Below are positions 1-64,000 of a DNA stretch of 64,000 bases, one piece after another. The stretch's first letter is position 1. Each line of letters begins with the position of its first letter. The notes below the pieces were generated by a model that saw nothing but the letters and a program-made list of their open reading frames with translations, was not told the DNA's origin and did no database searches. This DNA is from Candidatus Krumholzibacteriota bacterium (GTDB lineage: Bacteria; Krumholzibacteriota; Krumholzibacteriia; JAJRXK01). The DNA lies in assembly GCA_963727455.1 (NCBI GenBank), contig CAVSGG010000005.1, positions 96,001 through 160,000 of the forward strand, read 5' to 3'. A program made the position numbers and the translations under genes.

Positions 1-826
1 AGATGGGGGAAGCGCTCGAGGAAGTCCCGCCGATGAATTGACCTCCTTCGACGGCGACTTCCGCGTCTTCGTCCGTGCAGAGCGCGCGACCGCCCGCGGC
101 GGAGCCGCTGGAAGCGCCCCCGGTGAAGCTGCCACCGGTGACGGTCAGCGAACCTCCACTCAAAAAGAGCGCGTCGCCCCCCGTGCTGGGGCCTCGTCCC
201 CCCGCAAGAGTGCCTCCGGAGATCGTTCCCGTGCCGCCAGCGTACTTCAGGGCAACTCCACCCTTGCCGCTCGCCCCATCGCCGCCCTGGACCACGCCAC
301 CGCTCATTTGAAGGCTCCCCCATGCGTAGATTCCGAAGCAGCCATGGCGCAGGGTACCGCCCCCCACGATCGTCCCTCCCAGGATCCGGCAGACGTAGGC
401 GGAGCTTCCACCGACAAAGAAGAGGGCGCTGGAGGTGTAGGTACTCGTGGAGTAGGCGGCGCGGATCTCCGCTCCCTCGTGAACTTCGACCTGACAGTAG
501 GTGCTCGTCAGTCCTCCGGCTCCCAGCTCGCCGCCGGTGCCCTGAAGCAGGCCACCGCTGACCAGGATGGTCGATCCGCTAGCGCCGGTCACCGCAGTGC
601 CGTTGAGCAGGGGCTGCACCTCGGCTCCCGCCATGATCTCCAGCGTGGTTCCGCTCTCGACGAAGATCTGTTCCTGCGCATTGCCGTCGAGGAGGTGGGA
701 GCCGCCGTCGGCGTAGATCACCGCGTGCGCGGTCTTGGATTGAGCGAGGAGGCATGTGCCGAACACGAGTACGGTGATTAGAACGGAGTATGCGTGGGAA
801 TCGACTGCATGCGTTCGGCGGAACAT
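1..826 (-). CDS. Secreted Gly-rich repeat protein, probably beta-helix/adhesin-like; partial, runs off the window start
   Basis: Translated by hand (not in the ORF track). AGGAGG precedes ATG at 826. MFRRTHAVDSHAYSVLITVLVFGTCLLAQSKTAHA is a signal peptide, followed by repeated ISGGTLAGG / VTGGSFTGG / VEGGQFIGG units. The frame stays open to the window edge. Confidence 0.75.
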   Translation of the reverse strand, partial: MFRRTHAVDSHAYSVLITVLVFGTCLLAQSKTAHAVIYADGGSHLLDGNAQEQIFVESGTTLEIMAGAEVQPLLNGTAVTGASGSTILVSGGLLQGTGGELGAGGLTSTYCQVEVHEGAEIRAAYSTSTYTSSALFFVGGSSAYVCRILGGTIVGGGTLRHGCFGIYAWGSLQMSGGVVQGGDGASGKGGVALKYAGGTGTISGGTLAGGRGPSTGGDALFLSGGSLTVTGGSFTGGASSGSAAGGRALCTDEDAEVAVEGGQFIGGTSSSASPI

Positions 827-1074
827 CAGGAGCCTCCTAGCTTGCGTCAGCCAGTACGACCAAGCGCAGTGTAATCCGAGAGGAGAGAGGAGGGAAGCGC
901 CAAGGAATGGCAGAAACTGCTGGAAATCAAGAGCTCTGCCGCCTTAGACTTGAAGGGTCAGGAGAGCGGTCCCAAACTCGGCCCCGAATGGATCCTGCTG
1001 AACCGGGTCGCGCTCCGGCGCCGAATCAACGCCCTTGATTCCTGCCCATTACCAAAGCTAGCTGAGGAGCGTCC

Positions 1075-1578
1075 ATGAAGACTCTGCGATATGTTCTTCT
1101 ACCATTTATCATTCTTCTACTGTTCGCCGCACCGGCCCGGTCGCAGACGGTCGAATTTCCTTCCAGCTGGGAGGGAATCTGGGACTTCAACGTGACCGAG
1201 AAGGAATGCACCACGAGTGCCATTCTTGATAGTTATGCCGAGCGCGATACGTTCTGCGCGGGGTCAGCGATCAACGATCCAGGAGAAGTCTGTACCGGGT
1301 ATATCAACGACACCGGAATCGATGTCGTCTGCGGACAGACCGCGGAGCCCTTCCCTGACTGTGGCTTGACGATCACTGTTACCATTGAAGGATCGAGGAA
1401 CGGGAATTCGATCGCGGGTACGACCACCACGACTTTCGAATACACTCCGAACTGCGGACTTCCCGATACCTGTACGAAAGAGGAACTCCAGGGGACTTTC
1501 GTTTCGACCAATCCGGACCTCTGCCCAAGTGTGGCAGTGGGGGACAAGAGCTGGGGGGCCTGGAAAGCGCGTTATTGA
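1075..1578 (+). CDS. Secreted Cys-rich hypothetical protein with C-terminal SWGAWKARY motif
   Basis: GAGGAG RBS, signal peptide ending PARS-Q, multiple Cys, ends VAVGDKSWGAWKARY. Confidence 0.85.
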   Translation: MKTLRYVLLPFIILLLFAAPARSQTVEFPSSWEGIWDFNVTEKECTTSAILDSYAERDTFCAGSAINDPGEVCTGYINDTGIDVVCGQTAEPFPDCGLTITVTIEGSRNGNSIAGTTTTTFEYTPNCGLPDTCTKEELQGTFVSTNPDLCPSVAVGDKSWGAWKARY

Positions 1579-1757
1579 GGGCTTTTTAAGCCGCAGAATC
1601 GCATCTTCACGTCCTCTTCACTTGAAAATTCTGCCCAAAGGGTGTGTAATCAAAGTTGAACAGGCTCATTGGCCCCAGCCGGGAGGTTTCTCCGGGTCGC
1701 CGTTTGAGTCTGCTACCCTTCGTTTTTCTTCGAAGAGACAACATGGGAGCTGACACA

Positions 1758-2483
1758 ATGAAGCGTATGCTAACGATTTCCCTCTTCACCGCGATGGCCA
1801 TTCTGGCCATGGCGAGTCTCGCATTCGGGCAGACCTGCCAGGATCTCCATGACTCCGCGAACGGCTGTGGGCCGTCCTCCTTTGACACACAGACTGTCAC
1901 CGTGACAGGTGTCGTGTACGTGGAGAATGGGGTCTACAATGGTGGCTCCGTCTACATTCAGTGCCCCGGTGGCTCCGGCGGCATCACCATCTTTGACTAT
2001 GACCTGGCTGGCGTCGTCTCCAACGGCGATGAGATCTCCGTCACGGGAGTCGTGGACGACTACAACGGCGAGATCGAGATCATCGGCAATTATGGGGCGG
2101 ATCCGGCGTCAGTTACGATCAACAGCAACGGCAACCCCGTAGCTGCGACTGCCATCGGAACGGCAGATCTGGCTGACGGCACCAACCTTTTCGGAGACTA
2201 CTTGGAGGTCACCGGAACTCTGGCGCTGGTGAGCTCGGGCTTCAACTCCACCTACACGGTGGATGACGGCAGCGGTCCAGTGACGGTATATGTCGACGGT
2301 ACGACGGGCATCGACACCGCGGGCCACGTGGACAATTTCCTGGGCGACATCGTCACCGTCCGTGGCGCGTCGAAGTGCTACAACGGCTCGGGCGAACTCC
2401 TGCCGCGCAACGATGCCGACGTGATCCTGACCGCAGTTCCCGCTCCAAGCGTGAGCTGGGGTTCGATGAAGGCGCAGTACTAA
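1758..2483 (+). CDS. Secreted protein with tandem OB-fold-like domains and C-terminal SWGSMKAQY motif
   Basis: Signal peptide MKRMLTISLFTAMAILAMASLAFG. Two repeats of the type VTVTGVV...GDEISVTGVVDDYNGEIEI and GDIVTVRG...ELLPR, typical of extracellular OB domains. Confidence 0.85.
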   Translation: MKRMLTISLFTAMAILAMASLAFGQTCQDLHDSANGCGPSSFDTQTVTVTGVVYVENGVYNGGSVYIQCPGGSGGITIFDYDLAGVVSNGDEISVTGVVDDYNGEIEIIGNYGADPASVTINSNGNPVAATAIGTADLADGTNLFGDYLEVTGTLALVSSGFNSTYTVDDGSGPVTVYVDGTTGIDTAGHVDNFLGDIVTVRGASKCYNGSGELLPRNDADVILTAVPAPSVSWGSMKAQY

Positions 2484-2510
2484 TCGCCCTTCGCGAATCG
2501 CGAGCGAAGC

Positions 2511-2545
2511 AAGTCGGGGACGCCTATGGCGCCCCCGATTTTTTT
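2511..2545 (+). terminator. Rho-independent terminator
   Basis: Imperfect GTCGGGGACGCC/GGCGCCCCCGAT hairpin followed by a T run, just after the stop at 2483. Confidence 0.65.
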
Positions 2546-2579
2546 GGTGGTGTGCACCGAGCGAGTCACGAAGGCGAAC

Positions 2580-3020
2580 TCAGGGTCGTTGTGGCGTAAC
2601 GAGACTGTCCGCCTCGGCTGTTCCTGCCTGAATCGACTCGATCTTTTCCTCCAACCGCCTGCGGTCGGCGACTTGCTCGTCGATGGTTCCCTCGATGACC
2701 GTCGCCAGGCCGATCGAGCCCAGGAGCACTGATCCCAGCGTGGGGAAATCCTCTTCGCGGAGTTCGGCAATGAGCGGAGTGAGCATGCTTCCGATGAGCA
2801 GGAACGCTCCTACCAGGAGTTGGGTGTCCGCTTGGTGACGGGCCTCCGAGAAGCTGAGCTGATGGGCCTGTGCCACCGCGTGCAAGCGCGCGATCCGCGC
2901 CGCTTCCGAGCTGGGTAATGCCTCGTCGCTTGCTCCGAGAACGGGTTTGGGCAGACACTGCCACAATAGAAGCGCCAGGAGGGAGCAGGCTGCGAGTTTT
3001 CTCATTCGCGACATCTTCAC
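2580..3020 (-). CDS. Small membrane hypothetical protein
   Basis: N-terminal hydrophobic segment plus two further hydrophobic helices; fills the gap between two genes. Confidence 0.55.
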   Translation of the reverse strand: MKMSRMRKLAACSLLALLLWQCLPKPVLGASDEALPSSEAARIARLHAVAQAHQLSFSEARHQADTQLLVGAFLLIGSMLTPLIAELREEDFPTLGSVLLGSIGLATVIEGTIDEQVADRRRLEEKIESIQAGTAEADSLVTPQRP

Positions 3021-3161
3021 GACCTCGATGGTACTTGCGGCACAGTTCTAGGCATCACTTGACAGTAGGGGATCGCGAAGCCTTAATAAAGTGCGAAGTA
3101 CGCGTTGTCTTTGCCCCGAAATCCAGGGTTTTTCCCCTTCGCACCATCCAGGAGGCCAGGA

Positions 3162-4937
3162 ATGTCCCGCGTGGATCCACATTCGTACACTGACATCGAC
3201 CAGGGCCGTGTTCGTTCGATCGCGATCGATTGGGTTGTCGATTTTTCCGCGCGCCGGCTGCGCGGGGAGGTCACCCTGAATCTCGAGGGAACCAAGGGCG
3301 GCGTTCTCGATCTGGACACGCGCGAGCTGGAGATCGAGAGCGTGAGAGGCCCCAAAGGAGAGACACTGGGCTGGGAGCTGGGCGAACGCGAGTCCTTCAT
3401 GGGTCAATGCTTGCGCATTCAGCTCCCCGAAGGCAGTGATTCGGTCACCATAGCCTATCGGACCTCCCAGGAGGCCAGCGCCCTGCAGTGGCTGCAGCCG
3501 GCAAATACGGCAGGCAAAGTGCATCCGTACCTCTTTAGCCAGTGCCAACCGCACCACGCTCGCAGCATGCTGCCCCTGCAGGACAGCGCCAGCGTGCGCT
3601 TCAGCTATCAGGCGAAAGTCGACGTCCCGGAGGCCCTGGTGGCGGTCATGTCGGCCGCACCGGGCGAGAGCTCGCAGGGGGACAAGGGTCGCAAGGTCTA
3701 TCACTTCGAGATGCCGCAGCCGATTCCCGGGTATCTTCTGGCCCTTGCCGTCGGCAACCTCGCCAGCCGCGATCTGGGCCCGCGCTCGCGCGTCTATACC
3801 GAGCCCGAGATGCTCGACGCCGCGGCCTGGGAGTTTCAGAGTGTCGACTCCATGCTGCAGAAGGCCGAGGCGCTCTTCGGGCCCTATCGCTGGGAGCGCT
3901 ACGATTTTTTGGTGATGCCTCCAGCCTTTCCCTACGGGGGAATGGAGAACCCTCGCTTGACCTTCCTGACGCCCTCGCTACTGGCGGGTGATCGCAGTCT
4001 GGTGAACGTGCTGGCGCACGAACTGGCCCACTCCTGGACCGGCAATCTCATCACCAACGCCACCATGAACGACTTTTGGCTCAACGAGGGTTTCACGGTG
4101 TGGGCCGAGCGACGCATTCTGGAAGCGCTGGAAGGAGAGGAGGCGGTGTCCCTCTCGGCGGCGATCGGCCGGGCCGATCTGGATGAAGCGATCGAAGACT
4201 TCGGCAAGAACTCACCGTTGACGCGCCTCAAGAACGACTTGGCTGGAGTCGATCCCGACGAGATCTACAGCGTGGTGCCCTACGAAAAGGGCTGCCTCTT
4301 CGTGCAGTTACTCGAGCGCACGGTGGGACGAAAGAAGTGGGATTCCTTCATGCGCAAGTACATGGACCGCTTCGAATTCACCAGCATCACCACCGAGGAC
4401 TTCCTGGCCTTCCTGGAAGAGCAATTACCCGGGACGGCGGAAAGGTGAATGCGAAGCAGTGGATCTACGAGCCAAACGTGCCCGCCAACGAGCCTCCGTT
4501 TCAATCTCCGCGGCGCGAGGAGTTGCAGCGACTGGGTAAGGTCTTCACCAAGGGCGAGCGCCCCGATCCGACGAAGGCCAAGAAATGGCGGGTCGACGAG
4601 TGGCTGGTGTGGTTTGCGGCGCTGCCCACCAAGCTCTCCAAGGAAGATTGCGATTGGCTGGAAAAGAGCTTCTCTCTTCAACGAGAGTGGCAATGCCGAG
4701 ATCCTGAACAAGTGGCTAGCGATCGCCGCTAGCTCATCCTACGAACCCAGCTACGAAAAATTGCGCGATTTCCTGGGGACCTTTGGGCGCATGAAATATC
4801 TCAAGCCTCTGTACAAGGCCATGTACGAGAATCCGGATACGCGTGAACTCGCACTCTCGATCTACCAGCAACACAAGGATCTGTATCATCCCATCGCGCG
4901 CGCCGGGCTGGAGAGCATCCTGAAGCTGAACAAATAA
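3162..4937 (+). CDS. M1 family aminopeptidase (leukotriene A4 hydrolase-like); two apparent frameshifts near 4440 and 4680
   Basis: DPHSY start, GGMEN motif, HELAH-x18-E zinc motif. The C-terminal GRMKYLKPLY..YHPI domain is spread over ORFs 3105-4448, 4337-4732 and 4449-4937. Confidence 0.9.
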
Positions 4938-4985
4938 GTGACTGCACTGCGCGCGTAGAACTGCGAGGCGAGCGGGAGGAAACGA

Positions 4986-6359
4986 GTGAAGACCATCATC
5001 GAGCCGTTCAAGATCAAGTCGGTTGAACCCATCCGCATGACCACCAGGGAAGAAAGGGAGAAGATCCTGGCCGAGGCCGGCTGGAATCCTTTCTTGGTGC
5101 ATGCCGATGACGTCCTGATCGATTTGCTCACCGACAGCGGGACTTCCGCCATGAGCGCGAAACAGTGGGCCGGCGTGATGCAAGGAGATGAAGCATACGC
5201 CTGCAGTCGCTCCTTTTACCGTTTCGAGAAGACGGTGCAGGACATTATGGGATTCAAGTTCGTGATTCCCACCCACCAAGGGCGCGCGGCCGAGCGTATT
5301 CTCTTCAGCATTCTCTGCGACGAAAACTCGGTGGTGCCCAACAATACGCACTTCGATACCACGCGCGCGAACATCGAGTTTCGCGGGGCGAAGGCGATCG
5401 ACGTGGTCATCGACGAAGCGCACGTGCCCAGCGAGATGCATCCCTTCAAGGGCAACCTCGATCTCGAGAAGCTGCGGGGTGTCATTAAGAAGTACGGCAG
5501 GGAGCGTGTTCCCGCCGTGATGATCACGGTGACGAACAACTCCGGCGGAGGGCAGCCGGTGAGCATGGCCAACATCAAGGCGGTGCGCGAGGTCTGCGAC
5601 GAGTACAGTTTGCCGCTGTACTTCGACGCCTGTCGTTTTGCGGAGAACGCTTACTTCATCAAGTTGCGCGAAAAGGGCTATGCCGAAAAGTCGGTGAAGG
5701 AGATCGCCCAGGAGATGTTCTCCTACGCCGACGGTTGCACCATGAGCGCCAAGAAGGACGCGTTGGTGAACATCGGCGGCTTTCTCTGCACCAACGACGA
5801 CCTCCTGGCGCGCCAGGAACGCGATCTCTTGATTCTCACCGAGGGCTTTCCCACCTACGGTGGGCTGGCGGGGCGCGACCTGGAGGCGATGGCGCAGGGA
5901 CTGGAAGAGGTGCTCGAGGAGGACTATCTACAGTACCGCATTGCGAGCACGCGCTACCTGGGGGAACGCATCTCGGAGGCCGGAGTTCCCATCGTGCAGC
6001 CTCCGGGCGGTCACGCCATCTACATCGACGCCAAGGGTATGCTGCCGCACCTGGAGCCCCTGCAGTATCCCGGTCAAGCTTTAACTTGCGAACTGTATTT
6101 GGAGGGTGGTATCCGCGCGGTGGAAATCGGCTCGGTCATGTTCGCGTCCAAGGACGAGAAGACCGGCGAGGAGATTCCCGCGCCGATGGAGCTGGTGCGC
6201 CTGGCCATTCCGCGCCGGGTGTACACCCAAAGCCACATCGACTACGTGATCGAGGTCATTCTCGCCCTCAATGAGAGGCGCGATTCCATCCGCGGCATGC
6301 GCATCGTGGAGCAGGCGCCCTACCTGCGCCACTTCAGCGCCAAGTTCGAGTGGCTGTAA
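4986..6359 (+). CDS. tnaA: Tryptophanase (PLP-dependent beta-eliminating lyase)
   Basis: IDLLTDSGTSAMS, GDEAYA, SAKKD PLP-lysine motif. C-terminal LRHF carries His as in tryptophanase; tyrosine phenol-lyase has LRFF. Confidence 0.9.
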   Translation: MKTIIEPFKIKSVEPIRMTTREEREKILAEAGWNPFLVHADDVLIDLLTDSGTSAMSAKQWAGVMQGDEAYACSRSFYRFEKTVQDIMGFKFVIPTHQGRAAERILFSILCDENSVVPNNTHFDTTRANIEFRGAKAIDVVIDEAHVPSEMHPFKGNLDLEKLRGVIKKYGRERVPAVMITVTNNSGGGQPVSMANIKAVREVCDEYSLPLYFDACRFAENAYFIKLREKGYAEKSVKEIAQEMFSYADGCTMSAKKDALVNIGGFLCTNDDLLARQERDLLILTEGFPTYGGLAGRDLEAMAQGLEEVLEEDYLQYRIASTRYLGERISEAGVPIVQPPGGHAIYIDAKGMLPHLEPLQYPGQALTCELYLEGGIRAVEIGSVMFASKDEKTGEEIPAPMELVRLAIPRRVYTQSHIDYVIEVILALNERRDSIRGMRIVEQAPYLRHFSAKFEWL

Positions 6360-6380
6360 AGGAGCTTAGCGCGGGCCGAA

Positions 6381-6400
6381 GTATACCCGGGTAGACAATT
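6381..6400. repeat. Palindromic repeat copy 1, GTATACCCGGGTAGACAATT
   Basis: Near-identical to 7237-7256. Confidence 0.75.
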
Positions 6401-6455
6401 CGCGGGGAAACGATTCTGCAGTTTCCGTGCCCGGCGCGCGCGCTTCGCTCGAGAC

Positions 6456-7136
6456 CTAGTACCAGGACTTCAACATCCCCATCGTACTCTCGGGAACTGG
6501 GTCGGGGTAAAAGATCCCTACCTCCTTCCCGCCGTCCGCGATGGTCCACCGGTGGAGGCGCACATCGCTCGAGGAGCATACGAAGTAGCCAACAGTCCCC
6601 GAGATGAGATCGTTGGTGGTTAGCCGGACGAAGAAAAAGAATCCGGGTGAATTCGCGACAACGACATCGAAGCTGCCGAGCACGAACAAGCCAACTGAAG
6701 AGATACAATCCGGTGGTTCGACTTCAAACTTCACCTGTTGCGTTCCGTCAGGTCCAGTTACACCGGGACTGAATGCGTAGTTTGTACCCTCTGGAAAGTG
6801 AGGGACGATCAGGCTGTAGCCTGAGATCTCCAAGCCCAAGTTGAACCTCTCTACGTCCGCGGAGAGATCTTTGGCCACGACGTAGGCGGTGAAACCATCA
6901 CGACCGTAGTCGTCTTGCCAGTAGTATTCCTGGCCACAGTCTTGGCCCGGACCGCAGGGTGAAATGTAATTCGCGGTTCCTTCGGGATTGAGATAGATCC
7001 CGATCTCGCCCGAGGCAGGTTGAGCGCGCGCGGGAAGCGAGGTCGTGAGGGAGAAAGTGAGAATGAGGGAGAAAACGAGAACGACGGGAAGTGCAAGAAG
7101 GGCAAGGCGGCGCACTCGCGGGGAGGAAATGTCCAT
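6456..7136 (-). CDS. Secreted hypothetical protein with C-terminal TMGMLKSWY motif
   Basis: Hydrophobic signal ending PARA-Q, GEIGIYLNPEG start of the mature domain, ends DPVPESTMGMLKSWY. Confidence 0.8.
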   Translation of the reverse strand: MDISSPRVRRLALLALPVVLVFSLILTFSLTTSLPARAQPASGEIGIYLNPEGTANYISPCGPGQDCGQEYYWQDDYGRDGFTAYVVAKDLSADVERFNLGLEISGYSLIVPHFPEGTNYAFSPGVTGPDGTQQVKFEVEPPDCISSVGLFVLGSFDVVVANSPGFFFFVRLTTNDLISGTVGYFVCSSSDVRLHRWTIADGGKEVGIFYPDPVPESTMGMLKSWY

Positions 7137-7236
7137 GACAGGAACTCCTGCGCTGGAGTCTCAAAGGGAGCCTGCTCGAATCGAGTGTAGCACCACGCAC
7201 CCACCCGCTACCAGGCGAATGTACGCAAGCTGAGTT

Positions 7237-7349
7237 GTGTACCCGGGTAGACAATTGCGCGGGACACGCGCGACGCGCGCGCTCCCGGACAGGATTTATA
7301 GCCGGCTATAAAATTAGATTCGCTGGTTCTCGAGTCTACCCGGGTACAC
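7237..7349. repeat. Palindrome cluster: GTGTACCCGGGTAGAC (7237-7252), TTTATAGCCGGCTATAAA (7295-7312), GTCTACCCGGGTACAC (7334-7349)
   Basis: The outer 16-mers are exact reverse complements of each other; the central 18-mer is a perfect palindrome. Confidence 0.8.
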
Positions 7350-7586
7350 TCGCGAAGTTCCTCCGAACGCCCCTTCGATGTCCTGGGATGACGTGGACTG
7401 TCCCGGAATCGGGGCAACTGCCAGCTTCTGACCATCGAGTGCAATCGTTCACGAGCTTGCCTCAGGCTTCTCTCCCGCGCTGAGAGCAGATTTTAAGCCT
7501 GTTTCAAAGCTTGAAGCGCAGCTCGTAGCGTGCGGCATCCCTCATGCTAGCTCGCCACAGGATCGCCTCCGCAGGAGATCCTGCGC

Positions 7587-8213
7587 ATGTCTCGTGTCGT
7601 TGCTCTCGCCTGCCTTCTCGTGTTCTCGTGTTTGACCGCTTGTGGCAGGGAGCCCTCGAAAGAGCTGCTTGCCGCTCCCCCCGAGAGTGTCCGAAGCGCG
7701 ACGGATTCACTGATGGGCATGGATCCGGGGGAGACACTTCCCGCGGATCGCCGTAGGGCGCTCTCCGCGGATCCCGAGCTGGAGGAGTTCCTCTGGCGCG
7801 CGCAGTTTCTGTTGCGGCGGCTCTCTGTCCATCCGCCCACGCCCGAGGAGATGCAGCGAGCGGTGCGCGCGGGGCCAGCGGGCTTCGCCGATCTTGCGGG
7901 GATCTCACCTGCCGAACTCAGCGCGCGCATGGATACCTTGCGCTGGCAAGGGGTAGTTCTTTTGCAGCGTTACTCTGCGCTAGCGGCCTGCCTTGAAGAG
8001 GTCGAACGCGAGGAGGGGCCTCCCTCTGATCCGAGCGATGCAGTTGGATTGGTACAGGAGCTGAGATCGCAGGCCAAGAGACGCGGACAGCCGCGTCTGA
8101 ACCGCGAAGATCTGCCCTATGTCGCTTCCCTCATCCTGAGCGCCGCCACTGGTAATCCAGTTCTCTATTTCATTGGTTCGGCGCTGGCCACGTGCACTTG
8201 GAGACGCGGCTGA
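7587..8213 (+). CDS. Hypothetical lipoprotein
   Basis: AGGAG RBS, lipobox LTAC, hydrophobic C-terminal hairpin. Confidence 0.65.
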   Translation: MSRVVALACLLVFSCLTACGREPSKELLAAPPESVRSATDSLMGMDPGETLPADRRRALSADPELEEFLWRAQFLLRRLSVHPPTPEEMQRAVRAGPAGFADLAGISPAELSARMDTLRWQGVVLLQRYSALAACLEEVEREEGPPSDPSDAVGLVQELRSQAKRRGQPRLNREDLPYVASLILSAATGNPVLYFIGSALATCTWRRG

Positions 8214-8253
8214 GGCCACAAACCTCCGAGAAACTGGACTTGAAATTTCCTTC

Positions 8254-8284
8254 TTGACATAATCTATGGGGGGGGGGGTACATT
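8254..8284 (+). promoter_or_regulatory. Sigma70-like promoter with a G11 tract in the spacer
   Basis: TTGACA 8254-8259, G11 8268-8278, TACATT 8279-8284 (19-nt spacer). Confidence 0.55.
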
Positions 8285-8474
8285 GATCCTGTTTCACGGG
8301 GACTAAACCCGGCAATGAATTGGAATTTGCAGCGCGGCTCCTACCTTTGCGCTGCGGCTGCTTTGAGCAGCCCATGAATGATCAGAGTGGGACCAATGTC
8401 CACGGGCAGGAATAACCTCGTCACTGATTTTGCCTGCGCGCCGTACTCGGACCGTGAAACGACTGGAGATTGCA

Positions 8475-9629
8475 ATGCAAGCTGAGAGACTCCGCTTTCT
8501 CGTCATGCTCCTTCTTCTACTTTCCTCGAGTTCTGCCCTGGCTAACACCCTCACCGTGAGTAAGTGGGGAACCCCAGACTACCAGGTATTGCAGGAGGCG
8601 CTCGACGCCGCGGCACCTGGCGATACGATTCTGATCCAGGGTGGTACGTTCGCGGAGACCACGACACGCTACTGGGATAGCAGGAACCGGGAAGCAGTAG
8701 GATGGATCGATAAACCGCTCACGGTCATAGGCAGTGAGCAGGCCTGGCTGGATGGGCCGGATGGTACTGAGAACTATTGTCTCTTCACAAACCATGACTG
8801 TTCATTTCAAGGAATTCAGATCAAGGACGGTGGAGGATACGGCATTCTGATTTGGGCGGGCACGTCTAAAGTTCGGGATTGCAAACTTCAGGACCTCGGG
8901 GATGGAGTTTTCTGTGGAAATCCAGGGGCGCACGTGTCGGTTTCAGACAGTGAGTTCTATCGATGCTACTATTCGTGTATTGGCGTGACGATCAGCGCTA
9001 TCGCCGAGGCGGATAGTTGCTACTTCGAGGCCAGGACGGGTCCTGGTGCTGTAAGCAAGGCGTGCTATGTCTCATGGGATGGTAGCATCACTCTGTCCAA
9101 CTCGGAGTTCATCCGCTATGGGATGGTGGAGATCTATGGCCCGGGAATCGCCAATGTTACCGGGTGCACGGCACGCGACTTAAGAGTCTCCGCCCTTCTC
9201 GCTTGGAATGGAGGGGTGATCCATGCTTCCCAGTGTTCGTGTGCAGGCGGTGATTCACTTCCTGGGCCCAACGGAATGGAGGTTTCCAGCGGTGGTCGGA
9301 TCATCGCTGATAGCTGTAGGTTCGATGATATGACGTATGGAGCGGTGGGAAGCACTTCCGGATTTGTTGAGCTCCATGACTCTGAGATCACGAATTCGCG
9401 TCTGTACGCCGTGCTCTTGGATTCGTATACGTATGGGCCGAAAGTAACTCTCGATTTTACAGGCAACTGGTGGGGGACCACCGACTCCACCGCTATCGCA
9501 GCAAGTATCTATGATGGCCACGATGACCCTGTCAAAGACCCATTGGGTTTTGTTGAGTTCTGGCCGATACGGGATGTTCCCTTGCCGGCTCAGGAAGGCT
9601 CCTTCGGGAGACTGAAAGCACAGTACTGA
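8475..9629 (+). CDS. Secreted right-handed beta-helix (pectin-lyase-like) protein with C-terminal SFGRLKAQY motif
   Basis: Signal peptide, YQVLQEALDAAAPGDTILIQGGTF N-cap, beta-helix repeats, GNWWG motif. Confidence 0.85.
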   Translation: MQAERLRFLVMLLLLLSSSSALANTLTVSKWGTPDYQVLQEALDAAAPGDTILIQGGTFAETTTRYWDSRNREAVGWIDKPLTVIGSEQAWLDGPDGTENYCLFTNHDCSFQGIQIKDGGGYGILIWAGTSKVRDCKLQDLGDGVFCGNPGAHVSVSDSEFYRCYYSCIGVTISAIAEADSCYFEARTGPGAVSKACYVSWDGSITLSNSEFIRYGMVEIYGPGIANVTGCTARDLRVSALLAWNGGVIHASQCSCAGGDSLPGPNGMEVSSGGRIIADSCRFDDMTYGAVGSTSGFVELHDSEITNSRLYAVLLDSYTYGPKVTLDFTGNWWGTTDSTAIAASIYDGHDDPVKDPLGFVEFWPIRDVPLPAQEGSFGRLKAQY

Positions 9630-9640
9630 GGAGGTTTATC

Positions 9641-11539
9641 ATGAAGAGAAGTGGAGAGGCACTCGTGCTACCTCTCGCCATATTCTTCCTTTTTGCATTC
9701 ATCGAGAACTGTTACGCCACTGCCCGTTTCGCTGACAAGACATCCGAGATCAACATCACCTTGGCTGGCGGAACGGTGAGCGGGATCGCCACCTTCGATT
9801 ACGATGGCGATGGATACCTGGAGCTTCAGGTGTCCTACGATAGTTCTCATGGACAGTTCTTCGAAGGCAACACCACGTACAACGGATTTCCGCAATGGAC
9901 TAACGCGACGGTCGCCGCTTACCCCCAGAGCTCTTGGCCTCCAGCCCACTCCGCAACCCCTCTTCCCGCCGACTATGACAACGATGGAGATATGGACCTG
10001 TACGTCGGTTCAGCCTACAGCTACCAGCGATTGTATCGAAATAACGGAGACGGCACGTTTACCGAGGTCGGAGCGTCCGTCGGAATCCAGGATCCTGGGA
10101 TTTACGCAGGAAATGTGGCAGCGTGGGGAGACTACGACGGTGATGGCTGGAATGATCTAGTCATCGATGGGTACGGCGACATGCGTCTCTTCCACAACGA
10201 GGGTGCTTCGGGGACAGTGACCCTCACCCGAACCACCAATGTCCTTCAAGGCACCAGGCATGTGGCAATACCCGGAGATTTTGTTTGGATCGATCTCGAT
10301 CATGACGGTGATTTGGATCTCTTCGAGCTCCTTGCCGACTATGCCTTGCCCGCGACCTCCGACGTCTATATCAACAGCGGAGGTTCTTCACCAACACTAA
10401 CGACTTCCACGGAATCGAAGTGGGACGAGTTGAGGAGTCTATTCGCAAACGCAGTGAGTGTAGCCCAGGTCACGGACAACCGGTCAAGTGGTTATGCCGA
10501 TTTCTTTAGCTCTGCCTGGTTTGGAGGTATTATCGTCCGGACGAACGCTTCAGGTTCATATTTTGGAGGCCAGGTACCAGGCGGTGGGGGTGACACCTTC
10601 ATCCTAGACTACGATCTCGACGGAGCCTTGGATCTCTATCTGTACGGCGATGGTAGTCACGAAGCCGTGCTGATGCGAAATGTGGGAGGCGCGAGTTTCA
10701 CCGATGTGAGCAGCAACGCGCAGCTCAATGCTCTGGGTATTACGCGTGGTGTCGCGGCGGATTTTGATGGTGACGGCGACTTGGACCTATTCCAAGGTGA
10801 TCCCGTGGGGAATACTCGGCTTTTCATGGAGAGCTTCGACACGAGTGTTTGTACCAACTGTGCCCCCGGTGCTGACAATCCGTACAACCATTTCTTGGAG
10901 GTGCGCCTCGAAGGGCACCCGGTGGGACAATACCATGTCGACAGGACCACGAATACTGATCTGATTGGCACCTACTTGGAGGACCAGGAGACAGGAAAAG
11001 GCCAGTGGGTACAAGGTCATAGAAGTACCAGCACCGGGCCATCGGTTCCGATCGTCTTTGGAGCGGGTCAGGCGAGTGAATTCTCTTTGACGGTCAAGTG
11101 GCCCAATGGCGTGTCCACGGACTTCGAGAACCTGGATGTCAATCAGATCGTCACCATCGAGGATCAAAGCGTTCCCTACGTCGAGTCGAGTACGGTGTCT
11201 GGAGTCAAGGTCTACGACCAAGATACCATCAATCTCGTCTTCGAATGGGACACGGTGGGGCCCTCCAGCGAGGACGAAATCGAGATCTCGGTGGCATCGG
11301 GCTCACCCGGTCAGAACTGCGGTGTCTATGCTACCACGATCAGTTCGCAGGATCTGGACGTAACGCACACCGTCACACAGACTGATCTCAATACCTACCA
11401 TCACACTCTGACCTGGGAAGATCAGGTGTGCTACCAAATCTGTAAGCTCCAGTACGTGGTGCATTCGAAGAACACCGTAGCGGAATCCTGGAGCGACACG
11501 AAGCTCATTACCGTCAAGAACTGCATAAGAGGTCTCTGA
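9641..11539 (+). CDS. CRTAC1/ASPIC-UnbV-like FG-GAP repeat secreted protein
   Basis: Repeated DYDxDGxxDL motifs, LYRNNGDGTFTEV, and an UnbV-like FGAG...VKWPNG segment. Confidence 0.85.
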   Translation: MKRSGEALVLPLAIFFLFAFIENCYATARFADKTSEINITLAGGTVSGIATFDYDGDGYLELQVSYDSSHGQFFEGNTTYNGFPQWTNATVAAYPQSSWPPAHSATPLPADYDNDGDMDLYVGSAYSYQRLYRNNGDGTFTEVGASVGIQDPGIYAGNVAAWGDYDGDGWNDLVIDGYGDMRLFHNEGASGTVTLTRTTNVLQGTRHVAIPGDFVWIDLDHDGDLDLFELLADYALPATSDVYINSGGSSPTLTTSTESKWDELRSLFANAVSVAQVTDNRSSGYADFFSSAWFGGIIVRTNASGSYFGGQVPGGGGDTFILDYDLDGALDLYLYGDGSHEAVLMRNVGGASFTDVSSNAQLNALGITRGVAADFDGDGDLDLFQGDPVGNTRLFMESFDTSVCTNCAPGADNPYNHFLEVRLEGHPVGQYHVDRTTNTDLIGTYLEDQETGKGQWVQGHRSTSTGPSVPIVFGAGQASEFSLTVKWPNGVSTDFENLDVNQIVTIEDQSVPYVESSTVSGVKVYDQDTINLVFEWDTVGPSSEDEIEISVASGSPGQNCGVYATTISSQDLDVTHTVTQTDLNTYHHTLTWEDQVCYQICKLQYVVHSKNTVAESWSDTKLITVKNCIRGL

Positions 11540-11540
11540 G

Positions 11541-12410
11541 ATGCTAAGAAAACTCTCATTTCTGTTGATTATTTCTGTCATCACCTCCGCAGTCTTCATT
11601 CCTGCATCGGACGCCGTCGATGGCGTTCTCAGCTACGACTCGTCTGCGGAGAGTCCGCTGTACCTACGAGCCTTCGATTTGCCCGCTGGGGCAGGGGTCA
11701 GCGGAGCCACTCTCTACATAAATGACAGCATGGCGCCGCCAGTTGCGGCCTACCTGCTGCCTTCAGACTTGTCAGGGTTACCTGACTGGGAGCGAGCCAG
11801 CAAATCGAGCATCAGTCCCATGGTGTCGGATGGTGATCTGCTTTCAGTCGACCTGAGCATGACCGCAGCGGAGAACCGAAGAAGAGTCTGGTTGGCCGTT
11901 CAATTCAACCATGGCGATGATTCTCCGGCTGAGGGCCGCGGAGGTGGCCCTGCGATGGGGTACTATGCAAGGCCTTGCCATGTGGGAGATCAGCTCATTT
12001 CGGCCGATGGGGGCAAGAGCTACGACTATCTCAGCTCGAAACTGAGTCTTGCCATGGATATCACGGTCGATTCCTCCAGCAGCGCTCAAGTCGGTTCTCT
12101 CGCGTCGATGCGAGCCAGCACGGAAACATCTCGTCAGCCGGTTGGGTTGCATGCCGCACCTAATCCCTTCAATCCAAGAACTGAGGTGTTCTTTGATCTT
12201 CCCGCCGCCGGTAGGGTCAGCCTCATCCTCTACGATTCAAGGGGTCGAAGAGTGAGGACTCTGATCCACGGCGACCGCTCCGCCGGTACCCAACGCGTGA
12301 GCTGGGATGGGCGCGACGAGAATGGTCAGAGAGTCGCTTCAGGAACGTTCTTTGCGCGTCTCGTGGCGTCTGGCATCACTCAGAGTACGCGACTCGTTTT
12401 GATCCAATAG
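11541..12410 (+). CDS. Secreted protein with FlgD-Ig/T9SS-type C-terminal domain
   Basis: Signal peptide; PNPFNPRT...YDSRGRRVRTL...WDGRDENGQRVASGTFFARL. Confidence 0.85.
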   Translation: MLRKLSFLLIISVITSAVFIPASDAVDGVLSYDSSAESPLYLRAFDLPAGAGVSGATLYINDSMAPPVAAYLLPSDLSGLPDWERASKSSISPMVSDGDLLSVDLSMTAAENRRRVWLAVQFNHGDDSPAEGRGGGPAMGYYARPCHVGDQLISADGGKSYDYLSSKLSLAMDITVDSSSSAQVGSLASMRASTETSRQPVGLHAAPNPFNPRTEVFFDLPAAGRVSLILYDSRGRRVRTLIHGDRSAGTQRVSWDGRDENGQRVASGTFFARLVASGITQSTRLVLIQ

Positions 12411-12486
12411 GAACGGTCAGAGGTTTCAGCGGCCCAGAAAGTGCGGCCGGCTCCGATTGGGGTCGGCCGCCCCCTTGATCGGCAGC

Positions 12487-13323
12487 TCACCTTCCCGCAG
12501 GGTCTAATTGTCCGTAGAGCCGTATGGCTTCGTTGAGGAGCTGCACGGTGCTCGTGAAGCGCTGCTTGCCCAACGCTTCCAGCACGTCCCGGGTTCTTTG
12601 GATGTACCAGTCCCGGCGGTTCTCAAAATCGAAAAGACGGTTCTTTCTGGCCCATATCGTGGTGGCGTTCTCGGGCTTGTCGCCGAAACCATTCGCCACC
12701 GCGTTGCGGAGCGCAGTCTCGTACTGTGCTTTGCTTCCCGTGGGGTCCTGGCCTCGGGCCACCGTGAGCAGGTAGTTGGATTCGGTGATGGCCGCCTCGG
12801 CGGCGCTGATCTCTTTGTGGTCGGTGGGGGAAAGCGTTCCGTCCTGCTTCATGTATTTCCGGGCCTGCTCGAGGGCCTGCATCGTCAGGTTGATGAGAAT
12901 CTCGAAGCGTTCCTGATAGGTGGAATTCAGGGCGAGTAGTCCGTAGCCTACCGTCCCCACCGGAGTTCGGGCGATGTCCAGCGCATTCGGGGCAGCAAAT
13001 CTGTAAAGAGCCTGCTCGCACTTCAGGAGTTCGGACTGGTAGTTGTTTGCGTTGATCTCGGAAATTCTGTTGAAGAACTCGTATTGCAGTCGGTCGGTTA
13101 CGCTGAAGACGAGTTGGTCTTCCGTGCTCCTGTCCACGCGCATGCCCGGTACGATGCCCTGCGTGGCGAGAGTATCCGCAATGGCGGATTCGTCCTGACC
13201 ATTGCCCTCCAGGCTGTACCGGTAGCCCTGACTCGAGCTGCAGGAAGCGATGACGGCGATGATCAAGAGTGGTGCCACAAGCGTGGCAATGCGCTTCTTG
13301 GGATAAGAGCGAGCAAGACTCAT
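12487..13323 (-). CDS. Hypothetical helical lipoprotein
   Basis: Lipobox IASC; starts 9 bp downstream of gatD on the same strand. Confidence 0.7.
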   Translation of the reverse strand: MSLARSYPKKRIATLVAPLLIIAVIASCSSSQGYRYSLEGNGQDESAIADTLATQGIVPGMRVDRSTEDQLVFSVTDRLQYEFFNRISEINANNYQSELLKCEQALYRFAAPNALDIARTPVGTVGYGLLALNSTYQERFEILINLTMQALEQARKYMKQDGTLSPTDHKEISAAEAAITESNYLLTVARGQDPTGSKAQYETALRNAVANGFGDKPENATTIWARKNRLFDFENRRDWYIQRTRDVLEALGKQRFTSTVQLLNEAIRLYGQLDPAGR

Positions 13324-13332
13324 ATCAATCGC

Positions 13333-14721
13333 TCACTTCCATACCTTCCCAAAGAAATTTTGGATCTCCGGCACCCCGCCCTGGAACACGAGGTAGCCGT
13401 CGTGCGGTTCGCGTTCGGTCATTTCGCCGGCCAGGGGCGTCTTCATGAGTTCTTTGACTTTCTCCGGGTCGTTGGGGTGCATCCCCAAAGCCCAGCCCAG
13501 CTTGATGTAGGCGACCTCGGGCAGCATGTTTGCCAGGGGCACCACGCCCAACTCCAGAATCTCGCGACCCGTCTCGTAGACGTGCATCTGCACGAAGCCC
13601 CACAGGGTCTGCAAGGTCATGAACACGCACACTCCCGCCTCGCGAGCTTTGCGCAGTGCGGGATAGACTCCCCGGTTGACGTGCCCCAGGCCGGTTCCGG
13701 CGATCACGATTCCCTTGTAACCACAATCGATGAGCGATTCCAGAATATCGGGCTGCATGTTGGGATAGTAATAGACCAGGCTGACTTTCTCCTGGAAGGT
13801 CGCGTGCACTTCCGCCTCGCCGTTCTCGCGGCGATGTTGGTAGTCCTCCTTGAGCGGCGTGATGAGCCCGTCTTCCACCATGGCCAGGGGAATGTCTCCG
13901 ATGGTGCGGAAGGTGCTGCGATAGCTGCTGTGCATCTTGCGCACCCGCGTGCCGCGGTGCAGAAGATTGTAGCGGTCGCTGGTGGGCCCGAACATGCAGA
14001 CCATCACCTCGGCGATGTCGCCGGTGGCTGCGGCCCAAGTTGCATTGATGAGATTCTGCGCCGCATCGGAGGAAGGTCGATCGCTCGAGCGCTGGCTGCC
14101 CACCATGACGATGGGCACTGGCGGCGACTGCACCATGAACGACAGCGCCGCCGCGGTATGGTGCATGGTGTCGGTACCGTGGCCGATCACTACGCCCGCA
14201 TATCCGTCTCGGATCGCCTCGCCGGTGCGCTCCGCCAGCACAAGATACTGCTCGGGACCCATGTTCTCGCTGAACACGCCAAAAAGTTTCTCGGTCTCCA
14301 GATTGCAGATGTCCGCCAGCTCGGGAACCGATCCATAGAGTTCCCCGGGCGAGAAAGCGGGGATGACGGCGCCGGTGCGGTAGTCCAGGCGGGAGGCGAT
14401 GGTTCCCCCGGTACCGAAGAGTTTCACGCGCGGCTTGTTCTCACTGACGGGAAATTCCTTTTCGGGAATTTGATAGTGCGCTTCACGGTACCCAATCTGC
14501 TCTAGCTTCTCGATGGTGTCGTGCCGCAGTCCGATGTTGTAGCCGGTATTGAGCTTCAGCACGATGTGCTCGGCGTCGGCAGTTTCGCTGCGGGGCAGAA
14601 GCAGGCCCTCGAAGCTACCGGTTTTCGTGGTGGCGCGCACCTCGCACCACACGCCCACTCCGAACTTCTTCATGAGCCCCTTGCAGGGATCGCGGTAGCC
14701 CTTGAAGCGCTCCTCGTTCAT
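13333..14721 (-). CDS. gatD: Glu-tRNA(Gln) amidotransferase subunit D (archaeal type)
   Basis: N-terminal EGLLLPR..HIVLKLNTGYNIG domain absent from plain asparaginases, TGGTIASRLDYRTGAV, HGTDT, GSQRSSDRPSSD, RKMHSSYRSTF. Confidence 0.93.
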   Translation of the reverse strand: MNEERFKGYRDPCKGLMKKFGVGVWCEVRATTKTGSFEGLLLPRSETADAEHIVLKLNTGYNIGLRHDTIEKLEQIGYREAHYQIPEKEFPVSENKPRVKLFGTGGTIASRLDYRTGAVIPAFSPGELYGSVPELADICNLETEKLFGVFSENMGPEQYLVLAERTGEAIRDGYAGVVIGHGTDTMHHTAAALSFMVQSPPVPIVMVGSQRSSDRPSSDAAQNLINATWAAATGDIAEVMVCMFGPTSDRYNLLHRGTRVRKMHSSYRSTFRTIGDIPLAMVEDGLITPLKEDYQHRRENGEAEVHATFQEKVSLVYYYPNMQPDILESLIDCGYKGIVIAGTGLGHVNRGVYPALRKAREAGVCVFMTLQTLWGFVQMHVYETGREILELGVVPLANMLPEVAYIKLGWALGMHPNDPEKVKELMKTPLAGEMTEREPHDGYLVFQGGVPEIQNFFGKVWK

Positions 14722-16781
14722 CGCGATTCTCCCAGCAGTAGGGGGCGCAGGCGCTGCAGCAGGTCTTGGGGATCCAGTTTCCCCAAATACTTTGGCATGA
14801 TCTCTCCCATGGCCCAGCGCAGGCGCGCATCGGGATCATCCTCACGCAAGCTAGCGGCTTTTGCCTCGAGCTGCCGCAGAAGCTCGGTCAGCGGCGGCTC
14901 GCTTCCGTTGCCAGATTCAAATGTGTGCAGGATTTCGTCGGCTCCGCGCTGCGGTTCGCACAGCAATCGGTCGAAAGTGGCCTCCGTCGCCTCGAGCCGC
15001 ACGCGTCCGGAGCTGAGTGCCTCGACCCAGGGCGTGAGCCTGGATACCGTCGGCAGTTCGTCAATCCCGCCGCTACGGCGATGATGGGGGATTCTCTTTT
15101 CCAGTGCATAGGCCACGCGTCGCGCGACTTCGCCTTCTCCTGGATGCAGAGCGTCGAAGAGCTCGCACCAGGGCGCGTCGCTGAGGCGGCGACACAGTGC
15201 GAAGGGCAAGCCCAGCTTTGCAAAGCGCGCTTCCTTCTCCCAGGGACGCTCTGTGCTGAGAGCGCTGACGCGCTCGATCAAGCCATCCCCCAAGGGCACC
15301 GGTGGGGTGTCGGTATCGGGATACATACGGTCGGCCCCGGGCAGGATGCGCTCGAAGCCGTTCGTGCCGCCGACGAAGGCCTGGCGCGTCTCGGCCGGCA
15401 CCCCGACCAGGCAATCTTGCGCCCGCAAGAAGACCTCCTGTACCGCGGTCTGCAGATCGCGCTTCTTTCCCCACAATACGAGGATCGCGTCGCCCGACTC
15501 CGCGCGCAGCGCAGTGCGCAGTTGCTTCCAGTGCGCGTGTTCGAAGCCGTAGCCCTCGATGTCGCTGTGGATGAGGAAGGGCCGCGAGGTGAGGCAGGCA
15601 ATCACGCGCACCCGGTCGGCGAATTCGTTGGCCAGGGTGAGACCGGGTTGAGTGCGACGTCCGAGCAGGCCACCAAATCCCTGGAGGCGTACCGCGACCG
15701 CTTCCTCGTCCCGCTCGAGGCAGTCGCGCAGGGGAGTGAAGTCGCTGGACGAGAGAATTCCGGTCGCGTCCAGCACCTTCGCTGAATCGTAAACGTCGTC
15801 GCTGCTCTCGGACAGGGCGAACATCTCGTGTGTTACCCCGCGCCGCAGGAGTTCGGCCCGTACTCGAAGCAAATTGAGCTGCCGATAGGCTTCGATGTGT
15901 ACGAGTTGGGGAAGACCGCGGTGATAGTGCACGCCCTTGATCTCCACGCGCCTTCCGCCGGCCACCGAGACGTTCACGTCCTGCCGTGCCGCACCCGCCC
16001 CCCGGCGTACGCGGCCACTGGCGCGCGTGGTGCGTGCGAGCAAACGAGCGCCCGCCTGCAACTCGAGGGGGGAGTACAGTTCGGGCTCGGTCACGACTTC
16101 GGTCAGGGGCACCCCGAGCCGGTCGGTGCGGAAGGTGACGCGGTGTCCGATGTCGCTGATTTCGCGACAGGAATCCTCTTCGAGCGAGAGCTGTCGAATG
16201 TGCAGCTCACGTTCGATCTCGAGCTGTGGCTCGACGAAGGGAATCGCGCCGCCCAGTCCCACCATCGCCGTGCGTTGAAAACCGGTGGGAATGGAACCGT
16301 CGAGGTACTGCTTACGCATCACGTGCAATTCGGAGACGAGATTCAAATCGAAGAGCCGGCTCACTTCCAGGGCGATCTCGACCGCCTCGAGGTTGATCGG
16401 AAAGGGAGGGGTGTCGTCGATTTCGTAGGTGCAGACAGTGCCGCGCTCCAATTGGTAGACGATCTCCTTGCGCGTTTTGAATTCCATGAGCGCGCAGCCG
16501 TCATACTCTCCTAGTTCACTCAGGGTAGGGCGCATGTGCCGTAACACTTCGGCGTCGAAGTGGTCCACGAACACACCGGAGGGGCAGCGGCAGAAGAGCT
16601 TCTTCTTCGTGTCGAGCTGTTGATGAACCTCGAGGCCGGAGAGGAATCCCAGCTCCCGGTAATCGGCCTCGCTCAACCCGCCGAAGTCGCGATCGGGGAA
16701 ATCGAGGACCGCCTCGGCGCGCGGATTGACGTCGCTGGGCGGCTTCAGATTGGGTTGGTTGATGTCGCGCTCTGAGGCCAA
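14718..16781 (-). CDS. gatE: Glu-tRNA(Gln) amidotransferase subunit E (archaeal type)
   Basis: GLEVHQQLDTKKKLFCRCP, HVMRKQYLDGSIPTGFQRT, LEEDSCR, DRLGVPL, RQDVNVSV..RVEIKGV, an insertion domain, and LPGADRMYPDTD. Overlaps the gatD start by 4 bp. Confidence 0.93.
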   Translation of the reverse strand: MASERDINQPNLKPPSDVNPRAEAVLDFPDRDFGGLSEADYRELGFLSGLEVHQQLDTKKKLFCRCPSGVFVDHFDAEVLRHMRPTLSELGEYDGCALMEFKTRKEIVYQLERGTVCTYEIDDTPPFPINLEAVEIALEVSRLFDLNLVSELHVMRKQYLDGSIPTGFQRTAMVGLGGAIPFVEPQLEIERELHIRQLSLEEDSCREISDIGHRVTFRTDRLGVPLTEVVTEPELYSPLELQAGARLLARTTRASGRVRRGAGAARQDVNVSVAGGRRVEIKGVHYHRGLPQLVHIEAYRQLNLLRVRAELLRRGVTHEMFALSESSDDVYDSAKVLDATGILSSSDFTPLRDCLERDEEAVAVRLQGFGGLLGRRTQPGLTLANEFADRVRVIACLTSRPFLIHSDIEGYGFEHAHWKQLRTALRAESGDAILVLWGKKRDLQTAVQEVFLRAQDCLVGVPAETRQAFVGGTNGFERILPGADRMYPDTDTPPVPLGDGLIERVSALSTERPWEKEARFAKLGLPFALCRRLSDAPWCELFDALHPGEGEVARRVAYALEKRIPHHRRSGGIDELPTVSRLTPWVEALSSGRVRLEATEATFDRLLCEPQRGADEILHTFESGNGSEPPLTELLRQLEAKAASLREDDPDARLRWAMGEIMPKYLGKLDPQDLLQRLRPLLLGESR

Positions 16782-16891
16782 AGCTGAGTGACTCCTGTAC
16801 AGAGGGGGCTGCCATCCGGCTTACCGGCCAGGCGCTTCAATATAGCAGCTGCCTGGTCGGGTGAAAGCTCTCCCTGCCCTTGGGCCCGTCT

Positions 16892-17377
16892 CTAGCTGCC
16901 GAAGATCCCGTCCAGCTGCAGACAGTGCTCATCGCGGACGAAATCTTGCCGCAGGTGCTTGGTCTGTTCTAGCGGCACCGGCATGTAGCGGCCGCTCCCG
17001 CGGGCGTAGACCGTGCCTGCCTCGTCTTTTATCCACGACTCCGTGTCGAAGACCCGCCGTCGGCCGCTGACCATCCGGGCCACCGCGACGCAGTGGGTCT
17101 TTGGCGGCAGCGGCTTCAGCAAGCGGACGGTGAACTCCGCCGCGAAGCAGGGCTTGTCCGAGCCCAAAATCGCGGCCCAGGTCATCACCTCGTCCAGCAG
17201 GGTCGCGATGATGCCACCGTGGATGACTTGATTCCAGCCGGCGAATCGCTTCTCGGCCACGAAGGGCAGCTCGATCCGCTCGCCGACTTTGAAACTGCGC
17301 GCGCGGAAGCCGTCGGGATTGGCCTCCCCGCACACGTAACAGGAGCGGCTCCAGGGAAGGGGGATTCGTTCGTTCAC
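16892..17377 (-). CDS. PaaI family hotdog thioesterase
   Basis: CYVCGEANPDG and HGGIIATLLDE motifs. Confidence 0.85.
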   Translation of the reverse strand: MNERIPLPWSRSCYVCGEANPDGFRARSFKVGERIELPFVAEKRFAGWNQVIHGGIIATLLDEVMTWAAILGSDKPCFAAEFTVRLLKPLPPKTHCVAVARMVSGRRRVFDTESWIKDEAGTVYARGSGRYMPVPLEQTKHLRQDFVRDEHCLQLDGIFGS

Positions 17378-17436
17378 GCTGGCTCTCCTTCGCCAAGAAT
17401 CGAAGCGTTCACGGTATCAGAGTCCTCATCGCGCTT

Positions 17437-18672
17437 CTAGATTTTCCAGTACCTGCGGCGGCGGTGTAGCTCGCCGCAGATTACGGCCCACAATACGACC
17501 ACCCCCAGTGCATACAGAAGCGATCCCCAGAGCGGCCCGGCCCAGCTCGCAAAGTACTGTTCGTAGAGGAAACGCTTGATAGCCTGTCCGGTGTGTGACC
17601 CGAAGGGCACGCGCAGGTACACGCTGGCGGTCGCGAGCAGGCTAGAGAAGAAGAAGGCGGTGATGGCATTGCGGCCGTACCACACGAAGGGCTGCACGAG
17701 TTTGACGGGCCCGCGCCTATCCAACCACGCCCGCAGAAGGGCGAAGACCAAAAGCGCCGCGCCGGCCGTTGCCACTACGTAACTCGGTGTCCACAGGCGC
17801 TTGTTCCAGTCGATCCAGTGGCGGCTCAGGACTCCAAGAGCGATGAGACAGCACGAAGAGAGAATCCAACGCAGCAAGAAAGGTGGCAGCGCCCCATCCT
17901 TGGCGCCCTCTTCCCCGTGTATGGATGCGAGCAAGGCACGGCCGGTAGCAACTCCCAAAAGCGATGTGACCACAGCGCCCAGGGTGCTCACGAGGCCTTC
18001 GGGATCGAAGGCCCACAGCAGGACGCCGGTCTTGGGATCACTCACGTGGAGCAGGCAGTGGATCCCGAAGACTCTGGTGTCGACATAGGCGCACAGGTTG
18101 GAGTAGACCGCGTGGTAGCTGCCGTCGCTTGCGCGTAGTGGAATCGAGAGATCCGGCATGCCGAAGCCCGGGATGCTGACGCGCGTGAGGAGCAGACCGT
18201 ATCCCAGAAGGAGCACGAGGGAGAGCGCGAACATACTGCGCCAACGAGGCAAGTACAGCTGGACCAGGCTGGCCAAGAAATACACCAGTCCGATGCGAAA
18301 GAGTACGCTGGGAATCCGCGCGTCCAACAGCGCGTGAGGACTCGAAAGGCCACCCGAGAGGAGAATCCCGAAGCGGTTCTGCACCAGACCCAGGCCCACG
18401 AGGATCGCGCTGCGACTGAGGACGTGTCGTAGAAGTCTCCGCCGATTCTCTCCCTCTTGCAAACGACGCTCGAAGGAAAGCACCAGCGAGATGCCGACTG
18501 CGAAGAGAAAGAAGGGAAAGATCAGATCGGTGAAGGTGAGGCCGTTCCAGGGCGCGTGCCGCAACTGCGCAAACTGCGTCGCCTCACCCCAGTGCCCGGG
18601 GTTGTTCACCAGCAGCATGGCGGCCACCGTCGCGCCGCGAAAGACGTCGAGCGAGGGGAGGCGGTGGCTCAT
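17437..18672 (-). CDS. Heparan-alpha-glucosaminide N-acetyltransferase-like membrane protein
   Basis: SLDVFRG, MLLVNNPG, HAPWNGLTFTDLIFPFFLF, DPEG and NKRLWTPSYV motifs. Confidence 0.88.
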   Translation of the reverse strand: MSHRLPSLDVFRGATVAAMLLVNNPGHWGEATQFAQLRHAPWNGLTFTDLIFPFFLFAVGISLVLSFERRLQEGENRRRLLRHVLSRSAILVGLGLVQNRFGILLSGGLSSPHALLDARIPSVLFRIGLVYFLASLVQLYLPRWRSMFALSLVLLLGYGLLLTRVSIPGFGMPDLSIPLRASDGSYHAVYSNLCAYVDTRVFGIHCLLHVSDPKTGVLLWAFDPEGLVSTLGAVVTSLLGVATGRALLASIHGEEGAKDGALPPFLLRWILSSCCLIALGVLSRHWIDWNKRLWTPSYVVATAGAALLVFALLRAWLDRRGPVKLVQPFVWYGRNAITAFFFSSLLATASVYLRVPFGSHTGQAIKRFLYEQYFASWAGPLWGSLLYALGVVVLWAVICGELHRRRRYWKI

Positions 18673-18688
18673 ACCTGCTGGAGCCGGT

Positions 18689-19396
18689 TCAGTCCGCGCG
18701 GGAGATTTTCAGGGATTCCATTCTCTCGCGTAGATCCGAGTATTCCTGCGCCGGGAGGATCTCCTCGGCGAGGGTCCAGGCGTCCGAATACCGTTCGGAG
18801 TTGAGGCCCTTGCTCAGAGTCTGAAAGAGACTGACGCGTTCGTGCGGAGCCAGGGCGGGAACGATGTCACGCAGCTCCTCCAGCTCCTGCTCCTCGGTCA
18901 TGCTCGATCGCATCTGCAAAAGGACTTCCTGCAGTTCTTCCTTCGTGCACGACTGCCAGAGTTTGGTCATCGTGCGTTCCTCTTCGTCCATGTGATCGAG
19001 ATAGCGCGAGATGAAGCGCTGCAAAGCACGGTAGAACTCATGGCCGAAGACCCGGCAGTGCTGCATTTTTCCCGGGTTGGAATTGATGTCGTCATAGAAT
19101 GCTTCCAGTTCGGCCAGATTCGTGCGCAGGTCGGAGTGCTCTCCCTCGAGAAACTCCGCCTCGCCGGGAAACTTCGACTGCAGAAAGGGATGAATGAACT
19201 CGCTCTCGTGACGCGCGTGCATGCGAAGCATACGGCTGATGCGCCGGAACTCCGCCCCGAGATCATCGACCGCATCCGGGTCGCAGAATTCGGTGATTCC
19301 CACTCGCTCGGAAAAGTTGAAGAGTCGCCGCCGATGGCCTTTGTGGGTGGCAGTATAGAAGTCCAGGCGGTCCTCATGATCACGATCGTTCATCAT
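18689..19396 (-). CDS. Hemerythrin-like domain protein
   Basis: HKGHRR, HARHE, EH and YLDHMDEEE metal-ligand pattern; start placed at MMNDRD after GGAG. Confidence 0.8.
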   Translation of the reverse strand: MMNDRDHEDRLDFYTATHKGHRRRLFNFSERVGITEFCDPDAVDDLGAEFRRISRMLRMHARHESEFIHPFLQSKFPGEAEFLEGEHSDLRTNLAELEAFYDDINSNPGKMQHCRVFGHEFYRALQRFISRYLDHMDEEERTMTKLWQSCTKEELQEVLLQMRSSMTEEQELEELRDIVPALAPHERVSLFQTLSKGLNSERYSDAWTLAEEILPAQEYSDLRERMESLKISRAD

Positions 19397-19569
19397 CACT
19401 CTCCAGAGGCGGGCCGGGCGTCGAGGCGCCCACAAGAAGCGTTCTCTCGGCTCGAGACAGTCCGAGGGGACAATCTGAGTGGGGATAAGATGCAACACCC
19501 CCGCAGGCTTCGCCACCGGGCTGCCCGCGTCGGGGAGCGCCCTGAAAACGACAATTTTCATTTCTTCCC

Positions 19570-19621
19570 TTTACAGCCAAACGATTGTTTCGTATTGTAG
19601 GCTCTACAAACAGGAGTTTGT
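19570..19621 (+). promoter_or_regulatory. dinB operon promoter with two putative LexA boxes
   Basis: TTTACA(19570)-N17-TATTGT(19593); CAAAC-GATT-GTTTC at 19578-19591; ACAAAC-AGGA-GTTTGT at 19606-19621. Confidence 0.7.
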
Positions 19622-19685
19622 GATACCTCGCGGCTCCGTTTGTGGCCCGAGGAACGCCCCAACTCGTTGTGGAAGAGGATCTTCC

Positions 19686-20966
19686 GTGAATTTCCCGGCT
19701 CAGAGCCCTTGGTTTGCACACGTCGATTTGGACGCCTTCTACGCCTCGGTGGAGGTTTTGGACTTTCCGCAGCTTCGAGGGCTTCCCGTGGCTGTGGGAG
19801 GCCCAGCTCAGGGCCGTGGGGTCATCGCGGCCGCCTCCTACGAAGCACGCCAATTCGGCGTGCGCAGTGCGATGCCCACGGCCCGCGCGCTCTCCCTCTG
19901 TCCGCAGCTCGTGCTGCGCGCGGGCCGCATGGGTCGCTACCAGGAGCTCAGCGAGCGGGTGTTTGGCATCGTGCGCGAGCTCAGCCCTCGCATCGAGATG
20001 GTCTCACTCGACGAGGCCTTCCTAGATCTGGCCGGCTGCGAGCGACTGCATGCACCCTGGAACGAGTTTGCGTTGCGCCTACGACGACGCGTCCATGCCG
20101 AAACGGGGCTGTGGATGTCCATAGGAATCGGGGAGACGCGACGGATCGCCAAGATCGGCAGCGCCCTGCGCAAGCCACGCGGAGTGGTGCTGGTTCCCCG
20201 TGGCGCCGGGCGTTCCTTTCTGGCGCCCCTGCCGGTCGAGTATCTCTGGGGCGTGGGAGCCAAACTCGGTGCGCGGCTCCACGAACATGGTTATGCCACC
20301 ATCGGTGATCTCGCCGCAAGTTCGCACGCGGTTTTACGTGCGCAGTTCGGCAAGATGGGCAGTAGCCTCCTGGAAATGGCCCAGGCGCGCGAGTTGGGAC
20401 ACATCGATCCCGCGCGCCGCGCCAAGAGCGTGAGCCACGAACTCACCTTCGCGCGCGATCTTCACGGTGAGGCCGAGCTTCTGCCGGTGCTCTTGAAGTT
20501 CAGCGAAAAGATCGCCTACCGTCTGCGCCGGTCCGGCTGCGTAGGACGCGTCGTGCAGCTCAAGATCCGCGACAACACTTTCCATACCCTCACGCGCCGC
20601 GTCACCCTGACTGCCCCCAGCTCTTCGGAAAATGAAATCTACAAAACGGCCCAAGTTCTCCTGCGTCAGCTGAGCTGGGGTCAACGCCCCGTGCGCCTCA
20701 TTGGATTGGGAATGCACGAGATCAGCCACGAGAGGGTGTCACAGGGAGAATTGTTCGCTCAAGGAAACGATCAGCTCGACTCGAAGCTCGCGAAGACCCT
20801 CGACCGCCTGCATACCCGCTACGGCGGTGATGCCATCGGCCGCGCGCGCACCTTGCTGCGTCACACCGATAATTCCGCTTCCTGGGAAGCCGTCGCCTGG
20901 GAAAAGTCTCCAAGCCAAGTTCTCCCGTCCCGTGACGAACGAGGAGCAGACCATGATGGAAAGTAG
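19686..20966 (+). CDS. dinB: DNA polymerase IV (Y family)
   Basis: HVDLDAFYASVE, ASYEARQFGVRSAMP, SLDEAFLD catalytic motifs, LWGVG, and a QGELF clamp-like motif. Confidence 0.93.
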   Translation: MNFPAQSPWFAHVDLDAFYASVEVLDFPQLRGLPVAVGGPAQGRGVIAAASYEARQFGVRSAMPTARALSLCPQLVLRAGRMGRYQELSERVFGIVRELSPRIEMVSLDEAFLDLAGCERLHAPWNEFALRLRRRVHAETGLWMSIGIGETRRIAKIGSALRKPRGVVLVPRGAGRSFLAPLPVEYLWGVGAKLGARLHEHGYATIGDLAASSHAVLRAQFGKMGSSLLEMAQARELGHIDPARRAKSVSHELTFARDLHGEAELLPVLLKFSEKIAYRLRRSGCVGRVVQLKIRDNTFHTLTRRVTLTAPSSSENEIYKTAQVLLRQLSWGQRPVRLIGLGMHEISHERVSQGELFAQGNDQLDSKLAKTLDRLHTRYGGDAIGRARTLLRHTDNSASWEAVAWEKSPSQVLPSRDERGADHDGK

Positions 20967-22332
20967 CCCCACGCTGCCCACTCTCTTGCGTCTCGACCGC
21001 GCCTGGCTCGAACTCCATGGACGAGAGGAGGCTGCGCACAAGATGCGAGAGAGCTCATGCCAGGGAATTCTCCTCGAGTGGGGTGATACCCCCAGCGGCC
21101 TCTTTTCTTTGCTGGAGATGGCGACGAGAGTTCCCTGCACGCTCTTGCCCGGGAGATGGATGCCAGCGCGGCCCGAGGCCAACGGCGGTTTCGGTGATAC
21201 GGCCAAGATTCTCTGGCTGGCGCGCAGCGACGCGGCTCTGCAGGGTTTGCTCAGCGGAGTGAAACTCAGCGAGGACGAGCTCGACGGTGTGGCGCGCGCT
21301 CACGAACCACTCGCTCTCCTGGGAGTTCCCGGCGACGTGCTTCGCCCGGCCACGTCCTTTCACGACGAGGGGATTCGTCAGCGCGCGCAGAAGTGGATCG
21401 GGAGCCTGGGAGCCGATCGCGTGGCTCTGGCCATCCTCCGGCGCGAGGGCGATCCCCTGGAGGGATTGGCCCGGGAGTGGGGACTGCCGGCACTGCGCCT
21501 GACGAACGTCGACGAGGAGGAGTCCGCGGACTCGCCGAAGTCTGCCGCACTGGCTCCCATTCTGTGCACCGACTTTCAACTCGATCGCGAGTACCGATTG
21601 CCCGACGATGCCTACGTTCCCACGCTGCGGGACCTACTGCATCGCGGGAGCCTTCTGCGGGAGCGCTGCCTCTACGAGAGTCTGCCCGAAAATTGGCGAC
21701 AAAGCGCGAACGCGGAGCTTGAACTCCTCAACGAATGGATGCTCGGACCCTTGATGCGGCGGGCCGGAGCGTTGATCCAGACCTTGCTGCCGGTGGCAGG
21801 GGTGACGGTGGAGGCGCCCTTGGCCCAGGTGGGAGGGATCTGTGCCTGGCTGCTCGGACTGAGCGAACGCCGACCCGCGCGAGAAGGCCGCCTCCCCGAT
21901 CCCGAGGTGACGGCCACCGCACTGGCCCGCTCGCTGGCGGAATGGGAGCGGCGGCTGACCGCGCAAGTGAACACCGAGGCCTGGCCGCGGCTTCAGGGCC
22001 GGCTTCTTCCGTGGCTCGAGGGCGGGCTTTTGGCCGCGTGCCCGGAAACACCGCAGGGCGGAAGGCGCTTCTGCTTCAGTGGACGTGCACTTTGGTCGCG
22101 TCTTCCGCTCCTGCGCGATCACGACGGAATTCCGCGGGTACGGCTTTTCGAAGCGGACCGCCGTGCCTTAGGATGGTTCGAGCTGGAGCTGCGTGCGGCC
22201 GTAAGTAGCAAATCCCCGCGGGTGTCCACGGGGAACTCCGGCCGGACCGCAACGGTTCGCGAACTGGCACCGCCCTGCTTCGGTGCGTCGGAGCAACTAG
22301 AGCTCGGCCTGAGACTCGAACACTCGGGCTGA
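20953..22332 (+). CDS. Highly degenerate, truncated DnaE/DnaE2-like protein (PHP- and palm-like segments, catalytic Asp motifs absent)
   Basis: Colinear motif remnants judged by eye: ILWLARSDAALQGL, GADRVALAI, LAREWGLPALRLTNV, ELELLNE, GGICAWLLGLS, LPLLRDHDG..LGWFELEL. GAGGAG RBS; overlaps the dinB end. Confidence 0.6.
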   Translation: MMESSPTLPTLLRLDRAWLELHGREEAAHKMRESSCQGILLEWGDTPSGLFSLLEMATRVPCTLLPGRWMPARPEANGGFGDTAKILWLARSDAALQGLLSGVKLSEDELDGVARAHEPLALLGVPGDVLRPATSFHDEGIRQRAQKWIGSLGADRVALAILRREGDPLEGLAREWGLPALRLTNVDEEESADSPKSAALAPILCTDFQLDREYRLPDDAYVPTLRDLLHRGSLLRERCLYESLPENWRQSANAELELLNEWMLGPLMRRAGALIQTLLPVAGVTVEAPLAQVGGICAWLLGLSERRPAREGRLPDPEVTATALARSLAEWERRLTAQVNTEAWPRLQGRLLPWLEGGLLAACPETPQGGRRFCFSGRALWSRLPLLRDHDGIPRVRLFEADRRALGWFELELRAAVSSKSPRVSTGNSGRTATVRELAPPCFGASEQLELGLRLEHSG

Positions 22333-22360
22333 AGGGAAATCTCATCTGGAGGGGAAACGA

Positions 22361-23023
22361 GTGAGAAAACCAACTCGAGAATTGACGTCGCGCCAAGGAG
22401 AGGTTCTCGAGGCGCTCTGCCAGTGGATGAAAGACCACGGCTACCCTCCGAGTATCCGTGAGTTGGGAGAGGCGGTCGGTCTCTTGAGCACGCGCAGCGT
22501 GCACGACCATCTTCGCCAGCTGGAACGGAAGGGGTTTATCCGCCGTCGCCGTGATCACTCGCGTGCGATCGAGATCCTGAAGATGCCGAAGGGAACCCGA
22601 AAGCCGCGTCGCGCTCCGGTTGTCCGGGAAGGGCGACACGTGAGAGTTCCGATCATTGGGGAGGTGGCGGCGGGTAGCCCCATCCTCGCCGAGGAGCGGA
22701 TCGACGGCGAACTCGAGTGCGATGTCTCGATGGTACCCGACCCCAACTGTTATCTTCTGCGGGTGCGGGGAGAGTCGATGATCGGCGCACACGTGTGCGA
22801 CGGCGACCTCATTCTGGTGCGGCCCCAGCAGGAGGCCCGCAACGGCGAGATCGTGGTGGTGCTCATCGAGGACTCGGTGACTTTGAAGCGTTTTTACCGC
22901 CGCGAGGGCTACGTCGAGCTGAAGCCCGAAAACGGCCAGATGGCGTCCATCCTCCTCACGCCGGAGATGGGGCACGCGCGTATTTTGGGGAAGCTCATGG
23001 GAGTGATCCGGCGCTATTACTGA
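22361..23023 (+). CDS. lexA: SOS repressor LexA
   Basis: GYPPSIRELG HTH, IIGEVAAGSP (Ala-Gly cleavage site), GESM catalytic Ser, TLKRF catalytic Lys. Confidence 0.95.
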   Translation: MRKPTRELTSRQGEVLEALCQWMKDHGYPPSIRELGEAVGLLSTRSVHDHLRQLERKGFIRRRRDHSRAIEILKMPKGTRKPRRAPVVREGRHVRVPIIGEVAAGSPILAEERIDGELECDVSMVPDPNCYLLRVRGESMIGAHVCDGDLILVRPQQEARNGEIVVVLIEDSVTLKRFYRREGYVELKPENGQMASILLTPEMGHARILGKLMGVIRRYY

Positions 23024-23137
23024 ATGCGCGGGTCTTCCAGCAGAAGAACGGTCCCGCCGGGCGCGACTTCGGGAGCGGAAGCCAGTCCTTGCGCTCAATG
23101 GACCTTCTGTCTAGCCTAGGGGCCCATTGCCTTGGGC

Positions 23138-23214
23138 GGCCCCATCGTCTAGTCAGGTCAGGACACCACCCTTTCAAGGTGGGTACACGGGTTCGAATCC
23201 CGTTGGGGCTGCCA
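23138..23214 (+). tRNA. tRNA-Glu(UUC)
   Basis: CCACC-CT-TTC-AA-GGTGG anticodon arm, GGTTCGAATCC T arm, CCA end. Confidence 0.95.
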
Positions 23215-23246
23215 ACCTACCCTCTGCTGCACACGCGGACTCGCCC

Positions 23247-23870
23247 TCAGAACACCCAGTTGACGATGGGGAGGATCGGCAGCTTCTCCTTGCTCTTGAT
23301 GACGTTCACCAGCCCGATCTGCAGCCCGTGCATGTTGTTGGTCATGTTCACCAGTCCGAACTGCAGCCCATTCATGTCCTCGGTCATGTTCACGAACCCC
23401 AGCATGAGGCCTTTGCTGTGGCCATTTTGCACCAAGTTCGCCGCACCCCACTGCCAGCCCTGGAAATCTGCATCGGCGAGGTTGATGAAGCCCCACTGGA
23501 TTCCCTCCATGCCGGCGGCCTGGTTGTAAAAGCCCCACTGCATCCCCTGCACGTCTCCCTTGGTGTAGTTGACGAAGCTCCACTGGAGTCCAGCGGCGGT
23601 GCCGTCCACCACATTCGCGATCCCCAAGGCCACTCCGGTGAAGGGGCCGGTGGTCAACAGCCCCAGACCGAAGTCGATGCCCTGAACCTCGGAATTGCGG
23701 CCCACGATGGCCAGGCGCACCCCGTGGATGGCAGTCTGCTCGGAGAAGAGCTGGACCGAGGGGACCAGGGAGAGCTGGATGGGACGGGCCTCCTCTGCCT
23801 TCGCCGGACCGGGCAGGAGCAGTCCGGCAAGCAGCGTAAGAGCCAGCGCAAAGCGAGCGGCACGTTTCAT
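23247..23870 (-). CDS. LA_2272-like surface beta-repeat protein
   Basis: Signal peptide from ATG 23870, repeated GLQxGxVN units, C-terminal LPIVNWVF. Confidence 0.8.
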   Translation of the reverse strand: MKRAARFALALTLLAGLLLPGPAKAEEARPIQLSLVPSVQLFSEQTAIHGVRLAIVGRNSEVQGIDFGLGLLTTGPFTGVALGIANVVDGTAAGLQWSFVNYTKGDVQGMQWGFYNQAAGMEGIQWGFINLADADFQGWQWGAANLVQNGHSKGLMLGFVNMTEDMNGLQFGLVNMTNNMHGLQIGLVNVIKSKEKLPILPIVNWVF

Positions 23871-24029
23871 GGGATGATCCTCCAAAGGAATGGTGTTGGT
23901 CGATGCGACCGGGGAACTCCGGCAGGCTAGCACGCAGTGCTTTGTCCGCATAGGGCAATGAGTGGGCGACGCGGCAGCCGTATTCCATTCGTTGACAGCA
24001 AGCATTGCCACTGGCAGGATCGGTCCATC

Positions 24030-24656
24030 ATGATCGACCTGAGAACTTACGCATTTCTTGACGTACTCCAGCCACAGCTCGCGGCCGCAGTGGGCACCAC
24101 CTGCCGTGGCTTTCAGCCCGTTCCCGGGGTAGCTTCTCTCTGGGTGGAGATCGCGCCGGCGATCCGTATCCACGAGGTTCTCGACGCGGCGCTCAAGAGT
24201 ACCGCGGTTCGCCCCGCCACCATCGCTACCGAGCGCGCCTTCGGGCTGTGCGAGGTGAATCACTTCGATCAGGGAGAGGTTCGCGAAGCTGGCGCGAGCA
24301 TCCTGCGAGCCCTGGGGAAGTCGGAAAGCGACCGCGCGAAGCCCCGGCTCGTCTCCTCCACCGTGATTCGTGGGGTGGAGCCCTACCACACCCAGCTCAT
24401 CAACCGCACGCGCTTCGGCGCCATGATCGTGCCCGGGGAATCGCTGCTCATTCTGGAGACGGAACCGGCCGCGTACTGCATGCTCGCAGCCAACGAAGCC
24501 GAGAAGGCGGCTCCGGTGCGATTGGTCGACTCCAATCCCATCGGCGCCTTCGGCCGCCTCTACATGTGCGGGGGAGAGGCCGAGATCGACGCGGCACGAG
24601 CGGCGGCGGAAAAGGCCCTGAAGAGTCTCAACGGTCGCGACCTCCAGCACTCCTAG
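24030..24656 (+). CDS. Bacterial microcompartment tandem-domain shell protein (BMC-T, CcmP/CsoS1D-like)
   Basis: [57 protein letters not shown]. Confidence 0.88.
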
Positions 24657-24671
24657 ACCCGTCGAGCAATC

Positions 24672-25934
24672 CTAGACGCTGATGGCGGGCTCCTCCGCGT
24701 AAATCTGTACGAGATTCAAGAGAGTTGCCGTCGCCAGCGCCATGGCGCGGTCGCTCACCCACTCTTTTGGCCCGTGGAAGTTCATGCCCCCCGCGAAGAG
24801 ATTCGGAGTGGGCAGTCCCATCGCGGTGAGCTGCGATCCGTCCGTTCCACCACGGACCGCCACCGTGCGCGGAGTCAGTCCGGTGGCCTCGATGGCCTGG
24901 CGCAAGGTTTCCGCAATCTTGGGATGCTTGGCCAGATCGTCGTGCATGTTGCGGTATTGCTCACTGATCGCGACTTCGACCCGCAGTTTCGGTTCCTCAG
25001 CCATCAGGCCCTCGGCCATCGCCCGCAGCCGCTGTCCCCTGAGCTTCAATTGCTCGGTGTCGAAGTCTCTGAGGATGAGTTCAAGGCTGCACTCGGCGGC
25101 ATCTCCTTTGGCCGCGGTGGGGTGGTAGAATCCCTCCTTCTCGTGGGTGCACTCCGGACTCTCGGCCCAAGGCAGGCGATCGAGGAATTTTCCCAGCCAG
25201 GTCAGCGCATTCACCATCTTGCCTCGCGCGGTTCCCGGATGCACGGAAACCCCGGTAAACTTCAGCATGGCCTTGTCCGCGGAGAAGGTCTCCACGTTCA
25301 TCTCGCCGGGGAAGCCGCCGTCGACGGTGAAACAGAGATCGGCGGCGAAGCGCTCGAGGGGGAAGCGGTGCGGACCGCGTCCGATCTCTTCGTCGGGATT
25401 GAAGCAGATTTTAAGGGTGGGATGCGCGATCGACGGATCCCGCTTCAGAATTTCCAGCATGCTCATGATCGCCGCGATACCCGACTTGTCGTCGGCGCCC
25501 AAGAGGGTGGTACCATCGGAAGTGATGATCGTGTCGCCCAGGCATTCCAGCAGTTCGGGGTTCTCGACGGAATCGACCACCACGCCATTCTTCAAGCTGA
25601 TCGCGGTCCCGTCGTAGTCCTCGTGCATCTGCGGTTTCACCTGAGTTCCCGAAAAGGCGGGGGCGGTATCGAGATGCGCGCACAGGCCCAGGACCATGTC
25701 GCCGCTTCCCTCGAGGGTTGCCAGTACGTAACCGTTTTCGTCCAGCTCGACTTCGCTCAGACCGAGCTGGGTGAGTTCCTCCGCCAAGAGCCGCGCCAGA
25801 TCGAGCTGCTTCGCAGTGGAGGGACAGCTATCGCTCTCCTCGGAAGACTGGGTGTCGATCTGAACATACCTTAGAAAACGGTCGACTAATCCTGTTGTCT
25901 GCAAGATCTCGGCTGGATCACGATGTGCGCGCAT
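24672..25934 (-). CDS. pepT: Peptidase T (M20B)
   Basis: RFLRYVQIDTQS, AHLDT, TLLGADDKSG, PDEEIGRG, RGGTDG, NFHG. Confidence 0.93.
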   Translation of the reverse strand: MRAHRDPAEILQTTGLVDRFLRYVQIDTQSSEESDSCPSTAKQLDLARLLAEELTQLGLSEVELDENGYVLATLEGSGDMVLGLCAHLDTAPAFSGTQVKPQMHEDYDGTAISLKNGVVVDSVENPELLECLGDTIITSDGTTLLGADDKSGIAAIMSMLEILKRDPSIAHPTLKICFNPDEEIGRGPHRFPLERFAADLCFTVDGGFPGEMNVETFSADKAMLKFTGVSVHPGTARGKMVNALTWLGKFLDRLPWAESPECTHEKEGFYHPTAAKGDAAECSLELILRDFDTEQLKLRGQRLRAMAEGLMAEEPKLRVEVAISEQYRNMHDDLAKHPKIAETLRQAIEATGLTPRTVAVRGGTDGSQLTAMGLPTPNLFAGGMNFHGPKEWVSDRAMALATATLLNLVQIYAEEPAISV

Positions 25935-26000
25935 GGTGGAAACTCCTGGAAGAAGGGAACGAGAGAGGCCCGTCACGCTCCGCGTGACGGGCCCTTTGAG

Positions 26001-27767
26001 CTAGGCCGAGGCTCGCTCGGTCGGTCGATGTCGAATGACGATCTTGTCGTACAAGAAGAGGATTAGCGCGGTGGCGACTCCGATGATGCCGAAGATGAGC
26101 CACATGGTTCCCGGTTTGTCGATGCCGCCCCGGTCAGCCGGCCCGAAGTGGCCGTAGAGTTGGCCGGAGAGGATACCCGCGAAGAGATTGCCAAGCGCTA
26201 CGCTCACGAAGTAATAGCCCATGTACATTGCCGTCTTGCTCTTGGGTGCAATGAGCGCCACGTACTCCTGGCTCTTCGGACTGGCCATCATCTCGCCGAT
26301 TGCGAAGACGAAAATCGCCATGACCACGACCCAACCCATTCCCCCGTAGATGTTCATTGCCATTCCCACGCCGGTGAGAATCGTGCCGACGATCATGGTG
26401 GTGAAGGGCTTACGCTTGGCGAAGATCGCGGAAATCAACACCTGGAAGATGATGATTGCCCCCGCGTCGATGTTGATGAGGAACTCAGGATTGATGTTGT
26501 GGACTACATTCACGCCCTCGGCGCGAGTCATATTGTCCAGGAAACCCTGCCAACTCCCGCTCAGCCCCAGAGTGTGGAACATTCCCTGCAGGGTCCGGAG
26601 GATGTCGTTGGTGTTCGTGTAGTCGCGGATGTATTCGGGAAGCGTGATGAAGAGCTGATTGAATTCGGTCCAGAAGCCCGATAGCACCAGCAGGTAGAGG
26701 GCGAAGCGCCAGTCGCCGACCTTCGCACTCTGCCAGAGCCCCTCGGCATCGCTTCGCTTCTTCAAGAACATGTCAACGATGAGATTGCCCACGATCAAAA
26801 CTGCGATGAGGATGCCCATATCCCCCCACGAGATCCACTCGCCGCCCGCCAACATGAGCAAAAAGATTGTCCCCACCGTGCTCACGAAAAACGCGCCGTT
26901 GCCGAGTACTTCGACCACGTCCTCGCCCGACTTGCGTAGAAGCAAGCGAACTTCGTTGGGCACTACCGCGACCAAAATCCGGATGGCCACGCTCAGAATC
27001 ACGAGTCCGGCCAGGGCATAGAGAGTAGGCGTCCAGCCCAGCACGAATCCGGCGACGATGAATGTCGGTCCGCCTCGAAGCAGGGCTGCGAGAATTTGAG
27101 GAGGGCCGCCTGTTGTGGGAGCCTGAACTACCCCTGCCAGCTTGGCCTTGGCCTCCTCGAGTTCCTTGGTCAATGCTGCCTTCCGAGCGGCGGGCTCCTT
27201 GTAGAAGGCCAGCCAGATGAAATTGCAGGCGATCCAGATCGAGCTCATGCGGAAGACCCAGGGCCATCCGAGGTCGTTACGGACGATCCCCGCCACGATG
27301 GGTCCGAGGAATCCGCCGACGTTCACCATCATGTAGAAGATCCCGAAGCCCAGCGACTTGTACTTGTCGTCGATGACGTGGCTCACGGTGCCGACGACCA
27401 CCGGCTTGAAGGTGGCGGCACCGACCGCGACCAAGAGGAAGCAGAAGAAGAAGCCCCAGAATCCATCGGGCTGGCCCAAAAGGAAATAGGCCGGCGTCAT
27501 GATGGCGTAGGCGGTGAAGAAGGTGCGCTTGTAGCCGAACTTGTCGGCCAGGGCACCGGTCACCACCGGGAAGAGGTAGAGCAGGAAGGGGATGATCCCC
27601 TGAATGATGCCTCGCTTTTCGCTGGAGAGTCCTAGACCGCCGGTTTCCACCGAGCCGGTGAGGTACAGGGTGGAGACGGCATAAAAGCCGTACCACGCCA
27701 TACGCTCGAAGATCTCCATGGTGTTCGCGAGCCAGAAGGCGCTCGGGAATTTCTGAAAGAATGGCAT
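26001..27767 (-). CDS. MFS/POT-like peptide transporter
   Basis: EIFERMAWYG (ExxERF-like), GFGIFYMMVNVG, GEMMASP, many transmembrane helices. Confidence 0.85.
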   Translation of the reverse strand: MPFFQKFPSAFWLANTMEIFERMAWYGFYAVSTLYLTGSVETGGLGLSSEKRGIIQGIIPFLLYLFPVVTGALADKFGYKRTFFTAYAIMTPAYFLLGQPDGFWGFFFCFLLVAVGAATFKPVVVGTVSHVIDDKYKSLGFGIFYMMVNVGGFLGPIVAGIVRNDLGWPWVFRMSSIWIACNFIWLAFYKEPAARKAALTKELEEAKAKLAGVVQAPTTGGPPQILAALLRGGPTFIVAGFVLGWTPTLYALAGLVILSVAIRILVAVVPNEVRLLLRKSGEDVVEVLGNGAFFVSTVGTIFLLMLAGGEWISWGDMGILIAVLIVGNLIVDMFLKKRSDAEGLWQSAKVGDWRFALYLLVLSGFWTEFNQLFITLPEYIRDYTNTNDILRTLQGMFHTLGLSGSWQGFLDNMTRAEGVNVVHNINPEFLINIDAGAIIIFQVLISAIFAKRKPFTTMIVGTILTGVGMAMNIYGGMGWVVVMAIFVFAIGEMMASPKSQEYVALIAPKSKTAMYMGYYFVSVALGNLFAGILSGQLYGHFGPADRGGIDKPGTMWLIFGIIGVATALILFLYDKIVIRHRPTERASA

Positions 27768-27944
27768 GAACGAAACGCCTCCAAGGCTGAAATCTCTAGG
27801 CGGGGCCCCGTGGACATTGGAGAAAAGACGGCCAAAGGTCAAGAAGGAGCAGAAACTCAGTCTCAGATGGAATGAGGGAGCCGGCGGGGGGCCGTCGACT
27901 CGGGCGCGCGATCGAATCGTAGCTGGACTGCTTGGATGGCGCTC

Positions 27945-30224
27945 TCAACTTCGGAAGAGGTACTGGACCTTGAAGAAGAACTGGCGTTGGTCTTCGCGGA
28001 ACTCGGTCCGATAGGGGGGGGCACCACCCCCCGTGAGTTCGACATCCTGGGCGCGGTGGCTGCTGCCCAGGTAGATGGCGGAAAAGGCGTTGATTCGGTA
28101 GGAGAGCAAAGGCTCGAGGGTGAGACTTCGCCGGAAGCTGTCGTACTGCGCGACCAGGCGCAGGAACCACTCCCGGCTGAATTGCAGATTGAGTTTGTTG
28201 CGCAGCACGTAGCCCGCGAAGATCTCGTCGCCGTGTTCTTGGTAATGCAGTTCCTGGTAGTCCCAGTTGGTCTCGAGGGTCAGTCTCTCTGTCGGCTTCA
28301 AGGTGCTCCAGGCCGAAGCATCCAGGCCGTCACCCAGTACCGGTACGTCGAGATTACGGGCGATACGACTCCCATACGAAGCGAGAGCCCCCAGGCCCAG
28401 GGTCTCGCTGAACTTGCTGTCGACGTTGATCTCCCAGCGGCGAATTCCCCGGTAATCATGACCGCGAAAGCGCTCGTTGGAGAAGATCCAATCCGCGCTG
28501 ACCGAGGTTTGTCCCTTCAGATTGAGAGAAATCTGGGGCACCACCCACTCGTCCTTGCGTAGCCCTTCCCAGTTCCAGACCCGGCCGATGGCCACATTGG
28601 GTTGCCACTCGTCCACCAGCGGGCTGTTCGCGGGGTAGAAACTGTAGCCACTCCAGAGATCCATTTCGTGCCGGTCGTTGCGGTACACGAACCCATTGTC
28701 CGAGCGGAATGTCGGGGAAGTGGCCCACCAATCGGTATCGAAATTCCAGTGGCGTGCACTACGCTCCAGGCTCAAGTAGTGCGCATAACCGCTGTAGATC
28801 TCGCCATCGAAAGAGGCGGTGTGTCGTCCCCTGTCGAAGCTGAGGCCCTCGAGTTCCTTGGTGAGCTCGGGATCGTTGGGCTCTTCCGTGTGACTACCCA
28901 CCAGCTGATACTCGAAGCTGTAACTGTGGAAAAACCGTTGTCTCCCGTCGATGCCAAGGGTCGTCCCCGCGCCGCCTCTCTCTTGCCGGCGGTCGGTGCC
29001 CAGCACTCCGATCATGTTGTCATCGCCATAGCTGTGTTTCACCCGGAACAAGTTCGACCAGGAACGTCCGGCCACGAGGAACTCGCTTCGCTCCTGGAAG
29101 GGGAGGGTGTAGGGAGTATTTTCGTCCTGGGCGACGAGGTAACCCGCACTCTCATGGGAAGTGCGGGCCGTGAGTTTTCCGGCCCACTGAGGATCATTGA
29201 TCGAGCGGGTGTACACCTGATCCACCCAGGTGTCATAGAGGTCGCTTCCCTCTTGAAAGAAGGGCCGCTGCTCGGGGTAGAAAAGCGCGAAGGTCGTGTT
29301 GACGGAAATCTGCGCTGCGTCCGATTCAACCTGTGAAAAATCAGGATTGAAGGTACCCTCGGCCGCCAGGCTCGAGGAGATGGAATACCGGGCGCCGACG
29401 CCAAGGTCGAGGCCACTGTCCACGCTCTTCAGTCTGGGATTTTGTGGATCGTCGTTCAGTTCCTGGGCATCGTAGCCCACCACCGAAGGCAGAATCTCCA
29501 AGGCTCCACCAGCGCTCACGCCTTCGATTCCCTTCAGGTAGCCGAATTGGCAGAGCCAGCATGGTTCGTTGCGATCGACGGCCGCCCAGCCGTAGCGCCG
29601 TCGGCTGGCACGCGGTTGGTTACGCCAGAAAGTAGCGCGCCACTCCTGTACCTCACGATTCGGAAACCGCAGGCTCTTGAAGGGCACCTCCATTTCTACC
29701 GACCAGCCGTCTTCACTCATTCTAGCCTCGGTCTTGAAGACGATGTTGAAGCTGAGATCTTCACCGTTCGGGGTCCAACGGAGATCGCCCTGCACGCCGA
29801 GTGGATTCACGAAGAGCTCGTAAGCCCAGGCGCTCGAGCCGTAGGTGTCCAAGATGATGCCGACGTAGTCGTCATCCCAGATGTGATCCCGTTCGGTGAG
29901 CGTGGCGCGCACCATTTTGGGATCGTCTTGCAAGAGGAATGCAATGTATAGGTTCTCATCGTCGTAGCTGATCCAAGCCTGCGAATCGACGGGTGGCTTT
30001 GACTGTTCTCCTGGCCAGTTTTCGCTCCAATCGAGCGCTTTGGCAGCGCCGACCCATCCCTCGTCGTCGAGTTTGCCATCGACCACGATGGTCCCCTGTC
30101 TGCGGTGGACGGTGAGTTCGGGTTTTACGTGCGCTCGGAACTGCGCACTCGCGCTCGTGGGGAGTGAACACACCGAAGGCACCGCAGCAAGGAAAATTGC
30201 GAGAGGATAAAATTGGGAGCGCAT
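27945..30224 (-). CDS. CBM9-like + DUF5916 outer-membrane protein
   Basis: VDGKLDDEGW, YDDENLY, WSVEMEVPFKSLRF, NPDFSQVESD, EQRPFFQEG, C-terminal FFKVQYLF. Confidence 0.85.
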   Translation of the reverse strand: MRSQFYPLAIFLAAVPSVCSLPTSASAQFRAHVKPELTVHRRQGTIVVDGKLDDEGWVGAAKALDWSENWPGEQSKPPVDSQAWISYDDENLYIAFLLQDDPKMVRATLTERDHIWDDDYVGIILDTYGSSAWAYELFVNPLGVQGDLRWTPNGEDLSFNIVFKTEARMSEDGWSVEMEVPFKSLRFPNREVQEWRATFWRNQPRASRRRYGWAAVDRNEPCWLCQFGYLKGIEGVSAGGALEILPSVVGYDAQELNDDPQNPRLKSVDSGLDLGVGARYSISSSLAAEGTFNPDFSQVESDAAQISVNTTFALFYPEQRPFFQEGSDLYDTWVDQVYTRSINDPQWAGKLTARTSHESAGYLVAQDENTPYTLPFQERSEFLVAGRSWSNLFRVKHSYGDDNMIGVLGTDRRQERGGAGTTLGIDGRQRFFHSYSFEYQLVGSHTEEPNDPELTKELEGLSFDRGRHTASFDGEIYSGYAHYLSLERSARHWNFDTDWWATSPTFRSDNGFVYRNDRHEMDLWSGYSFYPANSPLVDEWQPNVAIGRVWNWEGLRKDEWVVPQISLNLKGQTSVSADWIFSNERFRGHDYRGIRRWEINVDSKFSETLGLGALASYGSRIARNLDVPVLGDGLDASAWSTLKPTERLTLETNWDYQELHYQEHGDEIFAGYVLRNKLNLQFSREWFLRLVAQYDSFRRSLTLEPLLSYRINAFSAIYLGSSHRAQDVELTGGGAPPYRTEFREDQRQFFFKVQYLFRS

Positions 30225-30247
30225 GCATCGATTGGGTTGAAGGAGTG

Positions 30248-31036
30248 CTACTCTTCGAAAATACGTGAGATGCCGCCCAGAATGGACCCCTCTCCCTTGC
30301 TGCTGCCGCCGGTCCGCGGCGCATGGGCGATCACGCGGTCGGCCAAACGCGAGAAGGGGAGACTCTGCAGCCAGACTTTACCGTAGCCCTTCAGGGTAGC
30401 AAGGAAGAGCCCTTCGCCTCCGAAGACCATGCTCTTGAGATTTCCCGCCCGCTCGATGTCGTAGTTGATCCCTGGTGTGAAGGCGACGAGACAACCGGTG
30501 TCCACGCGCAGTGTCTCCCCGTGCAGTTCGCGCTCCAAGACGGTTCCCCCCGCGTGAAGGAAGACGAGACCATCTCCCACCAAGCGTTCCAGAATGAACC
30601 CTTCGCCCCCGAAGAGACCCGCCCCGAGGCGCTTGTTCAGAGCAATGTCCAACTTCGTGCCGAAGGCCGCGCACAAGAACGAGTCCTTTTGACAGATCAG
30701 TTCTCCCCTGAGCTTGCTCATGTCGACTGCGATGATCTTGCCGGGATAAGGCGCTGCGAAGGAAACGTGGGATTTTCCGCTTCCGAGCGCATTGGTGAAA
30801 TGCGTGATGAAGAGGGATTCCCCGGTGATCACGCGTTTGCCAGCGCTGAAGAGCTTTCCCATGAGGGTTTCGTTGGCCGCGGATCCGTCTCCCATGTGAG
30901 CTTGGAAGTCGATGCCGTCCTCCATGTAGTTCATGGCGCCGGCCTCGGCGATGATCGTCTCGCCCGGATCGAGCTCGATTTCGACCATCTGTAGATCGTC
31001 GCCAATGATCTCGTAATCGACTTCGTGACAGCGCAT
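30248..31036 (-). CDS. TIGR00266/AIM24 family protein
   Basis: [37 protein letters not shown]. Confidence 0.9.
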
Positions 31037-31211
31037 GATGGCTCCTAGATTCTGGGGTTCTTGATTCCGCGTGAGTGCAGCCGTCTCATCCTACTCGTCC
31101 CAATCCGCCGGCGAAAGTCTCGATTCGGCGCCGCTTCGCGCCCCCGCTGGCCAAGCCGGGCGGCTCTGATATCTTCTGCAAATCCGAGCTCCTCCATCGG
31201 CAGGCAAAACA

Positions 31212-31895
31212 GTGCGAGAGAACTTCGACCATCTGCTTGGGGCCCCCCCGAGAGTTCGTACCCTGGCAAAATCGCTGCGGGGCTCTCTGCCCGGCCAGCG
31301 GGGTCAGCGCCTGATGTGGCCGCGAGATCTCTCATCGGACCGTTTCAACCGTCCGCCCGGAGACGCCAGGCTAGCTGCCGTGCTCATTCTCCTCTACGAG
31401 CATGAGGGCAGGATCTGTTTCCCTCTTCAGCGCAGAAAAGAGGTCATCGGAGATCCTCACGGCGGTCAGATCAGCCTGCCTGGGGGGAGTCGCGAGGGCA
31501 ATGAGAGGGTGGAGGCGACCGCGCTGCGGGAAGCGCAGGAGGAGCTTGGAATCGATCCGGACCGCGTGCGTGTGCTGGGACGGCTGAGCCGGCTTTGGAT
31601 TCCGGTGAGCCACTTCAAGGTGCGTCCCGTCGTGGCCTGGACCGATTCGGAACCGGCCTACCGGCTGGATCCCAAGGAAGTGGAACAGCTCATTCTGTGT
31701 TCGCTGGAAGAACTCGAGAACCCGAAGCGGATGGTGAGCTTCGCTCGGAAGATCAGAGGTCGCAGCCGACGCGTACCGGCATGGCGTCTCGACGATGGCT
31801 ATCTGTGGGGCGCGACAGCGATGATCCTGGCCGAGCTCATCTCGATTGTACGCGCGGCGGAAGGTCTTCCTTCGCTTCTTCTGCCACCAGACTGA
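31212..31895 (+). CDS. NUDIX CoA pyrophosphatase
   Basis: AAVLI, HGGQISLPGG, Nudix box TALREAQEELG, LWGATA. Confidence 0.88.
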   Translation: MRENFDHLLGAPPRVRTLAKSLRGSLPGQRGQRLMWPRDLSSDRFNRPPGDARLAAVLILLYEHEGRICFPLQRRKEVIGDPHGGQISLPGGSREGNERVEATALREAQEELGIDPDRVRVLGRLSRLWIPVSHFKVRPVVAWTDSEPAYRLDPKEVEQLILCSLEELENPKRMVSFARKIRGRSRRVPAWRLDDGYLWGATAMILAELISIVRAAEGLPSLLLPPD

Positions 31896-34389
31896 AGTCG
31901 ACCACCAGCGGCAGATGATCCGAGGCCACTCGCGTCAGACGGTTCCGCGGAACGATGACTCGATCCGTGCGCACGAAATCCGTGGTGTAGACGTGATCGA
32001 TGCGGCGGAGAGGTAAGCGTCCACTCCAGGTTCGAGGCACCACCACCCGGGTGGGTCCGCTCCCGACGTTGGAAAGAACTTCGCTGAGCCGGCGACAGGT
32101 CCAGCTGGACATGCCGGCATTGAGATCTCCGCAGAGAATCAACGGTACGCGGTCCAGTTCTGCCCCGAGCCATCCTCGCTGCAGGAGGAACTCGACCTGG
32201 AGCCGTCGCTCGCGTTCGAGAATGCTGAGGTGCGTGTTGAGCACCTGAATCTTCGAGCCTTCGATATCCGCTTCCACCCAGAGGATGCCACGCTCTTCCA
32301 GGCCCGGAAAACCCTTGAGCGAGGGCAGGCCGGCTTGATCGACCATCCGCAAGGGGTAGTGGCTCAGGATCGCGTTTCCGAACTTCCCGTCGACGAAGCT
32401 GTTCACTGCATGAAAGCGAAAGTCCGTCTGCAAGCTCCGTGAAATCAGCTCCACTTGGCGCACGCTGCCCGAGCGCTCACGTTTGTCGTCGAGTTCCTGC
32501 AGACAGATGATGTCCGCCTGGAGCCGCGAGAGAACACGCGCGATGCGCTGCGGAGAAAACTTGCCGTCCATGCCGCGACAGCCGTGAACGTTGTAGCTCG
32601 CCACGCGCAAGTGGAGGCGCGGCTTTCGCTCGTAGCGGGGCGGTTGACGCACCCGCGCCAGTCGCCGCGTCAGTTTCCGGTCGGGCAAAATGATGCCCGC
32701 CAAGGAGCGCAGGGCCATTTCGCGCAGGTGGATTGGTCGGAGCACCCCTTCCATGGGCTGGCCGAGTGTGGCTTCCTTGGGAAGCAGCACGAAGGCCGTG
32801 CACTCGCGCGGTCCGGGCCCGCCGTGTGCGCCGTTCTCGGTTTGCAGAGACATGGGCTTGCCCGGTTGATATCCGAAGAGCGCCAGAGGCCCGGCATCGG
32901 GGTGGTGCAGAAGGCGAAGAGAGTCGGAAGTCACGTGCTTGAGGTAGGGATGGTCGCTGCCGAAAACTTCGGCGGCATCCTCGGGAAGTCTGCAGGCCGG
33001 GCCTTTGCGCCGGAAGACCACCGCACCGTCCCCTTCGGCTACCATCACCATGGGCACTGCAGCCGTCTTTGCGATGAGTCTCGCGAGTCGCAGATGAGCT
33101 TCGTGGGTCATCTCGTGGGCGGGATACACGAATCCCGTCGGACCCTGGTGAGCGACCCGCAGGACCTTGGGCGGTGTGGGCGCAGGGCCCATCTCGACCC
33201 GGGAGGCGAGCTCGGCACCGCGCCGGCCCTGCATCCAGAGCGGCAATTCGGTACGCAACCACTGGGAACGGCCCATTTCGGGGGGCATGTGCGGCGCACG
33301 TTTCCTCTTTAGCTCATAGTCCTGCGCTTCATTCAACTCGAAGCGACGCACAACTCTCTCCACGGCACGCCCGAGATCCTCCGGGCGCTCTCTCGGATAG
33401 GGAACGGTGGGCTCCTGTCCGTGGTCGGAGTAGATCCAGACCTGGTAGTCGCGATGCTTGGAGCGGTGCGCCGCCAACCAGACACGGCGCAGAGAGTGGT
33501 CGATCCCCTTCAGAGTCCAACGCGCGAAGCGCGAATCGGGGCCGCGGCGGTGCGCATGCTCGTCGTAGCCCAGGAAGTTGAGCTGGATGATCGGTAGTCC
33601 GCGTTCACAGTCGATCGACGCTCCTGCGGTGACGATCTCACGCATGACAGCGCTGACGATGACGCGGGTGGGAACGAAACGCAATTCGGCGAAGAAGCTG
33701 TGGCCGGCCAGAGTTCCGAGGGTGAAATCGTAGGTCGCCAGTGCGAGCTCGACTAGAGTGTAGGCGAAGATTCGGACCAGGCTCCAGCCGTACCAGAGTA
33801 CCAAGCCCAGCATGCGAAAGGGATTCAGGGCCTGCCAGATCATCTCCAGGCCCGCGGTCGATGCGCAGAGATGAGGTTCGTCCGCGTCACCGTGAAAGAT
33901 GTTGGACCAGGAAGATCCGCCGCGCATGAGCCCTTCGGCCTCTTTTTGCAGCTTGTCCTCGACCGCCGACGCAGCGGTGGGGTCGTTCATACTCACGATG
34001 CGTCCGAGACTGGAATTGAAGTAGCCGAAGGCAGGGACGGCGCCTTTGACTCCGTAGAAGAACTCGGCCTGGAAACCCGGAGTGGAGGAGGGCATTCCGG
34101 TATACATCGGGCGCAGCTGCTGGTCCTCGTGGTCCAGCAGGTATTTCAGGAAGGGCATACGTCCTTCACGCACCGCGCGTTGGACGACGTCGTAGCCGAG
34201 ACCATCGATCTGCATGAGCACGAGCCCAGCCTCAGGGTGGTCCCCGCCGCCCGGAACGTATCCCAACAGGCGTGCACTCCAACGATTGCGGCTGAACAGA
34301 CGCCGTAGTCGTGAGGCGAGAATTTCCAGTCGATCCATCATATCCCGGTGTGAGGGCTCCACCGGGAATCCCCATTCCCGATTCTTCAC
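31837..34389 (-). CDS. Fusion of an alkaline-phosphatase-superfamily domain and an endonuclease/exonuclease/phosphatase (EEP) domain
   Basis: QIDGL, PSST, YDEHAH, SDHGQ, HGG, followed by SYNVH, LQE, NTHL, GDLN, RIDH, SDHLP. Confidence 0.85.
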   Translation of the reverse strand: MKNREWGFPVEPSHRDMMDRLEILASRLRRLFSRNRWSARLLGYVPGGGDHPEAGLVLMQIDGLGYDVVQRAVREGRMPFLKYLLDHEDQQLRPMYTGMPSSTPGFQAEFFYGVKGAVPAFGYFNSSLGRIVSMNDPTAASAVEDKLQKEAEGLMRGGSSWSNIFHGDADEPHLCASTAGLEMIWQALNPFRMLGLVLWYGWSLVRIFAYTLVELALATYDFTLGTLAGHSFFAELRFVPTRVIVSAVMREIVTAGASIDCERGLPIIQLNFLGYDEHAHRRGPDSRFARWTLKGIDHSLRRVWLAAHRSKHRDYQVWIYSDHGQEPTVPYPRERPEDLGRAVERVVRRFELNEAQDYELKRKRAPHMPPEMGRSQWLRTELPLWMQGRRGAELASRVEMGPAPTPPKVLRVAHQGPTGFVYPAHEMTHEAHLRLARLIAKTAAVPMVMVAEGDGAVVFRRKGPACRLPEDAAEVFGSDHPYLKHVTSDSLRLLHHPDAGPLALFGYQPGKPMSLQTENGAHGGPGPRECTAFVLLPKEATLGQPMEGVLRPIHLREMALRSLAGIILPDRKLTRRLARVRQPPRYERKPRLHLRVASYNVHGCRGMDGKFSPQRIARVLSRLQADIICLQELDDKRERSGSVRQVELISRSLQTDFRFHAVNSFVDGKFGNAILSHYPLRMVDQAGLPSLKGFPGLEERGILWVEADIEGSKIQVLNTHLSILERERRLQVEFLLQRGWLGAELDRVPLILCGDLNAGMSSWTCRRLSEVLSNVGSGPTRVVVPRTWSGRLPLRRIDHVYTTDFVRTDRVIVPRNRLTRVASDHLPLVVDFSLVAEEAKEDLPPRVQSR

Positions 34390-34481
34390 TCACCAGAACA
34401 AAATCGTCGCATTGGGCTCGCTTGTCACGCACTGGCTTCAGGTCTTGTCGACCTTGCTGGGTGGAGGCAGCTCGAGCTCGA

Positions 34482-35979
34482 TCATTTCGGGAAGCGGTTC
34501 GACTGGGTTGATGGCTCCTGAAAGGAGCTTTGCGCCGGGTGCGCCGGTTCGAGATGCGTGACCATGGCGGACTGGAGCCGCTGGCCCGAAGGCTGTTCCG
34601 CCTTGCTGGAAGGTGCGTGGGAGGAGTGCACCATGAAATGTTGCAGCAGCAGCACCAGGGTTGCGGCCACGATAAGAGCTACGAGGGCTCCGACAAGAGT
34701 CTTCCACACCGGCTTGGGGTGCCCTTCCAAGAGCTCGCGGCCTTCCTTGGCGACGCTCGCGGGCCGCACCGGACGACTCACCCTTCGGGCTGCAGCAGAG
34801 GACTTCGGGTCGCCGGACGAGGGACTGATCGCTCCGCTCTGCCGGCCGGAGCGAAGGTCCTTGGCGGGACCCGCCGAACCAGAGGAAGGCGAGCCGGAGG
34901 GAGGAAGAGGATTGATGCGCGGCAGCAATACTCCCTTCGAACGAGGGTCGGCCGCATTCGGGTCGGCAATCTCCGTCGTGCTGCCCACCACCGCGTCCAT
35001 GCTGGAGCTGCGGCGCGGGCTCTTCGCGCCACTGCCCGGAGAACGGCGCGTGCCTCCACTGCGGCCGGAACCTGGGGAGGAGATGCCGTTGCTGTGACGT
35101 CGGCGCATCGATTCCGTTTCCAGGCCCATGGTCAGTTCCGAAATGAGATCGCGCGGGCCGCGTTTGGCCGAGCCGGCGAGCTGCTTCAGGACGAGGACCA
35201 GTTCATCCATCGACTGCGGCCGGTTCTTGGGGTTCTTTTCCAAACAGGCGCTGATAATGCGCTCCAGCCCTGGGGGCAGATCACGGCGGAGTTCCCGCGC
35301 GGGTCGGGGTTCCCGCGAGATGATGGCGTGAAGGGTGGACAGATCGTTCTCTCCGGAGAAGGGCAGATGGCCGGTGACCATCTGGTAGAGCAGGGAGCCG
35401 AAGGAGAAGATGTCGGTTGAGGCGGTCAGATCGTCACCTCGAGCCTGCTCCGGCGACATGTAGGCGACGGTGCCATAACTCTCCGGCCCGGTGGTCTCCA
35501 CGGTACGGCGTGGTCTCAGCGCCAGACCGAAATCCATGACCTTCACCTCGCCGCGGTGGGTGATCACTACGTTGGCGGGTTTGATATCGCGGTGGATGAT
35601 ACCGTGCTCGTGGGCGGCGGAAATTCCCAGCGCCGTGCCCAGTGCGATCTCGACGATGCGAGGAATCTCCAGGCGGGTGGACACCATGATCTCGCGCAGC
35701 GTTCGCCCTTCGACGTACTCCATGCAGATCGCGTAGACCCCGCCGTTTTCCTCGACCGAGTGGATCACCGCGATGTTGGGATGCTGCGAGTCGCGCGCAG
35801 GAACGCGCTTCGTCCAAGAGACGTCCCTGCGCCACACGATCACTCGTGAGCGAGCGGGGCAGGAACTTGAGCGCAACCCGGCGTTCGAGATTCATGTCCA
35901 CCGCGAGGTAGACCTCACCCATCCCACCGGTGCCCAAAAGGCGCTCGATTTCGAAGTGGCAATAACGCGATCCGATCAT
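34482..35979 (-). CDS. Membrane Hanks-type Ser/Thr protein kinase; frameshift near 35790
   Basis: LGTGGMGEVY and VALKF in ORF 35434-35979; HPNI, HRDIKPAN, DFG, YMSPEQ and a TM helix in ORF 34482-35876. Confidence 0.88.
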
Positions 35980-36023
35980 GAAAGTCAGTGGGCATCAACC
36001 ACCGTGCCAGGGCGCCGCAGCCC

Positions 36024-36872
36024 TCATTTCCCCTTTCGGACCGCCTCGACGAGACGGGTCGCACGTTCTAACTCTATGGGTTGATACCACTTGGAGTCGT
36101 GCTTGAGACTCGTACCCACGATGAGGGCGTCGGCGAGTGGAGCCAGGCGTGGCGCATTTTGCACCGTCAGCCCGCTACCGAGCACCAGAGGCAAGCTGCT
36201 GACGGCCCGGGCCCGCTCGAAGTCCTCGCCTTGGGCGCGACTCCGGTAGAGGCGCCGGTGATCACTGCGGCGGATGCCCCGTGGAGTTCCAGGGTTCCGT
36301 AGGACGTCCTCCAGACTCAGATCCGCCGTGGCCGCGTGGCTGGCGTGTTTTTTCTTCACATCGGCCCATACGGCCAGCTCGCAGGCGCCAATCGCTCGCG
36401 CGTAGCGCAGCGTGGCTCCCGCACTGGCCTCAGCCCATCCCTTGTCGGAGAGGTGGCCGTAGGTCCAGGCCTCCGCCCGGAGAAAATCCAATCCGGCGGC
36501 CTGGGCCACCGCCGTGGCCACCCGGTGGGCCGCGAAGAGTACCTGGATCCCCACGCGGATCTCCGGCGGAGCCAGAGCGCGGATCTCGTGCGCGAGGACC
36601 GCCATGTAGGCCGGGACCTCGGGCCCCATCTCGCCCTCTCGCAGGGGAGGGAAATCGTGCATGTTCTCCAGGAGGAGACCGTCAAATCCCGCTTTGAGAA
36701 GGGTTTGCGCATCCGCCTTCGCCCGCGAAAGACAGAGTTCCATGGGCTCCTGTCCGGGGCTTCCCGGGCTAGGCAAGACGTGGATCATCCCCACCAGAGC
36801 GGGAGTGATTTCGAAAAGAAAGCGCAATTCGAGCCGGATGAAGCATGGAACCCTCCCAAAGAATCTGCTCAT
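36024..36872 (-). CDS. BtpA/SgcQ family TIM-barrel protein; short compensating frameshift ~36230-36295
   Basis: GMIHV..PGSP, LLENMHDFP, ADVKKKH, GSG, IVGTSLK. The expected VITGASTG lies in an alternative frame. Confidence 0.85.
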   Translation of the reverse strand: MSRFFGRVPCFIRLELRFLFEITPALVGMIHVLPSPGSPGQEPMELCLSRAKADAQTLLKAGFDGLLLENMHDFPPLREGEMGPEVPAYMAVLAHEIRALAPPEIRVGIQVLFAAHRVATAVAQAAGLDFLRAEAWTYGHLSDKGWAEASAGATLRYARAIGACELAVWADVKKKHASHAATADLSLEDVLRNPGTPRGIRRSDHRRLYRSRAQGEDFERARAVSSLPLVLGSGLTVQNAPRLAPLADALIVGTSLKHDSKWYQPIELERATRLVEAVRKGK

Positions 36873-36908
36873 TTCAGGCGAGAATCCGCTGGATTCCGCA
36901 AGTTTTGT

Positions 36909-36981
36909 TTGACACCTCAGGGGCCGGTCCAGAAGATACCGGCACTGTAGCTACCTTTTCCCCGCTTCCCTTTGCAGGAGG
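36909..36981 (+). promoter_or_regulatory. Promoter and RBS of the histone-fold gene
   Basis: TTGACA 36909-36914, weak -10 GAAGAT at 17-nt spacing, AGGAGG 36976-36981. Confidence 0.5.
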
Positions 36982-36990
36982 GCTGACACT

Positions 36991-37161
36991 ATGGCCGAGA
37001 TGATCATTTCCAAGGCGAGGACCAAGGCCGCCGCCAACGAATGCAACGTTTCCAGCGACTTCTACGAGGCTCTCGACGCCAAAGTGCGCGAGCTCATTGC
37101 CACTGCGGAGAAGCGTGCGACGGAGAACGGCCGCAAGACGATTCGCCCCTACGATCTCTAG
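36991..37161 (+). CDS. Bacterial histone-fold protein (56 aa)
   Basis: MAEMIISKARTKAAANECNVSSDFYEALDAKVRELIATAEKRATENGRKTIRPYDL, with RKTxxxxD motif, strong RBS and downstream hairpin. Below the ORF-track length cutoff. Confidence 0.85.
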   Translation: MAEMIISKARTKAAANECNVSSDFYEALDAKVRELIATAEKRATENGRKTIRPYDL

Positions 37162-37246
37162 CCATCATTCGACCTTTGTTCCGGGAGAACGCATGTGATC
37201 CCGGCCCCGAAGCCTCTGGCGTGGCCAGAGGCTTCGATGTGTCCTC

Positions 37247-38260
37247 TCAGCCGGGCGCGACTCCCAGACCGAAGCCCTGGGGAATCGTGATCCTCCCGCG
37301 CTCCACCACGCTGGGAACGAAGGGATCCTCGGCCAAGAGCGCGGCCCCGTCCAGGTCCGCCCAGCGCGCCAGCGGCGCCAGATGCGAGGCGGCGGCAATT
37401 CCCAAAGAACTCTCTACGAAACAGCCCAGCATTACTTCCAATCCCAGACCGCGGGCGGCATGGATCATGGCTACCGCTTGCCGCAGGCCTCCGGCTTTCA
37501 TGAGTTTCACGTTGATGCCGTCGTAGACCCCGCCCAGCTCACTGATTGCATCCAGATTCGCAGCATCCTCGTCCGCAACCAGGGGCAGACTGGAGACTTT
37601 CCGAAGCCGGCGAATGGCGTCGTGCTGCCCGGCAGGAAGCGGCTGTTCCACGAGTTCGCAGCCCACCTTCTCCAGCCAGGGGAGTTTCTCCATCGCCTCC
37701 TCCTCGCTCCAGGCTTCGTTGACGTCGACCCGGAAGGGGCGATCGCTCCAGGTTCGCAGACTCTCGACCGCTGTCTCATCCTCGGGACCGCCCCCCAACT
37801 TGAGCTTCAAGATGGGCCAGCCCCGGGCCTCCAGGGCACGTTCCCGCAATGACTCGGGCTCGTCGATGGAGATGGTGAAGGAAGAGAGGGGGGTTTGTCC
37901 CGGATCGATCGCCAGCAAGCGGCACAACGGCAGCTTGCGAGCCTGTCCGACCCAATCGAAGAGCGCGGCCTCGAGCGCGCATTGGGCGGAACTCTGCTGA
38001 GTATGGTGTGTTTCGAAGCGCCCCATCACTTCCTCGAGGTAATAGGGGCTGAGTTCTTTCGGCGGGGAGAAGCTCGCGAGGGCTTCCAGAGCGCTCTCCT
38101 GACTCTGACCGTAGCGCGCGTTGGGAGCGCCTTCTCCTCTGCCCACGAGACCTTCGTGCTCGACCTCGACCAGGATGTTCGAGGCTGTGAGTTTGCTGCC
38201 GCGTGCGATGGTGAAGGGTCGAGACAGCGGCAAGTCGAGAGCTCGAGCGTGAATCTTCAT
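37247..38260 (-). CDS. L-Ala-D/L-Glu dipeptide epimerase (enolase superfamily)
   Basis: PFTIARG, KLKLG, VDVNE, EQP, ADE, NVKLMK, GCFVES, DLDG. Confidence 0.9.
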   Translation of the reverse strand: MKIHARALDLPLSRPFTIARGSKLTASNILVEVEHEGLVGRGEGAPNARYGQSQESALEALASFSPPKELSPYYLEEVMGRFETHHTQQSSAQCALEAALFDWVGQARKLPLCRLLAIDPGQTPLSSFTISIDEPESLRERALEARGWPILKLKLGGGPEDETAVESLRTWSDRPFRVDVNEAWSEEEAMEKLPWLEKVGCELVEQPLPAGQHDAIRRLRKVSSLPLVADEDAANLDAISELGGVYDGINVKLMKAGGLRQAVAMIHAARGLGLEVMLGCFVESSLGIAAASHLAPLARWADLDGAALLAEDPFVPSVVERGRITIPQGFGLGVAPG

Positions 38261-38452
38261 GAGGAACTCCCTGGGTTCGACTTCTCTCCTACGCCAGCCG
38301 GGGCACTTCGGCAAGAGCTGATTCACCCGGAGCGCCGCTTCGGGGCGCCGCGCGGGCGCGATTTGAAGGCAGAGCTGCCATCCTGAGCCATCGACCCTAA
38401 ATTTGAAAGAGTCCTCCCGGCGATAGCTGCGTCTCCCGGGGGAGATCTCCTC

Positions 38453-39973
38453 TTGCGACATTCGGAAATCGCTCGCGTCGTCGCGGGCACCCTCGACGGC
38501 CTCTCCGGTCTACGCGTTCAGGTAGAGGTCGATCTCGCGCGCAGTTTGCCCGGTTTCCATCTGGTGGGATTGCCGGGAACTGCGATACGCGAAAGCAGAG
38601 AACGAGTAGGCGCGGCGCTGCGCCATGCAGGCTTTCGTTGGCCGGACCGCCGCATCACGGTCAGTCTTGCGCCCGCCGACCTCCCCAAAGAGGGAGCGGG
38701 AATGGACCTCGCCATCGCCGCGGGAATCCTCTCGGCCAGCCAGCAAATTCCCTCGGTTTCGTCGGCGGTCTTGGAGCATACGCTCCTGGTGGGCGAGTTG
38801 GCACTGGATGGTACGCTGCGGCCGGTGCGGGGTCTTCTGGCACTTGCTCTCGATGCAGCTCAACTCGGTGTCGATCGGCTCGTGGTTCCCTTCGAGCAAC
38901 TCGAGGAAGTGGATGCGGCGCAAGCTACCCGACGCGTTGGGCTCCGTCATCTGCGCGAACTACCGGAGGCCATCCGCGCCCTGGAGCATCTTCGGATCAC
39001 TCGCATTGCGTTTCCCGCCGATGGCGCGGAGCCACCGTCAGATGAACTCAATCTCTCCCAGGTGAAGGGTCAGGAAGAAGCAAAGCGAGCCTTGACGCTG
39101 GCTGCAGCGGGGGGACACCACATGCTCATGGTGGGGCCGCCGGGCTGTGGCAAGACCATGTTGGCGCACCGTCTCTGCACCTTGCTTCCGGCCTTGAGCT
39201 GCGAGCAGCGCGCGGAGCGTCTCCGCGTGGAGTCTTGCGCAGGTTTGGCGATCGACCTCTCCCGCGCCTCCCGGCCACCATTTCGGGCTCCCCACCATAC
39301 CGTGACTGGGGCTGGCCTGACCGGAGGGGGGCGCCCCCCCAAACCGGGGGAGGTGACCTTGGCGCACCGGGGAGTGCTCTTTCTCGATGAAGCGGCTGAG
39401 TTCGACGGACACGTGCTCGATCGTCTACGAGAGCCTCTAGTCACCAAAGAAGTTCGCTTGGCCCGCTTGGGCCGGAGCACTTCTTTTCCCGCAGCCTTCC
39501 AGCTGGTTGCTGCCACCAATCCGTGTCCCTGCGGTTGGCACGGGAGTCGTGTAAAGCAGTGTCAGTGCCGACCCGCACAAATCCATCGCTATCTGCGCCG
39601 GCTCTCCGGTCCCCTGCGTGATCGCATCGAGCTGTGGACGGTGCTCGATCGGGAACCGTCGGAGAAATGGTGGCGCGCCTCCGACCGCGAGTGGGAGGAG
39701 CAGCTTCGTCGGCGCATTTTTGCGGCTCGGCAGCGCGCCCTTACGAGAGGTTCTTTGAACGCGGCACTCGACGGGGATGCACTGAAAGAAGCGTGCGGTC
39801 TGGAAGAGAATGCTCGCCTGTGGCTTCAGAGTTGGGCCGATCGCATGAATCTGAGTCTACGAGCCCTGGCCGGTACCATGAGAGTTGCGCGCACCGTCGC
39901 CGATTTTCGCGGGCGTGACCGTGTGAAGCAGGAGGATCTCGCGGAAGCCCTCGCGTTTCGTCCGCCGGTATGA
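38453..39973 (+). CDS. comM: YifB/ComM Mg-chelatase-like AAA+ ATPase
   Basis: VGLP..ESRERV, GPPGCGKT, PFRAPHH, LAHRGVLFLDE, NPCPCG. Confidence 0.9.
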   Translation: MRHSEIARVVAGTLDGLSGLRVQVEVDLARSLPGFHLVGLPGTAIRESRERVGAALRHAGFRWPDRRITVSLAPADLPKEGAGMDLAIAAGILSASQQIPSVSSAVLEHTLLVGELALDGTLRPVRGLLALALDAAQLGVDRLVVPFEQLEEVDAAQATRRVGLRHLRELPEAIRALEHLRITRIAFPADGAEPPSDELNLSQVKGQEEAKRALTLAAAGGHHMLMVGPPGCGKTMLAHRLCTLLPALSCEQRAERLRVESCAGLAIDLSRASRPPFRAPHHTVTGAGLTGGGRPPKPGEVTLAHRGVLFLDEAAEFDGHVLDRLREPLVTKEVRLARLGRSTSFPAAFQLVAATNPCPCGWHGSRVKQCQCRPAQIHRYLRRLSGPLRDRIELWTVLDREPSEKWWRASDREWEEQLRRRIFAARQRALTRGSLNAALDGDALKEACGLEENARLWLQSWADRMNLSLRALAGTMRVARTVADFRGRDRVKQEDLAEALAFRPPV

Positions 39974-40003
39974 ACCGAGAAGGAATTTCCGTTTCGCGTT
40001 CGC

Positions 40004-40880
40004 TCAGAATGTGGCGACGATTCCGATCGCATACCACAGAGAGGATAGGTTCTCCTTCTGGAAGCCAGCGAACGGCTCTTCCACGCCCTGCGCATCGAGA
40101 TTGGTCACCGGAATGTTGATTTGGCGCGTATCGTCTTGAGGATCGACGACGTTGGACCGGTAGATGGCGTCGCTCCGGATGTTCAGTTTGGAGAAGTAAT
40201 CGCGAACTTCCAGGGTGACCGAGAAGAGATCGTCACCCACGATGCGAATTCCGCCACCGATGCTGTAGGTCAGAGCGGGGCGGGTCTCATTGATGTAGGC
40301 GCTATCGATAAACCAGTACTGCGCCCCGACTCCACCGAGGAGGTAAGGCAGGATTCGTCCTTTTGTCCTCACATTGTAAACCAGAGCGAAATCATGGTAC
40401 CACATGGCCAGCGATCCGCGCTCGAGGTCCGTCTCCAGGAGAATGACATCCCCCTGGTTGCCCGAGATGGATCGTTCGTTGGTGTTGGCCACCGATTGAG
40501 AAAAATCCGCCAGAGTCAAACCGAGGGTTCCTTGCCAGCCCAGGTGACCCCAGTTCCGTGAGATCCGGACTTGTGGGCTGAACGCGGATTTGCCCGTCCA
40601 CTTGCATGTCGCCGAACATCTTACCCTTGGAATTCCATTTCACGACGATCTGATCGGCTTGGAATAGCGTCTGTGCCAGATCCATGAATCCGATCTGGAA
40701 GGACAGTTCCCACTTGTCCGTGTCGATCCCCGCCTCGAAGGGCTTTTCGGTCACGACATCCTCGTCCAGGCTCTCCAAGTCGTCCAGATTGTCGAGATCT
40801 TGGGCCCGGGAAATCCCCGTACTCAAAAGCAAGAAAATGACAAATAGGAGCCATCCCTCGGCGAAGGCGGTTCGGCGCAT
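40004..40880 (-). CDS. Outer-membrane beta-barrel protein; frameshift near 40594
   Basis: Signal peptide in ORF 40392-40886 joins PYLLGGVG, YSIGGGIR, LEVRDY and a C-terminal Phe in ORF 40004-40519. Confidence 0.75.
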
Positions 40881-41076
40881 CGGCAAGTCTCTCCCCGTCT
40901 GACGTGAGATCTCGAGGATCGAGTGAAGGCCGGCGTCTTCGAAGCCGGCGAGAACAGATCTGGCGCATGGGATGAGGATGCATGCCAGGGCCGCTCCAGA
41001 GGTCCAGGAGCCGAAACTCCACCTCCGGCGGCCTACATAAGTACCCCAACGCCCCCACGATTGTCAATGCGAGCCA

Positions 41077-43821
41077 TTGCACAAGCTTGGGTTGTGGAGT
41101 GATATTGAATCGAGGCCCGCGAAAACCGGGAGGGAGAGCGTCATTATCGTTCCTCTACAGTCGAAAGTCCTTGGGAGACTGCTTCTTGGCGCCCTGCTCT
41201 GCTCCTTTGGCGGCATTCAAGCTGCACGGGCCTTTCAGGGCCCCTTCCCCGGCCCGGTCTATGTCAGCAGTCCGGGTGGTCCGGCCTATCTGCTCGTCTC
41301 CGATCTGAATTCGGATGGCATTCCCGATCTGTTGTCCACCTCCCCACGTTTGGGCTCCCTGTTGCTCCACGTAGGTCTGGGGGGTGGGTCCTTCAAGTTG
41401 GCGCAGACCGTGAACGTCGCGGGTACGCCGTACCGTGCGGCGGTGGGAGATCTGGATCATGATGACCGCATCGACCTGGTATGGATCGATCAATCCTCCG
41501 GCATGCTGTACTGGTCCTACGCGAATCCTCCCCCGGGAGTCTCCTTCTCAGGAGGGGGATTTCTGCCCGAAGGAGAGGAAGCGACCGGTCTGGTACTGAC
41601 CGACTTCGACGAGGATGGCTGGCTTGACGCAGTGGTCGCCGTGGGAGGTGGTGACGCCATTGCAATCCACTTCAACGACGGCTCGGGAACCCTGCTCGCG
41701 GGCCAATCCTATGGCGTGGGAGATCGTCCGATGCAGATCCTCACCTCCGTCTCACCTCTGAACGGGGAACCGCGGATCATTCTCGGGCAATCGGGTGTAC
41801 TCTCGCAGAACGTGGCGATCTACGACGGAATTGCGCCCACCATCAGCTCAGGTGATGGCGAGCGGTGCGCCACAGTGGATCGAAGAGGGCCGTTGGGACG
41901 CCGATGCGCTGGACGACCTCTTCCTTGTGGTGCAGGACGGCAGTGAGCTACAGGTCCACCGCGCCCTGACCGACGGCACTTACGAATTCGAACGCAGCAC
42001 TCCTCTGGAACCCGGATCGGTTTCCATGGCCCAGCTCGAACCGATGGCCGGACTGCGACGTCTGATCGTGGGGGAGGCACGCCGGGACCGTTTGACTCTC
42101 TTCGAGGGGGATCCGGGGGTGAGCTTGACGGCACGACGCTCGTGGTTCGTAGGAAGTGGTTACGAGCAGATCCTCGCCGCCGATGTGGATCAAGTCGCAG
42201 GAAAGGAAATTCTGGTTCCTCTTCCTATGACGAATCGATTGCCATCGTTCACCAGAACGGGGAAGGGCTCCTGGCCTACCAATCGGTGAAAGTGGGCGTC
42301 CAGGCGCGGAGCGTGCACTATCTCGGACCGGGACCCGATCACCCCGCTCGGGTCGCCGTATTGCACCAGGTGAACCCCATTTTGCGTATTTTCGAGCCTT
42401 ACGAAGGGTCCCTGCGTCAAGTCCAACAGCTGAACGGAAGTTCCGGACTGAGCCGTCTTCGGTGGAAGGACCTGGACGCAAACGGCCAACCCGATCTGAT
42501 TGCACTGCGCAGCGGTGTCGGGGTGGAGTTTCGACTGGCCGACGACTTCGGTGTCTTCTCGTCGACCGCGCTCATTCCGATCGCGGCGGTGCTCACCGGA
42601 CTCGATGCTGGAGAGATCGACGGTGACGGCAAGGCCGATCTGATCGTGGCCGATCATGACGCCTCGCTCGTGCACATTTTTCTCGGAGATGGTACTGGCA
42701 GCTTCAGTGAAGCTCAGTCGCTGGAGACCGCTCTGCCCCCGGTCCAGGCGGTGCTCAGTGATCTGGATCTCGATGGCTACGACGATCTCATTCTACTGGA
42801 CGGCACGAACTTCCTTTCGATCTTCTACAACGATGGCGGGCACTTCGGTTCTCCCATCCGTCCACTGGTGGGAACCGGCGCCGACCAGATCGTGATCGCG
42901 CGCATGAACGCCGATCAATATCCCGACATTCTGGTGGCGAGCGGAGGCACGCGGAGCAGCTACACCACTTACGTGAGTACCGCAAAGCGCGTCTACTCCG
43001 TGGCGTCCTTGGGAGAGACTACGAAAACAGGGCTCAGCCAGGTGAGCTTGGCGGACATCTCCGAGGATGGAATCGCGGATTTGGTCTTCACTTCGGTGGC
43101 GGTCAAGGGAATTCGTCTTCGTGCTGGCAACGGCGATGGCACTTTCGCCGAAGGGATCTCCTATCCCGGGGCCTCCCTGGTGCTCTCTCTCGGTGTTGGC
43201 GACATCGACGGCGACCAACGCTACGACATCATTCTGCTGGACGGGATTTCGGAGAGCATGCATCTGCTCCTCAGAAACCCACAGCCGATGGTGGACGCTG
43301 CACCGCGCCTGCTCGCGACTCGCACAGAATTGGGAGTGGAGCTACGGACAGAGACCCTGCAGCAGGTCAGGGTCGTCAGGCTGCGCGACGGCTTGTCCAT
43401 CGCATTGCGCGAGGAGGGTGTGGGTGTGTGGCAAGCCCTTGACAACTCGGCCTCAATGGGACCGGAAGAATACTCCTTGCTGGATATTTCAGGAAAGGAA
43501 CTCGACCGCGCCCGAGTAGCGGCATTCACCCGGGCGACCACGCAAGTTCGCCTGGCGGCGCCCTTTCCCAATCCTTCGAGCAGCACGGTTCACGTCCGCT
43601 TTCGTGCCGCGCCCGATACTTCACCGCGCGTGCGGCTCATTGACGCCCGCGGCCGCGTGGTCGCGCAGCTGGCAGTGGGACTCGGAGTCGACGGATGGTA
43701 CCAAGGCACTTGGGATGGACTCGACACTCGGGGCCGGAGAGTCGCTCGAGGACGCTACCACGTGGATCTCGAAGTGGCGGGACGGCACATGAGCCGCCCG
43801 CTCACGTGGTTGGGACCTTGA
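41077..43821 (+). CDS. FG-GAP/VCBS repeat secreted protein with FlgD-Ig/T9SS-type C-terminal domain; frameshifts near 41850 and 42225
   Basis: DxxxDGxxDL repeats continue across three frames; C-terminal PFPNPS...DARGRVVAQL...WDGLDTRGRRVARGRY. Confidence 0.8.
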
Positions 43822-44746
43822 GTTCGGGGGGGACGTAGGTCACTTCTTCTTCGAGTTCGATTCCGAACTGTTCGCGAACGCGACGTTTCATTTCGGCGGC
43901 AAGCTCGAGGACCTCGCGCGCGGTGGCGCCACCGGCATTGATGATGATGTTCGCGTGCTTGTGAAAGACCGCTGCGCCCCCCACCCGCAGAGACTTGGCT
44001 CCAACCTCTTCCAACAACTTGCCAGCCGGGATGCGCCGATCGTTCGGATCCAAGGGAGGAACGTTCTTGAAATAGCTACCGGCGCAGGGCTCGCCTTGAG
44101 GATGCTTGCGCTCGCGGAGTTTCACGTTCTTGCGAATCGTGGCTTCGCTCTGCTTGAGATTTCCCTCGTTGAGATGAAGCGCGAGGTCCACGAGCACGTT
44201 GCCATTGCGCTTGAGTGCGCTCTCGCGGTAGGCGAATTCGAAGGCGGCCGGTCCGACCTCGACAACCCGGCCGTCCTTCTCGATCCACCGCGCGGTGACC
44301 AGAAAATCGCCGATGGACTGGCCGTAGCAGCCGGCGTTGCCCCACACCGCGCCCCCGACCGTGCCGGGAATTCCCGCCGCGAATTCCAGACCGCTGAGGC
44401 CCATTTCCACGCTCTGAAGGATCAACTCGTGGAATCCCACCCCCGACTCGACCCGAAGCAAGCGGTCTTCGTAAGTTCTTTGGGTCATGCGATCGGCAAT
44501 CACGAGCGCTCTCAGCCCCGCGTCGTCGAAGAGCAGATTGCTGCCGCCACCCATGAGGAAAGTCGGTATCTTTAGCTCACGGGCCGCGGCCAGAAGTTCG
44601 GCCAAGAGGACGCGGTCCTCGACTTCGACGAAACGATCGGCGTTACCGCCAATTTTGAAGGTGGTATGGGGGGCAATTGGGTGGTCTCTTTGGAGGCGGC
44701 CCGGGAATCTCTCATCGAGTTCGGAGTATTGAATAGGTGTGCGCAT
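43802..44746 (-). CDS. murB: UDP-N-acetylenolpyruvoylglucosamine reductase
   Basis: TTFKIGG, GGGSN, GIPGTVGGA..NAG, AGSYFKN, KHANII, LEEEV. Confidence 0.93.
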   Translation of the reverse strand: MRTPIQYSELDERFPGRLQRDHPIAPHTTFKIGGNADRFVEVEDRVLLAELLAAARELKIPTFLMGGGSNLLFDDAGLRALVIADRMTQRTYEDRLLRVESGVGFHELILQSVEMGLSGLEFAAGIPGTVGGAVWGNAGCYGQSIGDFLVTARWIEKDGRVVEVGPAAFEFAYRESALKRNGNVLVDLALHLNEGNLKQSEATIRKNVKLRERKHPQGEPCAGSYFKNVPPLDPNDRRIPAGKLLEEVGAKSLRVGGAAVFHKHANIIINAGGATAREVLELAAEMKRRVREQFGIELEEEVTYVPPELKVPTT

Positions 44747-44828
44747 GGACCCCGAAGTGGCGAAACCGGGCATTAGATTACACCCTGAGGGAGACTTCGA
44801 GCCGCCAGCTTAGAGAGGACCCCAGAGC

Positions 44829-45923
44829 TTGTCAATCCGACCGGCAAATGAGCGTGAGCGGAACGAATCCGCGGGGAGCGAGGCGAGGGTCTGGCTGTGG
44901 GCATTCTTGCTCACTCTTTTTCTGCACGCTTCCGTGTTGTCCCTGCTCGTGGTGTTGCGACCGTTCGAACCAAAACCGGTCGAGGCCAAAGAGCCGGAGC
45001 CCATCCGTATGGTTTTCCGGCAGAACGAGGCAAAGACCTCGCCTCCGGCCCCGCAACGCGAACCGGAGAAGCAAAAGACTTTCACCGAACTCCCATCCGA
45101 CCGTCAGGACAAACCTCCTGACCCTGAGAACCAGGCTCCCGAGCAGACCGATCTGATCAGCAACGTCGATAGCCGTGCGCGGGATCAAGTGTCGGGTGGG
45201 GAGAAAGGGGCCATGCCTCGGATGACCGGTGATTCGGAAATTCGCCAAGTGGGGATGCGCCCCAGTTCGGTCGGCGAGCTCGCTGCTTCCGCCGGAGAGG
45301 CCAATCCGAAGGGAGAGGCAGAGGCCGAATCCCCAGAGGAGCGTCACACCCCCACCGTGGGCGGAAAGCAAAACCTGCCTGCTTCCGTAGATCAGAAGAA
45401 CGGGAAGGACGAGCGCGAGTCCTCACTGAAGGGGAATCCGCAGGGCGAGCTCGAACGAAGGAAGTCCGCGCGCGATCTCACCCAGGATCTACTACGAGAA
45501 CAGGGCCGGACGCCTCGCCTGCTGCACCCCGACAAGGGGATGCAGGACATCTTCCAGGAGGAGATGCACAACCCCGGGGGCAACACCGCGCTCTTCGGCG
45601 ATATCAGTCTGAACACCCTGGAATGGGCTTGGGCTCCCTGGCTCCAGCGATTCCGTCGCGACTTCGTGAGGAACTGGGTGGCACCCTACGCGTACTATTT
45701 GGGTCTGATCGACGGTTACACGGTCGTCGAGCTGGAAATCGCGCCCGATGGGCGGATGCTGCGCCTGGACGTACTCGATGAGAAAGGACACGAATCCCTG
45801 GGCCAGAACAGCGTAGCCGCGTTCAAAGCGACCGCCCCGTTTCGGCCGCTGCCCGAAGGATTCCCCGAACCCTCTCTCGTGCTGCGAATCAAGCTCATCT
45901 ATCCCCCTCTACACCGGCGCTGA
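44829..45923 (+). CDS. TonB/TolA-like energy transducer
   Basis: N-terminal TM helix with TLFLH, Pro/Glu-rich linker, C-terminal TonB-like domain APFRPLP. Confidence 0.75.
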   Translation: MSIRPANERERNESAGSEARVWLWAFLLTLFLHASVLSLLVVLRPFEPKPVEAKEPEPIRMVFRQNEAKTSPPAPQREPEKQKTFTELPSDRQDKPPDPENQAPEQTDLISNVDSRARDQVSGGEKGAMPRMTGDSEIRQVGMRPSSVGELAASAGEANPKGEAEAESPEERHTPTVGGKQNLPASVDQKNGKDERESSLKGNPQGELERRKSARDLTQDLLREQGRTPRLLHPDKGMQDIFQEEMHNPGGNTALFGDISLNTLEWAWAPWLQRFRRDFVRNWVAPYAYYLGLIDGYTVVELEIAPDGRMLRLDVLDEKGHESLGQNSVAAFKATAPFRPLPEGFPEPSLVLRIKLIYPPLHRR

Positions 45924-46020
45924 GGCCCGGGTAGGACGCGAGCCCGCCCGCTTGCCAGCGGCTGCCCTTGCCCCTATGGTGGGGGCCGAATTCACTCGAT
46001 GATCGCCTGGAGCGCGACAG

Positions 46021-46677
46021 ATGATAGATAGCCTTCTCAGTGCCGGCCCCGTGATGATCCCGCTCGCGCTCTGCAGTTTGCTCGCTGGGACCATAGCAGT
46101 GGAGCGTGTCCTTGCGCTGCGCCGGTCCCGCGTTCTTCCCAAGGAAATCGTGGAAGTGGTCGAGTCGGTGCAAGCGGGCAAGGATCTCTCGGTCGCCATC
46201 GAGATTTGCCGGCGTAATCCCGGTGTGTTCAGCCACATCATGCGCGAGGGTCTGGAGAAGGCCAACGAGCCCTGGCAGGAGATGCGGGATGCAGTCATCG
46301 ACACCGGCCGCCAAGAGACCCCGCAGCTCGAGCGAAATCTGGTGTGGCTGGAGACCATTGCCCAGGCCGCACCGCTCCTGGGGCTTTTGGGCACCGTCCT
46401 GGGGATGATCAAGGTGTTCGGAGCGATTTCGGTCACGGGTTTGGGCAACCCCCAGGCTCTGAGCGAGGGTATCAGCGAAGCCATGATCACCACCGCGGTT
46501 GGCTTGGCCATCGGAATTCCCACCCTGATTGCGCACAATCTGGTGGCCTCCCGCGCCGCCAACCTCATCACCGAGATCGAAGCCTACGCCTCTCGCCTCG
46601 TCACTCGCCTGCGTCACGGAGATGAGGCAGTCTCCGGGCTGCAACCGGTTGAGTTCCACCGGGGGGTCGAAGCGTGA
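46021..46677 (+). CDS. exbB: MotA/TolQ/ExbB proton channel
   Basis: APLLGLLGTVLGMI, GISEAMITTAVGL. Confidence 0.9.
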   Translation: MIDSLLSAGPVMIPLALCSLLAGTIAVERVLALRRSRVLPKEIVEVVESVQAGKDLSVAIEICRRNPGVFSHIMREGLEKANEPWQEMRDAVIDTGRQETPQLERNLVWLETIAQAAPLLGLLGTVLGMIKVFGAISVTGLGNPQALSEGISEAMITTAVGLAIGIPTLIAHNLVASRAANLITEIEAYASRLVTRLRHGDEAVSGLQPVEFHRGVEA

Positions 46678-47117
46678 GCGAGATGGTCTTTCGCGAGCGC
46701 AAGAAGCGCTCGAACGTCACGCTGAACGTCACCTCGCTCGTCGACGTGCTCTTCTTGCTTCTGATCTTTTTCATGGTCACCGGGACTTTCAAACGAGCGG
46801 GGGAGATGCAATTGGATCTCCCTGAGTCTTCCACCTCTACACCACGCTCCGAGGGCGCGGAGAGCTATCAGAGCACACTAGTTTTGCGCCAGGACGGCAC
46901 AGTTTTACTGAATGACCAGCAAGTCGACCTCTCGCAGTTGGCCACGAAACTCAAGCAGCTGGCCGCACAGGACGCAAAGGCGAGCATTCTACTCAACGCC
47001 GAAGCGGGGGCGCGTTACGGGGATGCGATTCATCTCATGGACCTGGTGCGTGAGGCGGGCTTCGGTGGGGTCTCCGTCGGCACGCAGCTCAAGACCTTCC
47101 GGGACGAGAAACCATGA
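46674..47117 (+). CDS. exbD: ExbD/TolR biopolymer transport protein
   Basis: NVTSLVDVLFLLLIFFMV. Confidence 0.9.
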   Translation: MSEMVFRERKKRSNVTLNVTSLVDVLFLLLIFFMVTGTFKRAGEMQLDLPESSTSTPRSEGAESYQSTLVLRQDGTVLLNDQQVDLSQLATKLKQLAAQDAKASILLNAEAGARYGDAIHLMDLVREAGFGGVSVGTQLKTFRDEKP

Positions 47118-48565
47118 GAGAGAGTCTTCGCCCACTGCACGGTGGACGCCTCTTGCTGCTCGCGAGCGCGGTGCTGGTGCTCTTGGCCTTTGGCTGCAGC
47201 AGCAGCGAGTTCGGTCCCACCGGTTCCGATCTTCCCGCCGATGTGAGCCAGGACAGCCTCGCGATTCCGCTCACGGTGACGGGGACCGCACAAGAACAAC
47301 GCTTCGATATGCCGCTGCTGGATCCGCCGCAGGGAGCTCCCATCAACGAGCGGGAATTTTTGTATTTTGGTACGAGGTCGAACGTAGGCCTGAAGGCAAC
47401 GCCATTCATTCAATTCGACTTTAGCGACATCCGACAGGCCGCGTTGGATTCCCTTCAGGCGGAACCGGATCAAATCCTCGAACTCAATCTCACACTCCGA
47501 ATGGGGAAGTACGACGACAAGCAAGCGATGCACGTGGGCATCTACGAACTCTCATCCCCGCTCGATTCCACCATGGTCGAGGATCCAGTTGCCACTCATC
47601 TCGGAGAGGAGCTGGGCGAGTTCTTGAGCTTGGGAGGGGAAACGCATGTTATCGACCTGCTCGAGGGTAGGGACCCGGGCGACGCTCTCGCCTTGAAGCA
47701 AAAGATTGTGAGCTGGATGGTGGCCGGGAAGCACAACGGGATCGCACTCGTCGATCTCGACAGCGAGACTCCACTGGTTTCGGCCGCTGCCCGACAATTC
47801 AATCTAAGCGCTCACCAGTTTCTGCTCTGGGATACGCCGCCCGAGGATCGCCCCGAGGTGAAGGGCACCTTTGTCGTGTATCCCATCTTCAGTATCGATT
47901 ATTGCAAAGGCTGTGCTCCAGAAGCGAAGGACAATGGATTTATTTTTGGTACGAAGCAGGATCTGACCGTGTTTGAACGCTCGCAGCCCTCAAGCAAGCT
48001 GGTTCTCGCTAGCCATCTCGCGCGCCGCGTGTGGCTCAATTTCGATCTCTCCTCCATACCGCCAGCCGCAACGATCAACAGTGCGGAGTTGGTGCTGCAC
48101 ATCGACAAAGATCACCTGGTTGCAGGGGGGGTACCCGGAGAGTTGGTTTCTCCGATCCCGGATTCCCCCAGCGCAGAGGAATCTGCACGCGCCACGGGGG
48201 ATCGTACTTTCGACAACAGTACTCTCACTCCCATCAGCCTCAGCGCTGTGGTCTATGAGGCCAGCGCACAGGATTCCACCACTGTTGGGCTTCCTCAAGT
48301 TCTCGATGCTTTAACCACACTCCGCCCCGATGTGATTCTGAGCGGGAGCTTGGAAACTGACACTCAGCTGCGCGTAAACATCGCCGATTACACGCAGCGC
48401 TTGGTGAACGGGATCTTCGGGAGCGATCCGCCGGGGCTCTTGTTGGCCTTCGCGAACGAACAACTGGAATATTTCGAAGTTCCCTTCTTCGATAGCACCG
48501 CCAGCGATTCGCTCAGGCCGCGCGTTGAGATCCGCTTCACTCCACCCGCGGACTTCGGGAATTGA
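47114..48565 (+). CDS. Hypothetical lipoprotein
   Basis: Lipobox AFGC; FDLSSIP..ATINSAEL and RPRVEIRF motifs; overlaps both neighbouring genes. Confidence 0.75.
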   Translation: MRESLRPLHGGRLLLLASAVLVLLAFGCSSSEFGPTGSDLPADVSQDSLAIPLTVTGTAQEQRFDMPLLDPPQGAPINEREFLYFGTRSNVGLKATPFIQFDFSDIRQAALDSLQAEPDQILELNLTLRMGKYDDKQAMHVGIYELSSPLDSTMVEDPVATHLGEELGEFLSLGGETHVIDLLEGRDPGDALALKQKIVSWMVAGKHNGIALVDLDSETPLVSAAARQFNLSAHQFLLWDTPPEDRPEVKGTFVVYPIFSIDYCKGCAPEAKDNGFIFGTKQDLTVFERSQPSSKLVLASHLARRVWLNFDLSSIPPAATINSAELVLHIDKDHLVAGGVPGELVSPIPDSPSAEESARATGDRTFDNSTLTPISLSAVVYEASAQDSTTVGLPQVLDALTTLRPDVILSGSLETDTQLRVNIADYTQRLVNGIFGSDPPGLLLAFANEQLEYFEVPFFDSTASDSLRPRVEIRFTPPADFGN

Positions 48566-49791
48566 GGATGCAGAAGATGCCCGCATTCCGAGGGGACACA
48601 CGAGTGATCGGCGCAGCTCGTCTCGCCGTCGTGCTCCTGCTCGCGAGCGCTTTCGCGTGGGTTGATGTCGCGCGCGCCGATTCGATCTTCAACCAATCCT
48701 ATTTCGGCGGCGACTCTTCGATGACCGATGCGCGCGCCGAAGGACGCGGGGGCGCCAACCTGGGCTACACCGACTCGTTGAACGCCAACATCGGGATTCC
48801 CACGCAACTCTTGGATCTCAAACGCGTCACCTTCACGCTCACCTCGAATTGGGGACGCACCAATTCCAAAGACGAATACGGCTCGGTCAAACGCTACGAT
48901 ATTGTCAATCCGACTTTGCGTGTGGGGATGCCTCTGGGCTCGCGTATGGGCTTCGGCATGGGTTTCGTCGCCCGGCGCAGCGCGCAGTGGACCATCGTGC
49001 GACCCGCGGCCGCCAGCGCGGATACACTGCCCTCGCCGGAGACCCTGGAGCGCGAGGGCACCCTCTTCGACTTTCCCTTCGAGCTCGGGGTGCGAGTGCA
49101 TCGCCATCTGCGGGTAGGGGTCGGTTTGTTGCTGGTTCGCGGGACTTTACGGCAGCGCTATTCGGCAGTCGTCCCCGGAGCCGGGGCCGATCCCGCCGAC
49201 GTGCGCGAGGACGTTTTCTCCGGTGATGCAGCCAAATTCGCGCTCGGGTTGTATGATATAGGACCAGCGACGGTGACCGGTTTCTATGTGCCGCAATACG
49301 GCGCGAAGGTCGACATTCGGGTCCGCGGCGTCTCCAAGGACTCGCGCCGGGACGACCATCGAGTCGATACTCTCCCGGCTCGAATGGGAGTGGGAACGCG
49401 GATCGATCTCCCTGGGAGACTGAGCTGGGGCGCCGATTACCTTCGTGAGTACTGGTCGAAGTACGAGGGCCGTCAGATTTATGAGGGCCACATGCAGGAC
49501 GAGTGGTCCATCCACACCGGACTGGAGTTCGAGGAGCGGGGTGTGGGAAGGCGGCGCAAAGCGCCGTGGCGCGTGGGCTATTGGTACCGCAGCTGGAACT
49601 ATGCTCTGCAGGGGGAGCAGGTGACGGAGTGGGCCGCAAGTTTGGGAACGAGCCTACGGCTTCTGGGTCCGTACACGAGAGCTGACGTGGCTCTGCAGTA
49701 CGGGAAGGTGGGTTCGATGGATCGAAACGGCGCGTCCGAGAGTTTTTTCCGCTTGGTGGTCTCGATCACTGGCGGCGAAAAATGGTATTGA
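48562..49791 (+). CDS. Outer-membrane beta-barrel, FadL/OmpP1/PorV-like
   Basis: Signal peptide, ARAEGRGGA plug motif, alternating beta-strands, aromatic C-terminus EKWY. Confidence 0.7.
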   Translation: MRMQKMPAFRGDTRVIGAARLAVVLLLASAFAWVDVARADSIFNQSYFGGDSSMTDARAEGRGGANLGYTDSLNANIGIPTQLLDLKRVTFTLTSNWGRTNSKDEYGSVKRYDIVNPTLRVGMPLGSRMGFGMGFVARRSAQWTIVRPAAASADTLPSPETLEREGTLFDFPFELGVRVHRHLRVGVGLLLVRGTLRQRYSAVVPGAGADPADVREDVFSGDAAKFALGLYDIGPATVTGFYVPQYGAKVDIRVRGVSKDSRRDDHRVDTLPARMGVGTRIDLPGRLSWGADYLREYWSKYEGRQIYEGHMQDEWSIHTGLEFEERGVGRRRKAPWRVGYWYRSWNYALQGEQVTEWAASLGTSLRLLGPYTRADVALQYGKVGSMDRNGASESFFRLVVSITGGEKWY

Positions 49792-49836
49792 GCAGAATTC
49801 CCGTCGACTAGCTGAGACGGGGCCAGGGAGTGAATC

Positions 49837-50535
49837 ATGAAGCTGAATAGGGTTCTCTACGGGTTTCTCATCGTGATGATTGCGCTCATTCCCGCCGGTG
49901 TTGCGGCGCAGGGTGTCGAGCACGAACTCTCCAAGGAGATGCAGAAGAAGGTCGACAGTCTACCCGACAACCTCACGCGCATCGACTATCTCAAGGAGCA
50001 GGCTCAGGCCCATCCGAAGGACCCAGGCATCGCCTTCTCACTGGGAAATCTCTTGCTCGACGAGGGTAAGACCGACGCCGCGGTCGAACAGTACAAGAAG
50101 GCTACGGAGTTGGACGATGCTTACCTGGGCGCCTGGGTGAATCTGGGCAATGCCTACGATGATCTGGATCAACTGGACAACGCGCAAAAGAGCTATCAGA
50201 AGGCCCTGAAGCTCGATCCAACCGACGAAAAGACGCTGTGCAATTTGGGAGGTGTGTATTTCAAGAAGAGGCGGGTCAATTTGGCCTTGGACTGCTTCGA
50301 GAAATCGCTGAAGAACCACCCGAAGTCGCAGCTTACGCGCTACAACATGGCCATTTTGTTCGCGGACTCCGAGATCTACCGGGAAGCCAAGAGAGAATGG
50401 GAAAAGGCGGTGGCCCTCGACCCCAACAGCGATTTGGGAAAGCGCAGCGCGGAGAACATCAAGATCATCGATGATCTCATGAACTCGAAGTCCCCCGAAC
50501 TTCCCAAGGCGGAGGAGAACAAGGCCTCCAAGTGA
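49837..50535 (+). CDS. Secreted TPR repeat protein
   Basis: Signal peptide; LGN..A..YKKA..LDP repeats. Confidence 0.85.
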   Translation: MKLNRVLYGFLIVMIALIPAGVAAQGVEHELSKEMQKKVDSLPDNLTRIDYLKEQAQAHPKDPGIAFSLGNLLLDEGKTDAAVEQYKKATELDDAYLGAWVNLGNAYDDLDQLDNAQKSYQKALKLDPTDEKTLCNLGGVYFKKRRVNLALDCFEKSLKNHPKSQLTRYNMAILFADSEIYREAKREWEKAVALDPNSDLGKRSAENIKIIDDLMNSKSPELPKAEENKASK

Positions 50536-51680
50536 TCGTGCCGCAGACCGGCGCCGCCCCCTCTAGGAGACCGATGTGGAAGGAAGTGACACTCCCTGCT
50601 CCCGGCTCCCGCGTGGTCGTGGGGCTTTCTGGAGGTGTTGACAGCGCGGTCACCGCGCTCCGCCTCAAAGAACGCGGCTGCGAAGTTCTAGGGGTCACCA
50701 CCCGCAATTTTTGCGAGGACGACCTCCCGGGCGGATCCACGGACTTCGAGCGCTCATGCTGCTCGCGCGAGGCCATCGCGGCGGCGCGCGAACTGGCATC
50801 CGACCTGGGAATCGCCCACCACGTGCTGGACCTCGCAAAGCCTTTCTCAAAGCAAGTCATCGAAGATTTCGTTCTCGAATACCAATCGGGTAAGACCCCG
50901 AATCCCTGCGTTCGCTGTAACCGCTTCGTGCGCTACCCCTATCTTCTCGAGTTCGCACGCCGCATGAACGCCGGCTTCGTCGCCACTGGCCATTACGCCC
51001 GGCTCTTCGAACATCCAAACAGCGGCCGGCACGTTGCGCGCGCGAGGGACGAATCCAAGGATCAGTCCTATTACCTGCACGGGCTTCGTTCCGAGATTCT
51101 GCAGCACTGCGTGTTCCCCTTGGGAGAGCTGTACAAGTCCGAGGTGCGCGAGCAAGCGCATGCGCATGGCCTGCCCGCGGCAGATACTCCAGAGAGCCAG
51201 GAGATCTGTTTCGTCCCCGGGGGGGATCGCTCGGCAATCGTCGCGGGTGGAACGGGCCCCGGCGAAATCGTCGATCGGAGGGGAGAAGTCCTCGGCCACC
51301 ATCGAGGTCTTGCTCACTACACGGTGGGCCAGAGAAGGGGTTTGCAGCTCAACGCAAATGGAAGCCACTATGTTGTCCAACTCGATGCGGAGACGAACCG
51401 CGTCATCGTGGGGAATGAGGAGGATCTGCTTCGCGACCGACTGATTTGTGACCAGGCGTGGTTGAGAGATCCGCTGGAGTCTTCGCCGGGACTCTCGGCG
51501 CGCACGCGCTCCCGCCATCGCGGTTGCGCCGTCCGCAATCTACGCTACGAGAGCGGACGGATGGAAGTGCGGCTCGCAGAGGCCGACCGGGCTCCCGCGC
51601 CGGGGCAATCGCTGGTTCTCTATCGTGAAGGCGTCGTCGTAGGAGGCGGACGTATCAAGGAGGCGAAATGCGCAAACTGA
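50532..51680 (+). CDS. mnmA: tRNA 2-thiouridylase
   Basis: SGGVDS, TPNPCVRCN, ATGHYAR, KDQSY, SQEICF, YTVGQRRG, PGQ. Confidence 0.95.
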   Translation: MIVPQTGAAPSRRPMWKEVTLPAPGSRVVVGLSGGVDSAVTALRLKERGCEVLGVTTRNFCEDDLPGGSTDFERSCCSREAIAAARELASDLGIAHHVLDLAKPFSKQVIEDFVLEYQSGKTPNPCVRCNRFVRYPYLLEFARRMNAGFVATGHYARLFEHPNSGRHVARARDESKDQSYYLHGLRSEILQHCVFPLGELYKSEVREQAHAHGLPAADTPESQEICFVPGGDRSAIVAGGTGPGEIVDRRGEVLGHHRGLAHYTVGQRRGLQLNANGSHYVVQLDAETNRVIVGNEEDLLRDRLICDQAWLRDPLESSPGLSARTRSRHRGCAVRNLRYESGRMEVRLAEADRAPAPGQSLVLYREGVVVGGGRIKEAKCAN

Positions 51681-54181
51681 TTCGTGTGCTCATCGGATTG
51701 GCAGTCGTGTTCGCTCTTTTGGTAATCGCGGTGCGGTTGTTTCTCCCTGCAGACAAGATCCAGAGTTTTCTCTTTCGGGAATTAGAGTCGCGTACCGGAC
51801 TACACGCTGAAGCGGAAAAAGCGTCGATCCAGTTTCCCTGGCCGGTTGGTCTTCGATTGGAGGGGTTGAAGATCACCTCGCCTGGTGGTACCAAGGGTGG
51901 CATTCCTCGCCTGCAGGGCGAGGTCAAGGAGGCCCTGGCGCGCGCGGACTTCATGTCGCTCTTGCACAAGAAACCGCAAGTGCAGGAAATCCGTCTGGAA
52001 AATCCGCGCCTGGAAGTTTGGATGCCGCAAGCTAGCCCTTCGAAGACAGGGTCCGGCGGCAGCGGATCCAAGGCGGCAGCGAAACCTTCTACGAACTCGG
52101 CGGCCACCGCTCTCGCGCTCGGCTTGCTCAGCATCGACGACGGCAGGCTTGTAGTGCACCAGCCTGACGCTTCCACCGTCACCGTGGAAGGCCTGAACCA
52201 GAAGGCGCATTTCCAACTCGACGAGACCGGGCGATTCGCAGGGCGTCTCGATTCCGAGATTGCCAGCCTCGTCCTCGCAGACGCGGACCACAAGCAGACC
52301 CAGAGCCTCGACAAGCTCAGCGCCGACATCACGGTGGCGGGCACCATCGAGCCGCTCGACCTCCGCGCCCAGATCGACCACCTCAGCGCGGCGGGCTTGA
52401 GTCTGAAGGGTCCCTTCCAGTACCGCAAAGGCACCTCGCAGCCCTGGATCGACACGAATCTCCAGTGGGAGATGGATCCGGTCGAAGCGCGCGCGCGGCT
52501 GAAAGCTGCCGCGGATTCCCCGATGAAGAACTGGGATTTCACCGCGGAAGCTCTGCGCGGCAGCTTGCAGGCCAAAGGGGAATTACCGTCGCCTTCAGCT
52601 GGTCCCGCTGCGTGGCTGGACTTGGTTCAGCTCCGCGGGAAGGTCGATGGAATCAAGATCTCTGCCTTGGGTCGCGGGGATCTCGTGAGCGGCGCGTTTG
52701 GCTTCGCGCAACACGGAGATGAGATCATCCTCGACCCCCTCCAGATGGAGCTGCCAGGTGCCACCCTGAGCGGTCACGTTAGCGCCCCCGCACTGGGCAA
52801 GGGGAGAGTGAACGGAGAGCTGAAACTGCAGCGAGCCGATCTGGGAAAGCTGAAAGCTCTTCTTGCCTCGGTGTGGGATCAGTTGCCCGACAGTCTGGTA
52901 GCTGGCTCGACCCCCCCTGCGCAATGGCCTGGGATCGAGGGTGGCCTCAGCGGTACGATTGCGCTGAAGCTCCCGCTTCCCTTGCCGAAGAAACTGCCGG
53001 CCACTGCGGTGACGGGTGAGTTGTCGCTGGCTCGAACTTCCGTAGCCGCCGAGTCTCTCAGCGACAGTCTCGTCATTCGCTCGGGAACCATAGCTGCCAC
53101 CAGCCAGAGCGCCGAGCTGAGCAAGATCGCTCTCTCCAGCAGCGGTCTCGAAGCTTCGCTGCAGGGAAAGCTGGACGGTTGGCCGCAGGAATACCGATTC
53201 GTGGGAAGTGCGAACTTCGCTCTCCTGGATCTCGACAAACTCCTGAAGGAGAGCGGGGAGAAGCAAGCGCGCGCATCGGGCAAGTGGTGGAGTGTGGACT
53301 CAGCCTACGCGCAGGAAGCCAAGCAGGAGTTCCCCGCGCCCCCCAAGAAGCTCGAACTGCAAGTTCAGCTTTCGGCGCAGAAGTTTCGCAGTCGCGGATA
53401 CGAGGTCGAGAATCTGACCGGCCAACTCGACTTGCGCGACCAGCGAATGAAGCTGAGCGATCTCAAGGGAAGCATGGGCGGAGGAAAGCTCCTGGGCCAG
53501 GGGAGTGTGGACTGGAACGTGAAGCCCTCCAGCTGGAAAGGGCAAGTGGAGGCACAGCAAGTTTCGGCGGCCTCTTGTCTCTCTCCCTTCGCTCCCAAGC
53601 TTGCTCAGGCTTTTCAGAGTTCTCTCTCCGGTCTGATTCAGTTGAACGGGCCACTCACCAGCGACCGCAAGGTGATCCTTGAGGCCCTCAGCGGGGGCGG
53701 TGCACTCAAGGGTTCCGCGGGCGAGTTTCTCACAGGCACTCTCCTGGGAGAGGAACTCGACAAGCTTCCGGGCAAGATGGCCCAGAGCTTACGTGACATC
53801 CCCTTCAAGGAGTTCCTCACGCAAGTGAGGTTCGAAGGGGGGAAGGCGCACTTCGATCAGGCGATCCTCAAGGGCCCCACTCAGCTCAAGGCCGATGGGT
53901 GGGCCGGCTTCGATGGGACCGTCGACTACCAGCTGGAACTGAAGTTGCCGCCGGGAGAAAATCTGGATCTTGGATCGCTCACTCCTCTGACGGAATTTTT
54001 GCGTGAAAAAGACGGACGCATCACGATCCCGTTTCATGTGAGCGGCCGCGGCTCGAAACCCACGGTGACGCCCGAACTTGAGGCGGCGGAGAAGCGGGCG
54101 AAGGATGCAGTCAATCAGAATCTGGGCAACAAGCTCCAGGATCTGCTGAATGGTCTGAAGCGCAAGAAAGGTGGGGGTTGA
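51668..54181 (+). CDS. AsmA family protein
   Basis: N-terminal anchor, beta-taco-like repeats, C-terminal IPFHVSG..KP. Confidence 0.8.
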   Translation: MRKLIRVLIGLAVVFALLVIAVRLFLPADKIQSFLFRELESRTGLHAEAEKASIQFPWPVGLRLEGLKITSPGGTKGGIPRLQGEVKEALARADFMSLLHKKPQVQEIRLENPRLEVWMPQASPSKTGSGGSGSKAAAKPSTNSAATALALGLLSIDDGRLVVHQPDASTVTVEGLNQKAHFQLDETGRFAGRLDSEIASLVLADADHKQTQSLDKLSADITVAGTIEPLDLRAQIDHLSAAGLSLKGPFQYRKGTSQPWIDTNLQWEMDPVEARARLKAAADSPMKNWDFTAEALRGSLQAKGELPSPSAGPAAWLDLVQLRGKVDGIKISALGRGDLVSGAFGFAQHGDEIILDPLQMELPGATLSGHVSAPALGKGRVNGELKLQRADLGKLKALLASVWDQLPDSLVAGSTPPAQWPGIEGGLSGTIALKLPLPLPKKLPATAVTGELSLARTSVAAESLSDSLVIRSGTIAATSQSAELSKIALSSSGLEASLQGKLDGWPQEYRFVGSANFALLDLDKLLKESGEKQARASGKWWSVDSAYAQEAKQEFPAPPKKLELQVQLSAQKFRSRGYEVENLTGQLDLRDQRMKLSDLKGSMGGGKLLGQGSVDWNVKPSSWKGQVEAQQVSAASCLSPFAPKLAQAFQSSLSGLIQLNGPLTSDRKVILEALSGGGALKGSAGEFLTGTLLGEELDKLPGKMAQSLRDIPFKEFLTQVRFEGGKAHFDQAILKGPTQLKADGWAGFDGTVDYQLELKLPPGENLDLGSLTPLTEFLREKDGRITIPFHVSGRGSKPTVTPELEAAEKRAKDAVNQNLGNKLQDLLNGLKRKKGGG

Positions 54182-54336
54182 GGGCGCTCCGTCGTCTTGA
54201 CACCCCCAGGGGGCGGTGCTAGATTACTGCACCGCTGCCGTCGGCCCTTGATTGCCGTGCAAGTGTGCGATTTCAAACGGCTTACGGTACCCCCTCCCGC
54301 CAAGGGTTAAGGCGCGGGGGCGCCCTTGAGGTTTAG

Positions 54337-54423
54337 GGAGGGCTAGACCTAACTGGTAAGGCAGCGGTCTTGAAAACCGCCGGGCGTTTGCCCTTGGGGG
54401 TTCGAGTCCCCCGCCCTCCGCCA
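54337..54423 (+). tRNA. tRNA-Ser(UGA)
   Basis: GCGGT-CT-TGA-AA-ACCGC anticodon arm, long variable arm, CCA. Confidence 0.93.
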
Positions 54424-54479
54424 TCTGGCGAGCGAAAGCGCAGGAGCGCTTCGGCCGGGGAGGCCAACAGGAAACTACT

Positions 54480-54567
<88 letters not shown>

Positions 54568-54593
54568 GATCGGGGGCTTTGCCCGAAAAGTTT

Positions 54594-54670
54594 GCGCCCA
54601 TAGCTCAACTGGATAGAGCGTTTGGCTACGGACCAGAAGGTTGGGGGTTCGAGTCCTCCTGGGCGCACCA
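54594..54670 (+). tRNA. tRNA-Arg(ACG)
   Basis: Anticodon loop CT-ACG-GA, T arm, CCA. Confidence 0.95.
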
Positions 54671-54748
54671 TCGAGGAGGAAGGGCCGGAAGCGAGAGACC
54701 TCCGGCCCTTCCGCTAATTCCTACACTCTTCAGCGAAAGGGAATCCTC

Positions 54749-55363
54749 GTGAGGAATCGAAGAAACACCTTGGTTCGAGTCTTTTCGGCGGGTGTTTTCC
54801 TGCTCAGTGTCGCCGTGGCGGCCTGTGCTCAGGACTCAACTTCCACCACTGCCGAGGAGATGACCGTGCCGCAAGAAGGTACCCGTGTTCAGCTCGAGAC
54901 CTCTCTTGGAACCATTACTCTGCGCCTCTACGACAAGCTCGCTCCCAAGGCAGTCGAGAACTTTCTCGGCCTGGCCAAGAAGGGCTATTACGACGGGGTC
55001 ATCTTCCACCGGGTAATCCCCGGCTTCATGATGCAGGGTGGCGACCCCACCGGCACTGGCTATGGCGGTCAGAGCCTTTGGGGAGAGCCTTTCGAGGACG
55101 AGATCTCCGACAGTCTCACCTTCGACAAGCGGGGTATCCTCGCGATGGCCAATGCCGGCCCCCACACGAACGGCAGCCAGTTCTTCATCACTTTCGCCGC
55201 CACTCCCTGGCTCAATGGTCGACACACCATCTTCGGTGAAGTAATCGATGGCATGGATGTGCTCGACAAGGCGGAGAAGGTGGAGATCGGTCCAAAGGAC
55301 AAACCAGTGGAGGACATCGTCATCAACGGCGTGAAGGTGCTGAAGTCCCAAGCTGAAGAATAG
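54749..55363 (+). CDS. Cyclophilin-type peptidyl-prolyl isomerase, exported
   Basis: FHRVIPGFMMQGGDPTGTG, AMANAGP, NGSQFFIT; signal peptide with possible lipobox VAAC. Confidence 0.93.
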   Translation: MRNRRNTLVRVFSAGVFLLSVAVAACAQDSTSTTAEEMTVPQEGTRVQLETSLGTITLRLYDKLAPKAVENFLGLAKKGYYDGVIFHRVIPGFMMQGGDPTGTGYGGQSLWGEPFEDEISDSLTFDKRGILAMANAGPHTNGSQFFITFAATPWLNGRHTIFGEVIDGMDVLDKAEKVEIGPKDKPVEDIVINGVKVLKSQAEE

Positions 55364-55476
55364 AGATCGGAACTTGATTCGTCTCTCGTGAACTCCGGCC
55401 CCCGTTTTCCCGCTCAGGGACGGGGGCCTTTGTCTACGATCCTCCAAGGTCCTGTCCCTGGGCAAAGGAACCCCTC

Positions 55477-57366
55477 GTGCGTAGCCCACTCAAATTCATA
55501 TTCCTCTGGCTGATTCTCCTTCCTTCTTTCGCCTGGGCTTACCCGGCAACCGGAAGTCATGGTTTTGGGATGACCGTCTTTCAGGGACGACAGCCCCAGC
55601 GCTTCGAGGTCGAGTTTCTCGGCGTCCTGCAGCGCGCGGGTTCGACCGGAGATGTCCTTCTGGCGCGGCTCTCCGGAGGACCTCTGAAGGAGACAGGAGT
55701 CCTGCAGGGAATGAGTGGAAGCCCGGTGTGGGTTGGAGACGAACTGGTGGGGGCGGTCGCGGCAACTTGGGCGTTCGCGAAGGAGCCCATGGCACTGATC
55801 CGGCCCATCGACGAGATGCGCAAACTACGCAGCTACCTCGACGAAGGAAAGCACCCCACTTGGTCACCCGGGGATCGACTAGCGCCTGCCCCTGACGCGG
55901 TCGTGGCGCCGGCTCCCTTCGACCAGGCGCGCGAGCTCAGCGAGCTCGGTCTGTCGGACAAAACCGAGGCCCCCAGTACTCCCGATCCTCTGGGCGATGA
56001 TCTCTGGCCCTTGGGCAAGATGGAAGGACTCAGCTGGAGCGAGTCCGGTCTGAGTGCAGCGGTGCGCGCAGCGCTCGAGCGACGCATGGGAACTTCCCTG
56101 GCTCCGGCGCTGAGCGCGGGTGCGGTGAGTACAGGGGGCACGGACAAGCCTGACGAGGGCGTATCGCAGCGAGCGAAACACGACTCTACGAATGAAGTGG
56201 TTCACCCCGGCGACGCGCTGGCGGTGCTTCTGGTGAGTGGGGACGCCCAACTTGCGGCCACCGGGACTGTGACAGAAGTCGACGGCGACGACCTTTTGGC
56301 CTTCGGTCACCCCTTCCTCGGCGCAGGCCCCGTGAGTCTCCCGATGTACGAGGCCGAGGTGGTGGGCGTGCTACCCAGTCAACAGATTTCCTTCAAGATC
56401 ACCAATCCCACGCGTGAGATCGGGGCCCTGCTCTTGGATCGTCCAACCGGCGTTGCGGGACGGCTCGGAGTGCATGCGGACACCATGCCGGTGGAGGTGG
56501 AGGTCACGGGGGAGAGTGGAGAGAGCCATCTCTTTCATTATCAGATCGCGCGGCATCCCAGTGTGGGACCTCCTCTCGTGTATTGGTGCGTGCAAAATTC
56601 CCTCTCCGCGCTTTCCGATCTGTCCACCCTTACCACCGCGCAGATGAAAATCGAGTTGGACATCCAAGGCGAAGCGCCGCTCAGCAGCACGGCCGCGGTG
56701 ACGGGACTGGAAACCGGGGGTGAGTTGGCGAAAGAGGTGATGCTGCCGCTAAGTTTGCTCACCTTCAATCCCGGACATTCCGTGCGCGTCGAGAAAGCGA
56801 AGATCTCGCTGACGCTTCGGCGGGGGATCCAGTCGGCCAGTTTGGGCCGTGCGCGGGTGCGTCCGGCCCGTCCCAAGCCTGGGGATACGCTCACGGTGGG
56901 GGTGGAACTCTTGCCCTATCGCTCGCAGCCGCAGTGGACAAAGTTTTCGATGCCGCTTCCCGCAGATCTCCCCGAGGGCAAGTACGTCTTGCATATAAGC
57001 GACGGGAGCACGGCCTTCGCCACAGAACTGAACCGAGCCCAAGAGCGGTGGAGTTATCCTGGCCTCCGTCCCATCCGGGAAGCTTTCGCCAAACGGCGGC
57101 CCGCCAACACTCTGGTCGCCGTTCTCTACGGACGTCCGGCTTCCGCAGTGGTGCAGGGGAGAGAGTGGGAGAACTTGCCCGGCAGCGTGCAAGAGGTGAT
57201 GCGAGAGTCCCAGGGCAGCCAAGCCAACGAAGGCGTGAAGGCGGCGGTGATTCTGCGTCGAGAGAAGGAAACCGATTGGGTACTCTCCGGCGACATCGTG
57301 CTGCCTTTGCTCATTGCCAATCCCGACCACGGGCAAGAAGAAAACAGCTCATCTGCGAAACAGTGA
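55477..57366 (+). CDS. SpoIVB peptidase S55 domain protein
   Basis: GMTVFQG, GVLQGMSGSPV..LVGAV, GTVT..LAFGHPF. Confidence 0.85.
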   Translation: MRSPLKFIFLWLILLPSFAWAYPATGSHGFGMTVFQGRQPQRFEVEFLGVLQRAGSTGDVLLARLSGGPLKETGVLQGMSGSPVWVGDELVGAVAATWAFAKEPMALIRPIDEMRKLRSYLDEGKHPTWSPGDRLAPAPDAVVAPAPFDQARELSELGLSDKTEAPSTPDPLGDDLWPLGKMEGLSWSESGLSAAVRAALERRMGTSLAPALSAGAVSTGGTDKPDEGVSQRAKHDSTNEVVHPGDALAVLLVSGDAQLAATGTVTEVDGDDLLAFGHPFLGAGPVSLPMYEAEVVGVLPSQQISFKITNPTREIGALLLDRPTGVAGRLGVHADTMPVEVEVTGESGESHLFHYQIARHPSVGPPLVYWCVQNSLSALSDLSTLTTAQMKIELDIQGEAPLSSTAAVTGLETGGELAKEVMLPLSLLTFNPGHSVRVEKAKISLTLRRGIQSASLGRARVRPARPKPGDTLTVGVELLPYRSQPQWTKFSMPLPADLPEGKYVLHISDGSTAFATELNRAQERWSYPGLRPIREAFAKRRPANTLVAVLYGRPASAVVQGREWENLPGSVQEVMRESQGSQANEGVKAAVILRREKETDWVLSGDIVLPLLIANPDHGQEENSSSAKQ

Positions 57367-57388
57367 ACGAAAACCCTAGGAGACTTTC

Positions 57389-59458
57389 ATGCGGCGCTTC
57401 GCCTTGTCCATTCTGACGTCTCTGTTGCTCCTGCATTCTGCCGCTTCCTTTGCGGCCGGAACGCGCAACGTGATTCATCGTGCGGGCGACTTCCTGAAAG
57501 GAGAGATGAAGGGGGTAGGGCTGGATGCGGAGGGCCGACTGTCTCCCGCGCCCATGCAGAGTCAGGAATGGAAGACCGACGCAGATTATGTCTGGTGTCT
57601 CGCCCGCGACGCGCAGGACCGACTCCTCGTCGGCACGGGCAACTCGGGGGTGATCTATCGCCAGGAGGGGGAGGCCCTGAAGCCCTGGTCTCTCTCGCTG
57701 GGTCTGGAGGTACTGTCGTTGCTCAGCAGCGGCAAAACTGTCCTCGCGGGCACGGCACCCGACGGTACGGTCTACCGCGTCGCCGCCGACGGTTCGGCGA
57801 GTGTCGCCCTGGAGTCGGGACAACAGTCCATTTGGTGTTTGGCCAAAGGCAAAGAGCCCCATACCTGGCTGGCGGGGACTGGACCGGAAGCGCAGCTCCT
57901 GCGTTTGAAGAATGGACAGACCCAAGGCGAGTTGATTCACGCATTTCCCGCCGCGAACCTCGTCGCCATCGTCGAGGATGCATCCGGTTTCTGGGTTACG
58001 ACGCATGCCCCCGCTCTCTTGTATCGCGTGGAAGGCAACGAAGTGAACCCGCCTCGCCTCGTGTACGAGGCTCCTCGAGGAGAGATTCGCAGCACGGTGA
58101 GCGATGGCGCTCAGGGAGTGTATCTCTTGCTCCTCGAGTCATCGAAACAAGCGAGTAACTCGGGTCAGAACGCCGCCGACCACAGTCGGATCCTCTGGCT
58201 TCCCGCCGACGGGGGAAGGGTGGAAGTCTACGCTGTGGATCGCCGCCTTTTGAGTTTGGCCCGCATGCCCGACGGAACCCTGGTGGCGGGCGAAGCCGAA
58301 ACCGGACGACTTCATCACATCGAGCCCTTGCGCGCCCGGGGTACCATGTGGGGTGATCTCGAGGGAGGGGATCCTCTCTGTATCCTCGTCTCCGACAAGG
58401 GCGGACTCGACATCGGGACCGGCAATCCGGGCAGCGTGTTTCACTTGAAGCCGGCCGCGGCCACGACAGGACAGTTCACTTCTCCCGTCATCGACACTGC
58501 GGGAGCGATTGCTTGGGGGCGTATTCGAGCGGAAACCGAGGGCGGGAAAGTCGAGGTGAGAACTCGCAGCGGGATTCGCAAGGAGCCCGATGCCAGCTGG
58601 AGCCACTGGAGCGATGCGCAGCCCGTCGGAAGGAAAGTCGACGCACCTCTCGCTCCATACCTGCAGTATCGTCTCGAACTGGATGCGGGCGAGCCATTGG
58701 CTCGCGTGAGCAGTGCGCGCATGAGCTGGCGTGAGAGAAACCTCGCTCCGCAACTGCAAGAGGTCCGCGTGGAACCCGCCGAAGCCACACTCTATGCGGG
58801 GGGAGCCAACAGCGGCCCTCCCTCTCCGGTGAGTCAGCAGTTCGACGACGGTCTCCAGGTGGAATACTCCATGTACCAGGCGAGGCAGCCCGCGGCTCCG
58901 GAAACGAGCACCTGGGCTCGCGGTCTGCGCAGCATCCGTTGGAAGGCGGAGGACCCCAACTCGGATCGGCTCAGGTTCGCCGTCGAGGTACAACGGCTGG
59001 GTTCCAAGAGCTGGTATACCCTCGGCAAGGACCTGGAGGCTCCCGTGTACGCGTGGGATACTCGCGCCTTCGAGGACGGGGCCTATCGGGTTCGGGTACG
59101 GGCCGACGACGGGATGGACAATGACCCAGACTCCGCCCTGAGCAGCGAACAGCTCAGCGCACTCGTCACCGTAGACAACACCCCCCCGGTCTTCACGCAC
59201 CTGAAGTGGAAAACGAACGAGGGTCAAGAGATCGAGGGAGAGGTGAAGGACGAAGTTTCACCATTGACCATGCTCTCGATGAAATGCGGGAAGGGTGAGT
59301 GGACTCCGGTAAGACCGGTCGACGCAGTTCTGGACGGTCCGGACGAAACTTTTCATCTTCATTTGAGCCCAGAATGTCTCGCAGACTCGGGGAGAATCTG
59401 GCTGCGCGCGGTCGACGCGGCGGGAAACGTGGTTCTGCGCGAACTCCAACGACCATGA
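57389..59458 (+). CDS. Secreted beta-propeller protein with C-terminal Ig-like domains
   Basis: Repeated (V/A)GTG/GTA..G.(I/V)YR blades, TRSG..PD..WS.WS, WDT..DG.Y, VDNTPP, AVDAAGN. Confidence 0.8.
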   Translation: MRRFALSILTSLLLLHSAASFAAGTRNVIHRAGDFLKGEMKGVGLDAEGRLSPAPMQSQEWKTDADYVWCLARDAQDRLLVGTGNSGVIYRQEGEALKPWSLSLGLEVLSLLSSGKTVLAGTAPDGTVYRVAADGSASVALESGQQSIWCLAKGKEPHTWLAGTGPEAQLLRLKNGQTQGELIHAFPAANLVAIVEDASGFWVTTHAPALLYRVEGNEVNPPRLVYEAPRGEIRSTVSDGAQGVYLLLLESSKQASNSGQNAADHSRILWLPADGGRVEVYAVDRRLLSLARMPDGTLVAGEAETGRLHHIEPLRARGTMWGDLEGGDPLCILVSDKGGLDIGTGNPGSVFHLKPAAATTGQFTSPVIDTAGAIAWGRIRAETEGGKVEVRTRSGIRKEPDASWSHWSDAQPVGRKVDAPLAPYLQYRLELDAGEPLARVSSARMSWRERNLAPQLQEVRVEPAEATLYAGGANSGPPSPVSQQFDDGLQVEYSMYQARQPAAPETSTWARGLRSIRWKAEDPNSDRLRFAVEVQRLGSKSWYTLGKDLEAPVYAWDTRAFEDGAYRVRVRADDGMDNDPDSALSSEQLSALVTVDNTPPVFTHLKWKTNEGQEIEGEVKDEVSPLTMLSMKCGKGEWTPVRPVDAVLDGPDETFHLHLSPECLADSGRIWLRAVDAAGNVVLRELQRP

Positions 59459-59952
59459 GTCGGTTCGATGGCGCACCGGAGATCGAGTTCGGCGGCTCAC
59501 GCTCGACGGACGAACGCTTCATGCGCCTGGCTCTGCTGGAAGCCTCGGCGGCGCTGGAAGAGGATGAAACCCCGGTGGGAGCGGTGGTGGTGCAGGACGG
59601 GCGCGTGGTCGGACGTGGCCACAATCGGGTAGAAGCTCTCGGCGATGCGACGGCGCACGCGGAGATCCTTGCCATCGGCGCGGCCGCGACCACCCTGGGG
59701 GATTGGCGGCTGAACGGCGCCACCCTGTACGTGAACATGGAGCCCTGTATCATGTGCACGGGCAGCCTCCTTCTGTCGCGAATTCGCCGTTTGGTCTACG
59801 GATTGCGGGACCCACGCGCCGGAGCGTGCGGCTCCCGGCTGGACCTCGTGCAGGCCAATCCCTACAACCACGAAATGCTGCTCCTGGACGGGTGCCTTGC
59901 CGCAGAGAGTGAGGCCCTACTCAGCGAGTTCTATCGCAAGCTGCGCGATTGA
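59455..59952 (+). CDS. tadA: tRNA adenosine-34 deaminase
   Basis: PVGAV, TAHAE, EPCIMC. Confidence 0.9.
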   Translation: MSRFDGAPEIEFGGSRSTDERFMRLALLEASAALEEDETPVGAVVVQDGRVVGRGHNRVEALGDATAHAEILAIGAAATTLGDWRLNGATLYVNMEPCIMCTGSLLLSRIRRLVYGLRDPRAGACGSRLDLVQANPYNHEMLLLDGCLAAESEALLSEFYRKLRD

Positions 59953-60030
59953 GACCTCTGTTCCTTGAAAATGGAGGACGAGTCACTATCATCTTGTGGC
60001 CGGAAGGGGAACATCCCCCCGGTCCAATGA

Positions 60031-60118
60031 GGAGAGATGCGAGAGCGGCTGAATCGGCACGACTGGAAATCGTGTGTACCGAGAGGTACCGTGGGTTCGA
60101 ATCCCACTCTCTCCGCCA
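60031..60118 (+). tRNA. tRNA-Ser(GGA)
   Basis: CACGA-CT-GGA-AA-TCGTG anticodon arm, long variable arm, CCA. Confidence 0.95.
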
Positions 60119-60165
60119 CATTTTCGACCCTTGTCCGGGAGTGAACCCGGGCTCGTAGACTTTGC

Positions 60166-60255
60166 GGAGAGGTGCCGGAGCGGTCGAACGGGACGGTCTC
60201 GAAAACCGTTGATCTCGCAAGGGGTCCCAGGGTTCGAATCCCTGCCTCTCCGCCA
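60166..60255 (+). tRNA. tRNA-Ser(CGA)
   Basis: ACGGT-CT-CGA-AA-ACCGT anticodon arm, long variable arm, CCA. Confidence 0.95.
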
Positions 60256-60278
60256 TACCCGGTCCGCGCCCAGGTTTC

Positions 60279-60707
60279 TCAGGAGCGCGGCCGAAGTCGG
60301 ACTAGGAGGGCTCCCGCTCCGCCCTCGCGGAGCGGCGCCTCCTCGAAACCTGCGACCAGTTCGGGGTGCTCCTCCAGCCAACCGCGGACCGCCGGGGCCA
60401 GCACCGGGATACCGTCCGGCGATCCCCGCCCTTTCCCAACTACCACGATCAACTCCTGAGTACCCAGTGCCTGTTTGGCGATGAGGAAGCCGTGCAGTCG
60501 ACTCAGCGCCAGGTCCAAGGGCATCTTGCGCAGCATGAGGCGTGGGCGAGGGGGGGAGGGGTTCTCGGAGCGCGCAGTCCGGCGGGAGCGCATTTTCGCT
60601 TGCTCGGGTGCGGGAGTTTCCGCGCTGGGGGGATGCTCGGCGAGGTGCCGCAGCATCTCTTTCCGGACCTCCTGCGGGTCGCTTTTCTGCTTTCTTCGCT
60701 TCGCCAT
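60279..60707 (-). CDS. Stand-alone Smr/MutS2 domain protein
   Basis: LIVVVGKGRGS, VL...VRGWL, GGAGALLVRL. Confidence 0.8.
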   Translation of the reverse strand: MAKRRKQKSDPQEVRKEMLRHLAEHPPSAETPAPEQAKMRSRRTARSENPSPPRPRLMLRKMPLDLALSRLHGFLIAKQALGTQELIVVVGKGRGSPDGIPVLAPAVRGWLEEHPELVAGFEEAPLREGGAGALLVRLRPRS

Positions 60708-60768
60708 GGCGCAACCTGGGCAGGGAAATTGACAAGGGGCTGCTCCCATGCTACTTCATACGCGGCAT

Positions 60769-60845
60769 GGGGATGTAGCTCAGTTTGGGAGAGCGCCTCG
60801 TTCGCAACGAGGAGGTCGGCGGTTCGAGCCCGCTCATCTCCACCA
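60769..60845 (+). tRNA. tRNA-Ala(CGC)
   Basis: CCTCG-TT-CGC-AA-CGAGG anticodon arm, G3-U70 pair, CCA; TTGACA upstream at 60729. Confidence 0.95.
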
Positions 60846-60927
60846 GATCTCGATTGCTCCAGCGTAGATTCTGCCACGCCAAAGGCGGGCCAAGAGCCCG
60901 CGCATCTCGAGGCGGAACACGCGAGTT

Positions 60928-61027
60928 TGGGCCAGGTCCTGCGCAGCATCAGCTTGCTAATCCGGTCAGGACTGGAAGGTAGCAGCCGCGTGCGAGTCCT
61001 GTTGCGTGCCGCAGGTCGCCTGGCCCA
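60928..61027 (+). ncRNA. ffs: Signal recognition particle RNA
   Basis: GGTCAGGACTGGAAGGTAGCAGCC helix-8 motif inside a long TGGGCCAGG...CCTGGCCCA stem, directly upstream of dnaX. Confidence 0.9.
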
Positions 61028-61068
61028 TCTTCTCCTCACGGGCGAAGAGCCCACAGCTCTGGGTCATC

Positions 61069-62799
61069 ATGTCCTATCAGGTGCTCGCGCGCAGATGGCG
61101 CCCCCAGACTTTCGGCGACATCGTCGGCCAGGAACATGTGACTACCACCTTGGGCAACGCCTTGGCCAAGGGTCGAGTGGCGCATGCCTACCTCTTCACC
61201 GGTCCCCGTGGCTGTGGCAAGACGACCATGGCGCGACTCTTGGCGAAGGCACTGAATTGCGACGAGGGTCCGACCGCGACCCCGTGCGGAGTTTGTCCCG
61301 CCTGTAAGGGAATCGCAGAAGGTACCCTGCTGGATGTCCTGGAGATCGACGCGGCCTCGCACACCGGAGTCGACAACATCCGCGAGCTGCGAGAAAACGC
61401 GCAGTACCAACCATCCGCTGGCAAGAAACGCATCTTCATCATCGATGAAGTGCACATGCTGAGCAAAGGCGCGTTCAACGCCCTCTTGAAGACGCTCGAG
61501 GAGCCGCCGGAACACGTCCACTTCATCTTCGCCACGACCGAGCCGACGCGGATTCCGCGCACCATTCTCTCGCGTTGCCAGCGCTTCGACTTTCGTCTCT
61601 TCACGCTCCAGGAAATTCGCCAGCGGCTCGAGCTCATCGTGAAGGACGAGAAGCGCGAGGTCAGCGAGGAAGCGTTGGAGCTGCTCGCGGCCATGGCCGA
61701 AGGAAGCATGCGCGACGCGTTGAGTCTTCTCGATCAGGCATTTTCCTCAGTGGAAGGAAAGCTGGAGAAGGACGCGCTGATGGGGCTCTTCGGGCTCGCC
61801 GGCCCGGATACCTATCTGGCTCTCAACGACGCCATTCTGGCGAGAGACAGCCGGGCGGGACTGGACCTGGTGGACGAGCTCAATCAATCGGGATTCGACC
61901 TGGTCGATTTCGCGCGCGGACTGGTGGGGAATTTCCGTGACCTTCTGCTGATCTGCCTCGATGAGGAGCTGGCGACGCGAGTGGAAAAGCCGGAAGCGGT
62001 GAAGCGGCGGATGCAGGAGCAGGCTCGCGAGTTCTCGCCGCAAGACCTACTGTTCCTCACGCAACGTGCGGCGGAGAACTACAGTCGCCTGGAACGGGCT
62101 CCCCAGCCGCGTTGGCTGTTGGAGGCTCAGATCGTCGAATACACGCGCATGGAGAGCCAAGTCTTGCTGAGTGAGATCTTGGGCCGGCTGGAGGAACTGC
62201 AGGAGGATGGCCAAGGTGGTGCCAGCTCCAACCGCCCCGGCGGCGGGCGTACCAGCGCTCAGGCCGGCGCCAAGCAAGAGAAAGCGCGCGCGAAAGGCGC
62301 GAGCCAGAGGCGATCCTCAGCACCCGGCGACGCGGCCGCCGCGAAATCCACGTCGCGTCCCGCCGCGCGCATGGCGGACTCTCCCGATCTGATGGCTTCG
62401 ATGGAAGACGATACCACCGCCGCCTTTTCGAGTCTGGCGAGTCGCGCTTGTGCGGAAAACATGGGATTGGGTACCTGTCTTTTGAATGCGGTGCCTCAGG
62501 TCGAGGGCGACCACCTGCTCCTGAAGTTCGCCCCCGAGCATGCATTTCACCGCGGGCAGCTGGAAGATAAGAAGGTGTTGAGCTGGCTGAGTTCTCTGAC
62601 GGCAGATTGTTTCGGGAGAACCTTGAAGATCGAGACCGTGCTGTCGCGGCCCGATTCCGTAGAGAATCTGCGGCGATCGCGAGTGCAACGGGAAATCGCT
62701 CCTACCGCGAAGCAGAGGGTCGAGAAGCTCAGCCAGGAGCATCCAGGATTGAATCGCCTGCTCACGGGCCTGGGCGGCCAGGTCAGCGACGAGAGCTGA
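61069..62799 (+). CDS. dnaX: DNA polymerase III subunit gamma/tau
   Basis: SYQVLARRWRPQTF, GPRGCGKTT, IIDEVHML, SRC. Confidence 0.96.
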   Translation: MSYQVLARRWRPQTFGDIVGQEHVTTTLGNALAKGRVAHAYLFTGPRGCGKTTMARLLAKALNCDEGPTATPCGVCPACKGIAEGTLLDVLEIDAASHTGVDNIRELRENAQYQPSAGKKRIFIIDEVHMLSKGAFNALLKTLEEPPEHVHFIFATTEPTRIPRTILSRCQRFDFRLFTLQEIRQRLELIVKDEKREVSEEALELLAAMAEGSMRDALSLLDQAFSSVEGKLEKDALMGLFGLAGPDTYLALNDAILARDSRAGLDLVDELNQSGFDLVDFARGLVGNFRDLLLICLDEELATRVEKPEAVKRRMQEQAREFSPQDLLFLTQRAAENYSRLERAPQPRWLLEAQIVEYTRMESQVLLSEILGRLEELQEDGQGGASSNRPGGGRTSAQAGAKQEKARAKGASQRRSSAPGDAAAAKSTSRPAARMADSPDLMASMEDDTTAAFSSLASRACAENMGLGTCLLNAVPQVEGDHLLLKFAPEHAFHRGQLEDKKVLSWLSSLTADCFGRTLKIETVLSRPDSVENLRRSRVQREIAPTAKQRVEKLSQEHPGLNRLLTGLGGQVSDES

Positions 62800-62825
62800 A
62801 CTCCCCTTCAACGAGGAACGACAGC

Positions 62826-63134
62826 ATGGACATGAACCAGTTGATGAAGCAAGCCCAGCAGATGCAACAGCAGATGAAGAAGGCGCAGGAGGAGCTCGCG
62901 GAAAAGACCGTCGCGGCGGAGAGCGGGGGAGGGATGGTCAAGGTCGAACTCAACGGCAAGCAGGAGCTCGTCTCCATTCATATCGATCCCAAGGCGCTCG
63001 ACGCCGAGGAGGTCGACCTGCTCGAGGATCTCATCCTGGCCGCGGTGCAAGAGGGGCAGCGCAAAGTTGCCCAGATGAGCGAGGCATCCCTCGGGAAGAT
63101 CACCGGCGGACTCGGATTCCCCGGGCTCTTCTAG
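62826..63134 (+). CDS. ybaB: Nucleoid-associated protein YbaB/EbfC
   Basis: MKQAQQMQ, SGGGMV, LEDLILAA; lies between dnaX and recR. Confidence 0.93.
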   Translation: MDMNQLMKQAQQMQQQMKKAQEELAEKTVAAESGGGMVKVELNGKQELVSIHIDPKALDAEEVDLLEDLILAAVQEGQRKVAQMSEASLGKITGGLGFPGLF

Positions 63135-63144
63135 GCGTCGGGCG

Positions 63145-63756
63145 ATGGAACGACATTTCCTCGGCTCCCCGCGACTCGAACATCTGGTCAAGCTCTTCTC
63201 GCGCTTTCCCGGCATTGGCAGGAAATCCGCCACGAGGATGGCCTTGCACGTCCTGGCCCGGCCTCAAGAAGAGGCGATGGAGCTGGTGGAGAGTCTGCGC
63301 GAGGTCACCCGCCGCGTCCGCAGCTGCGAGAGATGTGGCGCCATCTCCGAAGAGGCGAGTTGCGAACTCTGTCGCGATCCTCAACGCCAGGCTGCGCTCT
63401 TGTGCGTGGTCGAACAACCCACCGACATCTTTTCCTTGGAAAAAGCGGCCGTTTTCCGCGGCCGCTACCACGTTCTGGGAGGGCTGCTCTCTCCATTGGA
63501 CGGAGTGGAAGCCTCCGATCTGCGACTCGCTCCTTTGCGCCAGCGCGTGGAGGAGGAGGGCGTCAAGGAGGTCGTGCTTGCCCTGCCCGGAAGCGTGGAA
63601 GGTGAGGCGACCTCTCTCTACGTGGCCCGTCTCCTGGCGGACAGCGGGGCCAGCACCAGTCGCTTGGCGACCGGTATCCCCGTGGGGGGGCAACTCGAAT
63701 ACGTGGACGAAGTGACCCTGGAACGGGCCTTCTCTGGCCGTCGCCCCCTGGACTGA
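63145..63756 (+). CDS. recR: Recombination protein RecR
   Basis: PGIGRKSA, C4 zinc finger, YHVLGG, EGEAT, GIPVGG.LEYVD. Confidence 0.95.
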   Translation: MERHFLGSPRLEHLVKLFSRFPGIGRKSATRMALHVLARPQEEAMELVESLREVTRRVRSCERCGAISEEASCELCRDPQRQAALLCVVEQPTDIFSLEKAAVFRGRYHVLGGLLSPLDGVEASDLRLAPLRQRVEEEGVKEVVLALPGSVEGEATSLYVARLLADSGASTSRLATGIPVGGQLEYVDEVTLERAFSGRRPLD

Positions 63757-63936
63757 ATCACTTTCGCTTTATTTGCTCTGTTCGATCCTCGCGCGCCCAG
63801 CTCGGGGTGTGAGCTTCTCTGTGCATGCTTCTTGCGTATCAGCGAGGCGTTCCCGGGAGATTGCGGGTTCGCGGTGCTCTCACCACGACGCTCTCCCCTT
63901 TGCACGGGCCGCGCCGTCCGATCTTCCAAATCTCAA

Positions 63937-63959
63937 AAGTCCTTCTTCAAGAAGGACTT
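63937..63959. promoter_or_regulatory. Perfect 11-1-11 palindrome AAGTCCTTCTT-C-AAGAAGGACTT
   Basis: Read directly; ~30 bp upstream of a GAGG-preceded ATG at 63988. Confidence 0.45.
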
Positions 63960-64000
63960 AGCTGAGTAAGAGTGGAGCGAGGCAAACATGGTCAAGGCCG

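What the first reader, a model, noticed from the sequence alone, without database searches (positions are those of the whole stretch)
13333..16781. Archaeal-signature GatDE amidotransferase operon in a bacterial chromosome
Seen: full-length gatE and gatD overlapping by 4 bp, in a clearly bacterial context (murB, lexA, exbBD, dnaX). Their composition looks like that of neighbouring genes by eye. Known: GatDE is classically described as the archaea-specific Glu-tRNA(Gln) amidotransferase, while bacteria use GatCAB or GlnRS. Inference: an old inter-domain transfer giving an archaeal-style Gln-tRNA route, or a repurposed enzyme. Diverged motifs (RKQYLDGSIPTG versus archaeal RKxVIDGSNTxG) suggest a distinct bacterial clade. 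Such homologues may already be annotated in MAGs.
Basis: partly seen in the sequence, partly recalled or inferred. Interest (0 to 1): 0.8.

Follow-up and report, generated by a model that had tools for sequence, protein, structure and literature searches.

The report
Bacterial GatDE operon beside GlnRS
This uncultured bacterium carries an intact, well-conserved copy of GatDE, the enzyme pair that reviews call archaea-only for making glutamine-charged tRNA. The same pair is common in many bacterial phyla, and this genome already has the direct enzyme GlnRS, so the open question is what GatDE does here.

Summary
gatE (14718-16781, minus strand) and gatD (13333-14721, minus strand) overlap by ATGA. 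Both score above NCBIfam's GatE and GatD equivalog cut-offs and far above GatB or plain asparaginase. All catalytic residues are kept, and the pair is under purifying selection.

It is neither a chimera nor a recent import. All 3 congeners carry the pair in the same neighbourhood. GatE was found in 97 of 121 sampled genomes of the phylum and in at least 594 stretches of bacterial species genomes. Databases already name it GatE, while reviews still say archaea-only. This scan has reported the same thing on other genomes.

The genome has GlnRS, AsnRS and four AsnB-family genes. It has no GatCAB, and its single GluRS carries the discriminating-type arginine. Across 171 genomes, GatDE is never robustly the sole route to Gln-tRNA or Asn-tRNA. 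Even so, 89 of 91 GlnRS-bearing genomes keep at least one amidotransferase, mostly GatDE. The non-discriminating GluRS signature follows GatCAB, not GatDE.

Best reading: an active Glu-tRNA(Gln) amidotransferase working beside GlnRS. A distinct role is not excluded. Verdict: an ordinary member of a large, under-discussed bacterial GatDE clade.

The parts
14718..16781 (-). gatE: the tRNA-dependent kinase/transamidase subunit, 687 aa, TTG start. It has about 38 residues N-terminal to the start of the archaeal alignment.
   Evidence: NCBIfam NF003107 468 bits and TIGR00134 414.9 bits, both over cut-off; GatB 112 bits at most. Aligns to P. abyssi GatE 1zq1_C over residues 39-679 (298 bits) and to M. 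thermautotrophicus 2d6f_C (295 bits); best GatB chain 65.6 bits. His53, Glu201 and Glu228 align to the Mg-binding His15, Glu157 and Glu184 of the M. thermautotrophicus enzyme (my count on the alignment; residue roles from a passage of PMC2330236) and are invariant in 78 of 78 aligned GatE. Relatives of 687-693 aa cover 97-100% of the query.
13333..14721 (-). gatD: the asparaginase-type amide-donor hydrolase subunit, 462 aa.
   Evidence: TIGR02153 499.1 bits and NF003217 493.4 bits, both over cut-off. Pfam GatD_N, Asparaginase and Asparaginase_C. 1zq1_A 392 bits and 2d6f_A 375 bits, against 145 bits for the best plain asparaginase. Motifs GTGGTIAS (residue 103), HGTDTM (181), QRSSDRPSSDA (210) and RKMH (261) are kept.
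14718..14721 (-). ATGA overlap of the gatE stop and the gatD start (translational coupling).
   Evidence: In congener G102 the same junction has no stop and the two frames are fused.

Best explanation
The locus encodes a functional two-subunit GatDE of the large bacterial GatDE clade. It is native to this lineage. GatD would release ammonia from Gln or Asn, and GatE would phosphorylate and then amidate Glu on tRNA(Gln), giving Gln-tRNA(Gln). In this genome it is the only tRNA-dependent amidotransferase and works beside GlnRS rather than in place of it. Most likely it converts Glu-tRNA(Gln) that the single GluRS still makes, acting as a parallel or clean-up route.

Shown: identity, intact catalytic residues, purifying selection, vertical residence, and the co-occurrence pattern.

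Inferred: the substrate, that GluRS supplies it, and the physiological role.
For: Family scores and alignments to solved GatDE. Mg ligands invariant in 78 of 78 aligned GatE; GatD Thr/Thr-Asp/Lys motifs kept.

dN/dS against congener G102, which also lacks GatB: 0.129 for gatE and 0.019 for gatD, at dS about 0.6.

The insertion and tail regions that bind tRNA in archaeal GatE still align, to residue 679. Relatives carry Pfam PF02938 and PF02637.

In the phylum sample, at least one amidotransferase is present in 118 of 121 genomes, and in 89 of 91 GlnRS-bearing ones. In the window's own family all 9 genomes have GatE or GatB, and the 2 without GatE have GatB. From knowledge of the two enzymes, the only activity GatCAB and GatDE are known to share is Glu-tRNA(Gln) amidation.

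tRNA(Gln) and tRNA(Asn) here have U1-A72, while tRNA(Glu) and tRNA(Asp) have G1-C72, so a first-base-pair rule could still separate substrates.
Against: GlnRS is present (773.5 bits). The only GluRS has Arg at the T. thermophilus Arg358 position. Changing that Arg to Gln made the T. thermophilus enzyme non-discriminating (PMC2978374 passage).

Non-Arg GluRS copies were seen in 13 of 17 GatB-bearing genomes and in 0 of 10 readable GatB-lacking ones. A dedicated Glu-tRNA(Gln) source therefore follows GatCAB, not GatDE.

GatDE without GlnRS and without GatB occurs in only 2 of 121 and 1 of 50 genomes. All three are fragmented or of unknown completeness.

Archaeal GatDE reads A1-U72 (PMC2330236 passage), but tRNA(Gln) here is U1-A72.

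No tRNA-Gln gene lies near gatED in any of 60 loci.
Confidence: 0.6

Rival explanations
1. Repurposed enzyme. Bacterial GatDE keeps the kinase/amidase chemistry but serves another task than bulk Gln-tRNA(Gln) supply. It could act on another aminoacyl-tRNA or substrate, or be a conditional route (for instance one that uses Asn as amide donor when Gln is scarce).
For: It is never the sole route in 171 genomes. GlnRS accompanies 83 of 97 GatE-bearing genomes but only 8 of 24 GatE-lacking ones. GatDE-only genomes show only Arg-type GluRS (0 of 10 with a non-Arg copy). A clade-wide change lies next to the catalytic core (RKQYLDGSIPTG, 77 of 77), and its Tyr and Pro match GatB's RKNYFYPD(L/C)PK(G/N)YQ. 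tRNA(Gln) lacks the archaeal A1-U72 pair.
Against: No candidate alternative substrate or partner emerged. The only conserved neighbour of gatE is gatD, in 74 of 81 loci. AsnRS is present in 120 of 121 and 48 of 50 genomes and AsnB-family genes are present here, so an Asn role is not needed. The tRNA-binding regions are retained. G108, in the same family, seems to live with GatCAB, an Arg-type GluRS and no GlnRS, which weakens the Arg rule in this family. Genomes in the samples are related, so the counts are not independent.
Confidence: 0.25
2. Decaying relic of an older indirect pathway, no longer needed since GlnRS arrived.
For: It is redundant on paper with GlnRS. One congener (G107) has gatD in two frames.
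Against: dN/dS is 0.02-0.26 in five comparisons. Catalytic residues are invariant. GatE is present in 97 of 121 genomes of the phylum, and in 90 of 105 high-quality ones.
Confidence: 0.04
3. Assembly chimera, contamination, or a recent import from an archaeon.
For: The genome is 6.68% contaminated by the marker estimate.
Against: The contig is 593 kb and carries dnaX and 13 tRNA genes. G+C is typical of the window. All 3 congeners have the pair, with 82-87% DNA identity running into both flanks in G102 and G107. Logan contigs of two runs bridge the gatD/downstream, gatD/gatE and gatE/upstream boundaries; one of those runs may be the source sample. The 80 nearest genomic relatives are all bacterial, and the best archaeal identity is about 40%.
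Confidence: 0.01

Closest known systems
Archaeal GatDE (Methanothermobacter thermautotrophicus, PDB 2D6F; Pyrococcus abyssi, PDB 1ZQ1)
   Same: Same two subunits. Same domain order, including GatD_N and the regions that align to the GatE insertion and tail. Same Mg ligands and the same Thr/Thr-Asp/Lys motifs.
   Different: Alignment scores are 295-392 bits against those chains; about 40% identity to the one archaeal GatE I could align (Natrinema). The motif next to the core is clade-specific: RKQYLDGSIPTG against RK.V(I/V)DGSN..G. The host tRNA(Gln) is U1-A72, not A1-U72 (PMC2330236 passage). It coexists with GlnRS, which archaea lack according to the review PMC9499178 (passage). Gene order is gatE then gatD, with an ATGA overlap.
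Bacterial GatCAB
   Same: GatE and GatB are paralogues with the same kinase/transamidase core. Both enzymes amidate Glu-tRNA(Gln). In this phylum they look partly interchangeable, since 118 of 121 genomes have one or both.
   Different: GatE scores only 112 bits on the best GatB model. The amide-releasing subunit is an asparaginase fold, not an amidase. In the stretch I lined up with the GatB 3-10 turn, bacterial GatE has the same length as archaeal GatE (my reading; the element is described in PMC2811023). Non-Arg GluRS copies go with GatCAB, not with GatDE.
Bacteria that keep an amidotransferase beside GlnRS and AsnRS (Bdellovibrio, Deinococcus, Thermus with GatCAB)
   Same: An apparently redundant amidotransferase is kept together with both direct synthetases (abstract of PMC4206432 in the listing).
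   Different: In those cases the enzyme is GatCAB and the explained role is tRNA-dependent Asn synthesis. Here the enzyme is GatDE and AsnB-family genes are present.

Membership tests
GatDE (Glu-tRNA(Gln) amidotransferase, subunits D and E) | GatE catalytic cradle domain with Mg-binding His/Glu/Glu | tested here: met
   Pfam GatB_N 144.8 bits. His53, Glu201 and Glu228 align to His15, Glu157 and Glu184 of 2d6f_C (roles from PMC2330236). Invariant in 78 of 78.
GatDE (Glu-tRNA(Gln) amidotransferase, subunits D and E) | GatE-specific insertion (AspRS-like/GAD) inside the core, and a YqeY-like tail | tested here: inconclusive
   The GatB_N match spans residues 49-499 for 270 model positions, so a large insert is present. 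The alignment to 1zq1_C runs through it and on to residue 679. However, Pfam PF02938 and PF02637 did not reach E 0.001 on this protein; they are recorded for many close relatives.
GatDE (Glu-tRNA(Gln) amidotransferase, subunits D and E) | GatD = GatD_N domain plus type I asparaginase fold with the Thr nucleophile and Thr-Lys-Asp triad | tested here: met
   Motif positions; residue roles from a PMC2330236 passage.
GatDE (Glu-tRNA(Gln) amidotransferase, subunits D and E) | The two genes are linked and conserved together | tested here: met
   ATGA overlap. gatD lies next to gatE in 74 of 81 loci. An in-frame fusion occurs in G102.
GatDE (Glu-tRNA(Gln) amidotransferase, subunits D and E) | Amidates Glu-tRNA(Gln) made by a non-discriminating GluRS | not testable with these tools
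   Indirect evidence only. The sole GluRS has the discriminating-type Arg, which speaks against a dedicated supply.
GatDE (Glu-tRNA(Gln) amidotransferase, subunits D and E) | Archaeal setting: no GlnRS, tRNA(Gln) with A1-U72 | tested here: not met
   GlnRS 773.5 bits. Both tRNA(Gln) genes have U1-A72 and A73. This is a feature of the classical host setting, not of the protein fold.
GatB (of GatCAB) | Scores over the GatB equivalog cut-offs | tested here: not met
   112 bits against a cut-off of 338; 103 bits against 314.8.
Stand-alone type I asparaginase (AnsA) | Asparaginase fold without a GatD_N domain or a GatE partner | tested here: not met
   GatD_N is present. GatD equivalogs score 499 bits against 372 bits for the asparaginase subfamily model. 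The GatE partner is adjacent.

The most novel reading that the evidence does not exclude
Bacterial GatDE is not a stand-in for the archaeal Gln-tRNA route. It is a distinct, GlnRS-associated activity found across many bacterial phyla. One possibility is a dedicated scavenger of Glu-tRNA(Gln) mischarged by an otherwise discriminating GluRS. Another is an amidotransferase with a different aminoacyl-tRNA substrate. Either would be marked by the invariant RKQYLDGSIPTG change beside the active site.
Probability: 0.25. Interest if true: 0.7.

Novelty: new member of a known kind. Interest (0 to 1): 0.38.

Why it matters
Reviews and primary papers still state that GatDE occurs only in archaea (PMC9499178 passage; PMC2811023 abstract; PMC2330236 'archaeal signature protein'). 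Evolutionary scenarios for Gln-tRNA formation and for the absence of GlnRS in archaea rest on that statement.

This window is one ordinary example of a bacterial GatDE clade that databases already label, so the locus itself is not a discovery.

The useful part is the pattern around it. GatDE is kept under selection in genomes that have GlnRS, AsnRS and an Arg-type GluRS, and it does not replace GatCAB where GlnRS is missing. That turns 'why would a bacterium keep GatDE?' into a question that a few enzyme assays could answer.

Tried and rejected
- Expression: no RNA holder is listed for window 12000-18000, so nothing can be said about expression.
- Archaeal outgroup: the 80 loci kept from genome contigs were all bacterial, and the protein search listed only close bacterial relatives. 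The plasmid collection gave one archaeal gatE (Natrinema). It is in two frames and its record has no relatives in the genome tool. With that single fragment and 4 GatB, the tree puts it with GatB on long branches at 71% support, and the tool warns about this join. I draw no conclusion on origin or direction of transfer.
- Third partner gene: clustering all ORFs of 80 loci plus the window found nothing conserved beside gatD. The next real family occurs in 11 loci.
- tRNA-Gln linkage: 0 of the 60 loci scanned, out of 80.
- Plasmid carriage: 3 plasmid records matched. Two are mycoplasma gatB, and none is a bacterial gatE.
- Promoter and terminator scan of 12300-17600: 0 promoter-like and 3 terminator-like sites, not above the shuffles.
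- GatDE as Asp-tRNA(Asn) amidotransferase: not needed anywhere sampled. AsnRS is in 120 of 121 and 48 of 50 genomes, and the two without it have GatB.
- GatDE as the sole Gln route: only G156, G168 and G021 fit. They are 87-89% complete or of unknown completeness, and none has a GlnRS fragment. Two sit in a family where 46 of 49 genomes have GlnRS.
- Literature: three searches found no paper describing bacterial GatDE. Sheppard and Soll 2008 (PMC2366055) is not held, so I did not see it. I did not ask for supplementary files.
- Structure and complex prediction: not run, because GatD with GatE is a textbook pair.
Full report
**What is there.** Two ORFs on the minus strand fill the stated interval exactly. 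gatE is at 14718-16781 (687 aa, TTG start) and gatD at 13333-14721 (462 aa). They share the four bases ATGA.

NCBIfam places both above the curated equivalog cut-offs:
- GatE: NF003107 468 bits (cut-off 456) and TIGR00134 414.9 bits (cut-off 319.55).
- GatD: TIGR02153 499.1 bits (cut-off 324) and NF003217 493.4 bits (cut-off 310).

Pfam sees GatB_N in GatE and GatD_N + Asparaginase + Asparaginase_C in GatD. Against solved structures the best matches are the two archaeal GatDE entries. For GatE these are 1zq1_C at 298 bits (aligned 39-679) and 2d6f_C at 295 bits, against 65.6 bits for the best GatB. For GatD they are 1zq1_A at 392 bits and 2d6f_A at 375 bits, against 145 bits for the best asparaginase.

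**Is it intact and in use?** A passage of PMC2330236 names three Mg-binding residues as essential in the M. thermautotrophicus E subunit: His15, Glu157 and Glu184. By my count on the alignment they align to His53, Glu201 and Glu228 here. All three are invariant in 78 of 78 aligned GatE. GatD keeps GTGGTIAS, HGTDTM, QRSSDRPSSDA and RKMH.

Against the congener G102, dN/dS is 0.129 for gatE and 0.019 for gatD at dS about 0.6. Four further comparisons give 0.11-0.26 (gatE) and 0.11-0.21 (gatD), but there dS is 1 or more and near saturation.

**Is it native?** The window lies on a 593-kb contig (C5) of a 3.46-Mb, 18-contig genome that is 88.85% complete and 6.68% contaminated. All contigs have G+C of 0.60-0.63, and the locus is not compositionally odd.

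GatE is present in 3 of 3 genomes of the same genus, 6 of 8 other genomes of the family, and 97 of 121 sampled genomes of the phylum that are at least 85% complete. Among high-quality genomes it is in 90 of 105. DNA of congeners G102 and G107 aligns at 82-87% identity through gatE, gatD and into both flanks.

Logan contigs of two DNA runs labelled wetland metagenome bridge the downstream-gene/gatD boundary, the gatD/gatE junction and the gatE/upstream boundary. One of these runs may be the source sample, so this is weak independent support. A chimera or a recent import is therefore excluded for practical purposes.

I did not determine the host's phylum name. Its GatE groups with those of records titled Candidatus Eisenbacteria and Krumholzibacteriota (97% SH-aLRT), next to a Gemmatimonadota clade.

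The 80 kept are all bacterial MAGs. They come from Gemmatimonadota, Eisenbacteria, Krumholzibacteriota, Acidobacteriota/Aminicenantes, Myxococcota, Ignavibacteriota, Bacteroidota, Phycisphaerae, Calditrichota, Cloacimonadota and KSB1.

The protein database returned 8000 clusters at E of 1e-20 or below, which is the cap. The named ones among the best 120 are called 'Glu-tRNA(Gln) amidotransferase subunit GatE' of Gemmatimonadota.

I built a quick tree of 77 bacterial GatE: 76 of the 80 loci plus the window. Four loci were dropped for lack of a frame of at least 600 aa. The tree shows two well-supported bacterial groups (99% and 97%). Phylum labels are clustered: 20 changes against a shuffled mean of 39.8.

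It reads RKQYLDGSIPTG in 73 and RKQYLDGSIPAG in 4 of 77 bacterial sequences, against RKIVIDGSNVSG, RKQVIDGSNTGG and RKIVVDGSNTTG in the three archaeal sequences I could see. Its Tyr and Pro coincide with GatB's RKNYFYPD(L/C)PK(G/N)YQ.

Earlier notes of this scan describe the same operon in other bacterial genomes and reach the same 'large bacterial clade' verdict. My searches confirm that independently.

**What the literature says.** Three full-text searches found no paper on bacterial GatDE. The texts I read say the following:
[quoted passage not shown] - 'archaeal signature protein' (PMC2330236, passage).

**The pathway inventory of this genome.**
- No GatB: the only match to the GatB model is GatE itself.
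- No GatA over cut-off: one amidase at 177 bits against a cut-off of 481.
- GlnRS is present at 773.5 bits.
- AsnRS is present at 463.4 bits.
- One bacterial GluRS at 538 bits.
- One bacterial AspRS at 718 bits.
- Four AsnB-family genes; no AsnA.

Two of the three congeners also lack GatB, so its absence here is probably real.

Both tRNA(Gln) genes have U1-A72 and A73. tRNA(Asn) has U1-A72, while tRNA(Glu) and tRNA(Asp) have G1-C72. This is the bacterial pattern, not the archaeal A1-U72 that M. thermautotrophicus GatDE reads (PMC2330236 passage).

**Co-occurrence.** In the phylum sample (121 genomes; table), with E = GatE, B = GatB and Q = GlnRS:

| Combination | Genomes | Note |
|---|---|---|
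| E+ B+ Q+ | 48 | |
| E+ B+ Q- | 12 | |
| E+ B- Q+ | 35 | includes this genome |
| E+ B- Q- | 2 | G156 and G168, 89% and 87% complete; no GlnRS fragment |
| E- B+ Q+ | 6 | |
| E- B+ Q- | 15 | |
| E- B- Q+ | 2 | |
| E- B- Q- | 1 | |

AsnRS is present in 120 of 121.

I also took 50 of the 80 GatE-bearing genomes from other lineages, choosing mostly those with long loci and leaving out 30. Among these, GlnRS is over cut-off in 47, GatB in 27, both in 25, and neither in 1 (G021). AsnRS is in 48, and the two without it have GatB.

These counts give four results:
- GatDE is never robustly the only way to Gln-tRNA or Asn-tRNA.
- At least one amidotransferase is kept in 118 of 121 genomes, and in 89 of 91 that have GlnRS.
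- Beside GlnRS the single survivor is GatDE 35 times and GatCAB 6 times. Without GlnRS, GatCAB is kept in 27 of 30.
- GlnRS accompanies 83 of 97 GatE-bearing genomes but only 8 of 24 GatE-lacking ones.

The genomes are relatives, so none of these counts is a statistical test.

**GluRS type.** Aligned to T. thermophilus GluRS (1j09), the genome's GluRS has Arg369 at the Arg358 position (numbering). Changing that Arg to Gln made the T. thermophilus enzyme non-discriminating (PMC2978374 passage).

As an internal control I read the same column in GluRS copies from 28 genomes of the phylum (27 gave a match).
- Among 17 GatB-bearing genomes, 13 have a GluRS with Ser, His, Asn, Asp or Ala there, either as the sole copy or as a second copy. 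Three (G068, G092, G108, all of the window's family) showed only an Arg copy. One (G094) has a fragmentary second copy that I did not read.
- Among 12 GatB-lacking genomes including this one, 10 were readable and none has a non-Arg copy. G058 gave no match, and G097's match did not cover the column.

The non-discriminating signature therefore follows GatCAB and not GatDE.

One observation cuts the other way. G108 is 93% complete and belongs to the same family. It has GatB, no GlnRS even at a lenient threshold, and a single Arg-type GluRS 65% identical to this one. If its GlnRS is truly absent, an Arg-type GluRS of this family must charge tRNA(Gln).

**Neighbourhood.** Apart from gatD (next to gatE in 74 of 81 loci), no gene family is conserved around gatE; the next real family occurs in 11 loci. 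No tRNA-Gln gene lies within about 6 kb in 0 of 60 scanned loci. Local neighbours are a hotdog thioesterase, an acyltransferase-like membrane protein, a hemerythrin-domain protein and an unassigned 278-aa ORF. None points to a function.

**Reading.** The proteins are GatD and GatE by every sequence test I could run, and they are maintained by selection. The near-universal retention of one or the other amidotransferase is best explained by the one activity the two enzymes are known to share, amidation of Glu-tRNA(Gln). The 9-of-9 pattern in the window's own family points the same way. I therefore take that as the mechanism, operating beside GlnRS (confidence 0.6).

The Arg-type GluRS, the failure of GatDE to stand in for GatCAB where GlnRS is missing, the GlnRS association and the invariant clade-specific motif keep a distinct role open (0.25). 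Relic (0.04) and artefact or recent import (0.01) are contradicted by the data.

**Verdict.** The locus is an ordinary, vertically inherited member of a large bacterial GatDE clade that databases annotate and the literature overlooks. The scan has found this before on other DNA. What remains interesting is the general question of what GatDE does in GlnRS-bearing bacteria.

Noticed in passing
L143 (congener G102), gatE/gatD junction; also protein P0023: In a genome of the same genus the gatE frame runs into gatD with no stop, giving an in-frame GatE-GatD fusion (open frame 1245 aa). A 969-aa database protein also carries GatD_N + Asparaginase + GatB_N domains.
   Followed up: partly
L139/L144 (congener G107), gatD: gatD matches in two frames with a break near residues 353-359. 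This is a frameshift or an assembly error.
   Followed up: no
own genome contig C3: 44861-46882 and 54823-56431 (outside the window): Synthetase and tRNA genes are paired crosswise. gltX is followed on the same strand by tRNA-Gln(CUG), and tRNA-Glu(CUC) lies about 370 bp upstream of glnS on the opposite strand.
   Followed up: no
window about 8200-12480: A block of secreted-type proteins (beta-helix, FG-GAP/ASPIC, FlgD_ig C-terminal domain) lies between flanks that are adjacent in congeners G102 and G107. It is a variable insertion next to the gatED neighbourhood.
   Followed up: partly
L102 (G108, same family): This genome has GatB, no GlnRS even at E 1e-5, and a single GluRS with the discriminating-type Arg. 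Either GlnRS is missing from a 93% complete bin, or the Arg358 rule fails in this family.
   Followed up: partly
L145-L147 (Natrinema thermotolerans CP031304.1, 987-kb replicon): The archaeal gatE on this replicon matches the family model in two different frames (model positions 2-319 and 317-621) and has no CDS in the PLSDB table.
   Followed up: no
L017, L018, L023, L026, L042: A tRNA-Ser(GCU) gene lies upstream of gatE, within about 2.5 kb, in 5 of 60 scanned loci, all of them Gemmatimonadota records.
   Followed up: no
window 4986-6359 (+): A tryptophanase-family gene (NF009709 719.6 bits, cut-off 285) lies a few kb from the locus. It is unrelated to the finding.
   Followed up: no
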